Source: Octopus vulgaris
Taxonomy: Eukaryota
Direction: 5' to 3'
DNA: 64,000 nt
NCBI GenBank assembly: GCA_951406725.2
Contig: OX597822.1
Span: forward strand, 11,160,001-11,224,000
Part shown: piece after piece, positions 1 through 64,000 of the stretch
Numbering within the stretch: the first letter of the stretch is position 1
Layout: each line of letters starts with the position of its first letter
Made by a program: the position numbers and the translations under genes
The notes under the pieces: generated by a model
The model's database searches: none
Told to the model about the DNA's origin: nothing
The model's input: only the letters and a program-made list of their open reading frames with translations

Positions 1-145
1 TATGTATATAAATATATATATATATATACATGTATTTATATATAAATATATATATTTATATATATACATAAATAAATATATATATGTATATGTGTAAATA
101 ATATATATATGTATATATATAAATATATATATATATATATGTATG

Positions 146-187
<42 letters not shown>

Positions 188-240
188 CACTGGGCGTGTT
201 ACGTGCTTTCATGTGTATATCCACACACACACACACACGT
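1..240. repeat. (TA)n/(CT)n/(CA)n compound microsatellite, representative of dozens of such arrays across the window
   Basis: Directly visible dinucleotide runs; similar arrays at e.g. 5380-5835, 6480-6750, 7575-7800, 36510-36880, 43930-44180, 59680-59960. Confidence 0.97.
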
Positions 241-547
241 ATGTATATACATCATTCTACAAACGGCAGACGAAAACTCTATCATATATCACAATTTAAT
301 TTAAAAGAGGAAATGCATCGCATCTACCAAACCTTCCCCTCCCTTACGGCAAATAAAAGCAACAACAACAACATTGATAAGAAACTCAGCAACGGCAATA
401 ACAACAACAACAACATCAGCATCAGGAGCAGCCTTAGCAGCAGCAACAGCAACAACAAATAAACATCGACAATAAATTAATAACAGTAAATATTTAGTAA
501 AAAATAGATAAAACAGCTACACTAACAACAACAACAGCAACAACGAC

Positions 548-548
548 A

Positions 549-619
<71 letters not shown>

Positions 620-623
620 AATG

Positions 624-657
<34 letters not shown>

Positions 658-667
658 TAATAATAAA
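548..667. repeat. (ATG)n grading into (ATA)n trinucleotide microsatellite
   Basis: Directly visible; explains the poly-M/poly-I ORFs. Confidence 0.97.
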
Positions 668-2423
668 TTCTGATGTTCTTAATGACATTTTTGTACGAAA
701 TAATAACAATCCGTTCTTTATTTGTCAGAAGGGTGTTGAATGCAGAACACTACGACGACGAGTGTTAGACGACATATTTACGTATAATGGATAGCATCGA
801 AGAAGAAAATAGGGGATATGAAGAACAGAAAATTGTATTTACGTCTAAGTCTCACAACATGAACCAAACTGACCCAAAGACTCAGCACAAGTTCCTTTCA
901 TTTGTCCATACTGAATCCTAAAAGAAAACCATTTGGAATATCATAGACTGGATAAAAATACAAGAAAAAATTCCCAGAAGACAGGCGTTTTTACTTCCTC
1001 AGATTTAATACATAAACGATAGAACCGAATAAGTCTCCTTTATATAAACATAGTTCACATTTAAGGACAATAAATGCAATTTTGATAAGGCAAACAGATA
1101 AATTATACGGACCAAAACATGACAGGAAAATATATCAATAAGCATTTATTACACAATATTGTTCGTAAAATTAAGGACATACCACCGTTGCCGCTTTGAA
1201 GTTACACATCTGCAGTCATAGAGAGGGGAACTTTCTTCCTGATGGACATAATTATAAATTCCTGGAACTAGACGTTGATATTAAATACTGTTGTATATCC
1301 ACTTCGGAGATTCTAGTTATTGATGCTCTAATCGATGACAGTCCTCTCCAAACAGAAAATTCATATTATCCTACATGGTCATAAACTATAATAACTCCGT
1401 CTGGATTTAAAATAGTCAAATATCCCATTCCACGAGCGTGGAGCCTACAGATTCGACAGACGCCGGTGGTCCAGTCCACACATTGTTGATATCTAACTTA
1501 AAATCTAAATTACTACTTTGTTAAAGACAATACTGTGACGATAGATTTTTAACTCTTTTTCAGTTCATCCCACAGAGCACTCCCAGATTAAGTGAAAACC
1601 TACACATCTTTGATTCTTTTAGCATTAAGAAGTGTCCATTACTATAAAGGACGCTAAACGTTCTATTAACGTTCTACAAATTGTTCTTAATTCAACAAAC
1701 GCGTTGTGCTCCCCGTAACACAAACCTTTAATAACGTCCACACACTACATGCTAACCACCTTCAGCAGTCTCGTTAAGAACAATTCCCCTAGGACTGGAA
1801 ACCTTTCAGTTAATGAAGAGATTTTTACAGATTCTTGTGCGCCATATCAGAATGAAATTCTGTTCAGAGAAAATATGTATATTGGTTTCAAATTTTGATA
1901 CGTAACCAGCAATTACAGGTGGGACCCCTATTCTGGAAATTACAAGTCTTGTGACTTCTACACGACTAAAAATAGAGAGATGCATCTCATTAAGATCCCT
2001 TCCTTCAAAAAGCATTAAGTGTTAATTCGGAAGTGTATTCACAAGACAAATCTTTCAGATACTACAAACACTAACATACTCCCGTGGATAATCTTACAGA
2101 TTTAGCATCTTTATGGTTATATGTGTTTGTTCATGTTTGCAGATTCGTATGTAATTAAATACGCGTAAGTATGTTTGTATGTTTGTATGCATGTCTCTCA
2201 ATTTGCTTATAAGCAAGTATGTTAGCTTGCTTTGCATCGGTGCATTTATACACTAAAGCGGCGAGCAGCCACACCAGAGTGGCAGATGAATGTTACTACT
2301 AGTTTAACCCCAGGCGGATTCTCCGCCAGCTGGTTTTCGATGCAAGCTCTGCACCCTTTATGTATAATAAATCGCTAGCAGGGGGAGCGAACCCCTACCA
2401 CTTTCCAACAGCTGACAAGATCG

Positions 2424-2460
2424 CGGGACCGGCCGGTTTCGAGCTATTTGGCTCACATCA
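2424..2460 (-). ncRNA. Partial/degenerate hammerhead ribozyme motif
   Basis: Minus strand ATGATGT-GAGC-caaata-GCTC-GAAA-CCGGCCGG-TC. Stem II, GAAA, palindromic stem III and UH are present; the CUGANGA core is decayed and stem I is missing. Confidence 0.4.
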
Positions 2461-3059
2461 TATATTTGTGAATTAAGGCTGTCATTGGTTTCATGTTAAG
2501 AAAAGTAAGAAAATATCCTAGGGTCTTGACAATTTTTCAAGCCGATCACGTGGAGAAAGGTGTTCGCCTCCATTTTGGAAAACACATTTTGGTAAACACC
2601 CGTTTGCAGAGTTGACTGGAAGAAGGAGAAACGAAGTGTTTTGCTGTAGAACGCAACGCGCGGCCAGTCTGGGAATTTTGCGACCGTGAGTGCAACAGTA
2701 ATTATTTGGCTCCACGTCTTTTGCATAGAGAGAGATAGAGAGAGAGAGAGAGAAAGAGAGAAAGAGATAGATAGAGAGTAAATGAAAAAGAGGGAGAAGG
2801 ATATAAAAGTTAAAAGCGTAGACACGTGTATAATATAAGAATGCTAAAATTCAAATACAGAAGAATAGAAGAATATTCGATTATCAAAATAAATTATAGA
2901 AGAAAATTAAAAGGTTGAAAATACGATGTTAGAAAACTATCGTCATTGCTCCTTCTCCCAGACTTGCGCTGTCAAGCGCTTGAGAAATGCCTCTTCTTTA
3001 AACACCTCTCTCTCTCTCTCTCTCGCTTTCCCTCTCTCTCTCTCGCTCTCTCTCTCTCA

Positions 3060-3090
<31 letters not shown>

Positions 3091-3428
3091 AAATACATAC
3101 TTTATTTATTTGATATTTGCTATCACCCCTCCACCTCTCAACAGTTTCCCACGTCTTGTCTTGTGAGATTCTGTTATTTTTGAAAGAAATCCAAAGAACT
3201 GTCTAACAGACAAAGAAATCTTTCCAAACTAATTCTGTCTTTCGGTTCCACCTAAACCATAGCCGTTGCTGTCGATACAGGCTTTGTTTTACCATTCTAT
3301 ACAAGACAGGAACTATAAAAAAAGCATTTTAAGAGATGCAATAACTTGCAGACATTATATTTGAATACGTTTATCGTTCTGGGAATTTCTACAAAGTGTC
3401 TTTTATTGTCTTCTTTTAAAGAAGAGGC

Positions 3429-3581
3429 CCAGACGTGGTTATGTGGGGAAGAAGCTGGCTTCGCAATCACGTGATTTCAAGTGGAGCCCTACGGTGCGTT
3501 CCCTTGAACAAGTATCTTCTACTATAGTCCCCGGGCCGTCCGTTTAAGTGAATTTGGTAGACGGAAACCCGAATGGAAGTC

Positions 3582-3583
<2 letters not shown>
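3429..3583 (+). mobile_element. 5' half of tRNA-derived SINE (family A, GGCGCAGGAGTGGCTGTGTGG head), diverged
   Basis: Aligns by eye to the full copies at 18151 and 45246 (..caagtatcttctactatagtccccgggccg..gaatttggtagacggaaac). Confidence 0.75.
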
Positions 3584-3654
<71 letters not shown>

Positions 3655-3671
3655 CCTATCTACCTATCTAC

Positions 3672-3748
<77 letters not shown>

Positions 3749-3806
3749 CACCTATATGAATGCATACAAACATAGAATGAGAACCCAGGTTCCAAATTTC
3801 CCCAAG

Positions 3807-3850
3807 ACATTTGATGAAGGCTGGAGGGTATATCAGCCGAAACGTTGTGC
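3807..3850 (+). ncRNA. Minimal type-I hammerhead ribozyme motif (Penelope-type), slightly decayed
   Basis: acat-TTGATGA-a-GGCTG-gagggtatat-CAGCC-GAAA-CG-TT-gtgc: 5-bp stem II, palindromic AACGTT stem III, partial stem I, U3 opposite G8. Confidence 0.7.
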
Positions 3851-4037
3851 TAACAAACAAGATGAGGACAAATATCCATATAGTTTGAACATAAAGTTAT
3901 CGAAAACTCTAGACAATCACGGGACGCCTTCTGTACAAAAATAAATCTCGATTTTACATTTCAATGTATTGAATCTTTTCTTGTGTGTATGGCTTTCTTG
4001 TTCCCTATTTTAAGGTACCCTATTACACACACACAAA

Positions 4038-4098
<61 letters not shown>

Positions 4099-5387
4099 GC
4101 GATGACGATGGTGATGGTGGCGACGACGACAATGACGATGATGATGTCAACTGTGGCATTTCATTTGCTAGACAGACTTACTTTAGGAGCGACACGAATT
4201 ATCGAGTGGTGTTCAACCTAAACTCCCCACCGAATTTTCCTTTGTCGAGCAGTGATGGTACCTCTGCGTATTCTCTCACTAAGCTAGAAATAGCAATCAA
4301 AACTCCATCATATGACACAAACCGCACATGAACCCGGTTTACGCGTTTGAGGTCGTATTCAATTAAAATAGCTACCTGCATATCATACATAATATATATA
4401 CATTGTCGATAACGCGATATTTGTCCTGAGATAAGATTTCTTATGGACTAGCAGTCACAAATAAATATCAGAAAGTGAGTGAGCGAGAGAAAGAGAGGGA
4501 GAGAGAAAAAGAGAGAGGAAAATTCGTCCCAACGGCATCGAGCGAGAACATCAGATGCATACCGGCCTTTCTGGGCCTTTTAAGTGCCATGTACTTTCAG
4601 CCAGTTACATTGGTCAGATAAGACTTCGTTACCTCTGATATAGGGAAAAGTGAATAAAGAATTCACTGATATTGCGAACAACAGTTCGTCTGAATAGAAA
4701 TCCGCTATATGCAACTGAGGCAGAATTTAATTAAAATGGACAGCTGTGTGTCATATTTAATGCTTAAATAATATCGATAGATCCTTTACTGCGGTATTCT
4801 TCCTTAAGATAATATCTTATATAGACATGCTTTGTTAAAAACATAATAATTATCAGAGGAAGATGAACATTCAGATGCATACGGCCGTGAATGAAAATAA
4901 CGACTGTGGTTAAACGTACCAAGGGTACATTTAATAGAAGCAGCACTGCATCTTGTGTTTATCATACTACCACTCCTCCCCACATATGTGTATAATATAA
5001 TTAACATAAATATAAACTCGTAGCACCGACTACTTGTAGAGATACAGTGCACTCTCAGTGACCAGAATATCTTGTTTTGATGATCTAAGGTTGTGCTTCC
5101 TTTGTTCTCGAACGTCTATCTCCGATCTACACACATGCACTCACACACATTCTAACACACGCACTTATTATGCACTCACGCACATAGATGTGCGTTCATA
5201 CACACATCGACACCCAGCTAAAAATTAGTCAGTTTCTCCCAGAAAGAGCTTAATAAATAATTAAAAATTAATTAGAAATATTACACAGCAAGAATCTATG
5301 AAGGAAATGAAACGAACTGGACGTATCAGGAATGTATATATGTAGATGTGCGTGTGTGCATGCTTTGTACAAATCACACACACACAC

Positions 5388-5430
<43 letters not shown>

Positions 5431-5542
5431 CATATCTGTTATATGTATATACTTCTGCATGCATACATATACATATTACACACACACACATATATGCACC
5501 TACATAAATATATATATATATATATATATTACATATATGTAA

Positions 5543-5577
<35 letters not shown>

Positions 5578-5621
5578 CGCACATGCACACACACACACAT
5601 ATATATATATACATGTATATG

Positions 5622-5684
<63 letters not shown>

Positions 5685-5734
5685 ATATATGTATATATAT
5701 GTATATATATGTGTATATATATATATATATATAC

Positions 5735-5838
<104 letters not shown>

Positions 5839-6514
5839 GCCTGCCTGTGTGTGAATCCTATGAAGTAATCTGTCTGCGGTCGGCTGGAAGTGGACAGTCT
5901 TGAAATAGTTCCAAGACTAATTGAGCCAAGAACATATAACAGATTCCCTGGATGTTATATTGTCTGGTTATTGTTAATCCTTTGAAGGGAAATGGCGGAG
6001 GACGGCGAGGGGAATTGTTGACGTGTCACGTGTATTGATGATGGTCACGTATGGTGAATGTACGCATGCGTATGGTCTTAAATGCATGAAAACATACACG
6101 CACACACATACATGCATCGATACACACACTTACACATAAATAAATACATGTGTAGGTACGCACATCCTCTCACCAATGTATATATGAAGCACATATGCAT
6201 ATATGCACATACAGGTGCACGTGCAGTAACGCGCACACGCATTCACTTGCAACCTTCTCCTCTCACACACGTATACATGAGTATATTCGCTCGCGTGCGC
6301 ACTTGTGCATGTGCTATGTATATATGTATGTATTTGTGTGCATGAATGTATGTGTGTGTATATTCGTTTATCTGTCTGTCTGTCTATCTATCTATCTGTC
6401 TATCTGTTCGTCTGTCTGTTTGCCTGTCTGCCTGTCTGTCTTCCTATCTATATAGATATACATATACATACACACTTACATAAATGTATACATACATACA
6501 AATATATATACATA

Positions 6515-6572
<58 letters not shown>

Positions 6573-6631
6573 TGTATATATATACACATACATATATATG
6601 CATACACATATATGTAAATATATATATATGC

Positions 6632-6676
<45 letters not shown>

Positions 6677-6680
6677 CATA

Positions 6681-6749
<69 letters not shown>

Positions 6750-6753
<4 letters not shown>

Positions 6754-6937
6754 CGGGAAGGTTTACGAAAGTAAACAAAAGACGAAGGCAGGTGGAATAC
6801 AAACAAACAGTTGTATTAGTATGGCGCTCAGGAATAGAAATAAAACAAGTCTTTTACGTTTCGAGCCTACACTCTTCGACAGAAAGATACACAGAAAAGA
6901 AACAAGGAGAGAAAAAAAATTGCGTGTAGGGGCTAAC

Positions 6938-6940
<3 letters not shown>
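6750..6940 (-). mobile_element. Short non-coding element between two (TA)n arrays carrying a hammerhead motif (Penelope pLTR-like)
   Basis: Unique ~190 bp bounded on both sides by (TA)n; hammerhead at 6850-6887. Confidence 0.6.
6850..6887 (-). ncRNA. Minimal type-I hammerhead motif with variant core CUGUCGA
   Basis: Minus strand tcttt-CTGTCGA-a-GAGT-gtag-GCTC-GAAA-CG-TA-aaaga: perfect 5-bp stem I, 4-bp stem II, palindromic ACGT stem III. Confidence 0.75.
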
Positions 6941-7015
<75 letters not shown>

Positions 7016-7158
7016 GTATGTATATTCTCATTGTCGTATATGTGTGTAGATAATATGCCAAATTTTCTGTCATTTATAATATTCAACATGGAAACACTCA
7101 TACACAGAGTCACACTTACGCAAACACATACACACACTTGCGGGCCTGCACAGACACG

Positions 7159-7196
<38 letters not shown>

Positions 7197-7270
7197 ATCT
7201 ATCTATATTTAGATCTATTTGCATTATATGTTTGAGAATGTATATACAGACATGTATATATTTTTCGCTC

Positions 7271-7342
<72 letters not shown>

Positions 7343-7454
7343 CCATACACAGAGACTTGCGCGCATGCACATACCCAAGGAACACACGAGTTGATACATA
7401 TATGGTAAAAGAGTCAAGGTAGAAAATAATAAAATAATTTTATAAAAAACATTT

Positions 7455-7490
7455 CAGTACCGGTTTCAGTCATTGAGACTTTTTCAACTG
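7455..7490 (-). ncRNA. Minimal type-I hammerhead motif with U3-A8 core (UUGAAAA)
   Basis: Minus strand cag-TTGAAAA-AGTC-tcaat-GACT-GAAA-CCGG-TA-ctg; all three stems pair; lies in a short element (~7400-7575) abutting (TA)n. Confidence 0.8.
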
Positions 7491-7583
7491 TAAGTACGGA
7501 AAGCAATTTAATTTGCATAATATTCAAATACAAGAGGCATTTTCCTTGTTTCTGTCTTGTTTACTCTTGTATTATATACATAC

Positions 7584-7767
<184 letters not shown>

Positions 7768-8407
7768 GTATATATATACATATGTATATATATGCATATG
7801 CATATATATCTATATGCACATACATACATCCTCGTAAATACGTACATATTTGTATATGTACACGATGACGCGCGCACACATGCTGATACAGCAGGGTGCT
7901 CAAAAGCATGCATATGTGTGTCTGTGCGTCACTGCTAGTTTCTCCAACTCGGTCACGGATTTCGTTAGTAATAAATTCCAATTCTTCTTACTTGATGCAT
8001 CATCAGACAAAAGTACCACGTGGGTAATACAAGTCCTCTTATCTTTGAACGTTATTCGTCTTAATGCGCCGAAGCATATTTAGAACGATGGATTTATATC
8101 AAGTACGAGGTAGTTTTTTGTTCGATGGTCCATCAATTACGAAGAATTGCAATTGCTAATTGAATTCATAAGCGAGTTGGTGAAACTGATAGCAGCAAAT
8201 ATTCTTTGAACTGTTGTAATAAATTTATAGTTTATGCACATATTGAATTAATGCTAAAAAATTGTATGACGCGCCCACACAGACGTCCTCACACATACAC
8301 ATACACACAGACACAGAGATACGCATACAGACACGACACAGATACACACACAGACACGCTAAGAAACTCATAATCAGCTAAAATAATATTTTTAATCTAT
8401 TGTATAT

Positions 8408-8530
8408 ACAGACGTGGCTCTGTGGTAAGAGGTTTGTTTCACAACCTCATGGTTCCAGGTTCATTCCCACTGCGTGGAACCTTCGGCAAATGCCTCACAT
8501 TTACGTTCAGTGGATGGAAGAAGCCGCCAT
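8408..8530 (+). mobile_element. SINE family A, 5' fragment
   Basis: cgtggctctgtggtaagag...ggttccaggttcattcccactgcgtgg..cttcggcaaatg matches the family head. Confidence 0.7.
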
Positions 8531-9045
8531 CATACCGTACATCTATTCAGTTATTCTCAATGTTTGATTAAGCATTACATCTGTGACCAAGCTCTTCGTA
8601 TCCTAGCAACAGACATAAAAAGGAATCAATCTCAGTCTCTCTCCCCCTCTCTCCTCCTCCTCTCTCTCTCTCTCTCTTCTTTTACTATCGCAGATGAAGG
8701 GACGCGATCATGTTGCTTTTTTGTTTTGTGCCACACGTGTAACGATTTATTGAAACTCGTATTCTGGGAACTGAACGCGTTAGGCTCGAGGATATATGTA
8801 CACACGAACGCACACATAAATATATACACACAGGGACGCACACATAAATAAAAGAAAACGACCTATGCAGCTTACGTCAGACATATTCACCCAGAAAGTC
8901 GACGCAGGCTCAAAGTAAAATCTATGTGCTTACTAATCCACGCAGGGGAGCGAAACCCTATACTACGTGGCTGCGAAAAGAATTCCTTAGCCACACAGCT
9001 ATCCCTCATGCACCTACACAGACACGCACACACTCACACACACAC

Positions 9046-9086
<41 letters not shown>

Positions 9087-9568
9087 CACACACACGCACA
9101 CACACGCACACAGAGGAGGGGCTGCTCCCCTATAATTCCCAAATTCATTTCCTACATACGGTTATGTCTTTTTTCGTTCGTAATGTTTTTCTCTATGTAT
9201 ATATAAATGCAAATATTTTCCAAGATAAAACTGCACTTCGTGTTTGAAGCTCCGATGAAGCAATCGAGTGATACACAAGCATTCAACTATGAGTGTATTG
9301 CATCTCACAGCAGAAACGACTGTAAGCCAATGAAGCTCATGATATAATTTCTTATTCTTATGACATTTTAAAGTCTTATACATATATAATTCCACAAGTG
9401 TCTGTATTTATATACATGTATATACATCTATATATATTCATGTATGTAGAAATGTACATATCGATCTTTTGTACGGTCCTGTAACTTTGTTCCTTTGTTG
9501 TAGAAGTATTGGTCCATTCTTTAAAGTGATATTTTGTCCAAAAGTACCTAGATTGGTGCCATGTGAAC

Positions 9569-9639
<71 letters not shown>

Positions 9640-9694
9640 AATATATATATCCATCCATTAATCCATCCATCCATCCATTCATCCATCCATCTAT

Positions 9695-9726
<32 letters not shown>

Positions 9727-9727
9727 A

Positions 9728-9811
<84 letters not shown>

Positions 9812-10362
9812 CATCCATCCATCTTTAAATATATATAGTCACGCAGACACACGCGCGCAAACACACACACACACACACACACATACACACACACACATAC
9901 ACACACACAAATACACACACACGCACGATACACACACACGCACACACACACACACACACACTTTCGGCCGCAATTATCGTCAATCTGTGTTCAAAAATCA
10001 CATCGCAAGACACTATTTTAAAATGTCCAATATTCACTGCATACAAAATACAATTTCAACATTTCCGATACGGAAACCAGGAAAACCGAAAAAAAATACA
10101 AAACTACAAAAATATAAAAATAAACCAAAAACTCCAAATAAAGAAAAAAAAAAACCAACCCAAAAAACAAATATAAAATGTTAATACAACAAAATCATAA
10201 AAATAGGAATCTCTCAGTTATAAAGTGTATAAAATAAAATACAATAAAATATAAAAAAATGTTCGTTAGATATTGTCAAGGGTGCTTTTTCTCTTTTATC
10301 GTTCTGGGGCTGTTGGGGTCAGTGACTTACTTGTCTGATGAACATTTCTATCGATAATGACA

Positions 10363-10424
<62 letters not shown>

Positions 10425-10494
10425 TGATGATGATGATGATGATAACGATACTAATGAAAATAATATTCTTCTTCTTCTTCTTCTTCTTCTTCTT

Positions 10495-10563
<69 letters not shown>

Positions 10564-10597
10564 AATAATAATAATGATAATAATAATAATAATAATA
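10363..10597. repeat. (AAT)n-(GAT)n-(CTT)n-(TTA)n compound trinucleotide array
   Basis: Directly visible. Confidence 0.95.
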
Positions 10598-11404
10598 GTA
10601 CTAGTAGCAATAGTTAGACTAAAAAGCAATTGAGTGACCAGGCTCCATTAAAAGTATTTTTTTCCAGTCTGTGATATATCGATTTTGACTGGCTTTTAAG
10701 CTATTGTTTAAAAATATTGTTACTAGTGAGTGAGAAGACGAGAGGGAGAGAGAAATGGAGAGAGAAAGAAGGAGAGAGAGAGAGAGAGAGAGAGAAAGAG
10801 GGGTTCAGGTAAAAAGAGAGAGAGAGAGGAGCAAATTGAAAGTTGAAAGTTATGTTATAAAGCTCTTCGAGTTAATTACTACCCTTTTTCCCTCTTTTTT
10901 TCTTCTTCAAAGGAAATGGAAAGTGTTAGTCTTACAGAGTTCCATCTCTCGGTCTCTCAGCTCCTAAAACGGAGGCGAATACGAATGATTGAAATGTCCA
11001 TTTTAGTAGAAAGTAGATTGACGAAAGGCACTTAGATGTGTGTATGTATATCTGTGTGTATGTATATGTATGTGTGTGTTTGTGTGTTTGTGTGAGGTGG
11101 AGGACTTATAATAATTGTAGTTTTTAAAGTAACGTATGGTATCGTATCATTGAAGGAGATTTATCTCGTAGACACTCAGCTATATTTGGGAGTCGAGTAG
11201 CAAGAATACAAAGACGAAATGTGTCCATTTGAGAGCAGTAACAGACCCCGTTTACATCTTGTAGAAACTAAGCAGAAGGTAATGATGGATGTTGGGTCAG
11301 AGCGAAAGTTGTAGGACATAGAATGGCGTGTGGAGGAGACGTTTTGTGTTGAAGATTGTCAGGAGAAAGAGAGGTTGAAAACTCTTTACAGATCTTATAT
11401 GAAA

Positions 11405-11483
<79 letters not shown>

Positions 11484-11497
11484 CATATATTCATATA

Positions 11498-12055
11498 CGG
11501 GGGTGAGTCAAAAAGTAATGCCATTTTGTTTAGGAGACAGGTATAATTACCAACACAGGAACATGTATCATACATCAACATAAAGCTGGTCCTCTGTGGA
11601 TCACATATCTACTTCTCAACATAATCACCGTTTCTCTCAATAGCAATGTTCTACCTTCGAATGAAAGCATGTATCCGTGCCCCGTAAAATTCTTTTGACT
11701 GTTCTTTGATCCACTTCTTCACTACAGTTTTCACTTCCTCGTCGCTAGAATAATGTTTGCCTCTCAAACCCTCTTTCGTGACGCCGAAGAGATGATAGTC
11801 TGAAGGCGCTAAATCTGGTGAGTATGGAGGTAGTGAAGAAGTGGCTCAAAGAGAAGTCAACAGAATTTTACGGGGCAGGGATACATGGTCTTATCCGAAG
11901 GTGGAACATTGCTATTGAGAGAATCGGTGACTATGTTGAGAAGTAGGGATGTGATCCACAGAGGACCAGCTTCATTTTTATATATGATACATGTTCCTGT
12001 GTTGGTAATTATACCCGTCCTAAACAAAATGGCATTACTTTTTGACTCACCCTCG
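11498..12055. mobile_element. Palindromic mariner-derived non-autonomous element made of two inverted 3' ends
   Basis: TA-flanked; termini CGGGGGTGAGTCAAAAAGTAATGCC / GGCATTACTTTTTGACTCACCCTCG; arms ~225 bp; minus strand encodes PPYSPDLAPSDYHLFGVTKEGLRGKHYSSDEEVK (mariner YSPDLAPSD motif). Confidence 0.92.
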
Positions 12056-12114
12056 TATATATATATATATACATGCTTCGATCCATCCAACAATTTATTC
12101 TGACCACTATTTTG

Positions 12115-12560
12115 GGAGGGTCATGGTGGTAGAGTCGTCAGGCACCTCCTCTTTAGGGTCCTATCAGAAGTAATCATTATTACATTTTCCAATTGGATTC
12201 TCAAGGGTGACCGTCTGAGACTATGGATGTTATCCAAGCATCTCGCTTTTGGTTTACTTTTAGGTCTCCGCTTGAAGAATCTATCTTGTAATTGTTTCTT
12301 GCGGTACATCCACAGTACTGAAGCTCAGGAAAAGTAACGGTTCAACCTGGAGAGATTCCCTGTTCTCCGAGCTATGAACCAAATCGAATAACTTTATTCC
12401 AGAAATGTTTGGGACGAACCCTGTGTCGGCTGTTTGTATTCGCGATCGTAGTCTTTCAGCCATTACCCAACATACATGACCATAGGTGAAGGTGGGCACG
12501 GCTGAATGTGGCAAATTTGACCATTCCTTTTCTAAGGATCGAATGCTGATGCTGGCGTAT
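12115..12560 (-). mobile_element. Decayed RTE-clade LINE 3' portion (Rex3/Expander-like)
   Basis: ORF 12281-12514 VPTFTYGHVCWVMAERLRSRIQTADTGF..ISGIKLFDLVHSSENRESLQVEPLL matches the RTE post-RT region. Confidence 0.8.
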
Positions 12561-12861
12561 TACTGGGCCAGTCCTTACAATTCTAGTGTCCAATTCAGCC
12601 TGAGCAAGAGATAATAATAACATCATTTCATTTGCAGCAGTGATTTTCCATTTATATGTAGAGTCCCTTGGTTTACTTTTTTATATATACATATAGTGGC
12701 GTACGTACACTGTTGGTCTCTATTTATTAAAATTTTATGTATTGATTAAGTCTTTCCTTGTTTGTTTTGCAAAATAGTGGTTTTGTCTCTAATAATATTT
12801 TATAATATTTTATAAAATTGATTTAATCCTAAATCTGATTTTTCCGTAAATTTGGATTATT

Positions 12862-12944
<83 letters not shown>

Positions 12945-12958
<14 letters not shown>

Positions 12959-13133
12959 CGTGCCTTTGTGTTTACGTTCCCATACGTTGCGGTTGGGCGA
13001 AAGAGACCGAAACAATGAGTATCTGGTTTTAAAAAAAGTACTGGGGTCGATTCATTCGAATAAAAAAAATTTCCAGGTGGCCTTCCAGCATGACTGCAGT
13101 CAAATGACTGAAACAAGTAAAAGAATAAAAGAA
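12945..13133 (+). mobile_element. SINE family A, 3' half
   Basis: tgtttacgttccc...ccagcatgactgcagtcaaatgactgaaacaagtaaaagaataaaagaa. Confidence 0.85.
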
Positions 13134-13154
13134 TATCTATCTATCAATCAATCA

Positions 13155-13244
<90 letters not shown>

Positions 13245-13250
13245 TTATCT

Positions 13251-15376
13251 AGCTTTACAGTTGTATGCCAGACTTGTTTGGAGACGTATTTGCGGTGGTG
13301 TACTGCAACTGGCAGCAAAAATGGAGTATTCCTGGTTTTGTAAGCCGAGGAGCCGTAACACTGCTGAAGAAAGATCTAAACAAGACGAATGTAATAGACA
13401 ACTTTAGGCCTATCACTCTGCTTAATGCAGACTTGAACATTTTGGCCAAGGTCTTAGCCAAGAGGTAGGAACCTGGCATGGGTGGGGCGCTGATCAATTT
13501 GGATCAATCGAAAGCTTTCGATAGGGTAGACCATCGATACAGAGCGGCTGGTTTCGGTCTCGTCTTCCGCGGCTGGAAAGCCGCTTTGTACGGAGGCATC
13601 CGTTCAGTAATTCGCGTAAATGAAGATCTATCGAGACCTTTCGACATTGCACGTTCGGTCCGTCAGGGATACCCCACTCGTCGCTTCTCTACGTATTGAC
13701 TCTCGAGCCATTATTGCGGAAGTTGGCAACTCTGAGGGGCATCCCGCGAGAATTGGGATGCAGGACGAGCGTGTCTGCATACGCGGACGACGTCACCGTC
13801 ATAGTGTCTAGCCACGAGCACATCGAGCAAGTCGGTGAGGCACTGAAAGACTACGAAGCAGTGACAGGAGCAAAAATCAACCGGGAAAAATCAGTGGGCT
13901 TGCGACTCGGCACTTGGAGAAGCAAGCCCATGCCGTCCACCAGCGCCTCCGTCGTGGGAAGCTGGACCGACGGTCCGGTCGAGTTGCTCGGGGTCTGGTT
14001 TGGTTCGGACCTCCAAATGGAGAAGAACTGGAACGAGATAACAAGTAGGGTGGTCATTCTCACCAGACACTGGGCCGAGAGGAAACTGTCCCTAAAAGGT
14101 CGGGCGGTGGTGGGGAACTCGTACATCGCGTCCGTCATCTATTACCGCCTGACCGTCGTACCTTGTCCCGACCCTACCATCACCAAACTAGAACACATTC
14201 TCTTCCGCTTCTTGTGGAAAGATGCGTTCCGATGGTCACGCGATCCATTTGCTGTCAACACCCATTAAAAGGAGGACTGGGCATGCAGTGGTTGATGATG
14301 CGCAGACACGCGCTGAGACTACGACATCTCAGGCTCTATGTAGACGACGGTGAACAGGTGTGGTCGCCGTGTGTGAGGCAAGTTTTCCCGCAACTCGTCT
14401 CCATGACCGAACTGCACTCGTGGATCAAAAAGAGGCCGAGGAAGGGCGAATGGCACCGCGAGTGTCGCGTTGCTCTCAAGCAACTATGCCGTCCCGAGTC
14501 GTCCTTGAGTGACTTCAACACAACCCAAGCATTCTATAGGGGATTAGTGGAGGGGAGGTACGACGACTAGCTCGGGGCGAACCTGGACGTCAACGAGGAA
14601 TACCTGACCCGCCTGTTCGGGACGACTTTCAGGCCAGGTCCCATGGACAACTTCCAGAGATCCCTGGCCTGGCAGTGCTACCGAAAAGCGCTACCCGTTC
14701 GAGATAAGCTCTATAGGCATGGCTCGAGAAACACGGGGCCGACCTGCGCGAGATGCGGTCAGATCGACGAAACCGTTCTGCACGCACTCGTGCAGTGTCT
14801 AATAATTTCGACCTGTGGGCTTATGTCGAACAACTGCTGTCACGTGTGGGACGAGTCGGTTTATCAGCCAAGTCTAAGGTCAATATTGTCACGCCTCCTT
14901 CCTTCAAATGGGAAGGAAGAGCTATTTTCATCATCCTTGTGGCTATGACAAAAGAATATATCTGGTGGACGCGTCTGAAAGGATTAGAGACAAACACTTT
15001 CCTCTCTGGTCAATCTCTCATCAACTTCTTCAAGTATCACTTGAATGACGAAGCCACCTTGAGCATAATCCTATGAACCCGGATATTTAAAAGAGAGGGT
15101 TACCTACTTGCAAACAAATGTGGTAACATGTAACAATATTGACCGAGGTTACCGTGGTCTTTTCCGTAGGCTTTTCTTCCCACGATCCCTATTGATCGTT
15201 TTTTTTTTCTTTTGTTTCTTCTCCTTCTTTTCTTCTTTCCCTTTTCCGATCCCTTTTGATCGAAAATCTACCCCACCTTTTATTTTTATTTTATTCTATT
15301 TTTCACCTAAATAGAAAAGTTCTACTTTGTAATCTGTCCCGTCTGTGCGCAGCCCTGTGTGGCTAATAAAGAAACA
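13251..15376 (+). mobile_element. 5'-truncated, frameshifted L1/Tx1-clade LINE (RT + C-terminal zinc knuckle + 3' UTR)
   Basis: NFRPITLLNADLNILAKVLAKR; LINLDQSKAFDRVDH; SVRQG.P; SAYADDVT; KINREKS; LGVWF; CARCGQIDETVLHALVQC; 3' AATAAA; flanked by (TCTA)n on both sides. Confidence 0.93.
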
Positions 15377-15381
15377 TATCA

Positions 15382-15499
<118 letters not shown>

Positions 15500-15954
15500 T
15501 TATAGTAAAATCATGCATAATACGGATAAGTCATTCTAACATTTTCACAAAAAGAAAAAAAAATTACTAAATGTGAGAACATCTAAGTTATGTTCAATAA
15601 TTTACGATGAGCTGTACTACATTGCATATACATGTATGTACAATGTTTGAAACGTAGAATATGCATGTGTTTTGCAAATATGCATGTTTTAGTTCAAGAA
15701 TATTGTAATATAATTTATAAGGAAACTCACTTATAAGAAATATAACAGTGAATGTATATTGAGTAAAATTTGAATATTTGTCGCGTATATATGTTTTACC
15801 GTAACAGTTTTATATATTTGATATATGGTAATAATATTTATATTATATGCATATGGAATGCGTGCTACGGCGATTGGCAAAAAATATTCTGCTTGGTAGA
15901 TGAACTTTGATCGAAAACTAACCTGCTAATGATCTGTTGCAATATTTGTTGATA

Positions 15955-16107
15955 AAAATGAGTTCAAATTCCGCCAAGGTCGACTTTGCCTTTCATCCTT
16001 TCGGGGTCGATGAATTAACCAGTTGCCTACTGGAGTCAAACTAATTGACTGCCCCCCCCCCACCAAAATACTTTCGGGCTTTGTGCCTAGAGTAGAGAAG
16101 AATATTT
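15955..16107 (+). mobile_element. SINE family B (Meta/MESC-like core GCCTTTCATCCTTTCGGGGTCGATAAA), 5'-truncated
   Basis: tgagttcaaattccgccaaggtcgactttgcctttcatcctttcggggtcgat... shared with copies at 24148-24908, 25800, 52599, 58390, 62820. Confidence 0.85.
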
Positions 16108-16835
16108 GTTGATCTGATATATATATAACAAATGTTGCGCCAATGCTTTTATTAGCTACCGGTTTCAACTTGTTTGAAAATTTTATGTTTGACGACACGA
16201 GTATACTAATATATATTTATATGCATATTTATATTTTTGATGTCAGCCCAATATTTATAGCTCATATTTATAGGGTTACGTGTGTTTCTAGACCTACTAT
16301 TCTGCTGGCTAGCTGGCCCAACGGGAAAGCCAGGCCAACATACTCATTACGCCGAATGCTAGTCCGTAGCAGAGTTACCTGTCCACAGCCGAGGGACAAC
16401 ATGAAATGTTGTGGTCAAGACTAACGCCCCACGAGTTTGGAAATCTAAGCCACGAACTTGCGTTTACTAGTGAATACTCTAACCACCAGGTTACACGCAC
16501 AACACCTTTCTACTGACCATTCCTCAACGCACATGTGAAGAGGCACACGGCTCCACAAATGACCACCACTCCTGATACCATGCTGCTGAATCCTTTCTAC
16601 AACATTATTAGACACAAAGCTCACTCACACATACACATATAAACAGCCAACACCACACGCACACACATACAGACTTGTGCGCACGCACATATCCACACAT
16701 ACCTCCTTATCTTACACTCTCCTGTCTTTTCTTCAGCCATTTCCTTCCGGTCATTTCACAATGTAACCACATGTGAATCGTTGACGATTTCCCTTCCACC
16801 GTCTTCCTTTTCTCTTGGACTTTCTTCTGTCTTCT

Positions 16836-16870
16836 GTTTCTGAAAAAGAGCATTGCTCGAAACGTAAAAC
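16836..16870 (+). ncRNA. Minimal type-I hammerhead motif (core CUGAAAA, G8->A) in a pyrimidine-rich pLTR-like element ending in (TA)n
   Basis: gttt-CTGAAAA-a-GAGC-att-GCTC-GAAA-CG-TA-aaac. Confidence 0.72.
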
Positions 16871-16974
16871 CACCTTTCTTTCCTTCCATGAGCGTCTGCT
16901 AATACTTTGCATGTACCACGTCCTTGCGTTGTTGTTTTTTCTCGTGTCTGTTCTTCGTTTTCTTTTTATATTTG

Positions 16975-17008
<34 letters not shown>

Positions 17009-17021
17009 TTATTCCACATCA

Positions 17022-17086
<65 letters not shown>

Positions 17087-17099
17087 CACAGATCTTTCT

Positions 17100-17310
17100 T
17101 TCATTCTTTCATTTGTTTCAGTCAGCCGACTGTGGACATTCTGGAGGACCACCTTTAGTCGAATAAATCGATTCCAAAATTTAGCCTTTGTAAACCTAGT
17201 ACTTATTCTATCGGTCTCTTTTGCCGAATTGCTAAGTTTCGGGGACGCAAACCCACCAACATCGATTGTGAAATGATGGTGGGGGGACAAGTACACACAC
17301 ACACACACAT
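17100..17310 (-). mobile_element. SINE family A, 3' half
   Basis: tgtttcagtcagccgactgtggacattctggaggaccacc...ttgccgaattgctaag. Confidence 0.8.
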
Positions 17311-17423
17311 ACTTATTTGTATATATGTGTGTGCGTATAATAGTAATAATAACAATAATAAAAATAATAATAATAATGATAATAATAATAATAATGATAA
17401 TAATAATAATAATGATAATAATG

Positions 17424-17483
<60 letters not shown>

Positions 17484-17488
17484 GGAAG

Positions 17489-17520
<32 letters not shown>

Positions 17521-18150
17521 GGAGAATAGGAATAATTATGATTATAAACCAAAGATGGAGTTTCATAATATTTAAGTACATCGCTACGCACGTTTCCACA
17601 AATCCCTTGATGTCTGTGACTATAATCTGCATCCATAGGATGATTACAATGTAATTTGTAACATCCCAGGATATATATATATATATCTTTCACTTATTTC
17701 ATTCATTAAACTGCGGTCATACTCTCTACGTACTATGTTCGATACATTTTGTGTTCGTCTGGTATGTTGATTTTGTTTATTTTTATGTGGATTGATTATG
17801 ACCGCACTGAAGCTTAGAAAGTGGATTATGTACACTAACTATGAAATCATATGATCTGCGGCTGAATCTGTTTTTAAGGGGTTGGCTTCAACGGTTGCAT
17901 TGTTTATTTCTTTTGGTAGTTTTAACTTTAAGAGTCCCTAATAGCGTGAGGCATTTACGTGTAGTTATGCCGTTTATATATATATATATATATATACACA
18001 TACATATATCATCTGAATTAAGATATAAACTCAAATTAGGCAATCAACTTTTTATACATACTCATATTGTTATAAATTCGACTTAAAATGCGTATATATA
18101 TATATTAATACATACCGACATGTATGAATATTTAAAAAAATATAAATATA

Positions 18151-18350
18151 GGCGCAGGAGTGGTTGTGTGGCAATTAGCTCGCTTATCAACCACATGGTT
18201 CCAGGTTCAGTTCCACTGCGTAGCACCTCGGACAAGTTTCTTCTATTATAACCCCGGGCCGACCAAATCCTTGAGAGTGGATCACTTAAACGGAAATTGA
18301 AATAAGCTCGCCGTACATATGTACATGTATATATATGTATATATATATGC

Positions 18351-18383
<33 letters not shown>

Positions 18384-18629
18384 TATATAAATATATATAT
18401 ATATACATGTGTGTGTGTGTGTTTGTTTGTTTGTCCCCACCATTGCTTGAAAATCGATGTTAGTGTGTTTACGTCCCCGTAACTTAGCGATTCGGCAAAA
18501 GAGAGCGATAGAGTAAGTACTAGGCTTACACAAAATAAGTCCTGGGGTAGATTTATTCGATTAAATGGCGGTGCTCCAGCATGGCCGCAATCAAATGACT
18601 GAAGTAAGGAAAAGAATAAAAGAATAAGA
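18151..18629 (+). mobile_element. Full-length tRNA-derived SINE family A with internal (TA)n/(TG)n tract
   Basis: Head GGCGCAGGAGTGGTTGTGTGG (A box) ..GGTTCAGTTCC (B box); body; tail GGCGGTGCTCCAGCATGGCCGC..GACTGAA-(AAGAATA)n. Confidence 0.92.
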
Positions 18630-18855
18630 AATATATATATATACATTAAAATATTTTTAACAATATAAATATAAATATACATAAAAATATATGTAAATAA
18701 AACCCAAGTGTGAGAGAAAGAACTGATAAAAACTTTTTCGTACTAAAACTAAGAGCTGTTAAGAATTTCAATTAAAAGATGCATAGAATTCAATGTGTCT
18801 TTAAGAATATATAAATGGTATATAAGGCATATAATACAATTAGAGGAAGTCCACT

Positions 18856-18944
18856 TTCTACGGCCGTTTGCAGAGTTTATGTCCTGCTAGAAAAATTAGT
18901 AGAAATCTTACAAAGCATGCGGACAAGGCTCCCTTCATCAGGAT
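18856..18944 (-). ncRNA. Hammerhead-like motif with long stem II, decayed
   Basis: Minus strand atc-CTGATGA-ag-GGAG..TGTCC-GC......GC-a-GGACA..CTCT-GCAAA-CGGCCG-TA-gaa; palindromic ACGGCCGT stem III. Confidence 0.5.
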
Positions 18945-19004
18945 GGGTATCCTCATAAAATCACATACTTGCTAATGTTTGGTTATGACAGAGGGATGGA
19001 TATA

Positions 19005-19057
<53 letters not shown>

Positions 19058-19096
19058 AAATATATAATATTATACACACACACATATGTGTTAATA

Positions 19097-19128
<32 letters not shown>

Positions 19129-19245
19129 AAATAGTAAAAAGTGAAAAACTACAGAAGGCTTGTTTTAAAAGGTTAAAAAATATATTTAAGTCATTATGTC
19201 AGAAGAATGTTATAAAATTTTTTCATACAGTGACATAGTTTTTGA

Positions 19246-19282
19246 AGAAATTACCGGTTTCGTGTTAACTTTTCAAATTTCT
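19246..19282 (-). ncRNA. Penelope pLTR hammerhead ribozyme, U3-A8 variant (copy 1)
   Basis: Exact reverse complement of 21145-21181. Confidence 0.85.
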
Positions 19283-19403
19283 CAAAACATCGTGTTATGA
19301 CTTCATTATGAAGTGTAAAGAAGAGTTCTAGGTAAGGGGAGGTAATAAGTGATTTCTTCCGGTGTAAGGGAGATAATCGCTTTATATTTCTTGCCTTCTT
19401 TAC

Positions 19404-20565
19404 TTAATGGGGTGAGTTTCTCTGTATAAGGATGATAGAGTGGTTAATTTTTGGCTTATATTTTTCAATGAAGAATATTTCCTTGTTTAGTCTAATTTGT
19501 GTTGGTGTTCCAATAGCACATTGATAAAATGGAAAGATTAAAAATTGTGGTAGTAGTTGCTTTGCGCATTTCTCAATATGCTCACTAAAGGGTATCATTC
19601 TGTATTCTGGGAATGCAATCTGAGTGATAGTCCCGTGGACTCCACGTAGTTTTGGTGGCAGCCCGAGCATCTTATGACATAAATTATGTTTTCAGAAGCA
19701 CAAGTAAAATTAGATTTGATCTTGAATTTTTGTCCCTCTTTGAAGAGGAATTCTGATCCTTCTAGAAGGTTTGAGCATGTTGCGCAGTTTGTTCTACCAC
19801 ATTTTTTTACTTTTGCATTCGTAATTTCAGAAAGCAATTTTGCCTTTGTGAGAATCTTTTTAAGTGATTTAGGTTGTTTGTAGCTTTTAATGATTTTATG
19901 TATGTTTAGAATTTCCTTTAATTTGGGGTCCTTATGAAGTATTGGTAAATTCTGGGTGATGATGGTGAAGGCTTCTTTGTTTCTGGGGTTGTATGTGGAT
20001 ATGTAAGGCAGTATTTTCGGGGAAGTTGTGTTGTTGTGTTGAACTTTTCTCAAAGTTTCTATGTCGATTTCTGTTGCACGTCTGATCCCATCCTCTATGA
20101 GTTGAGTTGGGTATGTCTGTTCATTAGGGTGTTTTTGAGTTCTTGTAGTCTAAAGTTCCTGGTATTTTGTTCTGACACTATTGTGCATATCCTTCTTGCA
20201 AGGTTGAAAGGGATGTTTGTTTTAGTGTGTCTTGGGTGGTATGAATCAAAAAGTAGGTATTGTGTGGCGTCTGTGGTTTTGTAAAAAATGTCTGTTTCTA
20301 TTTTAAGGTTAATTTTTTAATTAGTATATCTAAGAATGGAAGCTCCTTTTGGTTGTATTCCATTGTGAACTGCATATTTGGGTTGATGCTGTTCAATAGG
20401 TTTTTGAATTTTAGGAGTTTATCTGTGTTTACATTCCAGAGTATAAAACAATCATCCAGGAATCGTTTCCAATTCTCTTTTATGTATTGAGAGAGGGGGT
20501 TTCCAAAGGTTGATAAAGATTGCTGGTAAACAATTATTTCCAGATAGCCCATTGTTAGGTTCGCA
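19404..20565 (-). pseudogene. Penelope RT/GIY-YIG ORF fragment with frameshifts and a 28-bp deletion
   Basis: Pieces in ORFs 20298-20714 (only the part below 20565 is genuine), 19595-20053 and 19404-19670. Confidence 0.9.
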
Positions 20566-21024
20566 TTGACTGAAATTACGGATGCAAAAGTAAAAAAATG
20601 TGGTAGAACAAACTGCGCAACATGCTCAAACCTTCTAGAAGGATCAGAATTCCTCTTCAAAGAGGGACAAAAATTCAAGATCAAATCTAATTTTACTTGT
20701 GCTTCTGAAAACATAATTTATGTCATAAGATGCTCGGGCTGCCACCAAAGCTACGTGGGGTCCACGGGACTGTCACTCAGACGTAGATGCACACTGCATC
20801 GACAACAGATTGCATTCCCAGAATACAGAATGATACCCTTTAGTGAGCATATTGAGAAATGCGCAAAGCAACTACTACCACAATTTTTAATCTTTCCATT
20901 TTATCAATGTGCTATTGGAACACCAACACAAATTAGACTAAACAAGGAAACATTCTTCATTGAAAAATATAAGCCCAAACTTAACCACTCTAACATCCTT
21001 ATACAGAGAAACTCACCCCATTAA
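20566..21024 (+). pseudogene. Uninterrupted Cys-linker + GIY-YIG endonuclease reading frame of the inverted Penelope copy (no true start codon)
   Basis: 152-aa ORF with CxxxxCxxC linker, IIY..C..C...YVG and CCHH residues. Confidence 0.85.
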
Positions 21025-21144
21025 GTAAAGAAGGCAAAAATATAAAGCGATTATCTCTCTTACGCCGGAAGAAATCACTTATTACCTCCCCTTACCTAGA
21101 ACTCTTCTTTACACTTCATAATGAAGTCATAACACGATGTTTTG

Positions 21145-21181
21145 AGAAATTTGAAAAGTTAACACGAAACCGGTAATTTCT
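21145..21181 (+). ncRNA. Penelope pLTR hammerhead ribozyme, U3-A8 variant (copy 2)
   Basis: agaaat-TTGAAAA-GT-taac-AC-GAAA-CCGG-TA-atttct; 6-bp stem I; predicted cleavage after 21175; ~120 nt downstream of the EN stop codon. Confidence 0.85.
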
Positions 21182-21342
21182 TCAAAAACTATGTCACTGT
21201 ATGAAAAAAATTTATAACATTCTTCTGACATAATGACTTAAATATATATTTTAACCTTTTAAAACAAGCCTTCTGTAGTTTTTTTCACTTTTTACTATTT
21301 TCTATATATTCAACCACGTGCTTTCACACACCAACTTTCTCA

Positions 21343-21390
<48 letters not shown>

Positions 21391-21529
21391 CGTGCTCACT
21401 TATCCAGCGGGGTGGCGGCATTTAAATGCTAAAACAATGCGAAGCGCATTGTGACCAGCGATGTATACTAACATCTGATAGCCCAGTCGGAAGAAAATAT
21501 ACATATACATATATATATATATATATATA

Positions 21530-21925
21530 GGTGCTAGGGTGGGTGTGTGGTACGAAGCTTACTTCCCAACTACATGGTTCCAGGTTCAGTCCCACAGCGT
21601 GGCACTTTCGGCAAGTGTCTTCTACTATATAACTCCGGTCCGATCTTAGCCTTCTGAGTGGATTCGGTAGACGGAAACTGAAAGAAGCTCGTTGTATATA
21701 TATATGAATGTATTTGTGTGTCTGTGTTTGGCCGCCTACCTGTCCACCATCGCTTGACAACAGATGCTGCTGCGTTTATGTTCCCGTAACTTAGCGGTTC
21801 GGCCAAAAACCGGATCGAATAAGCATTAGGCTTACAAAGAGAATGTCCTGGGGTCGATTTACTCGACTAAAAGTGGTGCTCCAACAATGCCGCACTGAAG
21901 CAATTAACAGAAATAAAAGAAATAA
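21530..21925 (+). mobile_element. Full-length SINE family A
   Basis: Head, body and tail all recognisable against the 18151 and 45246 copies. Confidence 0.88.
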
Positions 21926-22177
21926 ACGTGGGTGTGTATGTATATATGTATGTATTTATGTATGTTTGTATATAGAAATATACGTTCACCCACACATACA
22001 TACGTCTAGGCTTATAGATATAAAATATTTAGAATGTTTACTTTTGTCTACAAATTGTTGAACACAAACGCCTGTCTGTCGGTTTTTAATGAATAAGTTG
22101 TCGCATTCTATGCATATATATATATATGTGTGTGTGTGTGTGTATGTGTGTGTGTTTGGATACACACATACATATAC

Positions 22178-22217
<40 letters not shown>

Positions 22218-22370
22218 CATATACATACATACATGTATACATACATGCATACATATGTAGATACACATACACACACACACATATATATATCACACATACA
22301 TACATACATATACACATATATATGTATATAAACATACATACATACATATATATATGTATATATATGTCTA

Positions 22371-22419
<49 letters not shown>

Positions 22420-22515
22420 ATTGGTAAAAACGGTAAGATAACAAAAGAAAGAAAGAGACCTCAATATTCAGAGTTTTATCTTGACTATTGAGTAATGTAA
22501 CATATTATTTTATAG

Positions 22516-22553
<38 letters not shown>

Positions 22554-22999
22554 GCAAACTCACACACAGAGGTCTGCTGAAGTGTATGTTTGTGCCCACG
22601 TAATTAAATTCACTTCTATCCGTATGTTTAAACTCTTTATACCTGTGTGTTTGTCCATTGTACTTGGCTTTGCTTTATTTGCTGCTGTACCTGTTGTGTA
22701 TTTTTGTGCTTCTCCGTTTGTTTTTGTGAGTAATATCCTCTGTTTTTTTTTTTTAGTGATCACTTGTACAGTTAACAAATAAAAACTGTGTAGCAACATT
22801 ATCAAAGAGACGATGCAATCTTGTGCAGAGTAATAAATTCTTTCATTCGGATCACGAAAGTGTGTGACAGCAGGCGAAAACACTTCTCTGTGAATTCGTC
22901 ATTAAGAAACAATAGTTCGTTAGTGACAGTTGTAAACTGCATTTGATGGTTTCATTTTGCCGACTAAAACCACTAGGAGTATAACCACAACCCTTGCTA

Positions 23000-23778
23000 C
23001 AACACCACACCACACCACACTGAACCACAACAGCCTCTACAACAGTCGCAACTACCGCCATGATCAGGATTAAGATGAGAGCAACCACCACCACCACCAC
23101 CATCACCATCATCAACAGCAGGAATATTGGGAATACTGTAACCCCAACACTTCCAACATCACCATCTCTACCGCCATACCACGTGACACAGAAGCAATTT
23201 TAATGATAATGTTTTTGCAAATAATGCGAGAGAAATGTTTTAAAACCACCAACGACCAAAAGAACCATTATCGATAAATCCCCGAATACGACGACGACGG
23301 CCACCACCACTACCACTACCGCCACCGCCGCCGCCGCCGCCGCCACCGCTGCCAGTGCAAGGTTCACCGGAATCGCCATGACGACGACGCCCACAGTGAC
23401 AATGACCAACACCATTGTCATCATTATATCATCCCCAGGAACACTATCGCCATCACGACGACGAAGACCACCACCGCCGCCACCACCACCACCGCCGTCA
23501 CCACCACCACCACCACCACCACCACCACCACCACCACCACCAAAACCAGCACCACCAACACCAACACCAACACCACCACCACCATCCATCATCATAATCA
23601 TCACCGCCACCGCCATCACCACCACTACTACCATCACCACTGCCTCCTCAACCATTCACCACCATCATCTCCATTTTCCCCTTCACCATCAACACCACCA
23701 TCAACACATCACCACAACCATTACCGCTACATCTACCATCAACTCTACTACCACACACCATCACTACTACTACTGCTT

Positions 23779-23830
<52 letters not shown>

Positions 23831-24060
23831 AACCATAACCATCGTCCTCACCATCGCCCACACACTCACCATCACCATCGCCACCATTACTACTGTCTCC
23901 ACCTTCAGCACTACTACCACACGCCACCCTAATCATCGCGATCGCAACCATCCCCATGACCATCACCCTATTAGCCCTCACCACCATCACCAGAACAATC
24001 ATCAACGTTGCCATGACAACAATCACCCACGCTCCCCCTTCTACCCCCCCCCCACCAGCA
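23000..24060. repeat. Degenerate (CAC/CAT/TAC)n trinucleotide low-complexity tract
   Basis: Directly visible; source of the spurious Pro/His/Gly/Val-rich ORFs. Confidence 0.9.
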
Positions 24061-24147
24061 GAAGCCATTTCGAATTCTTTGCTCTTTTTTCGGCTTAATT
24101 CTTGAAAATGGTTGATTATAAGTTTTGGAAGAAATTTACGTTGTTAG

Positions 24148-24359
24148 GAAGGCGAGGACCTAGCAGAATGGTCAACATGCCGGAAAATTGCTTAGCGGCA
24201 TTTCGTCCGTCTTTACGTTCTGAATAAAAATTCCACTGAGGTCGATTTTGCCTGTCATCCTTTCGGGGTCGATAAATTAAGTACCAGGTGCGTACTGGGG
24301 TTGATGTAATCGACTCATCACTTTCCCCAAATTGCTGCCCTTGTGGAAAAATTTGAAAC

Positions 24360-24444
<85 letters not shown>

Positions 24445-24908
24445 ATTATTACAGCGGTGACCTGGTAGAAATGTTAGTACGCTAGACGAAATGCTTAGCA
24501 GTGTTTCGCCCGTCGCTACATCCTGAGCCCAAATTCCGCCGAGGTCGATTTTGCCTTTCATCCTTTCGGGTCGATAAATTAAATACTAGAGAAACAGAGG
24601 GTCGATGTAATCGACTACCCCCACCCACCCACAAATAAATAAAACTTCAGGCCTTGTGCTATAGTAGAAAGGATTATTATTATTGTTACGGCGGTGTGCT
24701 GGCAGAATCGTTAGCACACCGAGCAAAATGCTTAGCGGCTTTTCATCTGTCTTTACGTTCCGAGTTCAAATGCTTCTGAGGACGACGTTGTCTTTTATCC
24801 CTTTCGTGGTCGATAAAATAAGAACCAGTCTAGCACTGCGATCGATGTAAGGGATTTATTTCCTCCCCCGAAATTGCTGGTCTTGTGCCAAAATTTGTGA
24901 CTAATATT
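24148..24908 (+). mobile_element. Three tandem copies of SINE family B separated by (ATT)n/(GTT)n tails
   Basis: Heads at ~24148, ~24453 and ~24690 (ggcg..ctggcagaa..gttagcac..aaatgcttagcg) each followed by the core gcctttcatcctttcggggtcgataaa. Confidence 0.9.
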
Positions 24909-24929
24909 TGACCGTGTTAGTAAAATCTT

Positions 24930-25240
24930 CACAAACACACATAGACGATGAGCTTCTTTCAGTTTCCATTCACCAAATTCACTCGCACTCACGAAGCTTT
25001 AATAAAAGACACCTGACCAAGGTGCCACCTAGTGGTATAAACCTTGAACTATTGGGAGTTTGGGAAACCAACGTCTTGCCACACAGCCACGCCTGCTCGC
25101 GCACGCACGCACACACATATATACGACGGGCTTCCACGCAGTTTCTCTCCACCAAGACACTTGCCCAAGGTGTTGCGCAGTGGAACTGAACCCGAGCCAC
25201 GTGGTTGTAAAGTGTGCTTCTTAACCACGCAGCCGTGCTT
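24930..25240 (-). mobile_element. Two fragments of SINE family A
   Basis: gagcttctttcagtttcc..caccaaattcactc; agacacttgcccaaggtg..gcagtggaactgaaccc. Confidence 0.75.
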
Positions 25241-25799
25241 CAGCTTCTATCCAAGAAGATAAAAAGTAAAGTAGAGCTTGTCGAATTTGAACTCAGAAGC
25301 CAAAGGCTTGTAACTAGAAACTACATGACATTAAAACACTTCATCCAGCGCTTTACCAAATTTTCACATCCGTTGACTTGTAGGTTCTTTTATGAATTTT
25401 CTTGCTATTTTCTTGTTCTTTTCTACAATTCTTGACAATAGATCTTTAATTCGGAACATTTAAACGGATTTCAAAGATCTGTGATTGAACAAACAGAAAT
25501 CCTGACTTTTAAAGGGGAAAAAAAAGAAAAGAAAAGAAAACAATAACCCTTTCCAAATATATTTTAAAATCTTGCAAAGATACAAGCGATTGTTTATGTC
25601 ACATGATTTCTCCATTGAGGCTGTGTGATGACAGCGCCAAAGACAACATTTATTAGAATGCGAACCATGCGTTATCTTGTGTGATCTTATATCTTTCCGT
25701 CTTTCCCTTTATCATTCTTTTTTCACCCCCCTCTCTCTCTCCCCTTCTCCCTTTCTTTTTCCACACACACACACACGGAATTGAGGTCATTTGCATGTA

Positions 25800-26012
25800 A
25801 GGTGGCGAGCAGGCACAGTGTTACCACACCGGACAAAATGCTTAGCAGCATTTCTTCCGGTTTTACATTCTGAGTTCAAAGGCTGCCGTGATCGTTATCA
25901 TCATGTTGGGGTCGATAAAATTAGTAGCGGTTGGGCACTGGGGTTTATGTGATCGAGCAACTCCCTCCCACCAAAATTTCAGGCCTTTTGCTCAATTATT
26001 AAAAGGGATTAT
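25800..26012 (+). mobile_element. SINE family B, diverged
   Basis: ggtggcgagcaggcac..aaaatgcttagcagcatttc..ttctgagttcaaa..ggggtcgataaa..caaaatttcaggcctt. Confidence 0.8.
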
Positions 26013-26439
26013 TTTTAAGCAAATTCAAAAATACGAAGTTTTACCGAGAGGGAAAACCATAACATGCCGGCTGGAAAATAGCATCGCTCGATGAGACTGG
26101 CTGACACTTAAGCAGCATCGCTGATTGACAGGAAGCGGTCTAATGGCGCCAAGGTTTGTACCACCAAACAACTTGTCGGCTCTGGTTGCTGGAACTGAAA
26201 CTAACACGACACTGTTGAATGGTAGGGTTAGAGAGGGCACGGGCTAAGATTACGCGCCCTTCCCCTCCATTCGTCAGTTGAAGCTTAGACAGAGTCACGT
26301 GACAACTAGCTGGTGCTGGCTGCTAGAGCCTACAAGCGAGTATTTAAAGGGAAATTTGGTCGGATGTTCAGTCGCCCGCTGACACTCACACGCGAATATA
26401 TTTACATATGTATATGTGTGTGTATGTGTGTGTGTGTGT

Positions 26440-26800
26440 ATTTATCTTTTATATTTTACTTTTTCCAGTCATTAAACTGTGGCCATGCTGGAGGGTTTAG
26501 TTGAACAAATCGACCGCAGCACTTAAATATATTCCAATCTGGTATTTATTCTATCGAACTTCGTTTGCAAAACTTCAAAGTTATGAGGACGTAAACACAC
26601 CAACACCGGTTGTCAAGCGATGGAAGGGAAATAACAATCGCACACACACAAACATACACATATTTATACGAAGGGCTTCCACATAGTTTTGCGTCTACCA
26701 AATTCGCTCACAAGGCATCCGTCAGCCCAGGGCTATAACAGATGACACATACCCAAGGAACCGCGCAATGCGACTGAACCCGAAACTCCGTGGTTGGAAA
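26440..26800 (-). mobile_element. SINE family A
   Basis: ctgtggccatgctggag..gacgtaaacacaccaacaccggttgtcaagcgatg..gactgaacccgaaac. Confidence 0.82.
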
Positions 26801-26989
26801 GCGATGATGGTGACGATGATGATGATGATGATGATAATGGTGGTGGTTTTAGTGATGGTGATGGTGTTCCTGGGGGATGATGATGATGATGATGATGGTG
26901 TTGGTCACTGTCGCGGTGGGCGAACTTCTTGACCGCGCAGTCATTTTAACCAAAATATTCAGTGCAGTACAATACATCATATTTCACGC

Positions 26990-27320
26990 AAAGACGCGTG
27001 CTTTAGTGGTCAGAGTATTCAGCTCACAACAGCAAGGCCATGAGTTCAATTCCTGGCGGTGCGTTGTGTCCTTGAACAACACCCACTTTCTCACATTGCT
27101 CTTATTCGCTCAGCAGGAGAAAATGGGTTGCACCTTAAACTCAAGGGACCACCCTTGTCACATTCTGTCTCGATGAACCACCGCGAGAACAGCGTTAGGG
27201 ATACACATGTCTGTGGAGGACTCAGCCATTTTCACATTAACTTCAGAAGCAAGGTGTTGCGTTGATTGGAGGATCAACTGGAACACGCCTCCTCATAACC
27301 GACAGAGTGCCGGTTTATTT
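26990..27320 (+). mobile_element. tRNA-derived SINE family C (second copy at 31435-31715)
   Basis: A box tttagtggtcagag, B box gagttcaattcc, gtgtccttgaacaa..; shared body gagaac(a/t)..gtta..ctcagcca..ggatcaactgga. Confidence 0.7.
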
Positions 27321-27330
27321 GACATATCGT

Positions 27331-28008
27331 TTATTCCTTCTCAAGCCATGCCTGGCTCATTAGGGCGGCTTTCCCGGCTTCCTTGGCGTATAGGTTCCCC
27401 ACCTGGACGGGATGCCGGTCCGTCGCAGGGGAGCTGCAAGATGCAGGAGGAAAGAGGGAGAGAAAGTTGTGGCGAAAGAGTCAGCAGAAGTTCGCCATTA
27501 CCTTCTGCCGGAGCCGCGTGGAGCTTAGGTGTTTCGTTCATAAACACATACACTTGCGTCAGAAATTAATGAGCACTTCTCAAATTTCTACATTAAATAG
27601 GTTAAATCAATTAACCTATGAGCTGTTCAAAACGTCTTACGCGATGAGAAAACTTAGTATGGTGTGATTTCGGTCCTTGCGAGGCGCTACCTATATCTAT
27701 TAAACTAAGGAAGATTTGTCTGCATCAGCACTCCAAGTTGTTGCACTGCTATGTCAACATCATAAGGGTGTAGACTCTCAAACTGCTCTGCAAACAAAGT
27801 TACGTCATCGTTCTGCGCAACAGTCAACTCGCAACAAAGCACTAGTTCGAGATATGGCCACTAGGTGACAGCACATACCTTGAGTGAAGAGCAAATCAAG
27901 GGTGCTAATTAATTTCTGACGGTAGTGTACATCGCCCGGTCAGAGATTCGAACCCGCGATCCCTCGACCGCCAGTCCGCTGCTCTAACCATTAAGTCATG
28001 TGCCTCCA
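27331..28008 (-). mobile_element. tRNA-derived V-SINE interrupted by a MITE
   Basis: Minus head TGGAGGCACATGACTTAATGGTTAGAGC...GGTTCGAATC; V-like core CCTGCGACGGACCGGCATCCCGTCCAGG at 27402-27429. Confidence 0.8.
27551..27927. mobile_element. Tc1/mariner-type MITE nested in the V-SINE
   Basis: TA at 27549-50 and 27928-29; TIRs CACTTGCGTCAGAAATTAATGAGCAC / (rc) CACTACCGTCAGAAATTAATTAGCAC. Confidence 0.9.
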
Positions 28009-28962
28009 ATTTATTTGATATATAGTTCCCAATAAAATATATTGACGAAGCATTTTGAGTTTTTTAACATAAATTGTTTAAACATGTTCCTACGAACTCA
28101 CAAGCGCGAGTGTATGCACATGTATGTGTCTGCTGTTTGTGTGTGTGTTTTGCGCTAGCAGCCCAAAACATCATTGAATCATAAATATATCAATCAAAAT
28201 GAAGATAAATATCACGGGGACCCTAAACCATGTTTTCCCTTTGTCGAGTCGGCCATGGAAACAGTCCAAACATTCACGTCATAAGCCGGAACAACTGCAG
28301 AAGCCGGGAGTCGAATATATGGAGATTAATTACTGTAGCGACAACATATGCTGTATGTAAAGACAGGGATCTATGAACGTATGCACGTATACACATACAT
28401 TATATGTATACACACACACACAAACACACACAAACACACACACACATATATATATATAAATATATATGCACACACAAACACATATATAGACATGCATAAA
28501 CACACATATATATATATATTCTTATATACACACATACACATACAAATATATATTTATGCATTCGTGTGTATCCATGTATTCGCATGCACCTTTTTACACA
28601 CACACACACACACATATAGTCATTATGAGGATATATAAACCTGTTACATGGATAGTTTTAGCCAAGATTCACTGGTTTAATATCATATATTTTGAAGATA
28701 TAATTCTTCAATAAATATATTATACAAATATTAAATATTATTAAGAAAATGGAGAGATATAATGGCTATAAATTAATTTTTAATTAACATTGCTTGCAAT
28801 CGTTTCAGTTTACACTCAATACAAATTACAAAATATATATAATAAAATAATTTCGCACTTTTTAAGATTTTGAGTTAAATACCTTCGGGGCAAAAAGGGC
28901 ATTATGGAATCTACATGTGAATCAGTTGAGGTACTCCAACAGATTTCTTTCTTAATAATATT

Positions 28963-29011
<49 letters not shown>

Positions 29012-29049
29012 GATATATATTTGATATATATATATAAACATACATACGT

Positions 29050-29270
29050 GTGTGTATGTATGTGTGTCTTTGTACTTGTCTCTAACTGCCGCTTGGCAAC
29101 CGGTGTTCTCTAGTTTGTGTTCCCGTAAGCTAGAGATGCGGCATAAATGACCGACATATGTGTCAAGCTTAGAAATAGTCACTGGCGTAGATTTGTTCAA
29201 GCAACCTTGCAAAGCGCTGCTTCGGCATGGCCGCAGTGCAATGACTGAGAGAAGCAATAGAGCAAAAGTG
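29050..29270 (+). mobile_element. SINE family A, diverged 3' half
   Basis: cgcttggcaaccggtg..tcccgtaagc..gcatggccgcagtgcaatgactga. Confidence 0.72.
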
Positions 29271-30076
29271 TATCCCAGCAAGATTTTGTGACCTAATACG
29301 ACATAGCAATAAAGTTGACCTTTTTGCTATGTAACCCTAGGCGTAAACTGTGTTATGCAGACAATTGTCCACATGACTGCTTGCAACCCGTTGTTCACAA
29401 TAGTCACCAGTGAGAATTTCTTGGCAGAGCTGAAGCGCCCCTCATGCAAGTGTTTCAGCCCTCTGTAAGGGGCCGAGCTACATTCAGGTCATGATTCCTG
29501 GATAGTCCAACGTGGCCACATTTTGTGTTGTCAGCGTTGCAACCCTTGTGAATGGTTGTCTTGCCATACGATACCATACCTTCAACTTTCTGAAGTCAAA
29601 ACAGCGCACCAACTCCTAAACATTTACCAGGTGCAGTGTGTGACAGTCTGGTCGTTTAGTGTCTCCATTGTCCATTCTATTTCCGTTCTCGAGATTCAGT
29701 TTCTCTGTTACAAAACGATTTTAATAGAAAATAAATGAAAACAAGAATTTCCGATATTTAATCAACAAACGAAAAAAGCAAGAAAAAATGAAGAAAACTA
29801 AACATATATTAATTTAATTAAAATCTAATAACAGAAACACTTTGATTTCTTTCATTATTTTCTTTTAATATATCATAAGCTGTTCTCTTCGGAATGATAA
29901 ACATTAGTCTGTGTACAATACTTTGTTATAGAAAGAGTGAGAGAGAGAAAGCGAGACTTTATTATTCACTAGAAAAATCGACGTTCGCTGTCTTTTTGGA
30001 CAAAGAATTGTTGAATGGATAAGCACAGGTTTTCAAGACTGAATAGAAACAGAAATATTGCTCTACACACACACAA

Positions 30077-30125
<49 letters not shown>

Positions 30126-30259
30126 CACACGCACCCGCACACACGCACATATCCATACACACATAAACGCACAAACATACACACAAATACACAATCACAC
30201 AAAACATACGTTTATGCATACATACATATATACATGCTTCTATACACGTGTGTATGCAC

Positions 30260-30293
<34 letters not shown>

Positions 30294-30892
30294 TTATATA
30301 TGTATATACATACATATATATATATACACACATACAAATATGTGTACATATATATATACGTATATACACACACAATTATATATATATATATATGTGTGCA
30401 TATATATATATATATATACATACACAGCCTCATAAACGTACATGCACACAAACATACAGACACACACAGATATATACAACTACACACACACATACACACA
30501 CATACACACACACACATATATATCCATATATGTATGTATAGGGATATATATACACATATACAGCTACAATCTACAAACGTTTATTGAACAGGGACAGCGA
30601 GTATAGCTTAGTATATGATGGCCCAATAGACACACTGTATAATGTTGACTGTAGAACTGAAATGGACGAGTGGCTCTAAAACTAATCAGATCAAAGAAAC
30701 AGTCTGTCCGTTGCCGATTGTAATGGTCAGTGGTCACTGGTGGCAGCTGACAGAAGTGTCTCTTTTGTTTGTTTTGTCCGGTGAGAGGAGGTGAGATTTG
30801 AAATCAGAACTCCAAGCGTCAGATGCTCTAACAATTCTCTTAATCTCCCTCTCTGGACATAGACTAAATTTGTCGACCCCGACAGGATGAGT

Positions 30893-31170
30893 GAAGGTGA
30901 ATGGCCTTGTGGTTTGAGTGTTGCACTGATCATTGCAAGGTGGTCGTTTCGACTCCCGGATCAGATGGTGTGTTGTGGTTTTGAGCAAAAAACTTCATTC
31001 CACATTGCTACTGTCCTCTCAGCTGTATGTGGGTTAATCCTGAAACTGTATGGCATTTTCTTCAGGGCAGATGTTGTAATCTCGATCACCTATACGCCAT
31101 GGAAACCGGGTAACCAAGTGTACGAGTCCTAGGACTCGAGCCAGTAATGTCCTGTGCCTAATGATGATGA
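30893..31170 (+). mobile_element. tRNA-derived SINE, related to the V-SINE tail
   Basis: tggccttgtggtttgag..gtttcgactccc..ttgagcaa; tail acctatacgccatggaaaccgg resembles the rc tail of the 27331 copy. Confidence 0.6.
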
Positions 31171-31434
31171 CAGGATGACAGGCAAAAATGACTTATGCGA
31201 TATTTGAACTCACAAAACTGAGAGTCAGAACAAATACCGCAAAGAACTTCGTCCGGAGTTCTATCAACTCTGTTAAATTCCATCTTAAGTTATGTGAACC
31301 CTATCTGGATAAACAAGGGACATAAAAGTGGAGCAAGGTCCTGAATTTCTTATTCATTTTCCTTCTCCAACAATAGCCAGATACCTTTGAATAAAATATA
31401 TCTTCTTGAATTGGGTCAGGAGGAATCAAATACA

Positions 31435-31715
31435 TGGGGCTATGAGTTCGATTCCTAGCGACGCATAGTGTCCTCGAGCAAAACACTTTATTTCACGTTG
31501 CTTTAATTCACTTAGCTGTCAAAAATGAGTTGTAGCCGTATTTCAAAGGGCCAGTCACGTTAAATTCTGTGTCACACTAGACATCTCTGAGAACTACGTT
31601 AAGAGCACTCGGATCTGCGGTGTGCTCAGCCACTTATGCGTTAATTTCACGAGCAGACTGTTTCATTGACCGGATCAACTGGAGCACACGTCATTGTAAC
31701 GGACGGAGTGCCAGA
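31435..31715 (+). mobile_element. SINE family C, 5'-truncated
   Basis: atgagttcgattcc..gtgtcctcgagcaa..gagaactacgtta..ctcagcca..ggatcaactgga. Confidence 0.65.
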
Positions 31716-32114
31716 AAATCACCCGGGCCCTTTCAACTAACTGTTAAAAATCCATTAAAAATCTCAGGTGAGGATCACCACAGGGTGCTGATCTGTAGTT
31801 TTTGGACGGTGGTGCTGCTGTTACAAACACAAGTGTAGTGGATCGCGTCCAAAAAATGTTCACAGGCTGTATAGCCGAAACACATTCACAAACACTCCAA
31901 CCACTATGTGTATTTGGTAGTTAATAAGACGTTTGGTATACATCGGGTACTTTGCCGGTAAAGCACGTTCGCTGGCCCAGTGTTCGTTGGGTATTTGATT
32001 AATGAAAGATACAGAAGATGGAAGATACGAGAATCCTTATTGAACACTGCAATCGTTTCGACCCATATAGCTTTACTTACTCGTGGGTGGGATACCACAC
32101 AACTGGTTTCGGTG

Positions 32115-32280
32115 TACACGACGGGCTTCTTTAAGTTTCTGTCCACCAAATCCACTCACAAAGCTTTGGTCGGCCCGAGGCTATAGTAGAAGACACTTGC
32201 CCAAGGTAGCATGCAATGGGACTGAACACGGAACCATGTGGTTGAGAAACAAGCTTCTTACCACATGGCCACCTCAGCGT
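32115..32280 (-). mobile_element. SINE family A, 5' half
   Basis: cgacgggcttct..ccaaatccactcacaa..ggtcggcccgaggctatagtagaagacacttgcccaagg. Confidence 0.85.
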
Positions 32281-32342
32281 ATAGAATTGATTAAAAATAT
32301 TATTTTGGCTGATTATGAGTTTCTTAACGCGTCTGCATATTA

Positions 32343-32592
32343 TTGGGTTGGTGCATAATTATTGCAGCTCTTTTTTCAACAAATTTTATTCCACAAAAAC
32401 AATAACAACTTATAACAAAGTCATCTTTAAATGGTTATTCCGGATGATATTCACCATCTACTTCAATTACTCCTTCCCATTTGCTTGGCAGACGGTCAGA
32501 CCGTCATTTAAAGATGTTTTTGTTAAATATTGTTATTTCTTGTTGAATAAAATTTGCTGAAAAATAGCCGCAATAATTATGCACCAACACAA
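32343..32592. mobile_element. Mariner-derived MITE
   Basis: TIRs TTGGGTTGGTGCATAATTATTGC / GCAATAATTATGCACCAACACAA, left TA; minus-strand remnant RLPSKWEGVIEVDGEY* (mariner transposase C-terminus). Confidence 0.85.
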
Positions 32593-32744
32593 CAGTTTTT
32601 CGCATCAATGTCCTATATACATAAACACACACGCATGTATATAACTAGCCCTTAAATACAAAAGGGATATTGTAAAGGAAAATTGGGTAGAACCATCGAC
32701 AGAGGACAGACCTATGACTAAGCTCAATTATATCATTATAGTGT

Positions 32745-33150
32745 TTGCTCGTTCCGTACGGTTGACCGCTTCGTTGGATGGTAAGACATCTCTAACCCTG
32801 GTTTCGAGTATAGTCAGCAGAATCTTCTCAGATGATGCTAAATTGCTTCAGATCTTATTAGAAGGTGATGTGCCATTTATTCTTAAGACCCCTCTCTCTC
32901 TTTCTTTATCGCTTTGGAGGTACCCGTTATATAGCTGTCTTGGGTATTCTCTCTTCTGACAGTTGGAAAAATATGGTCTGTAAGTCCCATTCTTCTTTGT
33001 GCCACAATTTCCAAAAGGCTGCACAGATTGGTTCTTCGCTCCTCATCGGACATTGTGATTTTGTCCCCCTGTTAGTGATCTTCTTTATTCTGCATAGACA
33101 CACCTTTGGTGGATTCATTTCAACAATCATTTTCCAAGTTGCTCCTGCCT
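32745..33150 (-). mobile_element. Highly decayed RTE-clade LINE 3' end
   Basis: LSEERIPKTAI..P..RKRERG.KNKW..T...DLKQ pattern of the RTE C-terminus. Confidence 0.55.
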
Positions 33151-33526
33151 CGGCGTTCGATTCAGAATTAACATAATTAACACAATTAGCAGTAGTACAG
33201 AGCTAATATCAGGGATAGTTCAGATTGAGCACTGGGGTGGATGTACTCGGTTTACCCCTCACACTTTTGTCAAACTTTGAAGCCAATATAAAACATATTT
33301 TGAAATATTTGCAATCGATAAGGCACCGACCAATTCGCACATCACGTGACATGCTACCACATTGTGTTTTGCTTCAACAATTGCGACAAAGATCCACTCT
33401 ATGTCACTGCATCCACATTCTTGGAAACGCGAGTTAACCTGTGGAATTGATGGAGAAGACAGCCGTGAAATACATGTTTCTGCATATGCACATATATATG
33501 TATGAATATATGTATACATGTATGCA

Positions 33527-33573
<47 letters not shown>

Positions 33574-33759
33574 TTACTTTTAGTCGTTATGTAAATAGTT
33601 CCATAATACTACTAAGAGAAATACACGGAGAGAAATGCATGCAGGCGTATATGATCATGCATTCATATATACATTCACAAACGCATATGCATATTCATGT
33701 ATGTGTGTGTGTATGTATGCATGTATATATGTATATATATCCTTTTATGTATATGTATG

Positions 33760-33833
<74 letters not shown>

Positions 33834-34123
33834 TACATATGTGTGAGTGTATGTAGACACACACATTCATATAGTACCCACTTATATAAAAAGTACAGTT
33901 AACACAAAGGATTGGAAAAATAACAAGACAAAAGGCAAATATAGAAAAAAAAGCTAATAAAACAACTGAATAGGAGAGAAGCTAAACAAAACACCACCGA
34001 CCCACAAAAACGTAAAATACATAGATATAAGGCAAGCTTTAAAAAATCCCCATTACAAATACAACAAAATGGACTACAGAAAGTACAATAGCATCAATAA
34101 CAACATCAACAATATATATATAT

Positions 34124-34160
<37 letters not shown>

Positions 34161-34165
34161 CTATG

Positions 34166-34206
<41 letters not shown>

Positions 34207-34644
34207 CACTCTCATTGATCCAAAGAACCGTTAATGCTGACATTTGGTTTAGCACTGTCACAGTTCAAATGGAATCTGTCAACCTATTCTCTAGGCATCC
34301 ATCTCGCTAGCTTCCCCTCTCTCATTTCATTGGCTCACATTTACTTTCACTTTCGCTTTTGCTCTCTCCACACATATACTTCACTCCCACCTCACCCTCG
34401 CCTTACTCCCACCTTTATACACCAAACTTTACTTTCAATAGTCTGTTTACACTATCATATAAATATAGTTAAATACACTGATGCATACACTTACACATGT
34501 ACATGCACATATACATATATACATACATAAATTACACACATATATACATATGTATATATTGCGTATATATAAAAATATATACATACATGCATACATACAC
34601 ACATATATATATGTATATATATAATATATATACATATATATGTG

Positions 34645-34688
<44 letters not shown>

Positions 34689-35454
34689 CATACACACAGA
34701 CACGTAATAACATACATATGCATGTGTATTTGTATAATTATATATATAAAATTCTTTGAATATACTTATATATATATATAAACACTCACACATACACACA
34801 CACATACACAGACACACACTCACATATGAATATCAATGGGCGGATATATTTAACGACATACAAAGATACGGACAGAAATACATACATATTAAACACATTA
34901 ACACACACACACACAAATGTATATGTATGTATATAAATACATAGGTGCACATATATATGCATATACATATATTACACACGCACATGTATATATATATATA
35001 TATATATATATAAATATCCATATATATATACTTACATATATATATATATATACGTATATACTCATATATATGTTTATATATATATATATGTATATATGTA
35101 TATATACATATACGTATATATACATACATAAATATATTTATATATGTATGTATATACACTACGGCCATAAATGCTACCATTGTAAAACCCAAGGCTACAG
35201 TATTTTATTGTTGCGGAAATGGAGTGCTAGGTTTAACCGTCTCTTGACTCCCCCTCTCTTATACACATCTCCTCTTTCTTCTTTTCTCAATCTGTTTCTC
35301 TTTCGGTCTCTCCCTGTCTCTCTCTTCTCTCTCTCTCTCTCTCTCACTCTTGGTCTGTTGTCATTTTTTTTAATATATATATTTATTTATTTATTTATTT
35401 ATTTTTTGTGGTCATTCCATTACTGTCTCAATGTTTGTTCATTCGACACGGCCA

Positions 35455-35970
35455 GCACCACCACCACCACCACTACTATTATAAACATCAAAGAAAGCAA
35501 TCACCACGGCCACTACGACCACCACCACAATCGCCGTCACCACCACAATAATCACTACCCCTCCCCCCCCCCGATCACTACTACAGCCACCACCACCACC
35601 ATCGCCACTACAATCACCCCCAACTACCATAATCATCATCACCACCACTAACATAACCACCGCCACCACCACCACCACCACCACCACCACCACCACCACC
35701 ACCATAACCACCTCCACTATAACTACCACCGCCACCATAACCACCACCACCACCACCATAACCACCACCACCACCACCATAACCACCTCCACTATAAATA
35801 CCACCACCACCATAACCACCACTAGCGCCTGCACAACAACCACCACCACCACCACCATTATCATCTACCACCACTACAATCACAAACTCCATAACCACCA
35901 CCATCTTTACTACAACCAGTGCCTTAACAGCGACGATGGCTACCACCATCACCACCACCATCACAACCAT
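35455..35970. repeat. Degenerate (ACC)n/(ACCATA) low-complexity tract
   Basis: Directly visible. Confidence 0.88.
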
Positions 35971-36265
35971 CCCAAGAAACCATTAATATGATACATTGCT
36001 ATATTTCTGTAGAAATTATACCTTTTCACCTAAAAATATTTTATTTTCGTTGCTGCTGTTGTTATACATTAATATTCCCCTCCCCCACTGCGTGTATATG
36101 TATACATACATGTATGCCTATACGCATGCGTGTGTATGTATCCTACATCTAGGGTTGGTGCATTACGTTTCATATTTTAAAAAATATTCTTTAAAGATTG
36201 TTTTGGTTCTTTTGTTTGCAATGGAGAATTTCTGAGTTATGTATGTATATATACATATACGTACA

Positions 36266-36298
<33 letters not shown>

Positions 36299-36509
36299 GT
36301 GTGTGTGCGTGTATATATGTGTGTGTATATGTGTGTGTGTATGTGTGTGTGTATATGTGTGTATATGCATATATATATATACAGATATGGTGTTGCAAAC
36401 AGAAAAAAAATAGCTCAAAATATAAGATATATATATTTTTTCATTTATACTTACAGAAGCAATAGAGTGACTCAAGGACCGAAAGTTTCGTGTATTATCT
36501 TTTATGAAA

Positions 36510-36549
<40 letters not shown>

Positions 36550-36631
36550 TGCGCAAACATACATAAACGAAATTAAATATGTGTGTTGTATATATGTATA
36601 TACACATATATACATACATATATATATATAC

Positions 36632-36707
<76 letters not shown>

Positions 36708-36747
36708 AAACATATACAAACGAAATTAAATGTGTGTTGTATGTATA

Positions 36748-36880
<133 letters not shown>

Positions 36881-37062
36881 CAAATATGCATACACACACG
36901 CACGCACACACACACATATATAATGTAAATATATGCATGTGTTTGTGTATGTATACATATGGATAGATAAATGTATATATACAAACATATATGTATATGC
37001 ATGTATCTCTCTTCCTCTTTCTCTCTCTATATATGCATGTATGAATGTATGCATATTCTGGT

Positions 37063-37104
37063 GTTCTATCGTTTCTGGTTTCGATAGGAACCCTCCTCAG
37101 GGGC
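37063..37104 (-). ncRNA. Decayed hammerhead motif (canonical CUGAGGA core)
   Basis: Minus strand gccc-CTGAGGA-g-GGTTcc-tatc-gaAACC-a-GAAA-CGA-TA-gaac; stems I and III imperfect. Confidence 0.45.
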
Positions 37105-37329
37105 AGAGAGCATCGTCAAAAGCCAAGCTTTGATATACAAATATTCATAAGAAGAAAAACGATATTTGCGAAACGTACTAAAAGTCATTAAAAAAATCCA
37201 ACTCTCTGACTAACAGAGAGTTCTTGCAAATAGCTTTTTGCTTAAATGGTTAAAAGAAATATTATGCAGGACAGGGATGCAAAACTATCAGTTACGTGAA
37301 TCTACGGTTTCAAGTTTAAAACATATATA

Positions 37330-37540
37330 TCTTTCATTTGTTCCAATCTTTAGTCTGTGACCATACTGGGGCACCACCTTTCAAAGGTTTCAGTCGGTCG
37401 AATAGACTTTTATGTTCTGTTTTATTTTGAAAATCATGTAGTCATTAAATCAGTATTTTTTGCTGGGCTGTTAATTTACAGGGACGTAAACAAAACAACA
37501 ACGGTTATCAAGTGATGGGCGTGTGACAAACACATATATA
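37330..37540 (-). mobile_element. SINE family A, diverged 3' half
   Basis: tgtgaccatactggggcaccacc..ggacgtaaacaaaacaacaacggttatcaagtgatg. Confidence 0.7.
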
Positions 37541-37673
37541 AACACACCAACACACGCGCACACGCATAGTAGTGACGTCATGAGATTTTATATGATTCGA
37601 GAGAACCTGAAATATTTTTTAAGCAGTGAATCTCGAATCTCGAAGTAGACATATTGTATAAGCCGATTCTTTC

Positions 37674-37758
<85 letters not shown>

Positions 37759-37780
37759 GCATATATATATATTATTATTA

Positions 37781-38140
37781 TTATCACCTCCGCCTTAGCG
37801 AAGGCGGAGGCATTGTTTTCAGTCGTGTTTGCTTGTTTGTCCGTGGACGTATCTCAAGAACCGCTGAATGGATTCGAATGAAACTTTCAGAGATGTTTAG
37901 CCTCATGACTGGCACGAATTGTTTCGATTTTGGGATTAATCCGGTACTGGACAAGGATTCTGGATTATTTTTCCTGTAGTTTTACTTAACTTTTGAGAGC
38001 GATCGGGTTCATTTTTAGTATTTTCGTTTCTGAGAGCATTCAAGTTTATTTCAGATATTCTCATTTTGAAAATCATCACCTAATCGTTGAGAGGACGTTG
38101 GTGTCGCTGTGGCGGAGGTTTGCGCTTTCTGATTACCCTT
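37781..38140 (+). mobile_element. Non-autonomous Helentron/DINE-1-like element
   Basis: Subterminal inverted repeats ACCTCCGCC (37786) / GGCGGAGGT (38111); 5' hairpin CCTCCGCC-ttagcgaa-GGCGGAGG; short internal tttg tract; T-rich flanks. Confidence 0.75.
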
Positions 38141-38147
38141 ATTATTA

Positions 38148-38209
<62 letters not shown>

Positions 38210-38751
38210 GAGTGAGAGAGCAGTTCATGCCATCAAAGTGACACTGGGGTAAAATATACGAAGCCCAATATACCCATCATGACTACCCGTCTGATAAAGG
38301 TACACCAGGCACATGCATCACAACCATATGTGCGCGACATGGTGATCTCATATCAAGATAAACAGCACATGACCTTGCAGGTGGGGCCCAGTTAGAATTT
38401 TCTTCAGGTTGAGTAGCCCATCCCGCTCAAACGGTCCCTGAATAAGGGTTGTTTAAGGATGTTGAAAGAACCACCCATATTTCCAGAGGTGAACTATTCA
38501 AACCCCAAAGAATCCCTCTCAACACATGGCTATGATGCTCCCCCACTACTTCTGCTCATGATCAGAGATGCACATATCGTCAGCCACCAAGGGACATGCT
38601 CAACTGGTTAAGGTCAAACAACTGACAAGCAAATCTGTGGTATTGAGCAGAATATTTGCTGTAGCCCATCTTTTATACCAAGACAAAACAATGTACATGA
38701 TAACACTTCCAATCAGTTAAGATCAGAAGCCATGAGAGCCATTGCCTGGTA
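38210..38751 (-). mobile_element. 542-bp non-coding element inserted in a (TAA)n array
   Basis: Sharp boundaries with (TTA)n on both sides; no ORF; orientation inferred only from a (TAA)n tail. Confidence 0.65.
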
Positions 38752-38766
38752 ATTATTATTATTATC

Positions 38767-38882
<116 letters not shown>

Positions 38883-38935
38883 TTATTATTATTATTATTA
38901 TTATTATTCATTATTATTATTATTATTATTATTAC

Positions 38936-39001
<66 letters not shown>

Positions 39002-39006
39002 CATTA

Positions 39007-39082
<76 letters not shown>

Positions 39083-39107
39083 CATCATTATTGCTATTAT
39101 TATTATT

Positions 39108-39280
39108 CCTTCGTAACATAGAGTAGGTAAAAATGCAGCGGAGTATTTAGTCATCTGTCAAGTCACAACAAGGACCCCAGACAGATAATACTTTCCTTAA
39201 GATGTGCGCTGTGCCCAATAAGGTTGATTGTTGCAAGACATCAGTTTTGCATGAGATTTCCTGTTGCCTTAAGTAGTTTT
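39108..39280 (-). mobile_element. 3' end of an R4/Dong-clade LINE with (TAA)n tail
   Basis: Minus translation ..TDVLQQSTLLGTAHILRKVLS (R4/Dong C-terminal motif), then short UTR ggtccttgttgtgacttg and (TAA)n. Confidence 0.8.
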
Positions 39281-39365
39281 GACGAGCAGTCTGTCTATCT
39301 ACCTGTCTGTCTTTCTGTCTGACTGTCTATCTGTCTGTCTATCTATCCCTCTATCTATCTATTTG

Positions 39366-39439
<74 letters not shown>

Positions 39440-39753
39440 GATATGTCTGTCTGTCTGTCTCTCTACCTATCTCTCTTCTCTTCTCTCTCACTCCTCCCTC
39501 TCTCTCAGTGCTATTACCATATTTCATTTCAACTTCACTCTTTCGACTGTGTGACTATTTCTTTGATTCTCTGTTTCTATTAACTCCCCTCCATGTTTCT
39601 TTCTTCTTTTACTCTCTTCTCTCATTCACCATCGCTCCCATTCTATCCGCTCTCTGTTTGTTCATCGCGTTTTCGTTTACATAAATTCATTCAAATGTCA
39701 GTCATATACACGCATTAGTGTACAAAGCAATAAAAAAGTTCATATTGTTTGAT

Positions 39754-39817
<64 letters not shown>

Positions 39818-40550
39818 CACATTTTTGCGGACAACGAAAGAAACAAACGGGAAACAAGACAAGCAACACGGAAAAACGACCCTTCATCAGTTGTTGGCTG
39901 TTTTTCTACTTCATATTTCGAGCATTTCACAAGATACGTTTTCGACATAACAGCTGCTCCTGCAAAGCAACTTGAATAATATTTAGGATTTTTGCGGAGG
40001 GTCAAAGTTGGTAACAAAAATAAGTCAGTGAAAACAGAGAGAAATGGTTGCTAAGCCTAGACGAGTTGATTAGGTGAACGCAGAAAAACAAGCACTGACA
40101 GGAGACAGACAAGAATGCGTCTAATTCCTGTGAATGATTAGAGAGAAAGAAGGGAATTCAAGTTAGGAGAAGAAAGACGGCCACGTGCGGGCCACGCGAG
40201 AGCAAAGGAGGATGAGAGAGGGAGAGAGAAGGACAGACAGAAAACGGCAAAGGGGAGGGGAAGAGAAAGGAAAAAGAAAGAAGGGAGGATTTCATTTTGT
40301 TTTCGTATTTTATGTTTATTTTATGCTGTTTACGTTCCGTGGTGTCCTGTGCCCATATATGCACGTATATACAAATATATGTATGTACATATATATGTGC
40401 ATGTATGCATACATATTTTTATAAATTATTTATATTATATGATTGAACGCTACGCATCCATTTCCAAGTAAGTTTTATTTGATGTATGTATATATATATA
40501 TATATGCGTGGGCGTGTGTGTGCGTGTATATATATGTGTGTATATATATA

Positions 40551-40604
<54 letters not shown>

Positions 40605-40609
<5 letters not shown>

Positions 40610-41100
40610 ATAACTGAGAATGTGTGTCTGTCTGTCTGTCTGTCTGTTTGTTTGTCTGTATGTGTGCATAACTAAAACTGGAGAACTACCCAACCGATTT
40701 TATTCACATTTTCCCTCTTGCATTACTTAGGGCCCATGGAGTGTCATGGGCTAAAAAATGTTTTCTTGTCTAATGCGGGCTCGGAACAATCACTTACAAT
40801 GTTTCGATATTACGTTTCAAAAGTGAAACAATAACGTCTATATTGTAATGTTATAATACTTTCACTTTTCTTCTTTTACTTTTAATATTCTTTCACTTTT
40901 ATAGTGTTCCATATCGTACTAGTTGCAATGTTGCGCTTAAATTAACAATTAATGCATGTGCTTTATCTGTCAGTAATCACAACTGTCTGTGTGTTACCGA
41001 TGCATTTTACGTCATACAGGCTAAGCTACTATATTGGAAGCAGACTGATCGACATATAAAAAGAAAAATGATAATTTAACTTTTAATCGGATTTCTAAAA
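40605..41100 (+). mobile_element. Possible non-autonomous Helitron-type 5' portion
   Basis: atatataactgagaatgtgtg-(tctg)n..caaccgattttattc is a layout common in rolling-circle non-autonomous elements; 3' CTAG end not seen. Confidence 0.4.
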
Positions 41101-41432
41101 ATATGGTATCCAGCTTAATCTACTTAAGGACGTTAGAAGGTGTTCGACAGGAAATTTGGTTGTTATTTCTAGCAGGCAAAGTAACTCAATAGACTCGAAG
41201 AGTTATTTTGAGTGAGGGAATGTGTATATGAGTTCGCATATGGGAACGAAATTATGTTTCTATATGTAGAGGTGGTGATTGTGTGTGTCCCGGTATACGC
41301 GCAAACGATAAGAAAAGAAAGTTATTAATAATTGTGAAAGAAAGTTTTTAGCCGGAAGTTGAAGTAGCAGAGGACGCTGGGCGGAAGTAGCTAAAGCATA
41401 GACAGTCATGTTTTACCGCACAACAAATGTAG

Positions 41433-41485
<53 letters not shown>

Positions 41486-41640
41486 ATAAATGTATATGTA
41501 TATATTTATATACACACACGAATATCATTTCGGTGGTAAATAACAAACGCACAGAAACAGAGACACACACACACACTCATATATGTACACACACATATGT
41601 AAGCTTGCATGTATTTGTATACATATATATGTATGCGTGT

Positions 41641-41685
<45 letters not shown>

Positions 41686-42195
41686 TATATATATATGTAC
41701 GTATATATATCTATACATATATACGTACACATACATACACACTAACACACACATATATCTATCTATTAATTTTTTTCTTTCACTCTCTCTCCCTCTCTCT
41801 ATGTATGTATATATATATATATATATATATGCCGGTCTGGAATATCTCCTCCTCCTGATGTATGCATATTATATTAATAGTCAGCTACATAGACGTATAT
41901 AAACTTAAATATAATTAATGACAAGTATGAAGAAATATTTATGGATTTTTCATACCTATGGGGTCATCGATATATTTTTATTTTATCAACCCCATCCCCT
42001 ATCTCCTCTATCTTAGTATATGTATATATATATAAATATATATATATGTATATATATATATATAAATATATGTATATACATATATATATATATATTCATA
42101 TATAGACGCATTACATCTAGTTGTATACGTTTATATACAGATAGGGATATAAATATACACAGACAAATATATATGTAGGTATTAATATAACATAA

Positions 42196-42237
<42 letters not shown>

Positions 42238-42498
42238 ACATCCTAGTATATATAGACACATAATTATACTCAAATGTGTTTATGTATGTTTAAATAGAAA
42301 AGTCTTTTTTGTACTGAGACAAACAAAAACATGAATACATATGACCAAATCAATCGAGCAATTACATACACACACACACATATATATATGTACACACACA
42401 GACTTATATTTATATATATATATGCATATATACTTACATGGATATATACATATGTGTATATACATAGATACAAATATATATATATATTTTTATATATA

Positions 42499-42576
<78 letters not shown>

Positions 42577-42735
42577 TATATAGAGAAATAGAGTGAGAGA
42601 GAGAGAGATAATTATAGTTGTTGAAAACGATATTGATCGATACAGCAATAGTCACTACGAGAAAGATCGATTCATACAATCATATTTGTATGCTTTTAGC
42701 ATTATATAGATACATACAAAATCGCATACACATAC

Positions 42736-42786
<51 letters not shown>

Positions 42787-43279
42787 GTATATATACATAT
42801 ACATATATATATGTATATATATATATTATTTATATACACACAGACATATATGTAAATATATATATATACGTATGTATGTACGTATATATACACATTAGAT
42901 TGACAGTACATACACATACGTAGTGAGGCGATGAAGAAAATTGAGAATACAGAATATATTGAGGTACGAAAATAGGTAGATAGGGAGATAACTATATAGA
43001 TAGATCAAAAAATAAATACGTACATATCTGGAGAGAGAGAGAGAGAATAAGTATGAAAAAAAAACAACCTCAAAAAACCGAGCAAAAGAAGAGAAATAGA
43101 ACTGATGAATCAAAAATCAGAAAATATATGAAACTGTATACGAAGAAAGCTGCGTATTTTCCTATATTTGAACACAAATGAATAGCTGTCTACAACAAAG
43201 CCACCTCATTTTTCTTCTGTTTAAGTATAGGCCGCGATCACATCATCGGCTTCATCAGTGAACGTTCAATATCCAGATA

Positions 43280-43324
<45 letters not shown>

Positions 43325-43637
43325 ACATATATATATATATATTTATATATGTATATATATACTTAATATATATATGCATGTACAAAATATATATATATGT
43401 GTGTGTAGATATATCTACAAATACACACACATATATATCGATATATATATATACATATATACATGTGTGTGTGTGTGCGTGTCTGTATGCGTGTATTTAA
43501 TTGTTCCTATATATGTGTGTATGTGTATGTATGTACATATGCACACGCACCTCACACTGAATATATACGTATATGTACATATACATACATACATACATAC
43601 ATACATACATACATACATACATACATACATACATACA

Positions 43638-43671
<34 letters not shown>

Positions 43672-43956
43672 CATATATATATATAATTATAATATAAATA
43701 TTTATATCTATTATCGTTATACGGATTCGTACATATTTCGCAACATTTGACACTATGCTATAATTTGTATTCATGTGGAAAATATGCCGAGAATTTTGTG
43801 GACATTTACCAAAGACTATAATAATAAAAGAAGACATTGTCAAGCTCGGTGTATTTATATAGCATACGAACACACACACATATCTATATGCTTGTCTATG
43901 CTCACACATATGGATGTACCTATACATATATACATGCAAATATACATATGTGTATA

Positions 43957-44023
<67 letters not shown>

Positions 44024-44045
44024 TATATATATATGTATACATATA

Positions 44046-44178
<133 letters not shown>

Positions 44179-44499
44179 GAGTGATACACAAGTAGGAGAG
44201 AATGATAATTCGAGAGAGAAACTGCATATGAGCACAGAATGTGCATTGCATACTAAAGATAGAACTATAGAATTTTTGTTGAAAATTGAAAGTTCACTAT
44301 TGCTACACCAAATGTGATGTTCTAAACATTGAGTCAAAAGAGATGTGTGTGTATATATATATAAGTTGAGCATGCACTGATAGTTAAAGTTTTTTTTATT
44401 ACTTTTAAAGATTTAACCGGTTTCAATTGCATGGAGGGAATCCACTGATGCCTTTGCTTTATGAATAGGAAATATTTTCTGTCGACTTATTAAGTTCTC

Positions 44500-45117
44500 G
44501 CCAGGGAGCCTTCTTTCTTCTTCAATGAGTGCCCCGTCCAACATATCGATGTATCGTGCAGTAGATATTGCTCCCCATACCATAAGACCTCCGCTGCTAT
44601 TCTGCTACATCGAATAAGTAGAATTTTATATACATTTATCTGTCCAGTGAGACTTATAATCGTGAGGGCCATCCAAGTTCCATCAGAGAAAAGAACTCTT
44701 GTCCATTGACCATTTCATGTCTGATGATGCCGAGAAAACGCCAGTCGGACAGCTTCGTGAGAAGGGACAATAACGGACGCCCTAGCCGCTTCATCTGGTG
44801 GAAGCCATGGTCAAAGTCATTCTTCATACGGTGACTGTCGAGGCTCCTATTCCTGTTGATGCCTTGATTTTGGTAACGGAAGAATATCGTGACTTCATCA
44901 CAGCTCTGCCAATGACCCTTTCAACTCTTTCTGATGTAATCTTGAGACGTCCACCAGTACGAACTCAGTTGCAGTTATCATGATCTTTTAGAATATTGTC
45001 CACCGGCGTTCTGCTTCCCCAAATCTTCTTGGCAAATCTTCCGATTACTCATTCGCCCCACTTTCAGTGCAAGAATATTCCCTTGTTCAATTTTGAAAAG
45101 TTTCTAACTTTAGGCAT
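44500..45117 (-). pseudogene. Decayed Tc3-like (Tc1/mariner) transposase
   Basis: Minus: MPK..EQGNILALK..SNRKI..; RLAFSRHH..WTRVLFSD/WNLDGP..HWTD; GGLMVWGAIS..RYIDMLD; many frameshifts and stops. Confidence 0.78.
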
Positions 45118-45245
45118 ACTGGAAATGTAATCTGGATCACGGTGAATACAATAGAATCGAATATCTTCCGAAATAATCTGGAAAGGAATGGAAATGTATT
45201 AATGGTTTTATAGTTTTCATATGTTGTAATGTGATAATAGATATA

Positions 45246-45406
45246 GGCGCAAGAGTGGCTGTGTGGTAAGTAGCTTGCTCACCAACCACATGGTTCCCGG
45301 TTCAGTCCCGTGCGTGGCAACTTGGACAAGTGTTCTCTACTATAGCCTCGGGCCGACCAAAGCCTTGAGAGTGGATTTGGTAGACGGAAACTGAAAGAAG
45401 CCCGTC

Positions 45407-45458
<52 letters not shown>

Positions 45459-45669
45459 GTTTGTATGTATTGTTGTATGTGTGTGTTTGTCCCCACCATC
45501 GTTTGAAAAAACGATGCTGGTGTGTTTACGTCCTCGTAACATAGCGGTTCGGCAAGAGAACCGATAGAATAAGTACCAGGCTTGCAGAGAATAAGTTCTG
45601 GGAGCGATTTGTTCGACTAAAGGCGGTACTCCAGCATGGTCGCAGTCGAATGACTGAAACAAAAGAATA
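45246..45669 (+). mobile_element. Full-length SINE family A
   Basis: GGCGCAAGAGTGGCTGTGTGGTAAG...GGCGGTACTCCAGCATGGTCGCAGTCGAATGACTGAAAC. Confidence 0.93.
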
Positions 45670-45830
45670 CAAGGTTTGCATTACAAAGTATTCACGAAAG
45701 ATCCATTTACAACATACTGTCCTTTAGTCCACTTAAACACAGAGTTAAATTTCTAAATGACTTAAAAGAACATGTGGCTTCATAGTTCTAAAATGGTAAA
45801 AAGGAGTACTCGAATACCAGAGTAAAAAAA

Positions 45831-45868
45831 CTGCTACTCAGAGTTTGACGTTCCCGTTTGTCAGACAG
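45831..45868 (-). ncRNA. Decayed hammerhead motif, same family as 60683-60720
   Basis: Minus strand ctgt-CTGACAA-ACG-ggaa-CGT-CAAA-CTC-t-GAG-TA-gcag. Confidence 0.6.
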
Positions 45869-45904
45869 TTCTGATTGAGAAGCTTTGATAATGATATGGT
45901 ATTC

Positions 45905-46268
45905 TTTTCTTCTTTTCTTATTTTATTTGTTTCAGTCTTTTGACTGCGGCCATGCTGGAGCACTGCTTTTAGTCGCGCAAATCAACCCCAAGACTTATTC
46001 TTTGTAAGCCTAGTATTTATTCTATCGCTCTCTTGCCGAACCGATAAGTGACGGGGACGTAAACACACCAGCATCGGTTGTCAAGCGATGTTGGAGGGAC
46101 ACAGACACACAAAACACACACACACACACATACACACACACACATATATATATACATACACATAAATATATATAAACGACGGGCTTCTTTCAGTTTCCGT
46201 CTACCAAATCCACTCACAAGACTTTGGTCAGCCCGTGGTTATAGTAGAAGACACCTGCCCAAGGTGCA
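45905..46268 (-). mobile_element. SINE family A lacking its tRNA head
   Basis: Tail and body match 46501-46899; breaks off at cccaaggtgcacgc. Confidence 0.88.
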
Positions 46269-46432
46269 CGCATTTCTGCGATGGTGGGCTGTGTGTTAAG
46301 GCTATACTTAATACATAAATCCACCAATGCGTCCTCAGGGTATGCATATCATTATTATTATGTACAGGTAAAAGTTAAAAGTTAAAAGTTAAAAATCGTA
46401 TTATATATATATATATATACATATATACATGC

Positions 46433-46478
<46 letters not shown>

Positions 46479-46500
46479 GCATGTATATATGTATATATAC

Positions 46501-46897
46501 TCTTTTACTCTTTTACTTGTTTCAGTCATTTGACTGCGGCCATGCTGGAGCACCGCCTTTAATCGAGAAACTCGACCCCGGGAATTATTCTTTTGTAAGC
46601 CCAGTATTTATTCTATCGGGATCTTTTGCCGAACCGCTAAGTAACGGGGACATAAACACACCAGCATCGGTTGTCAAGCAATGCTAGGGGAACAAACACA
46701 GACACACAAACACACACACGCATATATATACATATATACGACTTCTTCTTTCAGTTTCCGTCTACCAAATCCACTCACAAGGCTTTGGTCAGCCCGAGGC
46801 TTAGTAGAAGACACTTGCCCAAGGTGCCACGCAGTGGGTCTGAACCCGGAACCATGTAGTTGGTAAACAAGCTACTTACCAGATAACCACTCCTGCG

Positions 46898-46899
<2 letters not shown>
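46501..46899 (-). mobile_element. Full-length SINE family A
   Basis: Reverse complement of the 18151/45246 consensus; flanked by (TA)n. Confidence 0.93.
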
Positions 46900-46957
<58 letters not shown>

Positions 46958-47904
46958 TATATACATATGTTTATATATATATATATATATAAAACATATG
47001 TATATAAACACATACACACACACATAACCGCATACGAATTACCGATCTATCAATCTATCTATTTGTATATATTTTATAAACACACACACACGTATATATA
47101 TTTATAAGTTTATATAGAGATATTTATATAAGTATGAATGTATGTATTTGTGTATATATGTATGTAGGTATGTATGTATGTGTGTAGACAGTCAATTCTG
47201 TTTAATTGCATAACGGACAAATGCATAATTCGGGGAAATTGACAACTTTCCAAAGCTCCATATTATTTAATACTAACATATAATAGGTCGGTTAATTGCA
47301 TATTCAAAGAATGTCATTTTCTGTTAATTACATAAGCTGTAGTCTGAATTGTGGCTAAAAAATGTCGAAATATACCATAAAATTAAACATTTATTTGATT
47401 TCGTCGTATAGTGATTCTAGAAGTTTCCGTTTTCGAAAATATATTGGTAATTATGGGTAATTATAATATCGTATCATTTGCATCAATTTCAATGCGGACA
47501 TATGTATAAATATGTATGTCTATAACTACATCTGCTTGCCTGTCTGCTTTTCTGTCTGTCTGTCTTTATGTATATATGTTTCTCTCTCTCTCGATCTATA
47601 TATCTATATATACATAGACACATACACGTGCGCACGCATAAAAAACACAAACACACACATGCACATATATGTATATATGTAATCTATCTGTTTATCTATC
47701 TTTCTTTCTTTCTGTCTTTCCTTCTTTCTTTCTTTCCTTCTTTCTTTCTTGTGTGTGTGTGTGTGTGAGTATTACACTTCTATACTGTATTCTATAGCCC
47801 CGAGCCGATTGATTATAAACAGAATAAAATACCAAGAAGCCGACAAATTAAAATTTATTCTAAATTAAAAAGTGGAAGAGAACAGATATGCATATGTTGA
47901 AATA

Positions 47905-48062
47905 TATGAAGGGCTTCCACAAAGTTTCCGTCTACCAAATGCATTGGTCGATGCGGGGTTATAATAATTAAAAAAATCATTTAGCCTCGGTTCTACGCAC
48001 TGGAACTGACCCCGAAACTATGTGGCTGCAAAACGAACACCTTAGCCATACATACATGCCTC
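47905..48062 (-). mobile_element. SINE family A, diverged 5' half
   Basis: agggcttccacaaagtttccgtctaccaaat..tggaactgaccccgaaactatgtgg. Confidence 0.65.
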
Positions 48063-48219
48063 CACCCACATATACTTACAAACATTCACAAACACATACA
48101 GCCATCCACCCATCCATCCATCCATCCATCCATCCATCCATCCATCCATCCATCCATCCATCCATCCATCCATACATACATACATACATACATACATACA
48201 TACGTATACGCATGTGTAT

Positions 48220-48530
48220 ATATGGTGGTGATTGTCTCTTCCTTATGCAGAGTTTGACCACCTCCTGTACCTACACCTTAGAACCATTATGGCATTTGAT
48301 GTGGCTTTTTAAACCAGACAATGTTTTGAAAAGGCCCACCAAGAGCTGCAGATAAATTTTAATTTTTGTGGATCTTAATTTTGAGACCTCTGTTAGATTT
48401 GCAAACCTTCTGGCATACATTGCATTGAAATATCTGCATAGGCATATAGGCAGATTAGATGGTGGAGGTTCGTTTTCCATGGGTTCGCAAACGAGATTTA
48501 AGCCCAGTAAAAAGAAGGCAAGGTTTATCA
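48220..48530 (-). mobile_element. RTE/BovB-type LINE 3' end with C2H2 zinc-finger remnants
   Basis: Minus: FQCNVCQKVCKSNRGLKIKIH and FKTLSGLKSHIKCH* in different frames. Confidence 0.6.
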
Positions 48531-48578
48531 CAAACTGTGTAGACAAAAAGCTCATTGTGATTTATAATATACGTATAT

Positions 48579-48975
48579 AAATTTATAGTTATAATTATGA
48601 TTATAATTAAGAGTACTAGATAGTACCAGCGTTGCTAGAAATGAGAGTCGAAAAATACACAAATAAGCCACAGTATCACTGACAAGCTGAACAAGCTGAA
48701 CGAAATCGAGCGTGACGAAGCCGGTATTAGTTTAACCTCAGGCACCGAGACCCACTGAAGAGAACTAAGAGTATTATCGCAGGGACCGAAATCATGTGAT
48801 ATGGGTATATCTGCAAATTCATTTGCGTTTTTTTCCCCGTAATAGTAGGTTGGCCTTTTACTAGCCCCTCGATTTCGTTCAGCCTGTGACTTATTTGAGT
48901 ATTTTTCGACTCCTATTTTTAGAAAAGCCAGTACTATATGGTTCCCTTAATCATGATTATAAATTTATAAATTTA
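48579..48975. mobile_element. MITE-like element with long imperfect inverted repeats
   Basis: gagtcgaaaaatacacaaataagccacag..gctgaacgaaatcgag vs ctcgatttcgttcagc-ctgtgacttatttgagtatttttcgactc. Confidence 0.7.
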
Positions 48976-49122
48976 CCTTTTTTTCCTGGGGGTTAAAATG
49001 TGGTAACATGGTCCTACGCAGGACTGCCCCCTTACGTTGGCAAATAGATCTTACTTTGAAGTATAGTTACTACTGAGATCTCATTCAGAGATTTAAAACT
49101 AGCAATTTTGCTCATTGTATGT

Positions 49123-49558
49123 ATTCTTTTATTTTTTATTCGGTCATTTTGACTGCGGCCATGCTGGAGCACCGCCTTTTTAGTCGAGCAAATCAATCAC
49201 AGGAGCTATTCTTTCTAAGCCTAGTACTTATTCTATTAGTTTCTTTTGCCGACCCGCTAAGTGAGGGGGACGTAAACACACCAACACCGGTTGTCAAGCG
49301 ATGGTGGGACAAACACCGACACATACATACGCACACACACACACACATACACACACACACACACGTACACACACACACATGTATGAATATATATACGACG
49401 AGCTTCTTTCAATTTCCGTCTACCAAATCCACTCACAAGGCTTTTGTTAGCTCAAGGGTATAGTAGAAGACACTTGCCTAAGGTGCCACGTAGTTGGACT
49501 GAACCCGTAACCATGTGGTTGGGAAGCAGGCTTCTTACCACATAGCCACTTCTGCGTC
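49123..49558 (-). mobile_element. Full-length SINE family A
   Basis: Tail gactgcggccatgctggagcaccgcc through head cttaccacatagccacttctgcgtc. Confidence 0.92.
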
Positions 49559-49596
49559 TTTCTCCGTCTCTCCCTCCCCACTCTCTCTCTCTCTTT

Positions 49597-49876
49597 ATAT
49601 ATATATATGTATAATTAGAAAAAAAAGCACCTTTCATCAATTCAAAATGAACAATTAAATTACACCATCTAGAAAATTACATATAATAGAAAAATTAAAA
49701 TTAAAATAACAATAGAATGTAAAGATTATTTTTTGCAATTTATTTAATCTTTACATTTTATTGTTATTTTAATTTCAATTTTTCTATTATATGTAATTTT
49801 CTAGATGGTGTAATTTAATTGTTCATTTTGAATTGATGAAAGGTGCTTTTTTTCTAATTATACATATATATATATA
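49597..49876. repeat. Near-perfect AT-rich palindrome (~130-bp arms, 16-nt loop)
   Basis: 49597-49728 is the reverse complement of 49745-49876 with very few mismatches. Confidence 0.92.
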
Positions 49877-50023
49877 TTATATTGTGTGAAATTTGATTTA
49901 GTATTTCTAAATTAAATTTTTTTCCTTGTAAGTTTGGATTTTATTCCTTCAAATAATAATAACTATATCCGGAGTCATTATTGTTGCTTATTTTGATTTT
50001 AAATATATATATATATGTATACA

Positions 50024-51249
50024 CAGGGATTGGACTAAATAATGGAAACACCTAGCATCACAGCATCATAATTTTTAAATATTTTATAAAACCGTCAAAA
50101 GCTTGTTTATTTTTATGTTATTTGATTAATTATTAGTGTTGCTTAATATGTTTTGCTAAAATCGCTGTTTCTTTTCAGATATCATCAGAAAAAGGTAATT
50201 AAAATGCATTAAAATCACAGATCTATCGGACTTTCAAAGCGGTCAAATTATTGGTGCTCATATGGTAAGTGCTAGTGCAATGAAAACACCTGAAATGTTT
50301 GTTGTATCAAGAAGTACTGTCTCAAAAGTAACGACAGCCTTTGAGAAAGAGGGAAAAACCTCGTTGTTGAAACAAAACTCCGGAAGAAAACCAAAGCTTT
50401 CAGATAGGGATTGTCGGACTCTTACGCAAGTTGTTAGAAAGGATCACATAAGTACAGCTCCCAAAATTACTGCAGAGCTTAATAACCACCTCGAGAACCC
50501 AGTTTCCGCAAAAACTGTTCGCCGAGAGCTGCACAAAGTCGGATTTCACGGGAGGGCTGCAATCAGAAACCCACTACTTTCAAAAACAAGCGTTACAAAG
50601 CGTTTAGAGTGGAGTAAAAACCTACAGAATTGGTCCCTAGAGCAGTGGAAGAATGTTATTTTCCCTGACAAATCATCCTTTACCTTATTTCCGACCACTG
50701 TCCAAGTATACATGTGGAGACAGCCTTCTTCCAACTGTTAAACATGGAGGAGGATCTGTGATGATCTGGGGCCGGGGGCTACATCTTGGGAATCCGCTGG
50801 CCCAATGGTTTCCCTTTATGACAGACTTAATAGTCAAGACTATTTAAGCATTTCATCTAATAAAATTCATCCTATGGTTGCGAAACTGTTTCCGGAGGGA
50901 AACGCGCAATCTTTCAGGATGATAATGCACCAATTCACACCGCTAAAGTTGTTACTGACTGGCACGAGGAACATTCTAGTTATAAGAACATCTTATCTGG
51001 CCACCACAGTCTCCAGATCTCAATATTACTGAACATTTATGGTTCCTTTTAGAAAAACAAGTAAGAAGTCGATATCCTCCATCTGTTTTAGCTGAAGAGT
51101 GGAAAACATTCCTTTGGAAACAATTCAAACTTTGTGCGACTCCATACCTCGTAGAATTCAATCTGTAATTATAGCCAAATGCGGTCCTGCTCCATATTAG
51201 AATAAATTTATTTGAAATTTTAAGGTGTTTCCATTACTTTGTCCAACCC

Positions 51250-51252
<3 letters not shown>
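50024..51252 (+). mobile_element. Tc1-family DNA transposon with both TIRs and a disrupted DD34E transposase
   Basis: 30-bp TIRs CAGGGATTGGACTAAATAATGGAAACACCT / (rc) CAGGGGTTGGACAAAGTAATGGAAACACCT; HTH SGRKPKLSDRD; WKNVIFPDKS; PTVKHGGGSVMIWG; FQDDNAPIH; WPPQSPDLNITEHLW; right TA. Confidence 0.95.
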
Positions 51253-51334
<82 letters not shown>

Positions 51335-51635
51335 TACATACACACACACATATGTAGGTATACACACTCGCACAAATACATTTATATATGATTAGATTGT
51401 GTAGTATATAGTCCGTACATAAAGCTCCTAATGTGTCCCTTACTGGGCCTAAGATAATTAGAGGAAACCTGCCAAATACGGGTCCTGTAATAAGAGGAGA
51501 AATTAAGATTGTATGCATAACTGTATGTATATATGGAAGTACATTCGTGTGTATGTATACATTTATGTATATATATATATGTATATATGTATTGATATTT
51601 ATGTAGGTTTATATAACGATGTTAGGATGCATGCG

Positions 51636-51709
<74 letters not shown>

Positions 51710-51870
51710 AACATACGCATCTTTCATTCTTTCTTTCTTTCTCTTTCCGCGTGTGTGTATCGACGTGTGTGTGTGTCTTCGTGTATGTGGATGCATGTGT
51801 GTGTGCGTGCATATATAGCTATATGTAAATACATATAAATTGATATAGATATACACATATACATTATTCT

Positions 51871-51902
<32 letters not shown>

Positions 51903-51995
51903 AACATATATTACATTTATACATATATATATATATGTATATATACATATATATATGTGTAGGTATGTATATGTAATGTTTATATGTATGTATGC

Positions 51996-52037
<42 letters not shown>

Positions 52038-52598
52038 ATATATGTGTATATACATATATGTATGTATATAAATATATATATAATATAATATATATATACA
52101 CACACATAAATAGAAATAGGAAAGAGAGATGCTTATCCTGCATCTATACTTGCATAGTTATGTATTGTGTGTATATATACGCATGCACACATACACACAC
52201 ACACACACACGTACACATATACGTATATATTGGTATCCATGTATGCATGTATACATTTATACATCATTCAATCTCAGATTAGCGCACATCATATATAAAT
52301 TTAATTCTATGATTCATAAATCACAAATGAGGCTACAGATAGATTCATTAGGTGGTTAAATCTAATTGGATGAAGTTTCGGCATCCTCAAGTCGAAGAAT
52401 TTTGAAAGAAGCAGATTGATTTGATTAATCCGAAAGTCTCTGTTCTTGGAAAGCAGCAAACATCAGAAGACGCATGCGCATTGAAGAGATGACGTCTTGG
52501 TGTATGTGTTTGTGTTTGCGTGTGTGTGTGACAGTGTTCAGTGTTGTAACTACGAGAAGAGACTTCCCTCCAATAGCACATAATCGTTTTGCATTCAA

Positions 52599-52830
52599 GC
52601 CAGCGAGCTGGCAGAGACGTTGGCACGCCGGGTGAAATGCTTAGCAGTATTTTGTCTGCCGTTACGTTCGGCGTTCAAATTCCGCCGAGGTTGACTTTGC
52701 CTTTCATCCTTTCGAGGTCGATAAATCAAGAACTAGTTATGCACTGAGGTTGATTTAGTCGACTTAATCCATTTGTCTGTCCTTGTTTGCCCCTCTATGT
52801 TTAACCCCTTGTAGGCAATAAAGAAATAAG
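52599..52830 (+). mobile_element. SINE family B with a Tx1-like 3' tail
   Basis: Family B head and core; tail tttgtctgtccttgtttgcccctctatgtttaaccccttgtaggcaataaagaaa. Confidence 0.85.
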
Positions 52831-53459
52831 AATCTGTTTGCATTTGCTGTGATTTTGTTTAAAAATCAACATCTAATGTTTGTCCAAAGATGTTTTCTAT
52901 CTCGATGTACATAGTTATATATGTATGCATCTAAGTATGTATATACGCTTGCATGTACGTATGCAAGTATGTATGCATGCAACTTCTCGAGATTTCTATT
53001 TATTTTCTCTCTCTCTCTCTCTCTCTTTGTACACACACACACACACACACACACACAACACACACACATGAACACTTTATTGCAATGGGGATCAAATAGA
53101 CGATGGCCAATTTTAATTTGGAACCACCTGTGCGTATCTTTGGCTGACAGATTACGCCGAAAGTATTCCAGATTATTCGACTGGCCTATATAGTAGTCCA
53201 TACTAAGTCAAACAGTTGCTTACTGGTCCAGAGCATCCTCCAAGTTTTGTATACGTATCAAAGGTATAACTGGTACATATTTATGCAGTGTATTATCTTG
53301 ATAATCAAAAAATAGTTATTACGGAGACGTACTTGCATAGCAAGTGACCTGATCTGAGATCGTGTGCTGGAACGAAAACAATTGCAGCGTGGAAGATGTT
53401 TATAGGCCATTTAAGAAACAAACAAAATCCTTTAGATTCACTCCAACATTTAAATTTGA

Positions 53460-53510
53460 TTTGTCAAAATATCTTCGTCGCTTTGAGACCGCGACCTGTT
53501 CACTGACAAA
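53460..53510 (-). ncRNA. Minimal type-I hammerhead motif with G3-C8 core (GUGAACA)
   Basis: Minus strand tttgtca-GTGAACA-g-GTCGC-ggtctcaaa-GCGAC-GAAG-ATAT-TT-tgacaaa: 7-bp stem I, 5-bp stem II, palindromic ATAT stem III. Confidence 0.78.
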
Positions 53511-53561
53511 ATTCGGTGCTGCATCTCAAAAAATAGTGGATTGTTTAAAGAATCATTACAC

Positions 53562-54090
53562 GCAAGATACAGAAATAATTTATTCTCAAACGCATGATAA
53601 TGCTAATACAATAGCATGAACAGGATAAACTATCCATATATTGGGAGTAAAAAGTTATTGCCGGCCATAGGACCCGAACTCACATCCCTTTGATTACACA
53701 TCAAGTGCTTTACCTTTAAGCTAAACTTCCCAGTAACGAACTGTTCTGCAATTTTAGGATTTATATATCCAGCATTATAAGACGCTAAATCTATATTCAA
53801 CTTACGATGAAAGTAAACTAACAAAATTTTCTTTAGAAGCGTTGAGATGTATTGAAAGATACAGAAATAATTTAAGGTAAAGCACTTAACGCGTAATCAC
53901 AGGGATGTAAGTTCGAGACACATGGCTGGCCGGTAACGATTTTCTCTGCAATATGTGGCTAGTTTATCCTATTCGTGCTATTGCATTAACATTATCATGC
54001 GTTGGGAATAAGTTATTTCTGTATCTTTCAATACATCTCAACAATTCTAAAGCGAATTTTGTTTGTTTACTTTCATCGTATGTTGAATTT
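53562..54090. mobile_element. Fold-back element with a tRNA-like module and nested inverted repeats
   Basis: 53564-53718 pairs with 53873-54026; 53795-53872 pairs with 54010-54089; flanking direct repeat ATCATTACAC at 53552-53561 and 54091-54100. Confidence 0.75.
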
Positions 54091-55123
54091 ATCATTACAC
54101 TCGTCTCAATAGCGTGATTATTTATTACCGATACGATGTACATTACATAACATATTGCATAGCGTTACGCGAATACGCATTGTGTTTTTACTATATATAC
54201 GCACACAGACATCCACCCATATACAGTAATCCGAAGAAACTGGTGATGGTGTGTTTGGACAACTCTGCATAAACTCCTACCAAGGAATGTAATTGTGGCC
54301 CTTCTTTTGGCTAGAAATACAGACAATGCATTTAGGCAAGGATACCGTCTGAAAAAGTCAACTGGTGATTGTAACAGACAGATTAAATGTCTTTGTTGTT
54401 AGATCTTATCAGAGAAGCATATTCACCTGAGGAGGTGAAACAGAGAAGAAATTAATTCATATAGGAACTAGATAAATATAGGGACACCGATTATGAATAA
54501 TGCCACGTTTACATTCGTTCTGGAATGCCATGGGAAGTACCATTCCATGCACATATTCACATACATACATAGATACGTACATAATAATATTCTCCCACTC
54601 TCTCTCTCTCTCTCGATCTCTCTCACACACACACATACGCAATAAGTGATGTAAATGTTGGTTGGTTTGCAAGTTACACGTTACGTAGTAGAGGGAAGGG
54701 ACGAAAATAGTTAAAAGAAGATACAGAAGGTCTAATCATTAGAGGTACAGGACGAGGAATTCGCATGATAGGCTTGATGGCAGACAGTGAGAGAGAAACT
54801 GCTGATGAAAACGTTGGCATTGGTCGGATGCGAACTGAGAACGCTCAGATTCGGAACGAATAGTAAAGGACTATTTTTCCGATGTTCTGAACGATGATGA
54901 CTATTCGCCAAATTAAAAGAAAAGCAATCATTTCAAGGGCGGCTTTACTCATTGAGATATGACACTTTAGTGAAAAGTGTTGGGGACTCCCAGCGTTAAG
55001 TCTAATAAACACATTAGGTATTTTGTTATAAAGGGAAGAGTACAGATCGACAAAGACATAGATAAACAAAAAGAATATATATGTATATATATATTTATAT
55101 ATATGTATATATATATATATAAA

Positions 55124-55168
<45 letters not shown>

Positions 55169-55396
55169 GGAGAGAGAGAGAGAGAGCGTATGTATGTCAA
55201 GGACAGAAATATAACAGAAGCTGACAGAAATAGAGGGAGAAATTAAGACAAGCAGCGATTTTATGGTTTTCGCACGTCAACGATGATGAGTGTAAATTCG
55301 GACATTTCTTCCTGCAATTATAGCACTGTACATATTAGACAGACTTTTCTAACGCATGCATCTTTCAATATTCATCTCTGTCTGTCTGTCTGTTTG

Positions 55397-55470
<74 letters not shown>

Positions 55471-55471
55471 G

Positions 55472-55575
<104 letters not shown>

Positions 55576-55825
55576 GTCTGTCTATCTATCTATCTATCTG
55601 TCTTTCTTTGTTGCCCTGTCTGTCTCTCTTTGTCTCCACAAACACAGACACACACACACGTCCGCACGCATTATTTGTCAGTTGTCCATAAATCCATAAA
55701 TCAGGAAAAAAGTACACTCTAAAAGGGTCTTTGAGCACTTATACTTTTATATTGTTGAGTTGCATACACTAGGTTTTATGCCACCATCCGGAATGCACTA
55801 TTCGGGCAATATAAAGGTACACACA

Positions 55826-55902
<77 letters not shown>

Positions 55903-55955
55903 GTTTAAATATTTGTTGTGCAAGATTTTTTATGTGAAGTCGTGTATTGAAACAG

Positions 55956-56256
55956 ATATTGCTATATTTCGGAATGGTCATATTGCCAGTTTAGCCAATA
56001 AAAACACACGCACTATATAATTGCTGTTCCCTTGCTTCAGCTTTATTTCATATTAATTGTATTTCGGCCAGAGTTAGTAAGGAGAGACGCACAAAAAAGA
56101 AAGAAGAAAGCAAAGGACCTCTGATGAGGTCATAGAACTATGACAAAGAACTGGCCGAAATACAATTAATATAAAATAAAACTGAAGCAAGTGAACACCA
56201 AATATATTGTGCGTGTGATGTTATTGGCTAAACTGGCAACATGACTCTCCCCAAAT

Positions 56257-56265
<9 letters not shown>
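55956..56265. mobile_element. Fold-back element (~115-bp arms) with a hammerhead-like core in the spacer, ending in (TA)n
   Basis: 55956-56071 vs 56151-56265 inverted; CTGATGA-GGTCA...TGGCC-GAAA at 56121-56160. Confidence 0.7.
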
Positions 56266-56306
<41 letters not shown>

Positions 56307-56961
56307 TGTTGTGTCTAGGTAGAGTTCTTCTCTTTTAGTGCCTTATAATTTAACACACTCACCGGTAAAATTTCCACACATATTTATAACGTAAAAATGG
56401 CAGCTAAGTCGTGGGACAAGTTTTCTTCGAAGGACATTCTTTGAATTATGCTTCGTCTACTGATGGGTGAAGAGAAGTCGTGGTAGGATTCGTGATGAAG
56501 GACATAGAAGAATCCAACACAGACTCTGCTAAGTGTTCATCGGTGTTGCAGAATTTCCAATGAAGTGCTGAAGTGGTTCGTGTCCAGTGAAGAAAATGGA
56601 AGATTAAATACTTTAAAATATAAAATTGTTTTGGTTGTGTCTGAAAAGTACTAAAAAATACCAGGTTCATTTAGTGTAAATCGAGAGAAAATCCAGTCGT
56701 TTTAAATTTTGTACAATCTTTTGTCAGTTGATCAATTTTCTTTGCGTCTTGCAAACTTTCCGATAGTTGATTCTGTACATTATTCAAACTGAAAGGCACT
56801 GAAAGAGAATGACTCTTGCCAGACAACAGAATATGGTTCAACACACGGACTCATAAAGAATCTTGCAAGCCAAATCCCAAAAACGAAATACATACATGGT
56901 TAAAGCTTATGGCGATCACCGTGCAATGACTTAAAGAAAATAGTTTAATAAAGGGGCATAC

Positions 56962-57229
56962 AAGCCCTCGACAGAAAAAAAGAAACCTTTCCTATCAGAG
57001 TTGAAGACGAACCTATATCACTTTCTTAACGCGACTACGTGTGTTACCTTTATACTAGCGAAACACTTCCAGTTTCATCTCAAATTTAAGAACTATAATA
57101 GTTCGTGTTTGTTTTTAAATATGTAAACAAACTTTGTAAAGGTAACACACTTAGTCGCGTTAACAAAGGGATGTAGGTTCGACTCCCACGCTGATAAGAA
57201 AGGTTTCTTTTTTTTTCTGTCGAGAGCTT
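56962..57229. mobile_element. Second tRNA-like fold-back element
   Basis: Arms 56962-57052 / 57137-57229; right arm taaaggtaacacac..gggatgtaGGTTCGACTCC (B box). Confidence 0.72.
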
Positions 57230-57254
57230 ATCTATCTATCTATCTATCTATCTG

Positions 57255-57325
<71 letters not shown>

Positions 57326-57512
57326 GTGCGTTTGTCTGTGTCTGTGTGTGTCTGTCTGTGTGTCTGTCTCTGTCTTCCTTTCTCCCCCCTCTCTCTCTCA
57401 CTATCTGTATGTGTGTGTGTGTCTGTGTGTATGTGTCTGTCTGTGTGTTTGTCTCTCTCTCTCACTCTCTCTCTCTATTAATCAATCAGTCAATCAATCA
57501 ATCAATCAATCA

Positions 57513-57583
<71 letters not shown>

Positions 57584-58389
57584 CGTCTGTCTGTCTCACT
57601 CACTCTCTGTCTCCATCTCTCTATATGTGCGTGTGTGTGTGTCTCTCTCTCCCTCTCTCTATCTGTGTGTGTCTCCCTGTCTCCCTGTCTCTCTCTCTCT
57701 CTGTCTACTTGTCTCTCTCTCCCTCTCTCTCTATCTCCCTGTCTCTCTGCCTATACTCTTCTCCTTATAGTAATATTGTGTGCATTTGATTTAACGCTGT
57801 CAGATCCCTATGGTTTGCCCTAAAGTGTGACATCCTAATTTTGCTCTCCAATAAAAATCCCGCTACCGTTGATGGTCCGCTGCTTCGTTGCTGTACAGGT
57901 GAAGGGAGCGGGGAGGCATTCCACGTTCATATTGTTCTTTCGATTCCCAGTTGATTCCGTTCACTTAACGAATCGCTTAGATTCCAACAGTGTGGCGCTT
58001 GACACCTTCCTGTGTACCTATTCGTCAGTGACCTTGCAGCAGCTGTAGTAGCTATGGTGGTACAACAACAACAACAATAATTGCAGTAGTAATGGTAATA
58101 GTGGTGGTAACCCTATAACCATTAAATTATCAATATGTGGAAAAATAAATTTGTTGATCTGTTTCAGGTTATTTCATACTAAGTGTTATGCTCGCTGTAT
58201 ATACACACACACACACACAAATGCACACACACACATACATACATAAGATTACAGTAATCTAGGACAGTTGTAACTGCTTCTCCTAAGGATAGAACATAGC
58301 ACCTTCTAGAGTGTCGAAACTTTTGTCAACCTTACTCATTGCGCGATACGTTTATATGTTGATCGATATGGCTCTGAAATCATCCTTTC

Positions 58390-58555
58390 TACAATCGGTG
58401 CAAGGCGGAGGAGAGAGTCTAGTCAATCATATCTACCTCAGTGTCCAATTGGTACTTATTTCATCGACTCCGAAAAGATGAAAGGCAAACTTCACCTAGG
58501 CGGAATTTGAATTGTCAAGCATTAAATGTCCGGTGTCGATTCTGCTAGCTCGTCG
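58390..58555 (-). mobile_element. SINE family B, diverged
   Basis: ggtacttatttcatcgactccgaaaagatgaaaggcaaa..cggaatttgaa..gattctgctagctcg. Confidence 0.75.
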
Positions 58556-59675
58556 TTTTAGGTTTGGTTGAAATAACGACGGATAAAAATTAACTTTATT
58601 TCTTGATTATTCTCAATATTTTGCCCATTCGTGATGAAGTATGCTTTCGTCGAATGATTTGTCTTGTGAAATATCTGGAATGCGTTCAATAGCTTCTCTC
58701 TACATTTGTCCACCATCTTTTCGTTATCCATTTGTTTTCTTGTTTCTGTTAATATCTCTATGTCCTAATATTTCGACAATTATTACTCTTGTAATATTTC
58801 CAACCATAAATATATAATTTTCTTGGAAGAATACGTTCAATTTATCCTTTAATCCTACCGATTCTTTTTTCTTGTTTGAGATTCCATAGACTATATACAT
58901 ATATTATATATTCATATAAACGAGAAGGATATAAACCAGTGAATCAGTCTCAGAACTTGACTGTTATTTGACTTTATGGCTAACGGACTTTCATGACAGC
59001 GGGATTTTGAATCAACGGAAATACTCCATGATGCTTAACTTAAATGAATGTCCTTACATGAATTGGTTATAAATTAGCGTTTAATCTTAACTGTTATATA
59101 AATTCATATCTTATCTACTTATACCAACCGCAATATAGCAACAACAACACAAACTACAAGGAAAATAATAACGAGAAGGAAAAAAATACACGGGAATATG
59201 CACTCACCGACCTGAAGACAATTTATGGCTTGGAAATAGTTAAGATTATTTTCCGTTAGATTCTTGTTTGAGACGAAAAAAGGAAATCAAAAAGTTCAAA
59301 ATTGAAGGAACTTTGTGTCTACAAAAAAAGTAAACACCCCAAAATCTTTGTAGATATATAATATACATACACACTAATATGTACGCACATGCGTATACAT
59401 ATACACATAAACACACAGACACACACACACACATACAATCTCATACGCATATATATATATATACATACATATATACATATGTTTATATTTATGGGTAAAT
59501 ATAAAAATATTTATATACGTATATATATCCATATATACCTTTATATATGTATATATATGCATACACACGCACACATATATGTGTATATATATATGTATAT
59601 ATATATATATATCCGTATAAATTATATATTCTATGTATTATGTGTATGTGTATTATATCCATGCAAACATATATA

Positions 59676-59726
<51 letters not shown>

Positions 59727-59839
59727 ATATGTGTGTATATGTATTATATATGTGTGTCTTTATTCGTGTGTATATATATATATGTTATATGTATGCATGT
59801 ACGTATACATATATATATGTATGCAGATATATATATATG

Positions 59840-59958
<119 letters not shown>

Positions 59959-60591
59959 GTATACTCTTCCTCTAAAGCAGACAAAAGAACAATAAAACCT
60001 GGGAATGAAAACAATACGTGTGTTTCTATTTTATGACTTCAGATGTGGCAAGTGGTTTTTCATGGATTTTGTTGCTGTTGTTATTGTTGTCGTTATTGTC
60101 GCTTCTGTTGTTATTGGTGTTGTCATTGCTGTTGCTGTTGTTGTTGTCGTTTCGATTATTGTTTATCTGGTCTTATATTCTTTGTTATTTTTACATCAGA
60201 AAACTTTAAAAACAGCAGAGACAAAAGTGATTTTAAACGTTCGGGGAATTAACTATTCCAAAATGTTGTAAACAACCGTCAGTGTTTGAATAGCTGTGAG
60301 AGTGTTTGCTGTGTGTGTGTGTTTGTGTGTGTATTTGTGTGTATGTATATATATGGATACATACATACGCACACACACACCCATATATATATATATATAT
60401 ATTATTTATTCATATACGGGTTTGTTGAAATAAACAGAATTAATAGAGCTCAATACATGAGTATTTACTTTTTTATTCAGTTGTAAAGTTGCATAAGTGA
60501 CTCGAAAGCAAAGAGGTTCAAGCATTGCAGTTATACGCCCCCTCCACACACGCACACACACATATATGTATAGGCATATATATCCGAGTAT

Positions 60592-60628
<37 letters not shown>

Positions 60629-60629
<1 letters not shown>

Positions 60630-60822
60630 TTTATTTAAAGCAGCAGAAAATTCAACAAACCCTGTTACCATTCTAGCAAAAACTGTCCGATGAACGGCAA
60701 CGGGAAACTCAGAGTAACAGGTTTTGTTGAATTTTCTGCTGCTTTAAATAAAGCATATTACTCTACCACTGGTATTTGAGTACTCTTTTTTCCACCTTGT
60801 TTCACATTTATGTGTTTAATCC

Positions 60823-60825
<3 letters not shown>
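60629..60825 (+). mobile_element. Short (TA)n-flanked element with a hammerhead and a 40-bp 5' inversion
   Basis: 60629-60668 is the reverse complement of 60714-60753; related sequence at 45790-45870. Confidence 0.8.
60683..60720 (+). ncRNA. Minimal type-I hammerhead motif, two substitutions from canonical
   Basis: ctgt-CCGATGA-ACG-gcaa-CGG-GAAA-CTC-a-GAG-TA-acag. Confidence 0.7.
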
Positions 60826-60876
<51 letters not shown>

Positions 60877-60920
60877 ATATATATGCATGTACACGCACAC
60901 ATATATGTATGTATATATGT

Positions 60921-61875
60921 ATATGCAGAGGATACAGAAGTCTTTCAGAGAATACAGAACCCTGGAAATATCGCGCATCTGCAACGAGAGTGCGACGCGA
61001 TATATAGGTTGGCCGAGGACAATACCGTGCCGTTTAATGTTGCAATATTCGAATCCCGCCGCTACCACGACACAAAGAAAGGAAATACAGACAGTGTACA
61101 CTGTCCAGGAAGGATTGCAATCCCTGAATAAAAAACAGTACTCGAGCTGGGCACTGACACCATTAATAATGCATCTTTCCTGGTGCATATTATTAAGTTG
61201 GCCATAAAATTCAGACGGTTGGCCGGATGAGTCCATAAAACTTTCAGAACGAGAGAAGAGGAAACCATTATGGTCTCCTGGCGGACATATCCTCTCAGCT
61301 GCTTAGATTTACTGCTCCCAACTAGGGTCACCATACAGTGTAAAATTAAGGGCAGAGCACGAACTTCTGCGAAGCTACACAAAGATCGTCTAAATGTAAC
61401 GAGTCAGCTACTGGGAAAGCTGTAAAAGTTAAGACTCTTCTCTCTTGAACAAAGACAGAACAGATATGCAGTGATATACATCTGGAAAATCCGGGAAAGG
61501 CTTGTACCAAACTTTGGCATTGAAAGTTACACAAGCAACAGAACGGAGAAACACTACATAGTGCCAAAAATCCCAACATCGCCATCAAGATACAGAACCA
61601 GTCACTGCAGCAGCGCTTCAGTATCCTTCCAGAAAGCCTGAGAGACCTGCATGGTGTGAATGTAGGTGTCTTCAAAAAGAAAACTGGAACGTTTCCTGTC
61701 AAGGATTCCGGATGTGCCTATCTCATGGCACGAAACGCAGACGCGGGGAGCGGCATAAGACTCCCCTACTCACCAAATTCCACATATCATGTAGTGAGGG
61801 TGTAGCAAAGCCAACGGTGGTGCACCAGCATGGCCGCAGCTATCGGGCTGAAAAAAGTTAAAGAATTAAAGAATT
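60921..61875 (+). mobile_element. 5'-truncated, decayed CR1/L2-group LINE with intact 3' tail
   Basis: YAEDTEVFQRI..LQRECDAIYRLAEDNTVPFN (YADD region); C-terminal FSILPESLRDLHGVNVGVFKKKL..FLSRIPD.P; 3' stem-loop and (TTAAAGAA)n tail. Confidence 0.82.
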
Positions 61876-61889
61876 AGAGAATATATGTA

Positions 61890-62125
61890 GTGGATGCGCG
61901 TGATTTAGTGTTGTACTCGTTATTGTAAGATTGTGGTTTCGATTCTTGGATCGGGTGATGCGTTGTGTCCTTCAGTAAAATATTTCATCTCACGTTGCTT
62001 CATTCTACTCAGCTGGCAAAATGAGTAATCCTGAGAAGGGCCATCAACCCGTCCAGGAGGAATATGTTCTCCACAGAATCCAGGAAAGCGGCTCTTATGA
62101 AGCTACGGTTCGGGATGGACTTTTG
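61890..62125 (+). mobile_element. Diverged tRNA-derived V-SINE
   Basis: B box gtttcgattc; gtgtccttcagtaa; V-like cctgagaagggccatcaacccgtccagg. Confidence 0.6.
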
Positions 62126-62819
62126 ATAACTTTTTTCTGGATACATACACATATTTTATTTTTTCACCACCCAAATATATATAACTTTATCTGATTCGAG
62201 ATCCACCATTCCGAAAGAGAAGTATTTCACGTTCTCTCGAAGTTCTACATTCTTATGAAATCAATAACATACATTTCTTGCTTGAAGGAACAAAGTTCCG
62301 AAAATGAAGATTGCTTTGGTCCATTGGTAGACGCCTGTTATGTCCATAGAAGGTACAGGTTCGATACTCAAGATCAGCCTTCGAACTCCCTTATATACAA
62401 GGGTTTTTAACTCAATATTTTCACGCTAGTATTTCGAGTTCCACTATTCCCCCCAAAAAATTCCCACCAAAAAAATAATAAAACACACACAAAAAAACAG
62501 CGAAGCAATATACATACATACATACATTCATATTTAAATGTCTGTGGAAAACCGTGACAATAAGAACTCTCATACAAAAATATTTAAAAAAACATAAAAG
62601 CTTGAATGAAGAAAATGAAGAGTCGAAAAGAACTGAACAGCAAAAGAATTCTATTGTTAAATATTTTTGTAGCCATCATGAATTGGAAGAGCCTGTCTGT
62701 CGTTGGTGAATGTATATATATATTTCATTTCCTGGCTCTGTTGAAGATGATGTTAAATATATTCTCTCAGTCAGATTGGTACTTTTTGAATTGGAATAAA
62801 CAATTCTTTCTATTATAGG

Positions 62820-63020
62820 CAAACAATTCTTTCTATTATAGAAATTTTGTGGGAAGATTTAGTCGATTACATCGACTCCAATATTCAAGTGTCTCACTTA
62901 TTTTATCGATCCCAAAAGGGTGAAAGGCTAAATCGACCTCGGCGATTTTTGAACTCAGAACGTAAACGGCAAGAAATAATGCTAAGCATTTGGTGACATA
63001 TTAACCATTCTGCCAGCTCG
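62820..63020 (-). mobile_element. SINE family B
   Basis: ttttatcgatcccaaaagggtgaaaggc..tcgacctcggcg..tttgaactcagaacgtaa..gctaagcattt..ttctgccagctcg. Confidence 0.85.
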
Positions 63021-64000
63021 TTGCCTTTGCATTGGAATAAATAATAGCACAATTTTTCTGAATACTTCTACAAGAGCATAGAAACGATTCCGGCCCTCTA
63101 ACCACTCAAGAGGGTTACAATGCGGACAATAGCTCCGAATGTGGGACCAGAGGAGTATCCAACAATCATGAACTCTATACGACCCGACCCCATAAGACGT
63201 GTAAGAAGTTAAGGGCCAAAGCACGTACATGGAGGGGCGCCTCCTTCTCTGAAGACGCTCTGCTATTCAGCTTTCCTAAGTGATTTTTTACTACCAAAGT
63301 TGAATGCAATACAGACCGTTCTACATGAACGGAAACCTTGTTTGTTAACCTTCCCTCAGTATCTGATAAGCTTTGTATGTTGTAGATCTGGCTGAGATAA
63401 TGACAGATTAAAGTTTGCTGGGTTTATCTCTTGATTATTACCAATGTATTACCCAGTTTTGACAAAATATACTTTTGCCGAATGTTTAGTCTTTGAGAAA
63501 TATCTGGAATGCACTCCATCCAGCTCTACTCTTTATATCCGCGCACCATCTTTTGTTAATCCGTTTGCTTTCATGTTTCTCCTAATATCTCAACTTCCTG
63601 GTATCCCAACCTTTATTACTTGTTTTATACACACACATGCTCATACACATACACACACAAATGCACACACACGCACACACATACGCATACACACATATAC
63701 ACACACAAACACACAGGCACACATACACGCATGCACACACATACACACACATGGGCACACATACACATGCACACATATACGCATACATAAACATACACAC
63801 GCACACACACAAACACACAACATACACACGTGCGCGCTTATACACGCACACATGTATAGAAGAATACACAATTCATTTTTAATCCGATCTCTTTTTGTGG
63901 ATTAAAATAGTTCTACAGTTGCTAGACTACATGTACGCAAATGTACCCCTTTCTCTCGCACTCTTTCTCTGTAACCACCCACTCACACATTGATGAAAAT

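Follow-up and report, generated by a model that had tools for sequence, protein, structure and literature searches.

A fold-back element of Octopus vulgaris with a tRNA-like module and a candidate Penelope-type insertion layout

A fold-back of ~530 bases, hereafter E1, is located at 53552-54100 of the window, i.e., the whole stretch of 64,000 nucleotides of the Octopus vulgaris genome analysed here, and is bounded by a 10-base duplication. The best explanation of its structure, to which a probability of roughly 55% is given, is a non-autonomous passenger of Penelope-like elements (PLEs) that was made from tandem or circular RNA and has a tRNA-like module at the place of the retrozyme hammerhead. 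E1 was likely inserted by a PLE reverse transcriptase (RT)/GIY-YIG enzyme supplied in trans. The involvement of the PLE machinery as such is quite probable, as it is common to this passenger reading and to another one, in which a tRNA array was captured.

Architecture of E1 and its insertion site

On the minus strand, the order of segments in the long arm of E1 (53562..53874) is A-B-C-D-A, with a period of 292 nt; the arm thus comprises a 292-nt unit plus a 19-nt repeat, with 2 nt before the target-site duplication (TSD). Segment A is this 19-nt direct repeat, whose outer copy (53564..53582, minus) forms the 3' end of the long arm, while the identical inner copy (53856..53874, minus) is the stub of an upstream unit. 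Shuffling of the left arm gave repeats longer than 13 nt in 0/1000 cases, the longest shuffled repeat being of 13 nt. Between both copies stand segment B (53792..53855, minus), which is the start of the unit body, segment C (53720..53791, minus), which occurs once and contains the 5' end of the tRNA-like module and a TATA-like site, and segment D (53583..53719, minus), which includes the 3' part of the module, a T run, and a 67-nt downstream stretch. Together, D and A are the equivalent of a pLTR of about 156 nt. An earlier note on this DNA had described a unit of ~290 nt at 53872->53564, starting and ending with the same sequence. Such a repeat-ended unit is indeed present, with a span that corresponds to one unit plus the repeat rather than to the unit alone.

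The short arm (53871..54090, plus) is an inverted and 5'-truncated copy that reads D'-A'-B' and has 86% identity to the long arm. It starts at 53871/53875, which corresponds to about position +12 to +15 of the tRNA (D-stem/D-loop), runs via A' into B', and ends at 54088/54090, in agreement with the inverted copy that had been described as leading from the D-loop through the end of the unit into its beginning. The arms meet head to head at 53871..53875, where 2-4 nt (TTA/TTAA) are common to both. They overlap over ~220 nt with a difference of 14% (31/216 aligned positions, 6 of them CpG-type), and the identity of the short arm to the long one amounts to 55/71 in the tRNA part, 57/68 in the remainder of D, 18/19 in A, and 57/64 in B. 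The sequence of segment B is also that of the tail of the inverted arm (B', about 61-63 nt, 54028..54090, plus), which is found at this end only. The outer segment A and the end of the tail would represent the first and second start sites of reverse transcription, respectively.

As C-D-A is displayed by one arm and D-A-B by the other, the series D-A-B-C-D is closed whatever the starting point, and the template of E1 was therefore tandem or circular, as previously proposed. Outside CpG, the arms are 13% different, yet no mismatch is seen in the 29 nt of the TSD and the A repeat (P 0.018, or 0.086 with A+B only), and the balance leans towards arms copied from two different RNA templates. The long arm, by stopping ~20 nt past a full turn, would suit a circular RNA template in this single case.

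The flanking duplication of 10 bp reported earlier is found as ATCATTACAC on the plus strand, at 53552..53561 on the left and at 54091..54100 on the right. It is flush with the arms, save for 2 nt (GC) on the left side, and it includes ATT. Among control boundary pairs with the same spacing, a repeat of at least 10 nt was observed in 7/4166, 6 of those 7 being within dispersed repeat copies, and a flush TSD was found in 0/5 of the other fold-backs of the window. The 10 nt preceding the left TSD (53542-53551) are partly like the terminal 10 nt of this right arm (54081-54090), giving a 20-nt pair with 80% identity when the TSD is included; this resemblance possibly reflects a target preference, or chance.

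E1 is not an autonomous PLE, as no ORF for RT plus GIY-YIG is present and the longest open frame has 80 codons, without Pfam match or homologue. This stop-free frame (53633-53872, minus, across A-B-C-D) was considered as a coding role for the left arm and judged a chance occurrence (21/1000 shuffles). The homologue search gave one candidate, none at E 0.1, and 0 hits in 1.84 billion representatives. The frame is disrupted in the right arm, where a 60-codon frame has no homologue either, and translated pieces of other E1 copies were absent from the results of those protein searches.

The window is AT-rich and microsatellite-dense (171 TRF rows, GC 25-46%), and contains dispersed repeats as well as several fold-backs. 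Long inverted arms are seen in two MITE-like elements, at 11498-12055 and 32343-32592, whose ends may resemble Tc1/mariner termini. A remnant of a Tc1-type transposon with 36-nt inverted ends lies at 50018-51258 (Tc3 HTH domain at 50199-50738), a broken LINE-type reverse transcriptase region at 13624-15076 (RVT_1, E 7e-10), and a weak fold-back (66%) at 7937-8187, with a near-direct repeat of 16 nt on its two sides (7865 and 8266). An abundant SINE-like family of ~400 nt with an internal microsatellite is represented at 17096-17289, 18151-18624, 21530-21921, 26445-26802, 32115-32335, 45237-45673, 45910-46272, 46501-46908, and 49116-49559, among others, and a second SINE-like repeat family near 15959, 24149-24908, 25798, 52605, 58431, and 62841.

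The tRNA-like module of E1 and of a second fold-back, E2

The tRNA-like module announced for E1 is present at 53730->53659 on the minus strand, in a degenerate form. D, anticodon, and T arms can be recognized, the acceptor stem is broken, and the isotype is not assignable. The module reaches 22.7 bits against the Rfam tRNA model (E 0.057, model positions 8-63), for a gathering score of 29, and 0 tRNA is called by ARAGORN in the window; hence its description as degenerate. Neither a complete cloverleaf according to ARAGORN nor the Rfam gathering score being reached, it does not qualify as a functional tRNA gene. The left copy of E1 folds into D, anticodon, and T arms with a stability no better than that of shuffles (114/200), and no cloverleaf fold is found in the remaining three arms of E1 and of E2, the second fold-back bearing the module. 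In all four arms, the module is degenerate, with a G at the U33 position (by eye) and a broken acceptor.

Over the whole window, no RNA family attains its gathering score in Rfam. No tRNA match to E2 is included among the 47 Rfam matches listed, and the miRNA matches at E1 and E2 are generic hairpin hits far below the cut-off. A special fold of the 292-nt unit was also considered and set aside (z -1.22, reached by 22/200 shuffles). A scan of prokaryotic genomes with a D-arm/T-loop pattern retrieved 120 loci, 53 of which are placed in tRNAs of 11 amino-acid types by ARAGORN; the best identities to the left module within this pattern-selected set are 46/67 for Thr, 47/67 for Lys, and 49/72 for Met. 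The scan confirms the tRNA-like spacing alone, and it gives neither isotype nor donor. A bacterial or phage origin of the module was rejected, as blastn against phage and plasmid sequences gave only 28-45-nt matches with E 0.1-0.6 (6 and 3 records).

Signals of Pol III type accompany the module. On the minus strand of E1, these are an A box (53723-53713), a B-box-like site (53680-53670), a TATA-like site at -37 in segment C (53767-53762), and a terminator-like T5 run at +78 (53649..53653). The A box is found in both long arms, and the B box agrees with the consensus at 11/11 positions in the right arm of E2 and at 8-9/11 in the other arms. In E2, the TATA-like site is located at -36 and the T run at +84. 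Pol III terminates at T runs, and transcription would stop at the T5 of E1 without reaching A and B. Since this run precedes the arm ends and since 144 nt of the long arm of E1 precede the tRNA start (+1), a simple Pol III transcript is an unlikely template. The Pol III promoter claimed in the earlier note therefore holds as far as its motifs are concerned and not as the source of a simple transcript copied as such. The RNA copied into E1 is unlikely to be a plain Pol III product and would rather be a read-through multimer or a circle.

E2 is a head-to-head fold-back (56962..57229) with arms of ~92 nt that are 85% alike, the +1 of its module at 57064 (minus), and T7/T9 runs. Its ends are flush inverted copies of each other, the right one adjoining (ATCT)n. 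The module is common to E1 and E2 (nhmmer E 0.0004-0.004, 0/1000 shuffles), and with nhmmer --max over the window, only the four arms of E1 and E2 are retrieved below E 2. The inverted arm of E2 begins at tRNA position +11 to +13, and that of E1 at about +12 to +15. Thus, the module is present in at least two diverged elements, both of them fold-backs with the same inner start, which may reflect either a preferred stop in two separate events or the inheritance of one junction. No relatedness to E1 is detected in the upstream region of E2 (755/1000 shuffles as good), and the termini of both elements have no sequence in common. Neither TSD nor tail nor wrap-around was found in E2, the score of the wrap-around being matched by 398/500 shuffles and the homology of its left extension with D-A-B of E1 by 296/300. 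Segments A, B, C, and distal D of E1 have no other copy within the 64 kb.

Penelope-type layout and competing explanations

In PLE insertions as described by Craig et al. (PMC8557442), a truncated copy stands ahead of a full one, the 5' end is often bordered by a further copy, inverted and 5'-truncated, and a tail of 30-40 bp is found at one end. Pen2a of Adineta vaga is reported as an inverted pLTR beside pLTR-body-pLTR; its tail is of 31 bp and its TSDs measure 8, 9, and 10 bp (PMC3846280). Mapped on this layout, E1 consists of an inverted D'A' with its tail B', then the stub A, the body B-C, and D-A. The partial tandem is represented by A-B-C-D-A with its 19-nt stub, D'-A'-B' confirming the passage from A into B. 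The inverted copy (53871-54090) is 5'-truncated, adjacent at the 5' end, and outward-pointing in sense, and the TSD, of 10 bp and in AT-rich DNA, is within the 8-10 bp of Adineta. The one-sided tail is of 61-63 nt in E1 versus 30-40 bp in published PLEs.

The tandem-plus-inversion of Penelope style that had been suggested is supported by this published layout and also by an element at 19120-21309 of the window, a PLE with matching geometry. This PLE contains remnants of an RT with a C-terminal GIY-YIG (E 6e-4 for the GIY-YIG-like domain, below the Pfam cut-off) and is built, as E1, of a long arm on the minus strand and a short inverted one on the plus strand, with outward sense. One of its relatives, P0002, in which the RT is followed by GIY-YIG, maps to the window in the same way, as a long minus arm and a short inverted plus arm. 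The element at 19120-21309 is a young truncated PLE (12 mismatches/703 aligned nt), whose left end adjoins (TA)n.

The fold-back at 55902-56266, situated between (TA)n runs, is probably a PLE pLTR remnant. It has a hammerhead-like core at 56121 (with a long stem II of 5 bp), its inverted arm starts inside this core, and one arm is ~54 nt longer. At 60625-60757, a degenerate stretch that looks hammerhead-like by eye immediately precedes the start of the inverted arm; the small fold-back (60625 to about 60810) adjoins (TA)n. The tRNA-like module of E1 and E2 sits where the hammerhead sits in these two fold-backs. No hammerhead core with stem II was found on either strand of E1 and E2 with an insensitive scan that detected 1/4 of the other fold-backs, and no hammerhead match to either element was found with Rfam.

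The ends of E1 were also compared with those of window elements. An end motif trained on four other fold-backs of the window, E1 being excluded, has its best E1 site at the A/B boundary in 5/6 arm-by-width tests, with a score matched by 25-140/300 shuffles, and an equally strong motif was obtained from 2/15 shuffled training sets. In pairwise comparisons, 1/8 reached 1/500 shuffles, the other 7 being at 57-442/500, and the tail-versus-tail comparison was equalled by 90/500 shuffles. The best match to A-B of E1 (1/500 shuffles, one of 8) is the right end of an older fold-back at 48578-48975, with arms about 77% alike. A kinship in sequence between E1 and a PLE 3' end is thus only suggestive.

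A purified PLE protein, a predicted dimer, was shown to cleave both DNA strands and to extend them, with a preference for ATT within AT-rich DNA, and to initiate reverse transcription at two internal RNA sites whose spacing equals the tail (Frangieh et al., PMC11167929). According to the same source, hammerhead cleavage is dispensable for insertion in vitro, so the hammerhead analogy assigns no required role to the tRNA-like module. For the insertion of E1 as a PLE passenger, a tandem array, or an RNA circle derived from it, would provide an RNA reading D-A-B-C-D without interruption. The PLE enzyme would then make cuts, 10 nt apart, in the two strands of AT-rich DNA, and each DNA 3' end would prime at an internal RNA site, either at the end of A or at the end of B. 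Two such sites ~60 nt apart would account for the one-sided tail. One cDNA would extend over a full turn plus about 20 nt, whereas the other would stop on reaching the 5' side of the D-arm of the tRNA, and both would be joined head to head via 2-4 nt of microhomology. By analogy, the tRNA-like fold would most likely mark an RNA 5' end or an RT stop, caused by host tRNA processing, by a Pol III start, or by a modified base; this is the least supported step. A more specific version is put forward only tentatively: a tRNA mimic, either cleaved by RNase P/Z of the host or initiated by Pol III, would replace the hammerhead in a miniature Penelope passenger family and convert tandem transcripts to 292-nt monomers or circles, which would then be copied by the PLE enzyme from both DNA strands.

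The same machinery is also invoked by the rival that survives best, although it is unlikely. In this case, tRNA genes or pseudogenes in an ordinary tandem array would have been transcribed by read-through, and a PLE enzyme would have copied this transcript once or a few times, the module being a cargo with no self-propagating family. Indeed, the TATA-like site at -37/-36, the A box, the B box, and the prompt T run give E1 and E2 the look of a free-standing Pol III gene, and the likeness of both elements is confined to the module. Unrelated host sequence was mobilised in trans by Adineta pLTRs, but these published cases required pLTR sequence in cis (PMC3846280). Capture is also at odds with a module that is degenerate in all four arms, and the occurrence of two such events at a distance of 3 kb, sharing their inner start, points to numerous copies.

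An improbable alternative is a one-off local rearrangement, by which a tRNA-derived SINE or satellite unit would have been duplicated and inverted during repair (template switching, twin priming, or nested insertions). Twin priming yields non-overlapping parts of one RNA, unlike the arms of E1, which overlap by ~220 nt and are 14% different. Such a rearrangement would fit the microhomology at the inner junction and the single copy of E1 in the window, whereas the TSD encloses the whole structure, neither poly(A) nor simple-repeat end is present, and both the fold-back and its inner start point recur in E2.

Mutator-like elements have a 10-bp TSD and long inverted arms, two features that E1 shares. 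E1 and E2 could accordingly be the rearranged and the simple copy of a DNA transposon (MITE) of Mutator or fold-back type, with tRNA-like sequence in its long TIRs, a decidedly improbable reading despite the flush inverted ends of E2 and an inherited inner boundary that would account for the common D-arm start. Indeed, the termini of E1 are not mutual reverse complements, its right end having an extra 61-63 nt that are also present internally, two rearrangements are required, and no terminal sequence is common to E1 and E2. The misfit to an ordinary SINE or MITE that had been asserted is therefore upheld for SINEs and, as regards MITEs, for E1, while E2 may be a MITE.

The miniature DIRS-like element also proposed in the earlier note, with left ITR, internal complementary region (ICR), right ITR, and right extension (rE), integrated by a tyrosine recombinase, is very improbable: a stretch that fits a right ICR in definition and size is present (53792-53874 vs 54009-54091, 90%) and B' is within the rE range of 9-75 bp (PMC3266345), but left ICR candidates are no better than 67-432/500 shuffles (9 tests), the predicted circle junction is crossed by no 10-mer in either orientation, and E2 lacks an ICR (420 and 435/500 shuffles). 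DIRS1-like elements are described with two ICRs that overlap on a 3-bp junction and with an integration that makes no TSD, whereas E1 has one (Piednoel et al., PMC3266345). By eye, segment C resembled the left flank and suggested a left ICR, but this likeness disappeared against shuffles.

Comparison with known systems

E1 resembles DIRS1-like elements in that its termini are inverted, a right extension is present, and the right end has a complement inside the element (PMC3266345). With tRNA-derived SINEs, it has in common a tRNA-like head with A and B boxes, but differs by its internal module, the T5 at +78, the lack of a simple-repeat tail, and a permuted inverted layout, and is thus not a SINE. 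Helenus TRIMs (TRIMp3), described in molluscs, are like E1 non-SINE non-autonomous retroelements with a tRNA-derived A/B-box module in their repeat (PMC10886601). They possess two direct LTRs, a PBS, a PPT, and a TSD of 4-5 bp, and depend on LTR elements (PMC10886601), whereas E1 has a repeat of 19 nt, inverted arms and modules, and a TSD of 10 bp, which places it outside Helenus.

Non-LTR retrozymes are tandem, hammerhead-bearing, and non-coding, and have been proposed to be PLE derivatives (PMC7229834; bioRxiv 10.64898/2026.07.22.740005; PMC8969392). Circular RNA intermediates have been demonstrated for retrozymes, and those of metazoans resemble E1 by their small non-coding AT-rich tandem unit and a TSD >4 bp (PMC7229834; bioRxiv 10.64898/2026.07.22.740005). 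Retrozymes are defined by a type I hammerhead per unit, whereas none was found in E1, which has a tRNA-like module instead; the word tRNA is absent from bioRxiv 10.64898/2026.07.22.740005. Non-autonomous PLEs of Chlamys (MRC1) are, like E1, non-coding passengers with pLTRs and head-to-tail insertions, in a clade without canonical hammerheads (PMC8557442). MRC1-type elements resemble an autonomous partner at the 3' end, a kinship that is only suggestive for E1, and the main text of this source leaves tRNA-like modules unmentioned in Chlamys PLEs (PMC8557442).

The closest layout is that of endonuclease-containing PLEs (Penelope/Poseidon, Neptune, Naiad; e.g., Pen2a_Av), with which E1 shares the partial tandem, the inverted 5'-truncated copy, the tail at one end, the TSD of 8-10 bp, and the outward sense. 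E1 differs from them by the lack of an RT/GIY-YIG ORF, a unit of 292 nt, a tail of about 62 nt versus 30-40, and a tRNA-like module in the pLTR equivalent, where no hammerhead core was found. E1 behaves like a non-autonomous PLE, yet is outside the retrozyme definition.

According to a published annotation, PLEs represent 6.8% of the O. vulgaris genome (PMC13282606), and Penelope expansions are reported in coleoids (PMC8967140). A 10-nt motif of the module is absent from the tables in the supplement of the O. vulgaris repeat paper (PMC13282606), and tRNA is not mentioned in PMC4209133. No description of a tRNA-bearing PLE passenger was found in the literature searched, chiefly outside subscription journals, nor any paper printing a 14-nt stretch of the module. 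The family of E1 may already be filed in a repeat library as SINE, MITE, or unknown. If common, it would be a source of false tRNA and MITE calls in such genomes.

SINEs are the tRNA-derived passengers of LINEs. If E1 belongs to a family, it would be a PLE passenger with a tRNA-like module in place of a ribozyme, and, if this is true, tRNA-type passengers would play for PLEs the part that SINEs play for LINEs and Helenus for LTR elements. The mechanism of tandem and inverted PLE insertions is still called undefined (PMC8557442; PMC11167929). With its TSD, its two distinct 3' ends, and arms perhaps derived from two RNAs, E1 would constitute a compact natural record of the PLE reaction, and its 292-nt unit a ready substrate for the published in vitro PLE assay.
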